From Nemertoderma westbladi (taxonomy: Eukaryota > Animalia > Xenacoelomorpha), in the NCBI GenBank assembly GCA_032718475.1, contig JAUCBJ010007886.1, positions 9,757-73,756 of the forward strand: DNA of 64,000 nt, given 5' to 3'. A program made the position numbers and the translations under genes. Positions 1 to 64,000 of this stretch are shown one piece after another. Position 1 is the stretch's first letter. Each line of letters begins with the position of its first letter. Under the pieces are notes generated by a model. The model made no database searches and was not told the DNA's origin. It saw only the letters and a list, made by a program, of their open reading frames with translations.

Positions 1-92
1 TTAATTATGAATAAGAATGGTGCAATGTCACCCTGGAGTACTCCCCATAAAACTTCGAATGGTTCTGTGTCACCATCAACAGTAGAGACACG
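1..92 (-). mobile_element. Fragment of non-LTR retrotransposon (RTE-like) reverse transcriptase, running off the window start
   Basis: Minus strand translates RVSTVDGDTEPFEVLWGVLQGDIAPFLFII, the RT 'GVxQGD..PxLF' motif; not in the ORF track. Confidence 0.75.
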
Positions 93-770
93 TTCGTGGG
101 GTCTTTGCGCAGCACGAAGTGAGCAAAGCCTTTCGCATATGGGCACCATTAACCAGTTGTCTGCCGTTAGTCAGAAGTCTTCAACAAAATATTCGTCCTC
201 CTCTTGTGCCTCGTTGCATTCGTTCGTTTTTTGACGAAACTTCAGATTCCTTCTAAACTTTTGACGGACTACATACATACCAAGTTTCGTTAAATTTCAT
301 CAAGGAATAACCGAGTTATTAGCGATCAAAAATTTACGACAGACGACGACGACGAGAGACAACTCGCCAATGGCACCCATATGCTAAGGCTTCGCTCACT
401 TCGTGGCTCGCCCCACAAATGTCGTCGAACGATCGTATACTGATCTGATTGCTGCCATAATTTCCTCCGGAATCCCATTAAATGCAACTATGCTGAACGA
501 ACATACATACAGTACGTGATTGACACTGAATCGAAGGCCTTAACGAAGTCAACAAAGATAACAGCCAGATGTCTGTCTTACTTTTTTTAATTTAACTTAT
601 CCGTCTAAACGCCAGAATAGTGGGCTCCATGGTCCCACGACCTTTACGGAACCCATTCCGAATTTTGAATGTAGGGCCTAATTATTTTTCGATCTCTACC
701 AGGTGTACCTGTAACAGGACGTATGAATATGATATGTGTCTAACGGCCGACATGGATTGTCGCAGGCCCT

Positions 771-1741
771 TGTTCTTGTTCATTATTGTTCATTATTGTG
801 GTTGACTATGTTCTACGCATGTCCTTAGATCATCATAATGATGATGGGGTGATGATAACTCCACCTACTGGCTCCAGAAGTCGAGGAAATCCTGCCAAGT
901 ACCTAACTGATCTAGACTTTGCTGATGACTTAGGAGTACTCTCAGAATCACTAGAGGGAGCCCAACGGCTCCTCAGCTCATTAGAACATGCTGCTTCTAG
1001 TGTTGGTCTTTTTATTAACTCCAGAAAGACCAAAATTTTGACAGTTAACTATGAAAGTCATCAGCAAGTCTCTGATCGGATGAGCATAATCTCAAAGGAT
1101 GGTATGCTTGAGCATGTGGACGACTTCTGTTACCTGGGATCATGGATCCGGAAGTCAGGTGAGGACCTTCGAATACGTAAGGGAAAGGCATGGGCAGCCT
1201 TGAATAGGCTTTCTAGGATTTGGAAGTCACCGAGAATTAATCGGAAACTTAAGGTCCGATTATTTAGAGCAGCAGTAGTTCCAGTACTCCTCTACGGGAG
1301 TCCATGCTGGGCTCTAACTGCTGAGGACACCAAATCTCTGGATGGCACATTCACAAGAATGCTACGCCGGGTTCATTGTGTCAAGTACAATGCACACATC
1401 TCCAACCAGACACTATATAACATTGGAGGTGTCTCATTGGTTCCCCCAAGCTTGACACTAGAACAAAATCGCCTCCGCTTTGCAGGACATTGCTTTCGCA
1501 GTGAGGACCAGCCAGTGCATAATCTTGTACTTTGGCAGCCTCATGGAGTGAATAAGCATGGTGGACAGCCCATGACTTTCTTGAGACGCATCTTAAAGGA
1601 CACTGGCCTTGAAGATGCGGATGATCTAGCAAATGTCATGGGTGATAGGGAGTTGTGGCGGTGTAATTTTGTTGACAAGCCGGCACAGCATTCTTAAAAA
1701 TGCAGCTGCAATGCAGCATGCCGATCCTAGTAGTAGTAGTA
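771..1741 (+). mobile_element. 5'-truncated RTE-clade LINE with (TAG)n tail and 12-bp TSD
   Basis: GTCGCAGGCCCT at 759-770 and 1742-1753 flanks an RT C-terminal ORF, a short 3' UTR and a (TAG)5 tail at 1728-1742. Confidence 0.85.
786..1697 (+). pseudogene. C-terminal half of LINE reverse transcriptase (5' truncated)
   Basis: LFIIVVDY, DLDFADDL (catalytic), GLFINSRKTK, FCYLGS, LLYGS..W, RLRFAGH, DRELW motifs typical of RTE ORF2. Confidence 0.9.
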
Positions 1742-2399
1742 GTCGCAGGCCCTATAGCATTCTAAAAAGTAAAGTAACCCGTCATATAAAGTTATAGGTT
1801 ACATGCATCCTGTTCTATGTACGGGGTTACATAGGCCCTAATAGTTCTAATAAAATGATAATAATTTATCATAGTATAGTGAAAAAAAACTAGGCCCCAT
1901 TTATTTAAATGTAGGTGGGTACAACGTGTAATGTACAGTACGAATCGTTAATGACTGGACTGGACACATTCAATGCTTCAAAGCTGACTGTAACTGTATT
2001 TTACTTTCGGCAGTGATTTTTTATGTCCTTTTATTTGACTTTTTCTGTCCTCCTTTTTTACGAATTGTGCATAATGACTTTTGTTGTCCTTTTAATGACT
2101 TTTGTTGTCCTTTTAATGACTTTTTATGTATGTATTTCTTCAAACTGTCAGACTGCTGATTTCTGGACTGTCAGACAGTTGATTTCAACATGCCTATGCC
2201 AAAACATTCAAAATTTGTTTATTTCTGGTCTGTCGGACAGTTGGTTTCACTACTGTATGCCTGTGCCAAAACATTCCATGATTCCATGATTTATAGACTA
2301 TGAGATAGAATTCCATATGCGCCTGTTGTAAAAGACTCTAAATTTAATAGTTTGTGGTTGTTGTCGATAATCGATTACCACATGACGTAGCAAAACACT

Positions 2400-3111
2400 C
2401 ATTTTATAGCCAAAAACAATTACCAATTGATGGAAAGGAGCAGGTTAAGGCCGGATTTTCTAACCAAAACAATAAACAGTCACTTTACCAAATCAGGGAA
2501 AGGAGCAGGTTACAGAGGCGGGATTTACTAACCAAAACAATAAACGATCATTTAACTAATTGAGGGAAAGGAGCAGGTTACAGAGACGGGATTTTCTAAC
2601 CAAAACAATAAACGATAACATTACCAATTGAGAGAAAGGAGCAGGTTACAGAGGCAGGATTTTCTAACCAAAACAATAAACAGTCACTTTACCAAATCAG
2701 GGAAAGGAGCAGCTTACAGAGACGGGATTTTCTAACCAAAACAATACACGATAACATTACCAATTGAGAGAAAGGAGCAGGTTACAGAGGCGGGATTTCC
2801 TAACCAAAACAATAAACGATCACTTAACTAATTGAGGGAAAGGAGCAGGTTACAGAGGCGGGATTTTCTAACCAAAACAATAAACAGTCACTTTACCAAA
2901 TCAGGGAAAGGAGCAGGTTACAGAGACGGGATTTTCAAACCAAAACAATAAACGATAACATTACCAATTGAGATAAAGGAGCAGGTTACAGAGGCGTTGA
3001 TTTCCTAACCAAAACAATAAACGATCACTTAACTAATTGAAGGAAAGGAGCAGGTTACAGAGGCGGGGGAAAGGAGCAGGTTACAGAGGCGGGATTTTCT
3101 AACCAAAACAA
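2400..3111 (+). repeat. 68-bp tandem satellite, about 10 units, three monomer variants
   Basis: Unit TAACCAAAACAATAAAC-(variable)-GAAAGGAGCAGGTTACAGAGGCGGGATTTTC recurs every 68 bp (2461, 2529, ...). Confidence 0.95.
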
Positions 3112-4192
3112 CCGGTCGGCCGTTAGGCCTACCAGTACCGTATTTAAATGGTAGGCTACACAGTAGGCCTACAGCAGTACCGGTACTAAAATACAGAAAT
3201 ACCTGCTTTATACCTACATCTGTACATACAATACAGCAAAATAGTGCTATGTATACTAATACCGGTACTGATAGCCTGAGAGAACAGCAGTAGAGAAAAC
3301 GGTAGCATGGAACCTAACATTAGATTTTTGGAGGACATAAAAAATAAAAAAAGGACAAAAAAAGGATTTAAACGGATAATAAAAATTATTGCGTTTACTT
3401 TCTAACTATTTTTGTCATCCTACTGTATATTAGGCCATAACTGTACATATGCATACGGAACTGTTTCTGCAAGGGACGCTTTAACTAACTTATTCATAAA
3501 CGGGGGCCTCTTTAAACGGGATCATGGTTATACATATTAATGGAACACGTACAGCACCGGTAAGAACGATTTCATTGTTAATTAAAGGTTAACTTTAGGC
3601 CAAACCGGTAGTTTGGTGAGAGACAAGCGGTGACGGATGAATGTCTTCCGCCTACCCTGTGTGTAATTATTGGAAATCAAAGAAATGCTTACATCATCTG
3701 CATCAAAGTTGTCAATTCGTTACGTGAAAGGGAAATAAACGTTCCTTAGAAAATAATGGATCATGATGAATGATGATCAATTTATGCAAACAGCAATCTG
3801 ATAAAATGTTCAGTAAAACAGAATTGATAAAAGCAACAATAATGGTTAACAATTAGTCTCAACACACCACTTGCCAAAGCGTCAGACGTCAGAGTCTCTG
3901 TCTTAAAAGTACACTGAACAGTCCTAAAATGAAATACTAATTATATAATATATCATAATTATTTTATTTTGTAACCAAAACAATAAACGATTTTGTTACA
4001 AATTGACGGGAAGAGATAATAATAAAATGATATACATTTGGGGGGGGGGGGGGGGGGTGGATCTATCTAAAGATGACCTTTCGGGTGGCCTCTGGCTTCG
4101 GACCAGCCGACTGTTTGTTTGCATGATATGCAACATCAAAAGGGCCCTGTATTCGCAAAATCTATATCTATCTATATCTAAAATCTCAAGAA

Positions 4193-4295
4193 CCTGTGAC
4201 CTAGTGGTTGTAGTCTCGGCTTCCACCTCGCCGTCCCAGGTTCGAATCCGACACCACGCTGATAAGACCCAGTAAGGTCGAAACGCGTACGTGGT
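4193..4295 (+). ncRNA. tRNA-derived (Pol III) head fused to a type I hammerhead ribozyme motif (retrozyme/SINE-like)
   Basis: A-box-like TGACCTAGTGG (4197-4207), B-box GGTTCGAATCC (4239-4249); then helix I ACCACG/CGTGGT, core CTGATAA, helix II GACC-CAGTAA-GGTC, GAAA, palindromic helix III, GTA triplet. Confidence 0.7.
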
Positions 4296-6641
4296 TTGGA
4301 GAAAAATTAAGAAAAAAATTAAAAAATTAAATTAAATTAAAATTACGCGATTCCTAAATTTGTACACTACCCAAGTACGCATGTGATGGGATTAGTCCTA
4401 CAATTGCGCCAATAAAATATAAGTTATTTTCGTTAAAATAAACTTATCATTCGAGGTTAAGACCCCTAGATCCCTTCCTATAATAAATGTATAATAACAA
4501 ACACCTTGATAAATACAGCTTGCCAACACATTGTTACTATCAATAACAAAATCTATAGGCCTATCGATGCGCATTCACATAGCTAAAAGCGATTCGATCA
4601 ATACCGACATGTTGTCGTTAGAGTATTGTGTATATCTTGTTTAGATCAATACCTTTGCTCATTAATAGTAACCAATCTACGAGTTTGTATTCACTACGGC
4701 TCACACACGCATCTTGTCCACTGAATCCCAATTGCGTCTGGGTTCAATACGTACATGAAGAGCAAGTGAAACAACGGGCGCATCATGTAATTAACAACAT
4801 AGAATATTTACTTACACGCTGCTCTACTACGGTACAATTAGGAATTTTTAAAGACAATTCACCAAAAAATATTAATAATATTATAAATAGCTGCTACCCG
4901 CAACCTCTGGGCTATTAAGGGATGAAGTTCAACCGCATTAATCTTAATTTGCACCGTAGGTAGAGAAGATGGAGAATCGCTACTACTACTGTAGTACTAC
5001 TGTTTATATATTAGGCATATGATGTTTAAAATCGGAGAGCCCACAACAACAACAAACGAAATGAGCTTTAGAAACTGCTTTCTGTTCTTTACAAAACGAA
5101 TGGTTGGTAAGCATTTTCACATAATTACACTGTTTATCAAAGGGATAAAAATTCATTGAGAATACGTTAGTATTTTTTAACATTTCCACATTAAATCTCT
5201 GACCAAAATACTTTATATAGGATTACAGTATATCCTAGAGAAAATACAAATATTATAGAAATCAATAATTCTCATTATGATTAGTTTTGTTATTGTTGTT
5301 AGATAGAAATTCCCTACAAGCAAGTACCTGGTAATTATTATAGTGAATAATTTTCGTGATTTCAAACAATGCACGGCGGTGGGAGATATATCAGTTAGAG
5401 AAATAAATACTGCACCCTGAGGATAAAATAATCTCCTAAAGCTATGGTAACTCTCCCTATTGGTAAACAACACGAAGTAATTTTTGTGCCTAATGATTAG
5501 TGATGGCATTTCCGTAAGGCTTTGACACTCACTAAGTGACTAGCGGAACACTTGCGGTTTCTTTAAAAGGCAATACTTATTAACATTGTTTCAATGGCCA
5601 GCGGCAAACAGTGCTGCTTGCGCTTGGGGTGTTCGCGGTTAAACGAATTGACCACTGGACCTGGAGTTCCGGGAATTATATAGCTTACAGTCGTGGGTCG
5701 TTCACACTCAATAGTGCTCCCCTGCTGGCCGGGTGGTCTCACTATGCCGAGGCTGTAGTTAAAACATACTTAATAGGGTTGGTGAAATATACATTGTGAT
5801 GTGCTAGTGTTTAAACTAGCTAGAAACAATTGGACAAGGGGTAACAAGGTGCCCTGAATCGAGTGGCGGGGTTTTCTTTTTGTAAAAACACGAGGAAACG
5901 GTCGAAATGGCGGGTTTGAGTAAGCACGGGAAGCCCATTTTGAAAATCGGCTGGATTGGCTGCTACATAGTTGACGTCACTACGCAGTGCTCAGATAATT
6001 TCTTATATTGGTTTCTAAGGAGGGTGATTTTAGATCCAATCAAATACATATTTAATCTGAATCATTTCACACGTGGCTTATATCAATTGAAAGCGGAGAG
6101 TCTTGCGCGTCTTTTAACACTACAATTAATTAAATTCATGGTGATAAACATACAACAAAGCTACAACAAAGCAACTAACTTTCTGCTTGCATAACATATT
6201 AAACACACATTTATTCACGTGCTTCCCATAACAAACAAGATGTGATTTAGAAACGCCTCCCCTTAGAACTGTTGTTTATGTAAGGCGCTATGCTGAGTTC
6301 ATTCATGACCTACTGTAGATATCGTTCAAAAATAAATAAATAATCTTAATAAAACTTTAAAAAGTTTGACTGCTAAATTTAGTGGGTAGTTATAGTGCAT
6401 TTATTATTCTTATAGAAAATTGACCAAAAATGATGTTATAAATATAAATAATTTATAATAAGTTATATTATTATAGTAAAATACAATTAATATCAGTAAA
6501 TTATAATGTTACGTAATAAAATAGAGCAATTATTGTAATCTTTAACGTTGTAACCAATAACGATTTTTAATACTGCCTTTCTTTATTAATTATAGGAGGT
6601 AGTGTACGTACATAGTTACTTAATTTCTACGATTTACATGT

Positions 6642-7715
6642 TTATTGTTTGTGCGCTGTAAAAGGAGTCAAACCAAGTAGTGATATCGAAGGTACTATTA
6701 CGCACAGGGGTAACCTCACCCATCTGGGCACCAACCACGCACCAGGCATACCCACCCTCTCTAACACCCCGCGGACACTCTGTATGTCCCATGGGACCCG
6801 GCCATTAACGTCAGTAAACCCATACTCCCTGGCCAACTCGCACGTCATATAATGGCGCCCCGTCTTACTCATGATACATGGATCGTCTGCCAAGTAAACC
6901 ACGCATCTGCCAGCTAACTCGGGGGTTTCCATCATAAAATCAAAATCAAAAGTCTCCATATTAATCACTTTATTTCGAGAATTTTTAGGCACATCTTTAC
7001 CGATACCGCAAACTTTAGCTAAAATTTTGAAGAAATTTGGGTTACTTTTACCTTCATTATCGCCTTTTACGTCTTTCAATGTATCATAAACTATTTCAGT
7101 TTCTACAGGGGAAGGCCATAGAGACACAACGGATACGCCTTTGGAACGCAATTCGAGAGCGGTGTCTACTGTGAGTCGTTCAACCCCGGCCTTACCAATA
7201 CCGTAAGCAGGGGTAAAGAAATATGTATAGGACCCAATGGAGCAAACGTTGACAATGAGACCGTGGCCTTGGGCCACCATCAGACGGGATGCGTGGACGC
7301 TGGATACGTATTGGGCTGTTAATCCCACGTCGTTTATGTCGGCGAATAAGGAAGCGGGGAGTTCCCAAAACGGCGTTCCCGTATTCGCGAATACGTATCG
7401 AATCGCCGAGTAGCAGTTGTTAACAACTACGTCGAGTTTACCTCTGGATTCATCGCCGATTCTGCCGTATAAATCTTCTATCTGCGATGGGTCGCTGTGG
7501 TCGCATTGCACTGGTACCACCCGGCCCCCGCCCCCGCGTTGTCTCATCTCCATAGCAACCTCTTCCAGTGACTGACCCGGTTTATCCTCGCGAGGCGTCA
7601 AAGTCCTCGCCGTTATATAAACATCGGCGCCAGCTTCAGCTAATTGCAAGGCGATTCCCCTACCAATACCACGGGATGCACCAGTTACTAAAGCAATCTC
7701 GCCTCGTAATGCCAT
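6642..7715 (-). CDS. DHRS1: Short-chain dehydrogenase/reductase, DHRS1-like, intronless
   Basis: TGASRGIGRGIA cofactor motif, VQCDHS, LDVVVNN, YGIGK (YxxxK), ETPELAGRCVVYLA, LAREYGFTDVNG; resembles animal DHRS1. Confidence 0.85.
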   Translation of the reverse strand: MALRGEIALVTGASRGIGRGIALQLAEAGADVYITARTLTPREDKPGQSLEEVAMEMRQRGGGGRVVPVQCDHSDPSQIEDLYGRIGDESRGKLDVVVNNCYSAIRYVFANTGTPFWELPASLFADINDVGLTAQYVSSVHASRLMVAQGHGLIVNVCSIGSYTYFFTPAYGIGKAGVERLTVDTALELRSKGVSVVSLWPSPVETEIVYDTLKDVKGDNEGKSNPNFFKILAKVCGIGKDVPKNSRNKVINMETFDFDFMMETPELAGRCVVYLADDPCIMSKTGRHYMTCELAREYGFTDVNGRVPWDIQSVRGVLERVGMPGAWLVPRWVRLPLCVIVPSISLLGLTPFTAHKQ

Positions 7716-7840
7716 TGACAGATTGATGCAGATATTTCAAGACTGTTACCAGTATGTATGTCTGTATGTCTATGTGCGTTACAGGCAGCTTACACAAACG
7801 ATGCATGTACAGATGTACTGATGTACCTTACGGCTGTACG

Positions 7841-8488
7841 GCCTGTATGGAATCCATCCAAAAAGTGCGCCGGATGGCGCGCCGACCAATTTTATGCGCG
7901 CCGCGCGCCGATGCCATTTCGAAGAAAAACCCTGCGCCAACTAAATTTTTAAGCGCGCCACACATTGAAACAATTTTGAAGAGCGCCATGCCAATGCAAA
8001 TTCAATTTTGAGGGAGTGTAACCAATCTGTCAATGTCAGTCAGTCAGTACTGCTGTACCAGTCCCTGCTGCCCTATACAACAGTTGCCTAACCAGTGGTT
8101 AGGCAACTGTTGTATACCGGTACTTTATTTTTCTGTTGTATGGTTCAGTGGTTAGTAACCACTGAACCATACAACAGAAAAAGAAAGGCGAGCGAAGCGA
8201 GCCGAAATTTTTAAACAGCTAATGCAATTTTTAAGGCACTTCCATATCCGAACTGCCTAATTGTTAAACCTGTACTGCTGTAAACTAACAAATCGGCGCC
8301 GGTTTTTATTTTTGGGAGCGCCACGGGCCAAAGCCGGTGCGCTTTACGATTTTCGAGCGCGCCACGCGCCAAAGTCGGCGCGCTTTACGATTTTCGAGCG
8401 CGCCACGCGCCACATTCTGACATTGGCGCGCTTTTATTGCAAAGTGCGCCGGATTAATCCGGCGCAAAGTGTATGGATTCCAGTCTGG
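7841..8488. mobile_element. Degenerate non-autonomous DNA transposon (hAT-like MITE)
   Basis: Imperfect inverted ends TGGAATCCAT..TGCGCCGGAT / ATCCGGCGCA..ATGGATTCCA, many subterminal GCGCC motifs, candidate 8-bp TSD GCTGTACG at 7833-7840 and 8489-8496. Confidence 0.55.
8074..8182. repeat. Two adjacent perfect palindromes (21-bp and 27-bp arms, 1-nt spacers)
   Basis: 8074-8094 is the reverse complement of 8096-8116; 8128-8154 is the reverse complement of 8156-8182. Confidence 0.95.
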
Positions 8489-9831
8489 CTGTACGGTATT
8501 TCCTGTAAAGAGTACAGTCAGACAGTAGGCCTACTGCTGTATTAGCTGACACGTCCATCGTGTTAGCAAACGCGGACACAGAGCCAGGAATAATCATATA
8601 GGTGGCAGACTGCTAGCAGGCTGGCAGGACTGGTTGGTGCTGGTGGTGGTGCAATCAGCAATACTAAACTGCAGAACTGTGTTTGTCTGTTTGTTGTTGT
8701 TCTACTTTTTAAAATTCCCGCGTTTCTTTAATTGTTTGTTCAATGTCTGTAATGTACTGTTTGAATTTCTGAAAGTTTTTTTGCTTGTTAAAGTTAAAAA
8801 AAAAAGCTAGGAGAGTATTTTCTGTAAAGAGTACTGAGTAGGCCTATACCGGTACCAGTATACAGTAGGATAGTACCATGATAGTACTGTATTACAGTCT
8901 GACCTACCTGACCTTTCCTATCTAATCCATAATCATTCCCATCAAATCTGAGTTGTAGGTCTGCTACCAAACTACCGGTAGTATAAAATAGCCTACTCAT
9001 TCATTAGCCCATTGGCAGATTAGGTTAATATAACTAAAAGGCTGAAAGTTAGTTTATAGTAGTATATAGTATATACTGTAGTATAGGTAGTGTATAGTTT
9101 ATTTCATTTTGGGTAAGAAAAAATATTACATACCGGTAAATCACAACAACCAGATCATGGACATGGCTGCGTATGGTAGCATATGATAACCATTTATATG
9201 AAACAGCTGGGTGACCATGACCATAAAAACAAGGCCATGCAACAAGACCATGAAATACGTCAAGAATTTCCATTTTCACGCATCGACTGTATAAACGGAA
9301 AGTATGGCCTTCGCGCAGCACGTGACATACACTTATTTTGAGTGTTAATTCGAAAGAATTCTAATAAAATTTAAGCAGATTTCACATAAACACTTTATAA
9401 CCTAGAGGACGAATGGGTAACTGCAGACGATTTAAGACCTCACAAAATCTCAGTCTGATGTCTTGAAAATATATGCCAGTATCAATCAGGAAGAAAGGAT
9501 TATAAACAATAATACGAAGTGGCTGAAGGTTTTTATTTCAGACATTTCTAAAATGTTTTCACTTCAGCCCAAGCGGTAGACTGCAGAACTGCCGAGGGAT
9601 TACCACCCCAACAAAGACGAAGCCTATGCGTGGCTCTATAAGGTCTTGCATGTTTCATGTAGGGTATATCTGCCAAGTTTATGCTTGAACTAATCACATA
9701 CAGCTTGAACAAATAAATCACATTCATGCATTTCGCCCTGTAGAGGCAGATTGGAGAACTGCAGATCGATTGCCAACCCCACCAAGGCAAATATGTGTTT
9801 TAGCACATAACTGACAAGTTTACGCTTGAAC

Positions 9832-10908
9832 CAATGTGTACTAAATAAGCGGTCATGCAGTCATGCGGTCATAAGCGGTCATGCAGCGAGCGGACTGCCG
9901 ATCTTTTCCATATTTATGGTACTATTTTCATAATATTTCCTTAGTAACTTCTTTTGTGCTACTTTGGTTAGGTGGATATGATGACTAGGGTTCATAGAAA
10001 TGTAATAAAATGTCTTTCTGGAATTTTTATCTTGTAGTTGCCAAGGTCACCGGGTGCAAACTTCAAACTTTGCGCGGCTGTAATTATTCAAGACGACGAG
10101 GGATTCTGTTCTTGAGATTTGGTAGGTGATTAAAGGAAATAAAAGTCTATCAAAATATTTTACATTTGAATTTGTTTACATTCCCGTTGCTATGGAAATA
10201 CGTATAATGAAAAATTTGAAAAATTGTCTACCAATTCTATAAAACACCATTTTTATTCGGTTTGTCAGTCTAAATAATAAGTTAAAATTTCCAACATTTT
10301 ATTTTATATTTCGTCAATTGTGAATCATATTTCTAAAAGTCAATATTTGCCAATAAACTAAACTGTCCAATCAGAGAGCAAGACCTGTTATAGCATGATT
10401 TTGACATTCCAGAATATTAAATTTCGGTTAGCAATTATTAGAAATAAAGGACAGCAGCCACCAGGCATGTTTGTTGAAAATTATATAAGTAGTAAATAGT
10501 AGCCCAATTTCTATCTGGCGGTCAAAATGGGAAATTATCGTAATTCCCGTCACCATGGAAACGTGATTGAAAAATAATTTTAATGTAAAATATTTTGATA
10601 GACTTTTATTCCCTTTACTCATATACCAAATCTCAAGTACAGAATCCCTTGTCGTCTTGAATTACAGGTGCTCGAAATTTGAACTTTGCACCCGGTTACC
10701 TTGGCAACTACAAGATAAAAATTCCAGAAAGACATTTTATTACATTCCTATGAACCCTACAGTAGTCATCTTATCCACCTAACCAAAGTTGCACAAGAGA
10801 GGTTTCTAACAAAATATTATGAAAATAGTGCCATAAATAGGAAAACAATCGGCCCACGCTAATTTCAGGAATCCGCTCGCTGCAAGACCTGTTATTTAGT
10901 ACACCTTG
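9832..10908. mobile_element. Foldback-type non-autonomous DNA transposon with about 370-bp TIRs and 8-bp TSD (P-superfamily-like ends)
   Basis: Ends CAATGTGTACTAAATAA / TTATTTAGTACACCTTG; arms about 9832-10200 and 10545-10908 are inverted copies; TSD GCTTGAAC at 9824-9831 and 10909-10916. Confidence 0.85.
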
Positions 10909-12276
10909 GCTTGAACGCATCATATACAGTAGTACAGTAAATAACGGAATGGGTCAAGGATTTATCTGTCAGACATTTCATCCTTTAACCAACACCTATT
11001 TGCCAAAATTGACACATCCCCTAACAGTGTCAATTCGCTAAGGCTACGCCAATTTCGTGGCTCGATCCACCTGGAGTGTTCTGTGCACTAAATCAGGGTT
11101 TAATACCCCCCTTCTGTAATATTGTACCCGTTTAATTATTTACCCCATGACTAGACTAAACAAAACCGTAAACCATGTTACTGTAGATTAATAATTTTGC
11201 CATTATAATTTATTATTGATTACAATATAGAAACAGAATATTGAAATTGTTACCTCTAAGTGATATTAACTATATATTCGATTTAAATAAAGTACTGTAG
11301 CGCTGTATTTCACGCCGATTCGAATTGTAATATTTCCACGAACGAGAGAAAGCCGCCCCAATATTAGATTATTACAACAACATATCCATTGGGTAAGAAA
11401 GTGGAAGAGAGCCAGCCCGTCTCTTAATTTTTTACTTTATATTACGCGATAAATTTTCACTCATCTCGTCATGAACCCAAAAACATGTATGTAACCTTTT
11501 GTTAAATTTGTTGGCTATGCGTTTGCGGTTGTTTGGGCGGGGTGTGGTAGGCCTACACTTTTCACACTTAAATATTTTGGTTGTGAAATGTTACAGGGCA
11601 TAGCGATCTGAGATATTTCATTTATATTTTATTATGAGAGGAAGAAGAACATACAACGTTATTTACTATATATGTAACAAAATAATTGTTTTCGGGTTTA
11701 ACTTGGAAGCCTCCCCAAATAGTTGATATACAATTATATTTAAAATTATTTCCATGGTCATGGTCATTCACCCGTCTTTAGTTAGAAATTTGTTTGCATG
11801 AAAGACAGATTATTTTAGTTTTTACTGATTTATTATCTCTTATCTGACTGGGGTAATAATAAAGGATAGGATAAATGGAAGCAAACTGTGACAGTAACAA
11901 ATATTTCCCCGTCACCCTAGCATGTCTTAAGTATATGATATATCAAAGGGGGAAGTTTGGATTCACTGCATAAATGCAGTTCACCAAACTTCCCCCGAAT
12001 GCACACTGTAACTTCCCCCTTCCACCAAATATCCACTGTTTAATTAATTTGAAGCGATATAATAAGTACAAAATTGTGCGATTTTTTAATTGTGTGGTCC
12101 AATTGTTATTTGATTTCTATTTATTATTTAAAGTGCATTTAATATCACACTGGTTTTTAGAATATTATACTATACAACCTTATGTTTTATTATTTTACCC
12201 AATCGAAGCCTCATAAGGGCCGGTTATTTGTACGCATATCCCCAAATGCGCTCAGTAAGGTTCAAACAACATATTA

Positions 12277-12462
12277 CAGTCCCAATCCCAATAAACATTA
12301 ACTTGGTCATTTTGGCGGCCAAAACGACCAAAATGGCCAAATATAAATTGCGGCATTCATGAAAGGAACTTCTGAGGCAAGTTGGCTTGTCAATCACAGC
12401 CAGTGGATAGAGGCTGAGTGTAACTAAAGCCCAGGATGTTGGCAGATAGAAAAAGGCTTCGA
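12277..12462 (+). mobile_element. Truncated copy of the Tc1/mariner-type element that interrupts the Polinton penton gene
   Basis: TA|CAGTCCCAATCCCAATAAACATTAACTTGGTC... matches 17662-17890; the other end is absent. Confidence 0.85.
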
Positions 12463-22578: not shown

Positions 22579-23031
22579 ATGTTATCTACAGAGGACCATG
22601 ATATGTTTCCAGTGGGTGGTCACTATTTGGGAGCGTTTCCAGCTAACAAATTACCTAAATTAGATAATAATAAGCGGAAAGATTATGGGTTGATAGTAAA
22701 TACCGATAAAGAGCATCTTCCTGGGATTCATTGGATCGCAATATATATACGAGATAATGAGGCCGAAGTATTTGACTCGTTTGGACCAAAATATCCAAAC
22801 AGATGCATCGAAAAATGGCTTGAGAAAAATTCCGCAAGGTGGCGTACTACTCGCAATCAATTTCAAGACCCTAGGCGGACCACATGCGGTCTGTACTGTC
22901 TTTATTATTTGGTAAATCGTATTCACACAATCTATCCAATGAGAGTGTTTACAAATAATGTGGAAATAAATGAAATAATATTATATAAATGGCTTGTTAA
23001 TTATTATAAAATAAACCAACAAGCGTTGTAA
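22579..23031 (+). CDS. Adenain-like cysteine protease (capsid maturation)
   Basis: IVNTD..PGIHWIA (His), FDSFG (Asp), QFQ..TTCGLYCLYYL (Gln/Cys). Confidence 0.93.
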   Translation: MLSTEDHDMFPVGGHYLGAFPANKLPKLDNNKRKDYGLIVNTDKEHLPGIHWIAIYIRDNEAEVFDSFGPKYPNRCIEKWLEKNSARWRTTRNQFQDPRRTTCGLYCLYYLVNRIHTIYPMRVFTNNVEINEIILYKWLVNYYKINQQAL

Positions 23032-23062
23032 TTAATCATTTAACTTTTGTTTATCAGATAAA

Positions 23063-23563
23063 ATGGATAATATTATTTTTGTTGATTTTCAATATTATAA
23101 GATAGACAATAAAGAGTATCCGGTAGTATTTAAAGAATTGCTATATTCGATTCTAATTACACCAAAACTAATGTAAAGACGTTTTTAATTAAAGGCCCAC
23201 CTAATATTAAGTTATCAGCATTAGATGCAGCCCACGTAAACAATTTACGGGATATGACTTCTCACTTGCCCTGGGACTACGGGGACATTTCGCAAGATGA
23301 CTTTAAAAAATATATGAAGAGACATTTAAAATATAAAAAAAATATTCATGTATTTGGGTTGATGAAGCAGGCAATATTAGTTTCCCAACTCGATGTTCTC
23401 GCGTCAAATTCGGTGGAGAAATTGGGAATATATAAGCAATATCACGATTATTTAACCCCTTGTCGGGCATAAATGTGCATTCCACTTAAACATAAGGGAT
23501 AACTGTCTGCGATACTGCTCAGCAAAACGCGTTGGGGGGTATGAGATGCTACACTTTTTCATG
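23063..23563 (+). pseudogene. Frameshifted Polinton accessory ORF (possibly DEDD-exonuclease-like, C-terminal Cys/His cluster)
   Basis: MDNIIFVDFQ..FKE/(L)AIF..FLIKGPP..HLPWDYG..IHVFG../HKCAFH..YCSAKRV, joined across frameshifts near 23140 and 23467. Confidence 0.55.
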
Positions 23564-24002
23564 AGAAAGCGTTTAACTGCGACTGATGATGATAAACAGA
23601 AAGAAATAACTGATGTGGAAGATGTACTGTAGGTTTACTCTAAGCATGTAATGTGATGGGATATAATATAATTTTATTTTGGTGATGATCTTGATGTTAA
23701 TATAAAAATATAATAAAATATAATTTTTTTTACAACAAGTTCTCTAAAAAGAGTCAATTGCGCTAGGTTAACCATACACATTTAACAATATGACATAGAC
23801 GTAACATGTACAGTAAGTATTCTCGATATCATTCTAATATAGATGTACTGGTATTGCGAAACATCCTATACATCGTAAACTAATAACACATACAGTAGTT
23901 GACTAGTAATATTAGTCAGAAATGCAACATAAACTGTATAGGATGTAGTGTTATCCTGTTGGTACCGGTACTGATAAATTGAATAATTTATTATAGGCCT
24001 AA

Positions 24003-24795
24003 TCACAACTGTCATCCGCTTTATCAGTACCGGTAGTGTTTTACTCTTCCAACACTGTAGTCACAGTCTACTGGTATCAGTACAGCAGTAATCTGAAGCA
24101 ATAGCATACTGCTGTCATGATCCGGATTACACGCAGGGGTCTCACATATAGGGATTAGATCACCTACCCAAACAATACAGTACTGCAGTACTGTCGTTGT
24201 TGTTGTAACAGCATAGTTAGATACAGCATACTGATTTCCTTTGATTAGCATTGTACTGCAGTACCGGTACTACAGTATTAATGTAACAGTACCCGTAGTA
24301 ACAAACTAGGCCAATGTATACAATATCGTGAGCCAGTTACAATCAGATGTGTACGCTGTCAGCCACACTGCGGGGGATGCGGTCAACCTTGCAGCACCTA
24401 TCCACAACTGTCATCCACTTTATCAGTACAGCTGTAATCTGATGCAATAGCATTTGTTTTTTTTCACCTATAAGGATACTGCTGTCTACCCGAACCTTGA
24501 TTAGCATACTGCTGTCATAACCTAGAAGGCACGCGTGGCTCTCACATATAGGGATTAGATCACCTACCCAAACAATACAGTACTGCAGTACTGTCGTTGT
24601 TGTTGTTGTAACAGTATAGTCAGATACAGCATGTTGATTTCCTTTAATTAGCATTGTACCGCAGTACCGCTACTACAGTATTAATGTAACAGTACCCGCA
24701 GTAACAAACTAAACCATTGTATACAATATCGTGAGCCAGTTACAATCGGATGTGCGCGCAGTCAGCCACGCTGCTGGGAAGCGGTCCACCTCGCA
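24003..24795. repeat. Tandem duplication of about 400 bp in the Polinton convergent intergenic region
   Basis: 24003-24395 and 24403-24795 share CACAACTGTCATCC...GAGCCAGTTACAATC...GCAGC with internal indels. Confidence 0.85.
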
Positions 24796-24821
24796 GCCGC
24801 CCAGCCACCCTCGCAGCTAGT

Positions 24822-24965
24822 CACGCAGTCAGCCTCGCGGCACGCAGTCAGCCTCGCGGCACGCAGTCAGCATCGCGGCACGCAGTCAGCCTCGCGGCAT
24901 GCAGTCAGCCTCGTGGTCGGTCATGCAGTCAGCCAGCCAGCCACGCGGCTTGGCATGCAGTCAGC
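24822..24965 (+). repeat. GC-rich 19-bp minisatellite (GCAGTCAGCCTCGCGGCAC), about 5 copies plus degenerate
   Basis: Direct inspection. Confidence 0.9.
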
Positions 24966-25055
24966 CCGTGAGAGTCATACTTATTCAAACGAGGTTAGTT
25001 TTCCCTAACTACTGATAGATTGATTGAAAAAATAATAATGTTTAATTTTCACCTT

Positions 25056-25601
25056 CTAATCACCAACACCTAAAGTCACAACACCAAACATTAATAAATA
25101 ATTAACAAGTTTACTAAATATAGGGTAATAAATGTGAAATTTGCTAGGTGAACACATTAAAGTACATTTACCAGTATGAAAGCAGCAAATGACTACGGTA
25201 TTATTTATTCTTATTTTGCAATTATTAAAAATTTCAGGTTCATATATAACTTGAAGTTGCACATTATCAAAGACAACATAAAACCCGGTATTGTTTATCA
25301 ATAACCTATAGACAACAGACTTAATACTAAAAATATAAGTACATAAATTAACAGATTTTAAAATCAAATTAATACTAGTTTTATCAAATATATGCTTTTT
25401 TACTTTTTGGAAATTATACTTACTGCCTAATAATGTAATACGACCATTTTTAAATATTAATAATGTGGCACCAAATATCTTATATATAAACTGATTTGGT
25501 TTGAGTATGTGTTTACCAGATAATTGATTTTTTAATTCTTTAAAATTAATCGCTGACACTTGCTGGCAACTTACATTCTTATTAACTATCTGATAGTTCA
25601 T
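25056..25601 (-). CDS. Divergent TATA-box-binding-protein (TBP)-like protein, 181 aa
   Basis: Two-repeat TBP pattern: YQIVN..SC, PNQF, ATLLIFKNGRITLLGSK (cf. TALIFSSGKMVCTGAK), YEPEIF (cf. YEPELF), ICCFHTGKCTL (cf. LLIFVSGKVVL); start overlaps pPolB end by 20 nt. Confidence 0.8.
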   Translation of the reverse strand: MNYQIVNKNVSCQQVSAINFKELKNQLSGKHILKPNQFIYKIFGATLLIFKNGRITLLGSKYNFQKVKKHIFDKTSINLILKSVNLCTYIFSIKSVVYRLLINNTGFYVVFDNVQLQVIYEPEIFNNCKIRINNTVVICCFHTGKCTLMCSPSKFHIYYPIFSKLVNYLLMFGVVTLGVGD

Positions 25602-28600
25602 TGTTTGGTTCCCGATAAATAGGTATATTGTTTTTTTTTACGGGTTTTTCAACCTTTGTTTGATAGTGACCCCAGGGAAGCGAATGATTTTTATTAACCC
25701 AATAAAGTTTATCGTCAAATGCGCTGAGAGCAAACTTATCTCGTGCTACAGTATACACTTTGTGTAATTGACTCTGAAATTGGTGCGTTTCCTTGGAAAT
25801 TTCTAAGTTATCCCTATATGCTCTTAAATAATCTTCGTGGCAAATATTTTTATCCACGACAGCTCTTGTTATTCCTTTCGCCCGTCGTATATTTGTTTCA
25901 TTGAATTCTAAAATTGAATATAACTTTGGTCTTAAAAATACTGCTTGTTTAATTTCACGTGAGGCTAGTTCATCTTTACAGTAATAGAGCCTGGATTTAT
26001 TTTTATCGCTGTAGAGAGGGTGATCCTTGGGGTAATTGGATGTATCTAAAATATTATTTTTAATTAAGGCTTTTAAGAAATTACTCTGCGATGTATTATA
26101 GTAACAACCTATTAAAGAGTCCGTATCTGATGCTACAATTTCAATTCGGCAGTTTAATTCTTTCTCAATAGGTAGCAATTTATCGTAATACAGCTGATAC
26201 ATATCCAATTTAGCCAAGTCCAAGACAGTACTACCTACATAGACCGGCTTATCGAGAGTTACAGAGTCTTTTACTAATAAATGTCCCGATAAGGAATCGT
26301 TATAAATCATGAAATTTTCGTGATTTATACGTTTGACCAATAGGTTGCATTTCTCTTTACTATTAGCGATACGAAAGTTGCAACGGTCCCTTATCTTCTC
26401 TATCGTTTTTCCAAATAACGAATTCTTTAGAAGCTTCGCAACAGCTGTATCAATGTAACTTTTTGCTACTCGCCTTTGATTAATATTAAAATCTATATAG
26501 GGTTTAAATACAAAGTCTTGATGGAAAGAATACAATTTATGGAGCTTAGTAACAATTAAACCTTGTTTTATATAAAATTTTAACAGTTTTAAATTTACAT
26601 GATAGAATTCCTTATCGAATTGTGTCAACATAAGTTTTGGTGCACACATCTTATAATTGCTATTAGTACCTCTTTGTTTACAAACATGATTATATTGTTC
26701 CCTCATATATGGTGAAAGCATTGTCTCATTTATACTTAAATGTTCTGGAGCTAAGGGTAGTTCTAATGTACGATCATGAATATCTTTGGGATATTTCAAA
26801 TCGCAAATTAAGAAAAACCCAATATCACCTTCAGTATCAAGATTTGTCAAATAGTTTATTAGTTCTTCTGGAGCAGCATTCTCTAAATATGTAACGTTGA
26901 CTTGTTCAAACCCTGAAACAGGTAGCTTTTTACTTAAATTACCAGAATACAAGGAATTAAAATCTATATTGAAAATATGACACTCTTCCTTGCTTGGATC
27001 ATAATTATCAGTATCTGGTATATTTGATTCTATGTAATGCTTTCGACAGAATGAAACCCCTCCTCTAATAGATGCTTCAAAATCTCTATATGTTTGGTAA
27101 TCTTTTATTAATGCTAACTTACATTTATTGTATTTCAGGGCGCAATCATAAGTGAAAGCTGCGATACTGCAATAATAAACTACTTCTAATTCGTAGTTTT
27201 GTCTACATACTCTCCTAAAGTTCTCAAATATAACAGCGAGGAGACAAACATCGAGTTTTAAGTATGCTAAAAGATAATCCTTGAGATTTGTACACTCAAA
27301 CTGACTCCATGATGCGTTGGCAAAACTATATTCCTCGGGAGTACAGGTATTTTGTGTTAATTTACTATAAAATTTGTCTATTGATGGTAATTTCGAATCA
27401 TTGAATTTATTTAAATCTGTCAGATACTTGTAGGGAAATATACCTTTTCGTTTAATTGTTGCATTATTTAAATTTGGATAAAAATATTTCATTTGCTGTT
27501 CAGTAATTGGTAGAACTGATGTTATATCCTCGCTGTCTATATCCTTTGTTGAACAATCAACTAAAGTACTTAGGGAAAAGGATAAAAATTGATATGTGTC
27601 TAAGACACGTAGCTCGATTTTTGTTTTTTGTTCTTTCACCGGTATATGCATACTCAGTGAAATATACCTTTCAGAATTTTTAGGGATTACCTTTATATCC
27701 CAATCGGAATATTTGTTATTGCTAAACCCAACTTGCAAAAGAAAATGCAAATCGTAGAGATTGCAGTTGTGTGCAGCGAGTATATACATGTGTCGTTTCA
27801 ATGATAAAGAGCGGTTACACGCGTTACAAGCGGCTGCTATATAGTTACCAGTAATATGTGAGTGATGTTTATTTTTCTCAGACTTATCCTTAAATAAAAC
27901 ATTGCAATAAAAGCAAGTTTTAGCTTTCCAAAAACTTAACTTATCTACATCGTTAAGTATAATCTTCTCTCGCGTATGGGTTTCTGCCCACTTATATAAT
28001 TGGGTGATGTCATTATATACAGAGTCTAAAAAGTCTTGAATACAGTTGTTGTCGATTGTTTTTGTAAAGGTCTTCAAATAAAATTTTGGTGGATTGATTA
28101 ATTCACTACTAGGAACAATTAAATAACTTACAGCGCATGGAATATGATTCTGAATAAATTTACTGTTGGTGGCTGGCTCCAAAATAGATTCTATGTCAAA
28201 ATATATTACAAACAATGCTGGTAATGTTCTGTCTAAATTTCTAAAGCTAATGTGAGTTCTTTTTTCAGACGGTAGCTTCTCAACTTGACTTTTTCCTCGA
28301 TAACAAGCAAGACAGTGACGTTCTAGAACATCCTTGCTGTAGAAATGAGACAAACACCGTTCACAAAATTTCCTACATCTAATATGCTTACCTGTTGTAT
28401 TCAACAAACGATTCAAGTTAGTTATGCAAATATAATGTGATTGTTTACTCGTATTCTTATTTTTTACAAGTAATATATTCAATAACTCTTTATCTGGAGT
28501 GATTTTACTAAATGGAGCCTGTCTTAATATAGATACTCGATTGTTATCGTAGAGTAATAAATTAATTATATATGCTGAATTCTGTTTTTCAAAAAGTTTA

Positions 28601-29589
28601 ATTGCAAGCAGCCATTCTGTTGGATAATCTTTGTTCCCGTTGTCAAAAATAAAATGACTCATATAATTTTTGTACGATGAAGTACGGTTTTTGTTGTTTT
28701 TCACTTTGCTACTAAATTTTGTGGCTATAATTGCCCATTTGAAACAGTCATTATCAGCCGTTTGTATATTTATAACACATTTTTTAACTGATAGAGTCTT
28801 AGGTAACTCCATATAACCTTTATATTCCAGTGACCTACACTTGGATTCAGCTACTTTAATTTCCACTCTTAATAAAGATTTAACGCGCCACCCTGAGCCA
28901 CGAGTGTTAAACATGGCTATTTTTTGCATTAATTGTTCTAGTACATACTCAAACCATGTGTCAAAACTTTCATGTGAATCTATGGTATTAACTGCACCAC
29001 CTGAAGAACTAAAATAGAAAGCTTCTTCTTGATCTCCCTCTGAAAAATGTGATCGATACATGAGTATATTCACACCTAGCCAGGGTCTAAGTACATTCAT
29101 TTCGCTAAGTTTTCCTAATAATAACGTTTTGATGTGTGGCAGAATTTTTAGTATCAATGAATGAATATCAGGAAAATCTTCATCATTCGGAAGATTGTAA
29201 ACATAGATTTCTAAACGGTTATCGTGTGCAGCTCGTTCGATGCTAAAAATTGATGGACCTTGACCAGATTTCAGTCTTTTTCTAGATGCGACAGTATTGT
29301 TTTGGTTCGCTCGTGGTCTAACATGATAATAACGTTGGTGACAGTCGTGACGTAAATAATTATCATATAAATACTCTTTATTACAAGTAGGACAAGTTTT
29401 TTCATACACGTAAAACTTCATTTCTTTACATCCCGTAGTTGATTCATGTCGTTTGCATATTTCTTCTGTAGGTGTAAAAACATGACACTTAAAACAAGAA
29501 TAACCTTCAAAATGTGACCTTAGGTGGCGTAAATAATTTCGTTTAGAAATTTGAAGAGGACAAAATGGACATTTCAATTGTTTATCCAT
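25582..29589 (-). CDS. Protein-primed family B DNA polymerase with N-terminal Zn fingers, terminal-protein/vOTU region and inserted HNH-like domain
   Basis: GSGW, DNDCFKWA...SHY, Exo YFDIES / HN..YD / YLKLDV, CFYC..HHSHITG..AACNACN, Pol DFNSLY, KLLKNSLFGK, SDTDS, RAKGI. Confidence 0.97.
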   Translation of the reverse strand: MDKQLKCPFCPLQISKRNYLRHLRSHFEGYSCFKCHVFTPTEEICKRHESTTGCKEMKFYVYEKTCPTCNKEYLYDNYLRHDCHQRYYHVRPRANQNNTVASRKRLKSGQGPSIFSIERAAHDNRLEIYVYNLPNDEDFPDIHSLILKILPHIKTLLLGKLSEMNVLRPWLGVNILMYRSHFSEGDQEEAFYFSSSGGAVNTIDSHESFDTWFEYVLEQLMQKIAMFNTRGSGWRVKSLLRVEIKVAESKCRSLEYKGYMELPKTLSVKKCVINIQTADNDCFKWAIIATKFSSKVKNNKNRTSSYKNYMSHFIFDNGNKDYPTEWLLAIKLFEKQNSAYIINLLLYDNNRVSILRQAPFSKITPDKELLNILLVKNKNTSKQSHYICITNLNRLLNTTGKHIRCRKFCERCLSHFYSKDVLERHCLACYRGKSQVEKLPSEKRTHISFRNLDRTLPALFVIYFDIESILEPATNSKFIQNHIPCAVSYLIVPSSELINPPKFYLKTFTKTIDNNCIQDFLDSVYNDITQLYKWAETHTREKIILNDVDKLSFWKAKTCFYCNVLFKDKSEKNKHHSHITGNYIAAACNACNRSLSLKRHMYILAAHNCNLYDLHFLLQVGFSNNKYSDWDIKVIPKNSERYISLSMHIPVKEQKTKIELRVLDTYQFLSFSLSTLVDCSTKDIDSEDITSVLPITEQQMKYFYPNLNNATIKRKGIFPYKYLTDLNKFNDSKLPSIDKFYSKLTQNTCTPEEYSFANASWSQFECTNLKDYLLAYLKLDVCLLAVIFENFRRVCRQNYELEVVYYCSIAAFTYDCALKYNKCKLALIKDYQTYRDFEASIRGGVSFCRKHYIESNIPDTDNYDPSKEECHIFNIDFNSLYSGNLSKKLPVSGFEQVNVTYLENAAPEELINYLTNLDTEGDIGFFLICDLKYPKDIHDRTLELPLAPEHLSINETMLSPYMREQYNHVCKQRGTNSNYKMCAPKLMLTQFDKEFYHVNLKLLKFYIKQGLIVTKLHKLYSFHQDFVFKPYIDFNINQRRVAKSYIDTAVAKLLKNSLFGKTIEKIRDRCNFRIANSKEKCNLLVKRINHENFMIYNDSLSGHLLVKDSVTLDKPVYVGSTVLDLAKLDMYQLYYDKLLPIEKELNCRIEIVASDTDSLIGCYYNTSQSNFLKALIKNNILDTSNYPKDHPLYSDKNKSRLYYCKDELASREIKQAVFLRPKLYSILEFNETNIRRAKGITRAVVDKNICHEDYLRAYRDNLEISKETHQFQSQLHKVYTVARDKFALSAFDDKLYWVNKNHSLPWGHYQTKVEKPVKKNNIPIYREPNNELSDS

Positions 29590-29722
29590 CTCTTTATTAT
29601 CCTAAAAACAATTTAAAATTAATATGAATATTGTTATATATATATATAATCAAAAAAAATTCATAAGCTACTCAACATAAATAAAATATAATATCTAAAC
29701 TTTAATTAATTTAATATTTTCA

Positions 29723-29791
29723 GAATGAGCTCGATTGAATCAGTTGAGCTCTTTATATATATATTTCAAGTTTCTACTTATACCAACCAAT
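29723..29791 (-). promoter_or_regulatory. Candidate TATA + Inr core promoter for pPolB/TBP-like unit
   Basis: Minus-strand TATAAAG starting 29757 and TCATTC with +1 A at 29726 (31 nt); CCAAT near 29787; TTTTTAG splice acceptor 12 nt before the ATG. Confidence 0.55.
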
Positions 29792-30137
29792 CATAAATAA
29801 CAGTTACATTGGAAACTAATATCATAAATAAAGTTGCTTTTACAACTGAATTCTTTATAATAAAATCAAGTCTAAACCAAGATGTGCATAATACGTTTTT
29901 AATTTTCATTGATAAAGTAGGTTTTACATGCTAATGTTTTATTATGGTGGTGTAAACTCACGCATTTATATGCGAATGTTTTATACCTAATCCCGTGCTC
30001 ACATTAAACTATCACCAATATTTACTCAATAAAGTCACCTTTACACGCAAATACTTTATAATAATCACGCTTTGTGATAAAAAGTTACCTTTACAAGTCA
30101 GTGTGAAACTGAAAAAAAGTCTCTAGTTAATAATAAA

Positions 30138-31181
30138 TCAATCTGATACTGTTTTTATATGTTCCTTATTGTAATCTGCTACCTCTTCACTTGCTTTTGT
30201 AACTTTTATTTTCTTTGTAGGTATAGAATCATTGTTGGGAATGGAAGATGTTTGAGATGTAGATCTGCGCTTTCTATCACTCGATGTCTCTTCGATGTAT
30301 GTCTTTGGATTAAATGTAGATGAAACTACTTCTGGAAATGACTTATTAACCTTAAACTTCCAAGTTGGTTGATATAGAATCGCGAAACCGTCTGCTATAT
30401 CAGTTGATGAACCCTTTAACATCATATCATAGAGAAACTCTATATGAGGTATGTCTTTATCGTAATGTAACTGTAAATATTTGCTTTCCTTGTCTGTAAT
30501 AATTACTTTTTTTTCTTGTACATTTATTTTTACCTTAAGTCGGTCAGATAAAGCTTTATCGCTCGTATCTAGCTCTGAAAAGACACCTTCGTTACTAATT
30601 TCATAATTCCATTCATACCACAATGAATTTACTTCCGATGCTGTTAAGTTAAACCCATTATAATACCTAAGACCAATAGCATCAGAATATCTAGCTGAAA
30701 TCTCCCATAGTCCCATATAAGTCGTTCCTTTATATTTGCTTACAAAACCAACAAAAGATGGGTTGGTTAAATTAACAACAGAACACTGATTTATTATTTC
30801 GAGTGGTGGTGATAACAATTCTAATATTTCTGACTTACTCTGAAGCAATAAATTAATGAGTGATTTGTTTAGAATTTGACATTTGCCTTGCTTCTGAATA
30901 TATACGTTTTCAGTAATAACACAGGTGGAAATATTTAACTTTCCTCTTGTAAATTCTATATTAGGATAAATATTACCTCTTGAAACTGGTGATTCCTTTT
31001 GTCGGTTGATTAATATTTCTAAGACGTCTAGAAGGTAGAGTGTATCCTGGTAAGAGAAGCACGTTGTTACATTGCTATCGCTTGAGAGTAATATAAAATA
31101 CTTGCCATAAACAATACTACAGGTATATTTATTACATGTAAATTTCCAAGTATTGCTTGAAGTTTTTTTAAATAAATCCAT
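30138..31181 (-). CDS. Polinton protein with possible PC4/Sub1-like ssDNA-binding domain and basic tail
   Basis: FVSKYKGTTYMGLWE...GFNLTASEVNSL resembles the PC4 core (VSxFxGxxxIDIRE..GISLxxEQW); RKRR and PTKKIK are NLS-like. Confidence 0.5.
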   Translation of the reverse strand: MDLFKKTSSNTWKFTCNKYTCSIVYGKYFILLSSDSNVTTCFSYQDTLYLLDVLEILINRQKESPVSRGNIYPNIEFTRGKLNISTCVITENVYIQKQGKCQILNKSLINLLLQSKSEILELLSPPLEIINQCSVVNLTNPSFVGFVSKYKGTTYMGLWEISARYSDAIGLRYYNGFNLTASEVNSLWYEWNYEISNEGVFSELDTSDKALSDRLKVKINVQEKKVIITDKESKYLQLHYDKDIPHIEFLYDMMLKGSSTDIADGFAILYQPTWKFKVNKSFPEVVSSTFNPKTYIEETSSDRKRRSTSQTSSIPNNDSIPTKKIKVTKASEEVADYNKEHIKTVSD

Positions 31182-31220
31182 AATTAGAATGAAAACTATT
31201 TTGAAAAATAAAAACTAAAT

Positions 31221-31254
31221 AAATGATTATTAGAATGTAAAACTTCTGTTTATA
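31221..31254 (-). promoter_or_regulatory. Candidate TATA + Inr core promoter for ORF 30138-31181
   Basis: Minus-strand TATAAAC starting 31254 and TCATTT with +1 A at 31224 (30 nt). Confidence 0.5.
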
Positions 31255-31796
31255 TGGTTGCTTTAATACAACAGAGTGACTTACAGTGAGGAATATAGTA
31301 GCTTCGTGTAACAGATGCAACGTGTACAGCTAAATTTATTACATTAGCATGAGTTAGAGAGTGAAATAGCAGTAACATGTAACAGATGCAACGTGATCAA
31401 TGCTAGCTCTGTCATTCTAACTTATATTTTAACTTAGTTGACCGACCAGTTACATCGATAAAAGAAATCGATTATTATTAATAGTCGAATTAATGTATTC
31501 TATGCTATAGTAATTATGTTAAGGAACTAGAAGCTATTTATAAACATCTGCTACCAGTGATGAAGATGAAGAATTCAATGACTATGGTATAACTCAGATA
31601 TTTATCGCCTTTTGCTCTCGAGGTTGGATGGAAGAGTGATTGGTGAGTTGTGAGGAGTTATAACGGTCCCGGGTTCGAACCCTGTTGAATATTTTGTTAT
31701 CTGAAAAATTGCAAAATTAAATTTAGTTACTGGTGAAAAATAGCGATTTGAAAAATAGTAGAAGTTACCTGTAGACATCTCTAGCGTCTGTAAAAT

Positions 31797-32119
31797 AATG
31801 GTTGGTGAAAAATAGCGATTTGAAAAATAGTAGAAGTTACCTGATGCTAAGTGTAGACACCCGAACACCTGTAAAATAAAGGTTGGTGATTGGACGGAGT
31901 ACTAGCGTTGGGTGACTAATAACGCCTCTAGCGGAAGATGCGGGAACTTGAGAAGTTGCCATGGTTACGGATGAAATGCTGACATCTGATTGGTTGAAAT
32001 AATAACGACCACTGCTAAAGGTTGAAATGGTGGCTTCTGATTGGATGGATTACTAAAAATGGACGGTAATGATGGGCTACGGGTGACTTTGATCGAGTTG
32101 GCTAGTAATGTATACTACT
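31797..32119 (-). repeat. Polinton right terminal inverted repeat
   Basis: Ends ...GCTAGTAATGTATACTACT; 41 bp of its inner edge is duplicated at 31731-31771. Confidence 0.95.
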
Positions 32120-32700
32120 CATATTAATATGAAAATAAAGTATCTGCAAAGAAAATAACCCAATACTATATAATTTGACCTTATTAAAAAATTTTAACTT
32201 TTGCACACTTATTTGTACAAATGCACTTTAGCAGATCGTAATGGTGGCTCTTATTTAACAAACTTATGTTTATCCTCTACCGATCTACGATGGTGTATGA
32301 TCAAGTGTCAGTCGCTAAAAGTGTCAAAAATCCAATTTAATAAATCTGGATTTGCGATTTTGGACCATATTCATGGACATTTTAAGTCACTTTATAGACA
32401 TAAAAAGAAAAACAAATGTTACGATTATAGTTAGCAATCATTCCAAACTACATTTTAATCTAAAAAATAACATTCTACGATGAATAGAACTGGAAATAAT
32501 AGTGTTTGAAATATCGAAAAAATGTTCACTATTTAAGTGCATTATGCACTAAGTGCACATGCGTCTTTTCCCAAGTTGTATCCTATTTCATACACTACGA
32601 TCTATTCTCTACCCAATGAAAAAAGTTTCAGATTAAATGGCCCTGTAGAACCGAAGTTATTGATGTTTAAAAATAGTCACTCGAAAATTTCAAATTCTCT

Positions 32701-32776
32701 TGGTCACATAGTCTAGTGGTTATCAATCACGTTAATGAAACCTAAGTTCGCGGGTTCGAAATCCAAGACCTGACCA
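32701..32776 (+). other. Degenerate tRNA-like sequence (pseudo-tRNA/SINE head)
   Basis: TGGTCA/TGACCA complementary ends, A-box-like TAGTCTAGTGG, B-box-like GGTTCGAAATCC; no good anticodon arm. Confidence 0.4.
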
Positions 32777-34510
32777 TTCTTAATTTTTTTGCAAAAAAAA
32801 ATATTTTTATTTTTTCACTAAAATCGCTCTAACTTCGGTTCTGGTGGTCCAAATTCAATAAAATTGGTATATTCTTTGCCGTAATTTTTTTCTTAATCTT
32901 TTGAGAAGGGGTTATTTTAGGCCCCAAAAAAATTAAAAAAAAGGGCCAAAATAACGCGATATTTTTCGACCCTTAAAATTCGTAATTTTAATTATATATG
33001 TTAAGATAAAAGATAGCGGAGTTAATTTGATACTTTTTACAGGTACTTTTGGCGCTAAATTATAATGGAATAGCGATTTGTTAAAAAAAAATTTTCGTCC
33101 CTTTTTATAAATATTATATTTCACACGATCGCCTGCCGCTCCAGTTTTATAAACCTCCGGCGCTGTGATTAACGCTGTTAGATAGATAATTTAACGCACT
33201 ATAAGTCTGTGTAAACAAATCTCGCGTAAGTTAAGTAGTTTTCGAGCTAGACGATTTCCCGCGAAGCAAGTTTGAAGCGCGAAATTATAATTTTGGCCCT
33301 CATTTTTTTAATATCATCCTTGGAGCAAAACCGATAGCATATTGAATTCCCCGTATGGATATTGACTGTATAGAATGTACCTTAACCAACTAAAGTTAAA
33401 AATAAAAAATTATTCGATAAAAACTACGTTACAAATTCTGGCCCTTTTTGGCCCCTATTGCCGACATATTTTTTGTACCCCCATTCGATAGGAACGTAGC
33501 CCCTATGATCTTCTACGAGTTTCATAAAAGAATTAGTGGATTCCTACCCGCGTTGTCGAATTAAACATTTCGGAAATACGTTTTCCAAAAAAGACGGACA
33601 AAAACGTACAAATTTACAGCCCCTTTTTCCACCCGAAATTTTAATAAATATCTTACCCCCATTCGATACGAAGGTAGTACCACTCTTCCCCTTTCCAACC
33701 GCGTTACTTTCGTCCCCGTACGATTAATATTAGCCGAGTTATAGCGGATCCCGCAAAGTCATTTTGTCCGTTTTTTCAACTTTGACGGACATTTTCGGAA
33801 AAAAGGCGTGGTAATCTTTTTTGAAAAAAAAAAACGAATTCACTAATTTATCCCTTCTATCATATCCCGGCGTCGGCTAAGCAATAACCTAGGGTTTTTT
33901 CGAGCCACTGTAGAGCGCCTTTCAAAAAAATTTTAAAATTGTCGAAAAAATGACGGTTTTTTGTCCGCCGTGTCCGTCGAAGGGTTAGATTTAATAATGT
34001 TAGAGTTGCTAATATCTTAGAATTCCGAGCCGCTCCCCTGGTGAGAAAATAAAAAAATTTGGTCAGTTCCTTCATCGAAAAGTCCCCCAGAATCCCAAGT
34101 TAACCTATATAGTTAGCGATGGCCTGCGGCTTTAGGAGCGGCCGCGGAATTCACCTCCCTCATAGCGGCCGCGGCGGTGTTGCGTCAAATGGAGAAATAT
34201 TTATCCCACCGAGCGAAGTGAGTGAGTGAAATATGAAACGGTATCATGAAGATGAAATGCGGGTAGGTAACCCATAGCCCATCATTGAGTTTACTTTATT
34301 TCACGACGTATTTCACGCTGACTTGAAAATATAAAGTTATTTATTATTTATTTCGCTACCTTTCCACCGATAATTACAGTAGTAGTCTAGTAAACGCTCA
34401 ATAGAGTGTACAAAGGAGAATCGTGAACTTGGTTCATCACGCAATTTTATTTTCTCAATGCCTTTTCTGATAATTACGGAGCCCGGGACGGACATGAAAA
34501 AAATATTTTT

Positions 34511-34615
34511 CTAACACGAGTCCTCATGATACAGTAGCTAACACGAGCCCTCATGATACAGTAGCTAACACGAGCCCTCATGTTACTAACATGAGGGCTC
34601 GTGTTACTAACATGA
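34511..34615. repeat. 27-bp tandem repeat ending in a perfect 20-bp-arm palindrome
   Basis: CTAACACGAGCCCTCATGATACAGTAG x2, then 34566-34585 / C / 34587-34606 inverted. Confidence 0.9.
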
Positions 34616-35803
34616 TCCCTCATGGCTCCAAACGCAACCATAAATATAAGCTAAATTTGTTATAACATAATTTATGTCATTTTTACATTTATTTATACAC
34701 CAACTAATTTAATTTGTGCAGTTTCTATCACTTATAATATATATACAATAATTTCGTAATGTTACAATTTTGGAATAAAACTACATACATACAGTACTTG
34801 TTGCAAAGTACTTTACGGTGCAGTGCTCTGATCCTCGTGGCTTTATTTTCACTCACTCACTACGTTCATGTAATAAATTTTACAAATGGATGCCTGGTGG
34901 TAGGCCTTCAGATTGAAATAGGGTTAATTAAAGGCCTTTCCTTTTTAAGACAGGATGGATGAAAACTTAAAGCAAATCCAATTGATCTCAAATGAATATC
35001 TCGTCTCAATGTTTAATCAATTCAGAGAAAAGGAGCAGGTGCAGCTATTCATAGCTTACCCGGTATTTAATCTGTACTTTACAGTATATATATCTTTATT
35101 CTCTAAGTAGCATTCAATCCTATCCTAAATAATTAAAGAAAGTCAATAGCACAGGTTACACGTTTATTCTGGTCAATGAAGTGTAAAATGACTACCCGGT
35201 TCTCTGGGGAGTAGAAATTATGACTAAATGGCCAAATAAATTTCTTATTACTTTGATCTGATCGTTTCAAGTTAAAGATCCTGAGCTCCGAATTCAAGGT
35301 TAAATTCTTCATTAAAAAGATAAAAAAACTACAGTATTCAAGGTAAACAGATCGTTCGTTTTGAAGTACATTGGCACATATGGTTATTTATCACTGTTAA
35401 GGTTGATGAGTCGTAAATACAGTGTCACATACAGTAGACTACAGTATGCTTGCCCTTCTTTGTATTGAGAATTTCCAAGCAGCATAACGTAAATGTAAAT
35501 AATATAATGTAAATTACATGTACCTCAGAATAAATTTCGTTAATACGTTTGCCAATAAGAGAGTTCCATACATTTATGTTCGCTTGAGTTACAATTCACA
35601 TGGCGGTGTGAGAAAGATTTCCATAAATTTTTGACCTTCGTCCTGGTCAGTCGGGCCTCCGTCATGGGATGATAAATAACTAATGCTTGTTGTCTTTGGC
35701 CCATACAAATTTTCTTCTATAAAGTACAGTTCTTGGCCGTAGACGAAGGTCCCACACACATGGGGGTACAAAGGTCCGAAAAAAAAGCGACCCAGTCGCT
35801 AAA

Positions 35804-35872
35804 TTTCGTCCCATTCGGACCTTCGTCCCATTCGGATCTTCGTCCCATTCGGACATTTCGTCCCATTCGGAC
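35804..35872 (+). repeat. 17-bp minisatellite TTCGTCCCATTCGGAC(C) x4
   Basis: Direct inspection. Confidence 0.9.
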
Positions 35873-36264
35873 CTTTGACCTACAAGCTACAACCCACAGC
35901 ACCTACACTTTAAAATATCACTTATCAGTCAATAACGGCACGGGGCAACAGGAGCCAGCTGCAAACAAAGAAACAATCCAATAGCAACGGGGAGATTACA
36001 GAAATTGACCTTCAATTATTGGAGGTGTGTACCTGTACACTGTACACTGTACATACTAAATAAAATTAAAGATTACTGTATTAAAGAAGGGAGCTTGCTT
36101 GCTACAGCTACTATACATTTCAGTGCTGCGTTATGGATTGCCCGTACTATGAAACGTGACCTGTATAAATAACTCATATCTGACATCCCATCTATTTTTC
36201 CAAGATATTTGTTGAAATTTGGTCTCAATATTATTTCTGAAGAATTTTCCATATACAGTACTAC

Positions 36265-36770
36265 TGTGACGGGATCCAGGAGGGATCCCGGTTTATCCGG
36301 TGTTAGTTCACGCGTCCCCGCCGTGTGTGAAGAGTAAATGTGTTCGTGTCGTTCGTTGTATAATGATCGGTATAAAGATATAGATATAGGTTGTTGTACA
36401 CGGAAGGCGGGATACGGTAACTAAAGCTAAACTATCTAACCTAAACTAGCACCAATATTGCACTGAGATAACTGAACTGATATGATTACTGCCAAGTGGC
36501 TATATTGCACGGTTGGCCTTGTTACTCTACCTAATCGATGCCTTTCCCCCCTCTGATTGGTTGATACCCTTGTTGGCGCCCTTTGGAGTGTTCCCGTTCA
36601 CTCCACCTGTTCTCTCTGGGTTAGGGGTTTGGCCCCTGACCCTCATTGTGTGCTTCTCCTTCCCATTCTCATTGGGGTGGCACGAGTGATTGATTACCCA
36701 ATCTCGTGGCCCCCAATATTGCTTATCGGCTTAACTTTATGGGGTGTTAGTGGGATTGAATAAGCTAACA
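36265..36770 (-). repeat. 3' LTR of outer BEL element (about 506 bp); PPT at 36771-36780
   Basis: TGTGAC...CTAACA ends; minus-strand G-rich polypurine tract (..GGGGAG) abuts TGTTAG; partner LTR not in window. Confidence 0.7.
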
Positions 36771-37479
36771 CTCCCCCCCATGCTATCTTCCCGGTAAGAA
36801 GATAGCATCAACCAAAAAGTGCGCTACAATCCCGCTGGATCCCGATCTAGTATCGGGTGTGGGGTGGAATTCTTTTCTCTCGGAGCCGGCTTTCCAGGCC
36901 GCTCCCTATTGGTATGATAACGCTACCCTGTATGCCTGGCGTCCCATGTCGGGCCGATCGCGCTCACCTCTCACGCGACTTTTGTTTCCCCAACACTTTC
37001 GCCCTGTCTCCTCTCCACTCTCACCCTAACTCTCTCATACACTCGGACCTCCTCGTCCCACACTCAGCCTCTTATTCTCCCCCCCCCCACATTAGAATTG
37101 CGTCCGCACTCTCTCCGCACTTTCGCTCTATTACTCCGTCCCTCAACCCCACTTTGACTACCTCATTCCTCCTGACGAATCTCCCCCCCTCTTGTGCCGT
37201 CGCACTCAAGAAGTGTGAAATTGTCTGGTGTCTCGTCCATAGTGCCATAGTCAGTTTACCCCCCAGTCCCAGTACCTAATTGAGAAAGGTTGTATGACTA
37301 TAGTACTTACTCCGAACGTATATTTGTAGATTACTAATTACTATGTACGTACATACGAATTGCACTTATATGATTATTTGCATTAATTAGATTTATACTT
37401 AATAGTTCGTACGTCTCACGCGGCGCCTTCCAGGCGTACCACGTCCAAGTCCCAGTCTCTCTCCCTCGGCTCTGGGAAC

Positions 37480-40031
37480 CTATCTGTTCCTCTGGGGATA
37501 GTTCCCCCTGGCGTCCTCTTCCCTGGGTCGTTTCTTCGTTACCACCGTTCCTCTGGGATCCGCTTTCTGCTTTCGGACCTTCGCCGCCACCTCCCTGCTG
37601 ATCCCGGTTGTCGGCTCCTTGGGCGCTGGTGTTATTAGTGCCCGATATCGCTTCGCTGGTGGCCCCTCAGAGTGGCCCGGTTGTCTCCCTCTGGTGGCGT
37701 CCCATAGGATCATCTTCATTGCTTGTGGTACGTGCTCCGCCAAGAAATCCCTAAACTCCCTTCGGTTCTGTGGCGTCCACCTGTCCAAATATCTTTGTGT
37801 GTTCATCACTCCGGCGTACGACGCCGCCGTTGCTACCTCTTGGTAGGTAAACGGTAGCCTCCGCTTTATGATTTCCATGTGAGTCTCCTGATTGATAAGG
37901 AAGAAACCCCACTTGAACTCCTGGGCCTTCATGCGCTGGCGCGTCATGGCCCCGACGTCGGCCCACTCCTCCAATCTTGCGAACTTCTCCTCGTCGTCCA
38001 TCCAGTCGCACTGGCGTCCGTAGTGTCCCCGAAAGTGGCACTTTGGACATCGGTTATGCAACCGTGGACACGCCCCCATCCTGTGGCTTGGCTCTCGGCA
38101 GTAGAGACAAAAGGTTCCCTTCTGGAACCGGTACAAGCAGCTCCTTTCCTGGTGGGTCTGTCTCCCACAGTAGTCGCAGCCGAGTACCAATGTCTCCCGT
38201 CCCACCTCGTCTTTCGTCCCAAGCGATCTCCGCGGTCTGTGGAGTCGCTGGTAGGCGAATTTCTCTACGTTGGTCTCCCTGTCTACGTCGATCTCTCCGC
38301 CCCTCTCGGGCATCGTCTCCCCGAATACTATCCGTGGTGCCGTCCCCGGTTGCTCGCCCAACCTGATGGTGCTCCCCGCGAAATCCATCGTCGGCTCCTC
38401 GTGCACCCAGGTCCGCTTGCCGGATCTGTTCCAGAAGGCCCTCGCCCCACTGGCCATCACCACCCTCCCGCCAACCCAGTCCGTGTCCGAGTGGCCTATC
38501 CTCTTGATGGGCGGCATCTCTCCGAACTCGTCGTCGTCCTCCTCCTCTGGCAGTGACTCCAACCCCGGTATCCCGATGGATCCACTATGTCCCTTCCCGC
38601 CTTGGCTCCCGCCCGTAGCTCTCCATCCCTCTAACTCCCTTAACTTCCTTGGCGGCTGGTCGCCTTCGGCGCCCGCTGGTATGGGCATCGCTTGCAACCC
38701 CGACGTCGACTGTCTCAGCGATCCCACCGTCCATCCCAGTTCTCGCCCTAGAGACTCCCCCGAACTCCCTGACGAAGTCCAATGAAGCTCGTCTAAGCCT
38801 GCCTGTTCCCCGAAGCCGTAACTCTGTGTCCTGGCCTCCTCTTCCCTCTCCTCTGCTTCTATCCTCTCCCGTCTGGCGACTTCTTCCAGTCGCTTTGCTT
38901 CTCGTCTATCCGTTTCTAGCTGCTCCCATCTCTGATACGGCATATCTGTCTCCCCGTCTACCAGATGTCGGCTGTTGTAGTACACTGACTCGCCCTTCAG
39001 CCCCGGGTGGTCTACCAGACCGTCGAAGGCCGTTTTAAAGGCTCTCCTGTAGCTTAGGGGTGATCCCGATAACAGAAATGCCCCTGGTTCCCTCTCGATG
39101 ACCACGGTCATAAATAAGTTAAGCAAACTTATCATCATCCAATCTTCCTGCAGGATATATCACTTCTGATATACCTTTATCGCTCCTCTGCGGAATTGAT
39201 ATATCTCTTGCTTTCCCGGTCTCGCTCCCCACTTTAGCGAGTTCGCTAGTTCTGCTCCGTATTCTTCCCTGAACTTCCCCCAGTCCATTGGTTTGTGGCA
39301 TACGAGCCCCAATAGCTGGCCCATTGCCACCGCCCCGCATTGGCCTGTGTTTTCGATTACCCCCAACCCATCCGGTGCCGTCATAGCCATAAAGACCTTC
39401 TGCATATCCAGGAGGTTGGTGGCGTCCGGACCGATGATTCTCTCCGCATCCTCGCGAATCGCCGATCCCACTTTCGTCGTCGACTTCTCTCTTACTAAGA
39501 CTTGTACCGCTTTCGGTAACCGGTTTAATTTCGGCCCGTCCTTCTTCCCATACGTCCCTAGGTCGAATAAGAAGATGTCCCATTTGGCGCGGCCAAATGT
39601 AGGAGTATGGTCCTGGCCGACCCTGCCGTTCCTCGTCTCGAACCCGCTTCGTCTTCCACGGTTCCCTCGTCATCTAGGATCATATATCCCCCTCTGTTGA
39701 CGGACTCTATGAATCTCTTCCAGTCCTTCCTCGGTGATTCCCTCGGGTACTTCGGAATCCCGAACTTCGCCTCGTCCCCTTTTACCACATAGTGGAAGTG
39801 TTGGAAGATCGCGTTGTCCAGCGACGGCGTCCCATAGGTCCCGACCAGCCGCTGTTCGTGCATCTCCCTGAAGTGATCCTGCAGCGCTCGCGCCGCGTGA
39901 CCCCTTTCCAACCTCTCGTAGTATCCTCTCGTCTTCTCTTCCGGATGCCTCTCGGTGAAATCCACCAGTATCTCCTTTCCTCCTGACTCCGCCTTTCTCT
40001 TCCTGATCAACTTGCTCGCCATTCCGAACAC
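37480..40031 (-). pseudogene. Accessory 3' ORF of outer BEL element with triple CCHC-like zinc knuckle (disrupted by frameshifts/stop)
   Basis: Overlapping same-strand fragments 39558-40031, 39119-39673, 39160-39471 and 37480-39138; CDYC..H..C, CLYC..H..CP, CPKC..GH..C. Confidence 0.75.
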
Positions 40032-40511
40032 TCACTCGCTCACCTGCAAGGTGGTGCCTTACCAAGGCGCAATACAGATGAGTGATGTATCTAGGATGTT
40101 CTGTACGGTTCGATAATGGCCTATTTCTTACTTAACTGCGCCTTTTAGCCTAAATTATTACTAATTAATTCTGAAGCTAGTAAATGAGCGTAATTTACGA
40201 TTTCTGTCCGTTACTTTTATTATGTTCTAGAATAACTTTCCTTGTGTTGCCATTATTTGTAACTTTCAGCCCTATTCTATTTATTTATCTATTTAATTTT
40301 GATTCTACTGTCCTACTACTTACTACTGCCTATGGATTATTCTATTCTCTAATCCACATTCTGGCCTACTCTGTGGGCCTATGCAGTACAGCAGTATGCG
40401 TCGTGTGGCCACACGATTTACCCAGCTGTACTCATATGCCCCCCTCTCGCTACTAACTGCTAACTAATATCTATATCTTATATACCCCTTTTACCTCTTA
40501 CTCTCTCTCTT

Positions 40512-41275
40512 CTAACTAACGGTACTACGTACCCTCTAACTCTAATTCTAACTAACTAACGGTACTACGTACCCTCTAACTCTCCTCTAACTAACGGTAC
40601 TACGTACCCTCTAACTCTTCTCTAACTAACTAACGGTACTTACGTACCCTCTAACTCTCTAACTAACTAGCGGTACTACGTACCCTCTAACTCTAACTAA
40701 CTAGCGGTACTTACGTACCCTCTAACTCTCTAACTAACTAGCGGTACTTACGTACCCTCTAACTCTCTAACTAACTAGCGGTACTACGTACCCTCTAACT
40801 CTAACTAACTAGCGGTACTTGCGTACCCTCTAACTCTCTAACTAACAAGCGGTACTTACGTACCCTCTAACTCTCTAACTAATTAGCGGTACTTACGTAC
40901 CCTCTAACTCTCTAACTAACTAGCGGTACTTACGTACCCTCTAACTCTCTAACTAACTAGCGGTACTTGCGTACCCTCTAACTCTCTAACTAACTAGCGG
41001 TACTTACGTACCCTCTAACTCTCTAACTAACTAGCGGTACTTGCGTACCCTCTAACTCTCTAACTAACTAGCGGTACTACGTACCCTCTAACTCTCTAAC
41101 TAACTAGCGGTACTTACGTACCCTCTAACTCTCTAACTAACTAGCGGTACTTACGTACCCTCTAACTCTCTAACTAACTAGCGGTACTTGCGTACCCTCT
41201 AACTCTCTAACTAACTATCGGTACTACGTACCTCCTAACTAACTAACTAACTAGGTATTACGTACCTCTTAACTA
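40512..41275. repeat. About 37-bp tandem array (about 20 copies) between pol and the accessory ORF
   Basis: Unit TAGCGGTACTTACGTACCCTCTAACTCTCTAACTAAC with an internal GGTAC..GTACC hairpin. Confidence 0.95.
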
Positions 41276-41419
41276 ACTTCTGCCTACTAACTGCGTACCT
41301 ACTATGTACTTATTAATTTTATTTTTATTTTCTATTTTTTTGTGTGGGAAGGGCGTCTCGCCCTCAATCCCACCCCCCTCAGTCCAAATCTTGGACGACT
41401 AAACTCTTCTCTAACTCCA

Positions 41420-44400
41420 CTAAGGTGCTCCTTCTAGCAGACAGCATTTCCCTACAGCTCTCCTGTAGGTTTTTCTGTCCTTTGCACCTATCTTACCACC
41501 TATCCGCACTTCTACCGATCGGACTCTTCCGTCCTCGTCGGAGTAAGTGCCTACAACTCTTGCTAACCGCCATTGGTTGTTGATGATAGTATCATCCGTA
41601 ACGATTACGAGATCTCCCTCTCTTAACTCCCTATTTGGCTTCCTCCACTTACTCCTTTTATGGAGTGTGGGTAGGTATTCCTCGACCCACCTCCTCCAGT
41701 ACTCTGCGCTTATTGCTTTAGCGACTTTCCAACTTTGGCGGGAGTGTATGTCATCTGGGTCTACACCCCGCATATCGATGGTCGCTGGCCTTTCCATCAG
41801 GAAATGGCTAGGCGTCAGCACGTCTAATGACTCAGGGTCATCATTCTCCGGATATAGCGGTCTGCTATTAATGATCCCCTCGCACTTCGCAAGTACTCTC
41901 CGTAAGACGTCCTCAGTGACCATGTGGGTGTTCATTAGCTTCGTCATTAGACGCTTTGAACTGCCCACCAGTCTCTCGACGCATCCTAGTGTATGTGGTG
42001 CATACGGCGTCCTTCTCTCCCACTTTACTTGTCGTCGTCTCATGGCCGCCCTGACTTCCTCCCCTTCCAAGATGTCCAAGGCCTCTGCCATCTCACTCTC
42101 TGCGCCCACAAAGTTGGTGCCGTTGTCGCTGTATATCACTGCGATCGTCCCACCTTTGCGGTCTCTAAACCTTTCTAAGGCATTAATGAATGCTGATGCG
42201 GTTGCATCTTGGGCGAGTTCTATCCTTACCGCCCGTGTGTTGTTGCATACGAAGATAATGCCGTAGCGTTTCTCCGTGTGTCGCATCACTTTGATCTTTA
42301 TCGGCCCGAACATGTCCACACCGAAATGCGTAAATGGCGGGTCGTGTTGTCTTACCCTACTCGCCGGTAGTGGCGCCATCTCCTGTACGGCACGCTCCTT
42401 CTTCGCTCGTCGGCAGGTCTGGCACTGCCCCACTACCGCTTTTACCTTCTTCCTCAGCTGTTTGACCCAATAGGTCCTCCTTATCTCTGTGAGGGTTCGG
42501 TTGGTGCCCCCATGTAATATCGATTTGTGGGAGTCCCAGATAATCTGGTGGACTATTGGCGATCCTGTGGGAATGATGATGGGTTTCGGTGGTACGACTA
42601 TGCTGTTGTTGTATCCCACCCTAGAATTCATTACTAGAATCCCGTCGTCATTGAGTTGTGGCGACAGCGTAATCAGCTCGCTGTCCCGTCGGAGGTGCTG
42701 TTGGTTACCGACGCGTTCCACCTCGTCGCCATAGTTCTTTCGTTGTTCATAGCGGATCACTGCCTTGGCCGCTCCTTCCAAATCTATGGTTGTCCTGATC
42801 TTCTTGTCCTTGCCAATTCCCGCAAGGAAATCCCCGAAGGCTCTCCAGTACGCCACTAGTTTCTTGGTCTTATACCAACTAGAACTGTAGCTGAGGAGTT
42901 TATCCGTCGGGTTATCGCACAGTTCTCGTCCTGGTTGCACGTCCCTAATCTCCCTCACCATCTGGGAGTATATCTCTTCTCCCTCTGAATCTCCCTCTTC
43001 TCCCTCTGACACTACTTCTGAGCCCGGGTCCACCTTTCTCATCGGCGGCCAGGCCTCCTTATCGCTCAGAAATTGTGGCCCATGTTGCCACAATACTTGC
43101 TTCTTCAAGAAAGTGTGGCGTACCACGCCCCTCGACAACAAGTCCGCTGGGTTCTCGTCTGTTGGGCAGTAGTGCCACCTTTCTAGTTCTGTGGTCGCCC
43201 TTATTTCGTCCACTCTATTTGCGACGAATATCGGGTATCTCGTCCTTTCGTTATGTAGCCAACCAAGCACTACCATGGAGTCCGTCCAATAGTGTGTCTC
43301 CACTATGTTGGGAATAGTGTCCACTAGGTAGGCTGTGGCTCTAACTCCTAGTCTCGCAGCTGTCAATTCTACCTTGGGAACTGATGCTGAATCTGGCGGC
43401 GTTGACTTTGCTTTGCTAAAGGCTAGTCTGGGCTTATGAGCCCCCTTTCGTTGTACTAGATAGAGTGCCGCTCCGTACGCCTCCAACGACGCATCGGAGA
43501 ACATGTGTAGGTCCAGATTCGTCATGTTCCCATCCGGGAAATACACTCGTGGCATGTTGTATGTTCCCATCTCCTCCAAGTCTCCTGTCCACTTGCTCCA
43601 CTGTTTCTTGATTTCCTCTGGTACCTCTACGTCCCACTCATCTTTCAATTTGTATACTCTCTTGAGTATCTGTTTTCCTGTGACTAATAATGGGGATGCT
43701 AGGCTTAGGGGATCGTATATCCTTGCTATATACGATACATAGCCCCTCTTCGTGTGGATGTCTGCGCCCTCCTGGCTCAGCTGATACTTCAGTTCGTCTG
43801 TCTCCCTGTTCCACACGATTCCCAATGCTTTCTGTTGAGATTCTGTTCTCTTATTCGCCATGTCCTGCCCTTTGGCTGTTGTGGGATTGTCCATGGTCGA
43901 TTCTGGTCTCCTGTCCTCTATCGCCTTAATAAATTCTTCCGAACTGGATTGGAATTTGGCCAGGTTAAAGCCGGATCCTTTTAGAATGTCGCGAACCTCG
44001 CGCCCTGTGTCCAGTATCTCCTTAACCGTATTTCCAGACTCCATTCCGTCGTCTACGTAGAAGCCGCGTCGAATCATATCGACGGCCCTACTGCTGTATC
44101 TATCTTCCTTCCCTTTCACTGTGTCTCTCACTGCCATAGTCGTCGTAAATGAAGACGACTTGGCCCCCATGTTCTGTACTACCATCTTATATGCCGGTAT
44201 TATCGACGGTTCTTCCTCGCCGTTATACCATAAGAAGCGTTGACTGTCGCTATCTTCTTCCGTTACACGGACTTGGTTGAACATGCCTTCTATGTCACAC
44301 GTGAAGGCGTGTTTCCCATTTCTAAATCTAAGTAACACCTCTATGCCCGAATTGTATATGTTTGGGGCTTCTAACAGGTAGTCGTTTAAGCATTTTCCGT

Positions 44401-44420
44401 CAGTCTTTGCCGATGCGTCG
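41420..44420 (-). CDS. Outer BEL pol, 3' part (RT, RNase H, integrase)
   Basis: DIEGMF, FYVDD, FSDAS, WTDS, NPADLLSRG, HGG..CQTC, VDMFGP, SDNGTNF, VERLVG; in frame with 60362-62757 after removing the insert (RMVV|DASAK). Confidence 0.95.
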
Positions 44421-44425
44421 ACTAC

Positions 44426-45622
44426 TGTACGCGCTTTTGAAGACCTTTAGCAGTTTAACCTGCCAAAATTTATATGTCTTTTGGTTTATAAATAGACTTT
44501 AGCATATGACAAGTATTTAATACTAATAAACACAACATTAGCCGAAGCCAGCCTAGTGCGCGTCCATTCACCCGCTGGATATACCCGGGAGACTGGATTC
44601 GGAGGGCTTAGATTTTATATTGCAGTGTAAGCTTACTGTATTATTCGATTGATCGTTAATAAATAATTTCTGACAAATATTATTCACTTTCGGGAAATAT
44701 TAACAGTTCCTTTAGGACGTGGCGCTCTATCTAGGTAAACAGAGATATGACTTATACTAAACACAACGGTAAGTCGGTAAGGCTTATGATTCACGTATGA
44801 GGCGCATTCTTTAGGAAATGCTTAGTTATCAGCCACAATCACGCACACTACCGGTAACGCACAATACTGCACAATAATCTGCCGACCATCAATGAATTTT
44901 ATCATACATAAAGAGAACAGCAATTGACTCATGTAGTGCCTATCAAATAGCATTAAATCCACTACAAACCACGATAATATAAGTCGCAATCGCTATATGT
45001 AACCTGTCTCTCTAACCTGTAGTGTATCAAGAAAATTGGGAAATTTGGGTTATTTATCGATGTTCTCCAAATAATAATATTCAACCAACTGATACAAATA
45101 ATGACAACAGTAAATAGCAGTATAATAATGTATGTTGAACCGGGTTGTACCGCTGAGTTGTGTTGTGTTGATAACAGTTATACGTTCTATAATCTAAGCC
45201 TACTAATGTTTCTTCTAAAGTCTGAAACCAATTGACTCTAGAGCCGGTGTTCTTGGCCTAGATAGAAACAACAAAACTATAACACAGAAAACAGTAAGAC
45301 AGTAAACTATAAGACTGAACACTCCTAGCACGATCTGTAGAATATCTCCACATCAACAGTAAAAATCGCCCTGATTGGCTGTTAAGCTAAACAAAGAACC
45401 ATGTGTCCAACGGCCGTTTCCATGCCAGCAACCAGCTGTTAGATGTCGTAATCTGAATCATCAAGGCTACACTGTGCTAGAGGATTTGACGCATTGCGGG
45501 TTTTATGCCTTGCCATGTCCGCCAAAGCACACATATAGAAGAATGACTTTTATGTCCGTTAAAACACCTATAACGGTACTTTGCGGGCAAGGGGACTGAT
45601 TATATCCGCAAAAGCTTTTACA
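44426..45622 (-). repeat. 3' LTR of inner BEL element
   Basis: TG...CA, near-identical to 59165-60361; PPT-like GGGAGCGG abuts it on the minus strand. Confidence 0.95.
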
Positions 45623-46066
45623 CCGCTCCCAGAAAATGGGATTCAAGTCTATAAATATACAAAAATCACAGTTTCTAATATACGTAAATACTCTAAACAG
45701 TTAGTCTTTCTTGCGCGGACGGCGTTTACGCAGTTTTTTAAAGCTGGCCAGAGTCTTTTTCTCTTTGGGGCGAGCCACTTTACAAGGAGGGCTATAACTC
45801 CTGGGTGAAGGGTGCAATATGATTGCATCAGAGGGTGTAGGATTATGGTCGGTGTATCCGCCAGTCGAAGTGCCGGGTTGATTGACATCAACGTCGGGGG
45901 AGAGAGGTCTAACGGCCTTGAGAGCGCGTTTTAGGACGGCCGATCTTACGGGTCCTTTACGAGTGGTCTGAACGAGAGCCGTGGGTGGACCATAGGCAGT
46001 CAGAAACTTCCTGGGTTTAATGGTTCTTTCCAACTCGCGTTCGCGGGCTCGGTATTCGTAAGGCCG

Positions 46067-47294
46067 TCAATATACTTCCTGTAACTCGGGGTGTGAGTTA
46101 ACAAATAAGTCTCCATAGTCCGGATCCTGACGGATAAAATTGATTAGGTTATATGAATGAAGGTCGCTAGGATTAACACTCCTGAGAAATTTGCGTACGA
46201 ACTTGGTTGAAATACATTCTCCGACGCGCTTCAGTAGTTCGTAACTCGATATGCGTGATTTCTGTTCGACAGAAGCGAATAGATAAGGATGGAACGCATA
46301 AACTCCTTCGTAAGCGCGTCCAGGATAATAACGATGGCGCGAATCACAATGTAAATCAGCGTTCGCTTCCCAAGCTCTGATGTAACGTAGTGTGATCATT
46401 TCATCTACGCTTTCCAAATCGTGATTAAAAGGGCAATCGAAACTGGCGTGTCCCTTTAGTTGACAATGGTGACATTGAGTCATAAATTGAGGGCAAACCG
46501 CAAAAATGTGCAAGTTATTGAGTCTACAATATGCACAATAAATTTCCATCACCGGTTGTTCGTGGAAATAGGAACAGCGGACGTTTGTGTCCTTCAGTTT
46601 GTTGGTTGGGTCTAGGGCATTCGTCACAATAACACCAAAGACGTACGTCCTGTAGAGGAAACGTGGGTGATCGTTCTCCAGTTTTGCAATATTCTTCCAT
46701 TTGTTCAAAACTATCCGGGATAACAGGTAGTGGACGATCGGCGGTAAGATACATCATAGTGAAATAGAGCCGTTTGAGTTCTACCATGGGGTCATGATGT
46801 ATACCTTGAGGATATAGAGTCTCGAGGTTCTGCTGACTGGCGATGTTGAGATAGGTTTCTCCCAAAAATTCCAGGTAGTCGTTGAAGTCGATGCGTTTAT
46901 CCGGTTCTTCAACGTTTTCTCTTTCCAGTCTGTTACGAATAGAATTTTCGTGTTCTATTCTCGGTTTATCGTTACGACTCCGCTGGGTATGATATTTAAA
47001 TAGAACCATTTCCCTTTCGGTGTCTACATCGTCTGTATCATGCAAGTCGATAGGATGGCCGGTAGTTAAGAAGTCCATATACGTACCATTACGATGCGTA
47101 TAGCGAGCGGTGAATTTTCGATAGTCCAATTCATGCGTAAGTTGCTCTTGGGACATCGGCGGTTCGATATAACGACCATCATCCTCCGTAATGGTTGGAT
47201 CAGCTTCACCGCGTATCAAGCTATCCACAAATGCTTGTAAAGGTAGAGTATATCGCTCCCTGATACCAAGATCATCTTCTATCAACTCCGTCAT
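46067..47294 (-). pseudogene. Accessory 3' ORF of inner BEL element with triple Cys/His cluster (one frameshift near 46580)
   Basis: 46524-47294 frame to CDEC..GH, then 46067-46708 frame CSYF..CAYC..H..CP..CHHC..GH..C..WEANAD. Confidence 0.75.
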
Positions 47295-48913
47295 ATCTGC
47301 TATTTGGGTTTATTAATATTATAAGGAGTTTATGTTTAGGCTAGCGGGCGTCGCTGCCTACCTCTCGTTGCCCCCGGACAGTGGGATTCTCAGCGCCGAT
47401 GTACCGTCGTCGCGGTGTTTACACCAACATGTAGCAACAGCACGACAACGATAACCGGCACAAGTCACTCCACTGTCCGTCCCAAAGGCTTGAATCCACT
47501 TTAGGTTCTTTCTATAGGAGAGTTGGGCTACTTTCACAATTGCGACTAGCTACTGTAAACATACTTTAGCAGTAACATTCACCTATAAACGCACAAATTC
47601 CACACAACTGTCACCAATTGCACACATACAGGCCATTTGTCCGTTAGTCAGTGCCTTCCAGAATGTCACGTTATTACTGTGTATCCTTGGATACTAACAG
47701 TGTGCTATGTATTCTCTATGCTATGCAATGGGACAAGCTTTCTATTGTTCTTTTAACTTGCTTCTAATTCTAGCGTGGGTGTTGCTATGGTGACATTATG
47801 GAAAGCTAGCGGTAGAATTAGGGTAATTCTCATGCATACAGATCTGGAATGCTATTTAATAGTAATTCTTTAATTGTCAATATCCTCTTTATACATGATT
47901 TTATTAAATTTTATCGGCTATTGACTATATGTTGGAGATTCTCGCACTCTAATACATTCAATAGGATGAATCTCCGCTCCCATGATCTATTAATTAATGG
48001 AATTTTGGGAATGTTATAAATTGCACAAAATGACAATTTATGAAATTCATTTAAGATATGAATTTAAATTTATTCCCGTGAATTTTATTATTTGATGGTA
48101 AAATTGACACAATTTTATTCCAGAGCATGTCTGGGGACCTAGGATCCTTAATTCTGTAAAATTGTCTTTTAAGAGTATCGGTAAGTGCTGCGATATCTTA
48201 ATTGACTAGAAATTTTAAAGGATCTGAATTTTACAGATTTTAATAAATATTAAATTAATATTTAAGATGGGCACTGATTTATTCCAGAACTTGTCTGGGG
48301 ACGTTAACCACTGATTCTAGAATTTGTCTTTCAAGTATATCGGTGGGTGCCGCGATATCTTAATCGACTAGAATTACAGATGGTCAAAAGGTTTAACAGA
48401 TTTATTTGCGTTTTACGCTACTGTTATAGGGACATCACGCTACTATATGTATTATTTAATATAAAGTAGAAGAGCAATATCGCACGAAGCAATGTCAGTG
48501 TGAAGAGGCAAGTCGTTTCCAAGGTCTACCCAGAGCTTGGTTTAGCCGAGACACGAGGATCTGAACTTTGCATTCCTAATACTCTGCCTACCAATAATAC
48601 TTAAATATAGTAGGAGCTTTATTGTACTTTAATAAGTACTGACATGTCATCTTACATGTAGTCTCGTATTTATAATATAATACGGACAGTAAGGAAAAAG
48701 AAAGAATTATTTCTCGCCGTCATATTAAATATATTATGTGTAATTACGTAATAAACACTAATATATTGCACTAACCTACTAAATAATCTAAAATAACATT
48801 CTACAAAATAAAATTAAATAAAACGATTATAATAAAGTACATAATAACGTTCTCATATAAAAATATAATAAAAATAGATAGAATAATATAGTCATGCACC
48901 CACTCCAGACGTA

Positions 48914-50229
48914 TCACGTTGGGGAGTCCCTAGATGTTTGAGGAATTAGGGAGGTGGTCGTGGGAAGAGTGTCTTGCCTTCCATAGTTTCCGGAGAGTTC
49001 TCTGTCTCTTTCCAGTAAACATAAACGACCAACTGGGCGGTTGAGTTGTTGCGTCTCAAAGATTATGCCTGGCTTCTTGAAGTTACGCCGCATGACGACG
49101 AGTTCTACCGAGCGTACTAAACCATCATCCGAGATGTGAGTCTCGATGATACGACCTGTCTGCCACCGTTTACGTGGAAGGTCTGAATCTACAATAAGCA
49201 CCATATCTCCGGCGCTGACGTTTTCTTGCTGCGCAAACCACTTAGTTCGAAGTTGTAGCGTGGGCAGATAATGTTTCTCGAAATGGTCAGCGAAACGACG
49301 GGATAGCAACTGCATAAGTTGCCAAGTTCGACGGCAGTATTCGTCTCCGTCGGCAATCTCCGATCGTGGGAGCATGGCTACAGGTTTCTTCAGTAGGAAG
49401 TGCGCGGGTGTTAACGCTTCCAGGGAATCGGGACTCAATGAGACTGGCATAAGCGGTCTCTCGTTGAGATAGGCAGCTATTTCCTCCATTAACGTCCGCA
49501 AAAGTTCGTCGGTGAGATACGCGCGGCATGGCACTATAAAGTGAAATGCGGTCTTGACACTTCTAATTAATCTCTCCCAACTTCCTCCCCACCAAGGGGC
49601 GTCGGCGGCGTTGAAGGTCCAGCTAGACGCTGTTATCCTTAGCTGATCGTCCACCTGTCTTTGGTTCCAGTCCTTCACGTAAGCCTGGATTTCGTTGTTG
49701 GCACCAATGAAGTTCGTTCCCTTATCCGATCTCATGGTATTACTAGTCCCGAAGCGAGCGATCTGTCGGCGTAAACTTAATACAAAGCTGTTGGTAGATA
49801 GATCGTTCACCATATCGAGATGGATGGCTCTACAAGTCATGCATACGAAGATGACACACCATCTCTTGACTATAGTCCTAGCACGATATACTTCAATAGG
49901 GCCAAATAAATCTACACCAGTATTAGTAAAAGGTGGTTCATAGAAGCTTACTCGTTCCCTAGGTAATTCTGCCTCTCGCTGTGTTAAAGGCCTACTGAAT
50001 GCTTTCCTACAGGGTATGCAGTTCCTAAGAACTTGGTTCAGAGCTCTACGGGGTTTATCAAAATAATAGCGAGTTCGAATTTCGCTAAGAACTCGTTCTC
50101 TACCAGCATGATAAAGTTTACTGTGAACATCTACAATCATCTTGATTTGTACTTCAAGATTTCTAATGAGTATGGGGAATTTAGTGTCAAAGGATAATGG
50201 CGCATTGGTGAGCCTTCCTCCAACACGTA
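48914..50229 (-). CDS. Inner BEL integrase (frameshifted from upstream pol)
   Basis: RVGGRL, H..HAG..CIPC, VDLFGP, SDKGTNF, WERLIRSVK, LTPAHFL; single-G deletion at about 50233 (DG/VIRVGG). Confidence 0.93.
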
Positions 50230-53200
50230 TTACCCATCTATCATTGTGCTAGAGAAGCGATCCCTTAAGCGCATCTGCGGATTTCTCAACAACAGGAAAT
50301 ACTTATCGGAATCCTCATAGCATTGCAGGAGTCTCAGTATCTGCTTATTGGTTTCTTCATGCTCCTGGTAACTGATTTTCTCCTTTAGAAACCGGTCGGA
50401 TGTCTTATATTTGGGTAAATTTTTAATAACATGAACTTGCGCAGATGTCAATGGAGCGGTATCACTAATGGTCTTCGTCCTGGAGTAGTGATGATGAAAA
50501 CATCTCCTTAAATATGTGACGGCTTTACAGAGCCGATTCCAGGAACTGTAGTGATGCATTGCTCTCTGCAGCAGGGGTGAGATTCCTTGCGAGACGTCTG
50601 GTGTTCCAGATTTCCAATCTCTATCTCTAATTTCCACAACAGACTTATTTGTGGCGAGGGATTGTGGATCCGAAGCATCGTTTCCGGAAGTATGTAATAC
50701 AGATAGATCGATCGTCGGTTTAAATAACTTCGATTTACTCGCCCGGGTTTTAGGTTTGACTTTTTCCGCTCCCTTGGCTTGTCTAATCTCCGCTGTAGTA
50801 AGGTGAGGAGGCCATTCATTCTCTTCCTTACTCAGGAAGTCGGGTCCACCCAACCAGTCTGGAGTATCTATCAGTTCCTGTGGAGTCGCTCCCCTGGAGG
50901 CGATATCGGCTGGATTAATCGTACCAGGGCAATGTCTCCATTGATCTATCTTTGTGCGACTAAGAATAATAGCTACCATGTTAGTAACAAAAACGCTGAA
51001 CTGACAGACTTCATTGGTTATATACTCCAACACGAGTAAAGCGTCGGTCCAATAAACAGTTTTCTCCAGTGGATAGTCGATTTGTTCTGTTACGTTCCGG
51101 CCGATGGCTGTAGCGTATAAAGCCGCCTTTAACTCCGCTCGAGGAACCTTTAACTTGTTGTTAATCAATGCCTTAGAGGTAACTAAGGCAACTTTGATTC
51201 CATCCGGAGTTTCGACTCGCAGATATGCTACTATACCTATTCCCATGTCGCTGGCGTCTCCAAACACGTGGAGTTGGTAGGAATACGTAGGAAGAACATG
51301 ACCAAAATAGGCACGGGAAATTACAAAGCTCTCGATGGCAGGTAGAGAATCTTCCCATTTCATCCACTTCTTTAACAGTTCTCCCTTAAGTGGATCGTCC
51401 CATGAGTAGTTTTCAAGCCACATTTGTTGTACTAAACTCCGAGCAATCAATATAACTGGGCTAATAAATCCCAATGGGTCGAAATAAGTGCTCAGGATAC
51501 TTAAACAAATCCGCTTGGTCCGAACTGGATTATCTCGCTGTTTTAGCTGAAAAAACAGGATATCTCTTTCTGTGTCCCACTTCAAGCCAAGCGTCTTGGT
51601 TTCTGGAAGATCGTCCTTTATTAAGTCTAGGTCTTTTGTTCCTCGGTCTTCTACCGGTATCGCTTCCAGAAACTCACGGGAGTTGCTAGTGAATTTCGTC
51701 AGTCGAAATCCACCTCTTTTCAAACACTCTACCGTTCCTTTCGCGACATCAATGGCTTCTTCTACTGATGGAAGGGACTTTAAATTGTCGTCCATGTATA
51801 TATCGCGCTTGATGTTGTCTATCACCTCTTTGGAGAAGGCGTCTCGGTTGTCATTCGCAGTGGTCCGCACCACGGAGCAGGCGTTGGAAGGGCTTGATAT
51901 GATCCCAAAGGCCTGGATGGTCATCCAGTACTCTACCGGTTTCTGGTTGAGATCTCCTTCAGGCCACCACAGAAATCTTAGGCTGTCTCTATCTCTATCC
52001 AGCGCCTTGACTTGTAAGAACATTCCTTCTATATCGGAGGCGAACGCGATGGAATATTGTCTTAATCTTAAAAGTATTCCCAACATAGATTGGAGTAAGT
52101 TGGGTCCTGGTAACAACTCGGAATTGAGGGATTGGCCCATATATAGAGCGGAGCCATCGAATACGACTCGTACTTCATGGGGTTTACCGGGTTTGGGAAC
52201 GTAATGATGTGTTAAGTAATACGTTCTCTCAGTCACTGGTGTTCCTTCCGGTACTCGCTCCACGTATCCCTTTGTAATAAATTTCTTCAACTGAGTTTGG
52301 TACATTTCTTTAGCTAAAGCATTAGCCGTAAGGCGTCGATGTAATTGAGTGATTCTTTTCTCTGCCAAGGGTCTGTTATTTATAAATCTAGGTTCTCGTT
52401 TTCGAAATGGTAGGCCGATTTCATATCTACCTTGATCTTTTAAAAAACGTGTAGTTGTTTCCTGGATTTGCTTGGCTCTTTCTTCTTCTATCGATAGGGC
52501 CTTATCGTATGAATTGGGCTCTACCAATTCTTGAGTAAAGAATCGTACGGCGAGTTCGTCCCGAGTTCTAGCGTTGTAGCGCTCTATCTCATCATTTAGT
52601 TCGTCATTGTAATCAATGGGTCCCGATGGGCGAATCAGTTGACATAGGTTCACCTGGGTTTTCCAAGTTTTGTTTTCTGTAAGTAGGTCGATTGTGTTCT
52701 CTTCATCGAAGAGTTGGTAGATGTCGTCATTATCTGAGGAGTATGGTGTTCCCTCAGTTAGTTCGTCCACCTCACTGCTCTCCACTTCCCAATCGTTTAC
52801 TTGGTATATTCGTTCTTGTGGCATTCTCTCTTCGAGAGTTCTGCGGGAAGGGCCAGTAAAGTACCAACCTACTCTAGTTCTTACCGCATAGGTTTGTAGT
52901 GGCTGCGGTTGAGCAGGCCGTTTCTCCAATGTCTCGAGCGCCTCATGCGCGTTTTGGCTGATGAGTATTTGCACTCCAGGATAATCTGTCTGGAATCGAG
53001 GTATCTTAAGCTGTTGGATGCTCTCGTCCTCGTCCCAGTTATAAGGTTCTACTTGGGTAGTAGCGAAGTTCTTTATAGCCACCATTTTTACTGACCTTAT
53101 ACTTTGTGCTCCTAATTTATCCTGGGGGGTGGACAACGCACCTACATAGTAATCTGCCGTTATGGTAGATTTCCAAACCTGCATAATTCCTGACATATTC

Positions 53201-54708
53201 AATTTAGTCCGGAATTTGGGTTGTCCAGCAAAGATATCTTCGGCTAGTTCTTGATCGATGAATGTTCCTGTGCTGCCGGAGTCAAGGAGGGCGTTCACTA
53301 TGTAACTTTTGTTAGGACCGTGAACTCTTACCTGCACTACTGGAAATTCTCTGATTCCTACGTTGGAAGTTGGAGCTTTCCAAGATGGTTGTCTGGCAAA
53401 AGTAGTTCGGGAGAACTCATTGTCGGTGTCCTTTTCGTAAGCAAGTGCTCGATACACTGCGGTATTTATTAGGTAACAGGATTCGTTGGCGTCGGAGAAT
53501 TCGTCAGTATAGAATCCTTCCATCTCAGACTCTTGATCAGTGTCATTTACATCACTGAATTGGACACGTAGTTCGGGCTCACTTACCTGACTCGGGTTGT
53601 TTCGTTCGAATTCACTGTGTAACAAGATGTGATGTTTCGCACCGCACTTTGCACACTTTACGTCGGAGTAACAGGTTCGCCGTTGGTGTCCTGGTCTGAG
53701 GCAATTATAGCATAACCGCTTATCCCACATGACTTCACGTCTGTCTACCAGGGATTTCTTTAGTAATTCAGCACACGCACTCAAACGGTGGGGCCCGTCG
53801 CACAGCGCACAGTTTGGTTTGATGTTACTCACTTTACCTTGGGTAACGTGATGCACTCTCGTTCTTTCTTCAGGCTTTCTTCCGTGCATTCTGTTAGGAG
53901 ACTGAGGAGGAGTCTTGGCAACCTGTTCTCTCCTATCGTTGGTTCGAGCCTTGTATTTACTTACGTCTTTTGAGGTTTTGTTAACGTAGTAAAATCTATC
54001 AGTGTCTTTCCCGCGGTCCTCTTCTTGAGAAGCTTGGCTTTCGCCGTCGTCAGTGTAACATACTGGTGTTACTCTTCTCCTAGAAACGGGTTTCTCACTT
54101 ACCTTATTTTCCGATGTTTTCTCTCTGGACTGCTTGATGAGTTGTAGTTTTACTTCACCATCTAAGAAGGACATGAGATCAGCCATGGTAGGGCTTCGTC
54201 GTTGCTGCTCATTCATATACAACACTTTCTTGTCCCAGCGTGTACATACTCCACCCTTTGGTAAAGTAGAGACTACTGCTCCAATAACCATGGAACTCTG
54301 ATTACCTAACCAGTCCAATTGTCTACATATCTCCTGAATCTCATCGGAAAACTCGATAATCCCGCTACTAAGGAAGTTTCGGGGGGCTACTAATTTTGCA
54401 TACAAATACTTAGCTATGTTATCCTTGTTACCATACCTGGTGTTTAATGTATCCCAAACTTGTCTTAATCCATCTGGATGTCCAATAAACTTTAACGCCA
54501 TTAACTTGGGAGGTCCTTCCAAGCACTTGATGAGGAATCTAAGTTTCTCTCCGTTAGATAGTACAGAGCTCTGTATGCTATCTTTGTAATATTCATTGAA
54601 AGGTAACCATTTCATCTCATCTCCATTGAATTTGACGATCTCTCCCACTTTGACCGCTTGGCGGGCTTCTGTTCTAGCCATCTGACGCGTAAAGCTTTCT
54701 TGGGCCAT
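50230..54708 (-). CDS. Inner BEL gag-protease-RT-RNase H
   Basis: KFNGD..W..F (DUF1759-like), three CCHC knuckles, ALLDSGS, DIEGMF, YMDD, FGDAS, NPADIASRG. Confidence 0.95.
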   Translation of the reverse strand: MAQESFTRQMARTEARQAVKVGEIVKFNGDEMKWLPFNEYYKDSIQSSVLSNGEKLRFLIKCLEGPPKLMALKFIGHPDGLRQVWDTLNTRYGNKDNIAKYLYAKLVAPRNFLSSGIIEFSDEIQEICRQLDWLGNQSSMVIGAVVSTLPKGGVCTRWDKKVLYMNEQQRRSPTMADLMSFLDGEVKLQLIKQSREKTSENKVSEKPVSRRRVTPVCYTDDGESQASQEEDRGKDTDRFYYVNKTSKDVSKYKARTNDRREQVAKTPPQSPNRMHGRKPEERTRVHHVTQGKVSNIKPNCALCDGPHRLSACAELLKKSLVDRREVMWDKRLCYNCLRPGHQRRTCYSDVKCAKCGAKHHILLHSEFERNNPSQVSEPELRVQFSDVNDTDQESEMEGFYTDEFSDANESCYLINTAVYRALAYEKDTDNEFSRTTFARQPSWKAPTSNVGIREFPVVQVRVHGPNKSYIVNALLDSGSTGTFIDQELAEDIFAGQPKFRTKLNMSGIMQVWKSTITADYYVGALSTPQDKLGAQSIRSVKMVAIKNFATTQVEPYNWDEDESIQQLKIPRFQTDYPGVQILISQNAHEALETLEKRPAQPQPLQTYAVRTRVGWYFTGPSRRTLEERMPQERIYQVNDWEVESSEVDELTEGTPYSSDNDDIYQLFDEENTIDLLTENKTWKTQVNLCQLIRPSGPIDYNDELNDEIERYNARTRDELAVRFFTQELVEPNSYDKALSIEEERAKQIQETTTRFLKDQGRYEIGLPFRKREPRFINNRPLAEKRITQLHRRLTANALAKEMYQTQLKKFITKGYVERVPEGTPVTERTYYLTHHYVPKPGKPHEVRVVFDGSALYMGQSLNSELLPGPNLLQSMLGILLRLRQYSIAFASDIEGMFLQVKALDRDRDSLRFLWWPEGDLNQKPVEYWMTIQAFGIISSPSNACSVVRTTANDNRDAFSKEVIDNIKRDIYMDDNLKSLPSVEEAIDVAKGTVECLKRGGFRLTKFTSNSREFLEAIPVEDRGTKDLDLIKDDLPETKTLGLKWDTERDILFFQLKQRDNPVRTKRICLSILSTYFDPLGFISPVILIARSLVQQMWLENYSWDDPLKGELLKKWMKWEDSLPAIESFVISRAYFGHVLPTYSYQLHVFGDASDMGIGIVAYLRVETPDGIKVALVTSKALINNKLKVPRAELKAALYATAIGRNVTEQIDYPLEKTVYWTDALLVLEYITNEVCQFSVFVTNMVAIILSRTKIDQWRHCPGTINPADIASRGATPQELIDTPDWLGGPDFLSKEENEWPPHLTTAEIRQAKGAEKVKPKTRASKSKLFKPTIDLSVLHTSGNDASDPQSLATNKSVVEIRDRDWKSGTPDVSQGISPLLQRAMHHYSSWNRLCKAVTYLRRCFHHHYSRTKTISDTAPLTSAQVHVIKNLPKYKTSDRFLKEKISYQEHEETNKQILRLLQCYEDSDKYFLLLRNPQMRLRDRFSSTMIDG

Positions 54709-56922
54709 CGTGTTATTTAATATCGAATTATCGGTATATGAATTTCTTGGATTGTTATCAGGTCTATAGGGAATATCATTAACAACAGGTTTATAATCAC
54801 CCTTAATTATGGTTTGCTATAGGAGTTTCTACTTCACTAGCAGTATAGATGCGTGTAGGCTCCACACCTTGCGCATGTGATACTTCAGACCTAACAGGTT
54901 GACACAATGTTACTGGGGGTATTGGTATACCCTTTTGTATATTGACTAATTTGTCACGTTCTAGCGCGATGCTTTGCTGCACTTCTTGCAATTCTAACCT
55001 ACTTTCCCTTACTGTTCCCTTAAGTTGGTGGACAGTCTCCTGCATCTGTCCTAGCAGGAGATTCATCCCCCGCCGTCCCTCCTCTACCCACTCGACCGCC
55101 GAAGCGGGAGTCGCCAACATTGTAGCGGGCGAAGCGGGACGACGGGAGACAAATCTTTGATTTCTCTCTCAGTGTCCAGGACAGGGATATTCGCATGGAC
55201 TGTTCTACCGGGTACAGGCAGTGTAGTACTGTGTAGAGGGAATTTAGAGTTAAGCTCTGGAAGTACAGGGGTCTCTAGCACAGGAGTGGATTTGGGAACG
55301 ACAGGCCTAATTATTTCAGGCTCATCAACTATGGTAGGTAGTCTTTTGACCTTAATAATTTGGTCTGTGGGTTCTGTACTACCTAAGTCTGTGCTAGCTA
55401 ATTGTCTTCTAACCGCTGGGGGCAAATCAGGCAATTTGTGACGGTGAGATGTTTTTCTACGCCTGCTTAGACGAGATCTATTTCCTCCGCCTTCAGGATC
55501 GGTGGTCTCGCCTTCCTCCGATGATGTGTATCCTTGGCGTTTGGGAGTAGATCGCCTCATCATCTGCATTTGACTAGCAGCTAACTGTTTATTTATGCAG
55601 TCTTGCGTCTCTTGCAGATTTTCCAACTCCAGTTGGGTAGTCTCCTCAGACGCTCTCCATTCTGCTTCTGCCACTGCCTTTGCCGCCATTGCCATCTTTC
55701 TTTCCACTTCTGCTTCTGCCATTGCCGCTGCTACTGCTGCTGCCTTTCGGTCCTCTATCCGTTTTTTCTTTACTTGTTCTTCTTGGACTCTAGCGAGGCG
55801 GAGTTTTTCATCAAATTTAGCTTGGTTTGCAGCTAACATTTCCGCATCGATTGAGTCCAACACAAGCTTGGTTCCTTCACTATTGGGGCGAAGTCCAGCC
55901 AGTCGTCTCCTCAACTCTTCATCACCTAGGAAACGTTGATAGTCTGACAGATAGATGTCTATGGCGTCTCTTGTTCGCGGTCTCTCTGCGGTCACTTCGC
56001 TTTCCACTTGAGAAAAGGTGGCATCGGTTGATTCTTCATAGGTTGGTCTCTCAGCCAGCTGGGATTTCCACTGGGCCGTTTCTTGTACTTTGAGACCTAC
56101 CCGCTGGAACCAAGTCTTGACAGCAACTTGCAGTGACGTGTCCTGTCTTCTTTTGGAAGTTTCCTCAAAGGCTGATAGGATTAGTCTAATGCGTAGGGTT
56201 CTTTCGCGTACTTGATATAGCAGCTCTTCCTGCTCTTGAGGTCCTTGGGGTTGTCGAAACAGTTGTTCTTCTAATCGCTCTAAGGAGCCGAAGAATCCCT
56301 GCACATATCCTGCTGCTGACCTCTTCCAAACAGCTGGATCCATCGTATCTTTAGTCACTCCCATCCTGTGTATGTCTTCCCAAGTAGCTTCGGACAAATC
56401 TAACGGGAGTCCGGGTCCGGGAAAGTTCCATTGTGACTCGACAATAGACATCAATTCTTCCCTGGCGTATCCCGCATAACTATCTTGGGTCGCTCGCTTA
56501 CTTCTCGCCCAATCGACTTGGTGTTCCTCCACCACAATCAATATAGTAGTTAGTACTGCGGCAGGAAGGGTAAGAAGGGGATCCGAATAGGCTGTAGCCG
56601 CCATCTTCACTCCGCGTTCGGGGGTCAGCTCTACAGTATCCGAACTACTGGAGCTATCGGGTCGCTGGGAACGAGTTTCTTGACTTGGATGTTGCTGCTG
56701 TTGGACAGCTGCTTCTTGGTTCCGTTTGATCTGGGCCCGAGTGCCGATGATAGACCTACGGTGTTGGATTAGCCTAGGGTCTGATACTACTACTGGAGGG
56801 ATGACCTTTCTTTCAGTAGGAGGTGAGCTGAACCCCTTTCTTAATCGCTCCACACTCCTATCTGTGTCACAGATGGTTGTATCGATTAGACTGTCTGACA
56901 GGTTTTGCTTAGTGTCAAACAT
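54709..56922 (-). CDS. Long N-terminal coiled-coil extension of inner BEL gag (frameshifts near 55140 and 54810)
   Basis: ORFs 55084-56922 and 54803-55120 chain into the 54708 frame; E/K/A-rich coiled-coil stretch. Confidence 0.65.
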
Positions 56923-58277
56923 ACTTAGCTATACAGTTGAATGCTTACTGCTATAGTTACAGTTAAAGCAAGTCTAGTAATTCAGTATGACCGTTGGCCT
57001 AGTACCGGTAATTAATTACAATATATTAGAATACCGGTATACACTTATAGTATATATAAGTATGGTAGACTAGGTTTGTCACAGAATACCGGTATATAAT
57101 TTTAGCACAAATATATATAAATATATAATAGGCCTATCGTGAATACCGGTATACAGCTTACACTTATAGTATATATAAGTATAATTATGAACTAGAATTA
57201 ATTACAGAATACCAGTATGATTTCAGCCCAAATTTATAGAAATAAATATAATAAGCCTATGGTAAATACCGGTATGTCAATTATTTTAGAATAATTGAAT
57301 TTCTGAAATTTTAGGGTTACTTGGTTACTTTAACTTACTTTATTACCGTTACTTAAGCAGTAGTCCAAATGATATTGAGACCTAGTTGTTATATGGCAGG
57401 CCTACTATTTATAAATCGTTTGAGTTGATTTATAATATATATATATATACCCGTTTAAAATGGGTTTTGTCAATATTTGAAATAAATGTTATTATTTCTG
57501 GGGGGAGTCACTACACAGAAGCTGTGCGCTCTCAGTGAAGTGCTACTTATTGGACACTAAAACAGATAATTCTAATTTACTTAAGTTACTTAATACTACA
57601 AATTACTTACGATACGGGTGAGATTAATTCTCTAATTAAACACAACAAAAATATTACGTACGAAATTTTAGGGTAATTTTACAGGAAGTCTACAAACCAG
57701 CCTAACAAAGGGTTAGGATTCTGGTTATTACAACGGACAGGGTACTACGGTATTTGAAAATAATAAGTAGTAGTAAATATATTGCGCTGTCCAGATAGGA
57801 AAAATACCACCGTCTGACGACCTATAGCCGTATCGCTATAGGTACTACGTTATGTATCACGGAGTGTTCCTACCTAGAAGTTAATTACCGCGGACTACCA
57901 GATCCAACGTGCCTATTAACCACTTTACAACACAATACACTGCCTACACACTAATTACTTTCGGAAAGCACTGTACACTAAACCCTAAATTAGGTACAAG
58001 TACTTATTAAAACAGATAACTAGCAGTTAAATATACTTGAACAGTTAAAAGAACCACGGCATCTGCTGGAGTGACCGGAGCACAAAGTCACCAGTCTTTA
58101 CCTACGCCAAGCAGCCCGTGTAGTACCGGGGTTAATTTAACTATAATGGTATGTGTAACAAGCACAATTACTGTAGGAATAAACTTGGGGACATGAATGT
58201 TGCGAATAATCGCATAAACTCTGAATAATAAATATTATGCTACCCGTACAAACTACTCAAACAAATTACAAACCAAA

Positions 58278-58790
58278 TGCTGGCAGACTACCACCAAGCC
58301 TAAATAAACTACAGTATGTGCAGATTCCGAAATGGTTAGTTAGTATGCGTTCTAACACGGTAGTACGACTTATTCTTTAGGAGGGGGTTGACCTTACAGC
58401 TCTGGATGCCCCAACTTACTAACTGGCACTTTATCAGACAAACTCTACACACGCAGCAATCTCTTCAGACCTAATAATAGCTAGACAACAATCCAGCCTA
58501 CAAAATATCTGAGTAATAACTATTACGGTACCTGAACAGACCACACAAACAAACACAGGCTAAAACGCTGGCAGACCACTATCAAGCCCAAACAAACTAC
58601 AGTATATGCAGATTCCGAAATGGTTAGTTAGTATGCATTCTAACACGGTAGTACGACTTATACTTTAAGAGGGGGTTGACCTTACAACTCTGGATGCCCC
58701 AACTTACTAACTGGCACTTTATCGGACAGACTCTACACACACTGCAATCCGTTCAGACCCAACAACAGCCAGACAACAGTCCAGCCCACC
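58278..58790. repeat. About 225-bp direct duplication in inner BEL 5' UTR
   Basis: 58278-58501 is repeated at 58566-58790. Confidence 0.85.
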
Positions 58791-58973
58791 AATTGTCTGT
58801 ATAGACTGAGCAAGCTTACACGCCTTCTGCTCAATACTGGCCTACAAATAAATAAAAACTGACAGAAATAAGTAAGCTCCAAAAGAAACAAGGGGTGTAC
58901 AGTCCCTAATCTCTTAAACAGCCTACCGGTATGCACTAATCAAAATCGAATAATACTAATGTACTTATACTGG

Positions 58974-59102
58974 AAGTACCGGTTAGGACAGTTGGGCCTA
59001 CAGACCTACAGCAGTACCGGTTCAGGCAGTTAGGCCTACGGACCTACAGCAGTACTGATTCTGGCAGTTGGGCCTACGGACCTACAGCAGTACCGGTTCA
59101 GG
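58974..59102 (+). repeat. 38-bp tandem repeat x3 next to the 5' LTR
   Basis: CAGTTGGGCCTACGGACCTACAGCAGTACCGGTTCAGG variants. Confidence 0.85.
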
Positions 59103-59164
59103 TTTACCGGTCGACCGGTACTTTCAACTTTATTGCTTACTGCAATAAAGACAATAACTGTTAT

Positions 59165-60361
59165 TGTATGCGCTTTTGAAGACCTTTAGCAGTTTAACCT
59201 GCCAAAATTTATATGTCTTTTGGTTTATAAATAGACTTTAGCATATGACAAGTATTTAATACTAATAAACACAACATTAGCCGAAGCCAGCCTAGTGCGC
59301 GTCCATTCACCCGCTGGATATACCCGGGAGACTGGATTCGGAGGGCTTAGATTTTATATTGCAGTGTAAGCTTACTGTATTATTCGATTGATCGTTAATA
59401 AATAATTTCTGACAAATATTATTCACTTTTGGGAAATATTAACAGTTCCTTTAGGACGTGGCGCTCTATCTAGGTAAACAGAGATATGACTTATACTAAA
59501 CACAACGGTAAGTCGGTAAGGCTTATGATTCACGTATGAGGCGCATTCTTTAGGAAATGCTTAGTTATCAGCCACAATCACGCACACTACCGGTAACGCA
59601 CAATACTGCACAATAATCTGCCGACCGTCAATGAATTTTATCATACATAAAGAGAACAGCAATTGACTCATGTAGTGCCTATCAAATAGCATTAAATCCA
59701 CTACAAACCACGATAATATAAGTCGCAATCGCTATATGTAACCTGTCTCTCTAATCTGTAGTGTATCAAGAAAATTGGGAAATTTGGGTTATTTATCGAT
59801 GTTCTCCAAATAATAATATTCAACCAACTGATACAAATAATGACAACAGTAAATAGCAGTATAATAATGTATGTTGAACCGGGTTGTACCACTGAGTTGT
59901 GTTGTGTTGATAACAGTTATACGTTCTATAATCTAAGCCTACTAATGTTTCTTCTAAAGTCTGAAACCAATTGACTCTAGAGCCGGTGTTCTTGGCCTAG
60001 ATAGAAACAACAAAACTATAACACAGAAAACAGTAAGACAGTAAACTATAAGACTGAACACTCCTAGCACGATCTGTAGAATATCTCCACATCGACAGTA
60101 AAAATCGCCCTGATTGGCTGTTAAGCTAAACAAAGAACCATGTGTCCAACGGCCGTTTCCATGCCAGCAACCAGCTGTTAGATGTCGTAATCTGAATCAT
60201 CAAGGCTACACTGTGCTAGAGGATTTGACGCATTGCGGGTTTTATGCCTTGCCATGTCCGCCAAAGCACACATATAGAAGAATGACTTTTATGTCCGTTA
60301 AAACACCTATAACGGTACTTTGCGGGCAAGGGGACTGATTATATCCGCAAAAGCTTTTACA
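59165..60361 (-). repeat. 5' LTR of inner BEL element
   Basis: 1197 bp, near-identical to 44426-45622. Confidence 0.95.
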
Positions 60362-62757
60362 ACTACCATCCGTAGTTTACCTTTCTTTGGGTCTAAAGCC
60401 ACGTGTAGTGGCAGGTAATATGTCCTGTCCATGTTCGGCTCGTCGACCGGTAACTCCACGGCCCATCCTTTCTTGACGTACTTCTTAATCGTTCTGTGGA
60501 TGTACTCATTCTTCTCGGGGCTCCGTTTTAGTGTTTGTTTCAGCTTGCGGAGTCTCGTGACTACCATCCCTCTATTGTCGGGCAGCGGTATCTTCGGTAG
60601 TTTCCATACCATTCCTATAGTATACCGCCCCTCATTGCATGTCATCGATTCCTCCACGCTTTGTAAAGCCTGCTTGTCTTCTACCGAGGTCCCGACCCCG
60701 GTTTCTTTCAGTCCCTCGAAATCCTGTCTGAGCAGTCTTCTAAGCTGCTCCTCTGCTCCCTCGTCACCCATTTCCTGCATTGTTCCCGCGAACATGCATC
60801 CTGATGTCTCCGACATCCTAAATGGTATCTTACTCTTGATTGGACCACTCAGCGTCCACCCGAATGGTGTTAATATCGCCACCGGGTCACACTGCTTGTC
60901 TTCGCCGAAGACCGTTTGCATTCTTTCGTGGGCCGTTGGGCAGTCCATCCCTACTATGATGGATACCTTCCTAACGTCCACGTCTGGGATTGAGAAGTCA
61001 ATGTCGTCCAGGAATTTATACTGCTCGACCTCGATGTTGGTTGGCCGCCTGGCATTGATATTAATTGACTCTATCACTTGGATGGGGTCGATGGTTGCCC
61101 CATAGTCGCATCCTGGTGCCACTGCTGCAATTGCGCACCGTCCTGTTCTCATCTCCAGGATCTCATCTTTGCTAGAGATGGTTGTTACCGCCATTCTGCT
61201 TGGCCTCGTTCTCAATCCTATCTCTTCGGCCACCCATTCCTCGACTAATGTGAAGGCAGCTCCACTATCAACCAGCATTAGTGTTGTTACTGATCGATTG
61301 CCTTCCCCAATCACTCGCACGGGTACTACTCCAAGTAACACCGTTCCTCTCTTCTTCGCCCCTACTGTGCTCGTCGCCATCGTTTGGCCTCTCCTCTGAC
61401 CAAATTTTATCGGCTTCTCCTTGCACTCCCTTGCTCTATGTCCACTCATTACACATCGCGAGCAGATTTTATTGCTCGACGCATAATCTATCTGATCTTG
61501 CCTAGGTAGCGCCTGCCAGTACCTGCAGTTCATGGTTTGATGAAGCGCATTTGCGTGTAGCTGGCATTTGCTCTTTGGGTCGTAGCCCTCTTTATACAGC
61601 GCATTGCGTATCGCAGTTGCGTTCGTACCAAAGTCCCTACTATTCTTATTGTTTGGATTCGGCCTAGTGGACGTACTGGGGTTATGTTTGTTCGTGTTGT
61701 TATTGTTTCCCTGTCCGTTCCATGGTGTTGTCTTATCTTCGGCTAGCTGTGGACTTGCAGTCCCCTGCGTCGCTGCATATGGCAATGATTGCCTGAGTCT
61801 CGGTAATGCGTTTGATGTATTGTGCTCTGGTTTCGGTCTATGGTAATCCGTCTTCGGTCCCTTTCCCAGGCTATCTTCGCTATAGACTGGGTCAGTTATT
61901 AGCTCAGCCTCGTAGTTTAAGAAGTTTGACATTTCTTCTAAACCCGGTTCCGCACCCTTCTTGTCTCGAGTGGAGAAAGCGATCTTCCTCCACTTGTTGC
62001 GCAGCCAGTTCGGTAGTGCCTGCGCTATCGTGGTGATGTTATTGGACGCATTGAGCTCGTATGGCGCGTCTAGCGTCTTCAGCACGATTAGCGCCTTTTC
62101 GACTTTGTTAGCGAACGTCTTAATGCTAACGGGATTATCCTGTAGGCCACCCGATGTTATGCCTCTCAGCGTCTGCCTGATGATCTTGGCCGGGTGCCCG
62201 TATTCCCTATCCAGTGCCCGCCATGCTGTCGTGAAGCCGCCCTCTATTCCTTGATATTGCCTCACGATATCGTATGCTGGGCCTCCCGTGTATACTTGCA
62301 GATACTTTAGGCACTCCGCCTGCGTCAAGTTTTTTGTTAGTATTTCGTTACTATACATGCGCCGAAACTGTAGATATTCTTCCGGCCTGCTCCCATCGAA
62401 TTTGAATGGTTCCACGGGTGGTAGCTCGATCCTCGTTTTCAACGCATCGATCAACGTGGCCATCCCCATCGCCTGTGCTTCCAATGGGTTCGACGGATGT
62501 TGTGTAGTTTCTCCTGTCTGGTGCGGTTCGTCCGTCCTATTTCTTGACTTTCTCTGACTTGGGTATGTCATCGGGGGTAGCGGCCCCCTCCATATGTCTG
62601 TATCACACGACCTGTTCTCATCCAAGGGTCTCGTTGTTCTTGCTCCTATCGGGGTATATTGTTGATATTGTGATGGGGGAATGTCACCCTGTCCCCCCCC
62701 CCCCCCACCGGTATGTTTGGTACTGGGGTTGATGTTAATATGTTGGGGCCCATACAC
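60362..62757 (-). CDS. Outer BEL gag-protease-RT N-terminal part
   Basis: KFDGS..EY..F, CQLH..H..C, CSRC..GH..C, MLVDSGA, TPFGWTLSGP, YYLPLH; ends at the insertion site. Confidence 0.93.
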
Positions 62758-63632
62758 CTATCCGCAATAATTCCCCCCTCCCCTGGGTATATGTTATGTC
62801 CCTGCATGCTGTAGTCATACTGCTGTACTGGTACCGGTATAGGCCTATCAGCTTCTGGCCTACCCGCCGGTATGTATTCCGCGACTTCCGGGTTTAATCC
62901 CGTTGTCCACGCTATCCTATCGCCTACATTGCCTCTCTCAGTATGGCCTATGGTATGTGCAGTAAGGCCTACAGTATGTCCTACAGTCTGCATGTGTCGC
63001 TCGGGATCGAAGTTTATTCTTCTCGAATAATCCTCCCCGCGGCTACCGTATTCTCGATCGATAGGTGTATTCCGTCGGAAAGTTTCTCTTCGACCCCCCC
63101 CTCTACTGTTCTCGTCTTCGTACCGGTACATCGCGTACCCCTCCATCGGCGCGTAGTGCGCCTCGCCGGGTCGCATCTCTCCGGGGCGACGGCAATCTCC
63201 CGGAGTCCGACCCCACTGACTCTCCGTTCTCATCTCAACTACCGACGGCTCGCTATCCGTCCTCGCTCTTCTATCGTTCGCGGCGATACCTCTACTACTG
63301 TCTTCTCTTCTTCTCCTTTCAGTGGAGTATTCCCGCTCGTGAGATCTCTCGTCGACCTCCCGGTTAAACCCCACTGTTCTTCTTCCCTCTTCTGATCGGG
63401 CTCGACGCTTCGTCCGCCCTCTTACGACGTCAACCTGTCTCTCTCTGCTCGGTCGCACGCCGCTGGGGATACTCGCAATCCCCCTATTACTTTCCGTCGC
63501 CGGGTGTTGCGGTTTACCTATTTCGGCCCGCGCATTATCCGCTGACGGCTGTGGGACACTCTCTGCCCCCCCCCCTTTCGCCGCTAACTCGCTGTTGTGG
63601 GGCCCCTGTAGCCCCCCCCCCACTCGCCACAT
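62646..63632 (-). CDS. Probable frameshifted N-terminal low-complexity extension of outer gag
   Basis: R/E/G-rich ORF overlapping the gag start; lies among C homopolymers. Confidence 0.5.
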   Translation of the reverse strand: MWRVGGGLQGPHNSELAAKGGGAESVPQPSADNARAEIGKPQHPATESNRGIASIPSGVRPSRERQVDVVRGRTKRRARSEEGRRTVGFNREVDERSHEREYSTERRRREDSSRGIAANDRRARTDSEPSVVEMRTESQWGRTPGDCRRPGEMRPGEAHYAPMEGYAMYRYEDENSRGGGRRETFRRNTPIDREYGSRGEDYSRRINFDPERHMQTVGHTVGLTAHTIGHTERGNVGDRIAWTTGLNPEVAEYIPAGRPEADRPIPVPVQQYDYSMQGHNIYPGEGGIIADRCMGPNILTSTPVPNIPVGGGGDRVTFPHHNINNIPR

Positions 63633-63736
63633 CTAACTTCGCTATCTCTCACCCCGCTACTATATCCCTCTCTAGTCGACACATCAACCCTACCGCGGTC
63701 GGGTCTATTCACCCCCGCCTCTCCCTCTGCTATTAC

Positions 63737-64000
63737 GTGGCCTACCAGGCCCTCTGCTCCCTGCCTACCAACTATGTGGCCTACCAGGCCCTCGCTGGGT
63801 CTATTCAACCCAGCCACTCCCTGCCTACCAACTACGTGGCCTACCAGGCCCTCGCTGGGTCTACCTAACCCAGCTACTCCCTGCCTACCAACTGTGTGGC
63901 CTACCAGGCCCTCGCTGGGTCTATCCTAACCCAGCTACTTCCTGCCTACCAACTGACGTGGCCTACCAGGCCCTCGCTGGGTCTACCTAACCCAGCCACT
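63737..64000. repeat. About 60-bp tandem repeat running off the window end
   Basis: GTGGCCTACCAGGCCCTCGCTGGGTCTA..AACCCAGC.ACTCCCTGCCTACCAACT x4+. Confidence 0.9.

Follow-up and report, generated by a model that had tools for sequence, protein, structure and literature searches.

A Polinton of 19,456 bp encodes its own divergent TBP, and the gene is very probably a functional part of the element. This Polinton occupies positions 12664-32119 of the window (the whole stretch of DNA that was analysed, 64,000 nucleotides). The TBP-like gene (25056..25601, minus strand) is intact and intronless, and runs from ATG to stop over 181 amino acids arranged in two lobes. A divergent TBP had been attributed to the Polinton in the preliminary description, and the profile and fold matches given below agree on a real and conserved protein. 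The residues that it has kept and lost suggest a stand-alone viral promoter factor that would recruit host TFIIB and Pol II to the promoters of the element, a role to which we give an even chance.

The element is bounded by inverted repeats of 323 nt (left, 12664..12986, plus strand; right, 31797..32119, minus strand), which are 100% identical once the right one is complemented. Next to the right repeat, on its inner side (31731-31771), lies a second copy of a 41-nt segment from the inner terminal repeat. Polintons/Mavericks are characterized by a 6-bp target-site duplication. No exact 6-bp duplication was found at the flanks of the window copy, where 4 of 6 positions match; the missing duplication may reflect a later change or recombination. 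The Polinton label holds on the inverted repeats, pPolB, the rve integrase, the C5 protease and the A32-like ATPase. On the plus strand, the left repeat is followed by an orphan ORF of 147 aa without Pfam family (13541..13984), a RING-finger-like ORF of 150 aa whose matches lie under the Pfam cut-offs (14148..14600), an A32-like packaging ATPase (14817..15494; Pox_A32 E 0.001, under the cut-off, and likeness to related loci), a basic pX-like core protein (15536..15919; weak Adeno_PX match, E 0.013, and likeness to related loci) and an intact rve integrase (16144..17232; Pfam E 1e-10). A small basic ORF of 56 aa lies between the pX-like gene and the integrase (15922-16092, plus strand). The virion genes come next. 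Probable minor capsid gene 1 (17504..19911, plus strand) was named from its position and its likeness to ORFs of related loci, with no family match, and is split by a 1.5-kb MITE-like element (17662..19194, no strand assigned), which is flanked by a TA duplication and has inverted ends of 71 nt. The same MITE-like family was also seen just outside the Polinton, at 12275-12431. Probable minor capsid gene 2 (19904..20749) and a basic 187-aa probable core protein (20751..21314), both on the plus strand, bear inferred labels. The 419-aa ORF at 21317..22576 (plus strand), presumably the major capsid protein from its position and size, matched the corresponding ORF of a related locus (L134) at E 9e-46 and no protein family. 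The capsid labels all derive from gene position and from likeness to related loci. The block ends with an adenain-like C5 cysteine protease (22579..23031, plus strand; Pfam E 8.5e-6, above the cut-off) and a frameshifted ORF (23063..23472, plus strand) that is broken near 23134-23173 and looks nuclease-like by eye only. By eye, the start of this ORF resembles nuclease-like ORFs at L125:11226 and L134:8389 in two related loci, with weak tblastn support; the one at L134:8389 overlaps the end of the L134 TBP gene. The window copy is therefore defective in two genes, by insertion in minor capsid gene 1 and by frameshift in the ORF at 23063.

A non-coding spacer (23480..25050, no strand assigned) separates the plus-strand block from the converging minus-strand block; within it are an imperfect duplication of 400 bp and tandem repeats of 19 bp. 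The minus-strand block contains the TBP gene, pPolB (25582..29589, 1335 aa) and, upstream of pPolB on the same strand, an orphan ORF of 347 aa (orf347; 30138..31181). An ATTAAA on the minus strand at 25046, just past the TBP stop, is a possible poly(A) signal. A PC4/SSB-like reading of orf347, made by eye only, was dropped for want of tool support, Pfam, PDB and Atlas all being blank. An orphan ORF beside pPolB in L134 (L134:7095-8161) is also PC4/SSB-like by eye and blank in Pfam. Were orf347 PC4-like, a mimic of a host transcription factor would stand on either side of pPolB. In the flanks of the element, an intronless short-chain dehydrogenase ORF of 357 aa (6642-7715, minus strand) is possibly a host retrocopy, and BEL/Pao LTR retroelement ORFs extend over 37480-63632, where a direct repeat of 300 nt was seen at 44423 and 59162; such flanks would fit an animal genome. 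Tandem arrays of 68-nt units (2380-3127) and 37-nt units (40638-41299) were also observed.

The identity of the TBP was established with profiles. Pfam PF00352 matched the ORF in two stretches at 36.1 bits (cut-off 22.9, E 5.7e-9). A profile of 114 eukaryotic TBP cores gave 18.5 bits over two lobes, and 2000 shuffled sequences peaked at 12.1. The claim of an intact ORF of 181 aa, the size of the TBP core, with both pseudo-repeats was thereby borne out. In the ESM Atlas, all 30 hits of the window protein were TBPs (score 0.95), at a recognition value of 2000, which is under the tool's own 'strong' level, and the three closest clusters were 50-67% viral. When the PDB was searched with a profile built only from the three Polinton TBPs described below, 35 TBP sequences were retrieved at E 5.6e-13 to 8.8e-8, the next match standing at 0.92. 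Searches with the single window sequence returned 0 of 41 candidates in a set of 5.8 billion and 0 relatives among 1.84 billion representatives, phmmer against the PDB retrieved no TBP, and pattern matches in viral contigs gave 0 of 31 and 0 of 44. The window TBP is too divergent for single-sequence searching, so absence from those sets says little. The protein is very basic (K+R 21, D+E 6).

Comparison of folds was carried out on two models. The first was aided by an alignment of 47 rows, 44 of them canonical TBPs, which biases it towards the TBP fold and means that it is not independent; it reached pLDDT 77.5 and pTM 0.63, with strands and helices in the order of TBP. The saddle fold of two alpha/beta lobes is present in this model, with TBP rows in its alignment. 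Foldseek of the model gave 44 PDB matches at E<=0.001, the rows shown in that range being all TBPs, and 23 BFVD matches at E<=0.001, of which the named ones were mostly giant-virus TBPs or uncharacterised proteins. The closest Atlas clusters and BFVD fold matches are accordingly of the Nucleocytoviricota/dsDNA-virus kind. Alignment with human TBP by VIA gave Z 12.3 and rmsd 5.0 over 165 aligned residues and covered residues 1-177 of 181. Residues 91-110 were modelled as low-confidence strands where TBP has helix 1'; this strand-rich segment and the rmsd of 5 A suggest a distorted C-lobe. The second model, made by AlphaFold from the single sequence, was poor (pLDDT 41.9), and its fold searches held no significant TBP match: the top rows were TBP and RNase HIII at E about 0.2-0.3, with a middling Z of 5.1 for RNase H3. 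The TBP fold was thus obtained in the model built with canonical TBP rows.

Sister copies were sought in sequencing runs. Four runs from one organism, belonging to three studies and one of them possibly the source of the window, hold 29-61% of the sampled words, and a run from a second organism holds 13%. Their contigs show near-identical TBP copies together with a subfamily of about 83% likeness, in which 50 of 293 letters differ. In all, 66 differences were counted, and the 40 with the best support were classed one at a time: 30 fall at third, 8 at first and 2 at second codon positions, and 24 are synonymous, 16 non-synonymous and 0 stops. For the 39 differences in 25179-25412, with alleles pooled and multiple hits uncorrected, pN/pS is about 0.17 (P 1e-7). 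No indel in the TBP ORF is listed at the 5% level in the four runs; in two contigs of low depth, the TBP region has gaps, of 10 and 3 letters. The TBP ORF is under purifying selection in the sister copies, where an absent or degenerate ORF had been looked for. No RNA run is listed as containing words of the TBP region, and one run with a small word share (X5), only guessed to be RNA, was left out as evidence of expression.

The ORF upstream of the TBP gene had no Pfam hit and was named pPolB from its homologues (120 among the matches listed, best E 4e-142), many of which carry PF03175 and/or PF02945. As had been described, the TBP ATG overlaps the 3' end of pPolB: it lies 20 nt inside the pPolB end, in a different frame. 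A pPolB-TBP fusion was considered and is ruled out by the different frames and by two tandem stops that end the pPolB frame. Divergent contigs span the pPolB end and the TBP gene (the joint 25549 to 25655 in runs X4 and X5, and record 11 in X3), which shows that the gene order holds within the host. The coupling to pPolB proposed in the preliminary description is partly supported: it holds for the sister subfamilies of the host, in which pPolB is followed by TBP, but not for two related Polintons, L134 and L125. In L134, two ORFs and about 1 kb separate the TBP gene from pPolB, which lies upstream of it on one and the same strand, and in L125 the TBP gene is 5.5 kb from pPolB, in front of the ATPase gene. 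These positions indicate that the TBP follows the pPolB lineage and not adjacency. It is a trait of that lineage, and the overlap with pPolB is not conserved. Between 11783 and 14128, the TBP-bearing Polinton L125 also has a pair of paralogous ORFs of 150 aa, alongside one KilA-N and one PLA2-like gene.

These two Polintons came from a survey in which an alignment of 46 pPolBs was used to collect the best 80 of at least 555 metagenome loci and 28 viral loci; in the resulting set of 108 pPolB loci, a few records occur twice. Canonical TBP profiles matched 2 of the 108 loci, L125 (E 1.8e-14) and L134 (E 3.9e-9), both TBPs exceeding the Pfam cut-off and the next value being 0.24. In a FastTree of the 108 polymerases and the window pPolB, the three TBP carriers fell in a single 17-row clade (support 100). 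With the count restricted to loci no shorter than 10 kb, a TBP was present in 2 of 2 inside the clade and in 0 of 38 outside (Fisher P 0.0013, for kin that are not independent and loci that are partial). The remaining 14 clade members are fragments of 1.2-8.4 kb in which no TBP was seen. With the window Polinton, the survey thus gave a TBP in three Polintons of one pPolB clade, most related Polintons being without one. As the three carriers are kin, agreement among them does not amount to three independent tests. Other scans were negative: a whole-record Pfam TBP search was positive in 0 of 6 records (6 of 40 loci covered), and single-protein scans with pPolB and with the probable capsid protein found no locus.

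Gene order and lineage bear on another reading, in which the protein is no transcription factor but a DNA-bending architectural protein that binds the terminal repeats or AT-rich stretches and aids protein-primed initiation by pPolB, or packaging. The TBP gene shares a strand with pPolB, overlaps it in the window, stays near it in L134 and tracks the pPolB tree; the basic composition of the protein and the failure to find a promoter motif (see below) also agree with such a role. However, the L125 gene stands in front of the ATPase, the 38 long pPolB loci outside the clade show no TBP, and the segment kept best in all three proteins is the stirrup that contacts TFIIB. We consider an architectural role unlikely.

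Phylogeny was used to place the TBPs themselves. In a tree with 40 cellular or host-like TBPs, the three Polinton TBPs group at 98/99. When seven other viral TBPs were added, they group at 97/92, apart from these seven, and an equally long viral branch stays outside; the grouping may nevertheless come from long-branch joining. The seven controls were taken from a viral scan that gave 11 TBP loci chosen by the YEPE pattern, and no Polinton genes were detected in the 10 of these 11 loci examined. One viral protein of 566 aa (L237:869-2566) has an N-terminal part that is divergent and TBP-like. The phylogeny called for in the preliminary description therefore showed that the Polinton TBPs cohere and do not nest with animal TBPs, on branches too long to point to a host, archaeal or NCLDV donor. 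A retrocopy of a host TBP/TRF gene, captured recently or in decay and without viral role, would fit an intronless gene in an element copy that is defective in two other genes. It is largely refuted by the identity of ~20% to any cellular TBP, by the purifying selection, by orthologues in Polintons whose polymerases (L125, L134) are at most 39% identical to the window pPolB, and by the trees, and is extremely improbable.

Residues were compared in the numbering of yeast TBP, taken from chain 1rm1_A, in an alignment with 54 canonical TBPs (34 archaeal and 20 eukaryotic or host-like rows). The window motifs PNQF (35-38), LLIF (47-50), YEPEIF (120-125) and CCF (139-141) place F38, F50, F125 and F141 at yeast F99, F116, F190 and F207, in columns that are invariant in this alignment, which confirms the claim of Phe at the four positions that kink DNA. 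In L125, a residue other than Phe stands at the first kinking position. Since the 34 archaeal rows had been chosen by the pattern YEPEQFPG, invariance of that motif is circular there; the other 20 rows were chosen otherwise. All three Polinton TBPs keep N69, F116, G119, G125, Y185-E186-P187-E188, F190, F207, G210 and K211. The C-lobe stirrup YEPExF is invariant in the three proteins, at an overall identity of 19-23%, and is their best-kept segment (5, 7 and 7 of 9 residues identical). Window residues E121 and E123 correspond to yeast E186 and E188 and are common to all three. In the sister subfamily, residue 121, one of the stirrup glutamates, differs by a non-synonymous change; as this change is at a third codon position, it is conservative. 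YEPE may be retained partly for folding, since archaeal N-lobes bear a similar motif.

Other surfaces are eroded. Helix 2 is among the worst-kept segments, with 2/20, 2/20 and 1/20 residues identical to the eukaryotic majority in the three Polinton TBPs. In the window protein, the N-lobe surface has lost the R105 region, and its helix 2 (2/20 identical) contains 5 gaps. The canonical N-lobe basic cluster for TFIIA, TAF1, Mot1 and Brf, which marks a TFIID-type TBP, is lost in the Polinton TBPs, and the N-lobe hairpin is shortened. The residues that read TATA were compared as the canonical set N69/N159, V71/V161, V122/V213, T124/T215 and P191. The window protein keeps N69; positions 71, 122, 124, 159, 191, 213 and 215 are changed, and 161 depends on the alignment. 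N159 is absent from it, in a register (159-163) that is ambiguous and differs between alignments, and it alone among the three lacks P191. Non-canonical states common to the three proteins were found at 71 (N/N/H), 105 (deleted), 118 (N), 122 (T/R/Q) and 124 (L/M/L).

These surfaces have known partners. In the accessible text of Ravarani 2020 (PMC7221094), the two stirrup glutamates contact TFIIB, and one of them also Brf1/2; the N-lobe basic cluster binds TFIIA, TAF1, Mot1 and Brf; the stirrup glutamates are only about 40% conserved in viral TBPs; and viral TBPs are nearly always accompanied by a viral TFIIB. The contact of Brf1 and Brf2 with the same C-lobe glutamate (PMC7221094, same text) would allow Pol III to be recruited for small viral RNAs, but Brf1 also requires the N-lobe basic cluster, which is eroded in the Polinton TBPs, and this possibility is very unlikely. 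A decoy would be a different use of the same surfaces: the protein would occupy host TATA-like promoters or soak up TFIIB, damping host transcription (e.g. of defence genes) and driving no gene of the element. A kept stirrup with a lost N-lobe surface for TFIIA/TAF co-activation is what a dominant-negative would show, and no viral promoter word was found. The shared changes at base-reading positions 71, 122 and 124, however, are more in keeping with another target than with competition over the host TATA box, and the element, in which no polymerase is detectable, needs host Pol II. We consider a decoy unlikely.

The 61 frames of at least 55 aa in the element were searched with Pfam for TFIIB and RNA polymerase families, and none was found, although a very divergent TFIIB among the orphan ORFs could be missed. 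With the glutamates kept, the N-lobe cluster lost and neither TFIIB nor polymerase detected, a bare viral TBP using host TFIIB is the simplest reading. The TBP could instead act within a bigger viral complex for initiation, joined there by an unrecognised adaptor from the element (orf347, orf147 or the RING ORF) or by machinery that a helper giant virus supplies. Almost all viral TBPs are paired with their own TFIIB according to the accessible part of PMC7221094, KSHV ORF24 works with five other viral proteins in the part of PMC12529657 available, and three ORFs of the element are without confident family. Against such a complex stand the 0 TFIIB family hits in 61 frames, the host-type glutamates, which are absent from ORF24, and the orphan ORFs themselves, for which no counterparts were detectable in L125, L134 or the other 106 loci. 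It is quite improbable.

A host-directed promoter factor would work as follows. The TBP would be made early, together with pPolB from the same strand, and would bind and kink an AT-rich word in element promoters, other than the host TATA box. Its two stirrup glutamates would dock host TFIIB and thereby bring Pol II, and the lost N-lobe basic surface would free it from control by TFIIA, TAF1, Mot1 and NC2. After replication, it would drive the virion gene block on the opposite strand. Redirection of host RNA polymerase to late promoters, as suggested in the preliminary description, would be in line with the kept TFIIB stirrup. A shared promoter word was sought upstream of the seven virion genes, where none stands out once the hundreds of words are allowed for, and among six related loci, where none was seen by eye. 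Runs of (AAT)n were noted at 14803 and 17491, directly before the ATGs of the ATPase and minor capsid gene 1, and at 15471, about 50 nt before the pX-like gene; with 4 more elsewhere on the plus strand, they are a weak candidate for a promoter or translation signal. It counts against the promoter model that most related Polintons manage without a TBP. A stronger form, a one-protein promoter switch in which a rewired viral TBP would replace host TFIID, plug into TFIIB/Pol II and escape Mot1, NC2 and TAF1 in an old Polinton clade, is put forward tentatively as a possibility.

The Polinton TBP differs from each known system. It shares with cellular TBP (eukaryotic and archaeal) the fold, the core size, the four Phe, N69, G119, G125, YEPE-F, G210 and K211, but identity is about 17-26%, the N-lobe hairpin is 5 residues shorter, helix 2 is shortened, there is an insertion at helix 1', base-reading residues are changed and the N-terminal extension is absent. 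TBPs of Nucleocytoviricota and other dsDNA viruses have, in the accessible text of PMC7221094, the same two-lobe core with the L5.1 Phe kept and the N-lobe regulator signature lost; these TBPs nearly always have a cognate TFIIB, and their glutamates vary, whereas the TBP of the 19-kb Polinton retains both glutamates and neither a TFIIB nor an RNA polymerase was detected in the element. The nearest working analogy is KSHV ORF24, the vTBP of beta/gammaherpesviruses, which in the available part of PMC12529657 also has four Phe, with a more polar DNA face, and steers host Pol II to viral late promoters. ORF24 is there a multi-domain protein without the TFIIB glutamates that binds Pol II directly and needs five partners; the Polinton TBP is a bare 181-aa core. 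Its TBP alignment spans residues 1-177 of 181, and domains of the ORF24 type (N-terminal Pol II-binding, C-terminal DNA-binding) are absent. Animal Polintons/Mavericks/adintoviruses have the same AGTAGT-starting inverted repeats, pPolB, rve integrase, ATPase, protease and probable capsids; the window Polinton differs in carrying a TBP.

The novelty implied in the preliminary description was somewhat overstated. Starrett et al. 2021 (PMC8502044) and the preprint already give a TBP label for MELD viruses with an adintovirus-like PolB, in the legend of Fig. 5, as seen in the accessible parts of these sources. The label points to a TBP-like gene in a Polinton-type element that encodes pPolB; in the same accessible parts, it belongs to a section about datasets other than animal ones and is not analysed in the text. 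The readable part of the supplement of that paper has no TBP label in the text of the animal adintovirus maps. By term search, 'TATA' is absent from the available text of PMC11161782, PMC10748475, bioRxiv 10.64898/2026.06.19.733378 and 10.1101/2025.02.07.637071. Within the literature accessible to us, which leaves subscription papers and Repbase outside its scope, the Starrett 2021 legend is the sole mention found of a TBP in a Polinton-type element.

Viral TBPs are already well known, and the mechanism suggested for the Polinton TBP is deduced from its sequence. The way in which Polintons express virion genes is not known to be settled, nor is the self-sufficiency of animal Polintons as nuclear viruses. 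A selected TBP with a predicted contact to host TFIIB makes virion-gene expression in Polintons testable, with one small protein, a 19-kb genome and a predicted promoter word. If the proposal is true, the protein would be a natural altered-specificity TBP uncoupled from negative regulators, useful for the study of TBP evolution. The one-protein promoter switch would be a eukaryotic counterpart of the phage sigma factor. It would represent a third design beside the TBP-TFIIB pairs of NCLDV and the six-protein complex of herpesviruses, and would give endogenous Polintons an autonomous nuclear early-to-late programme.
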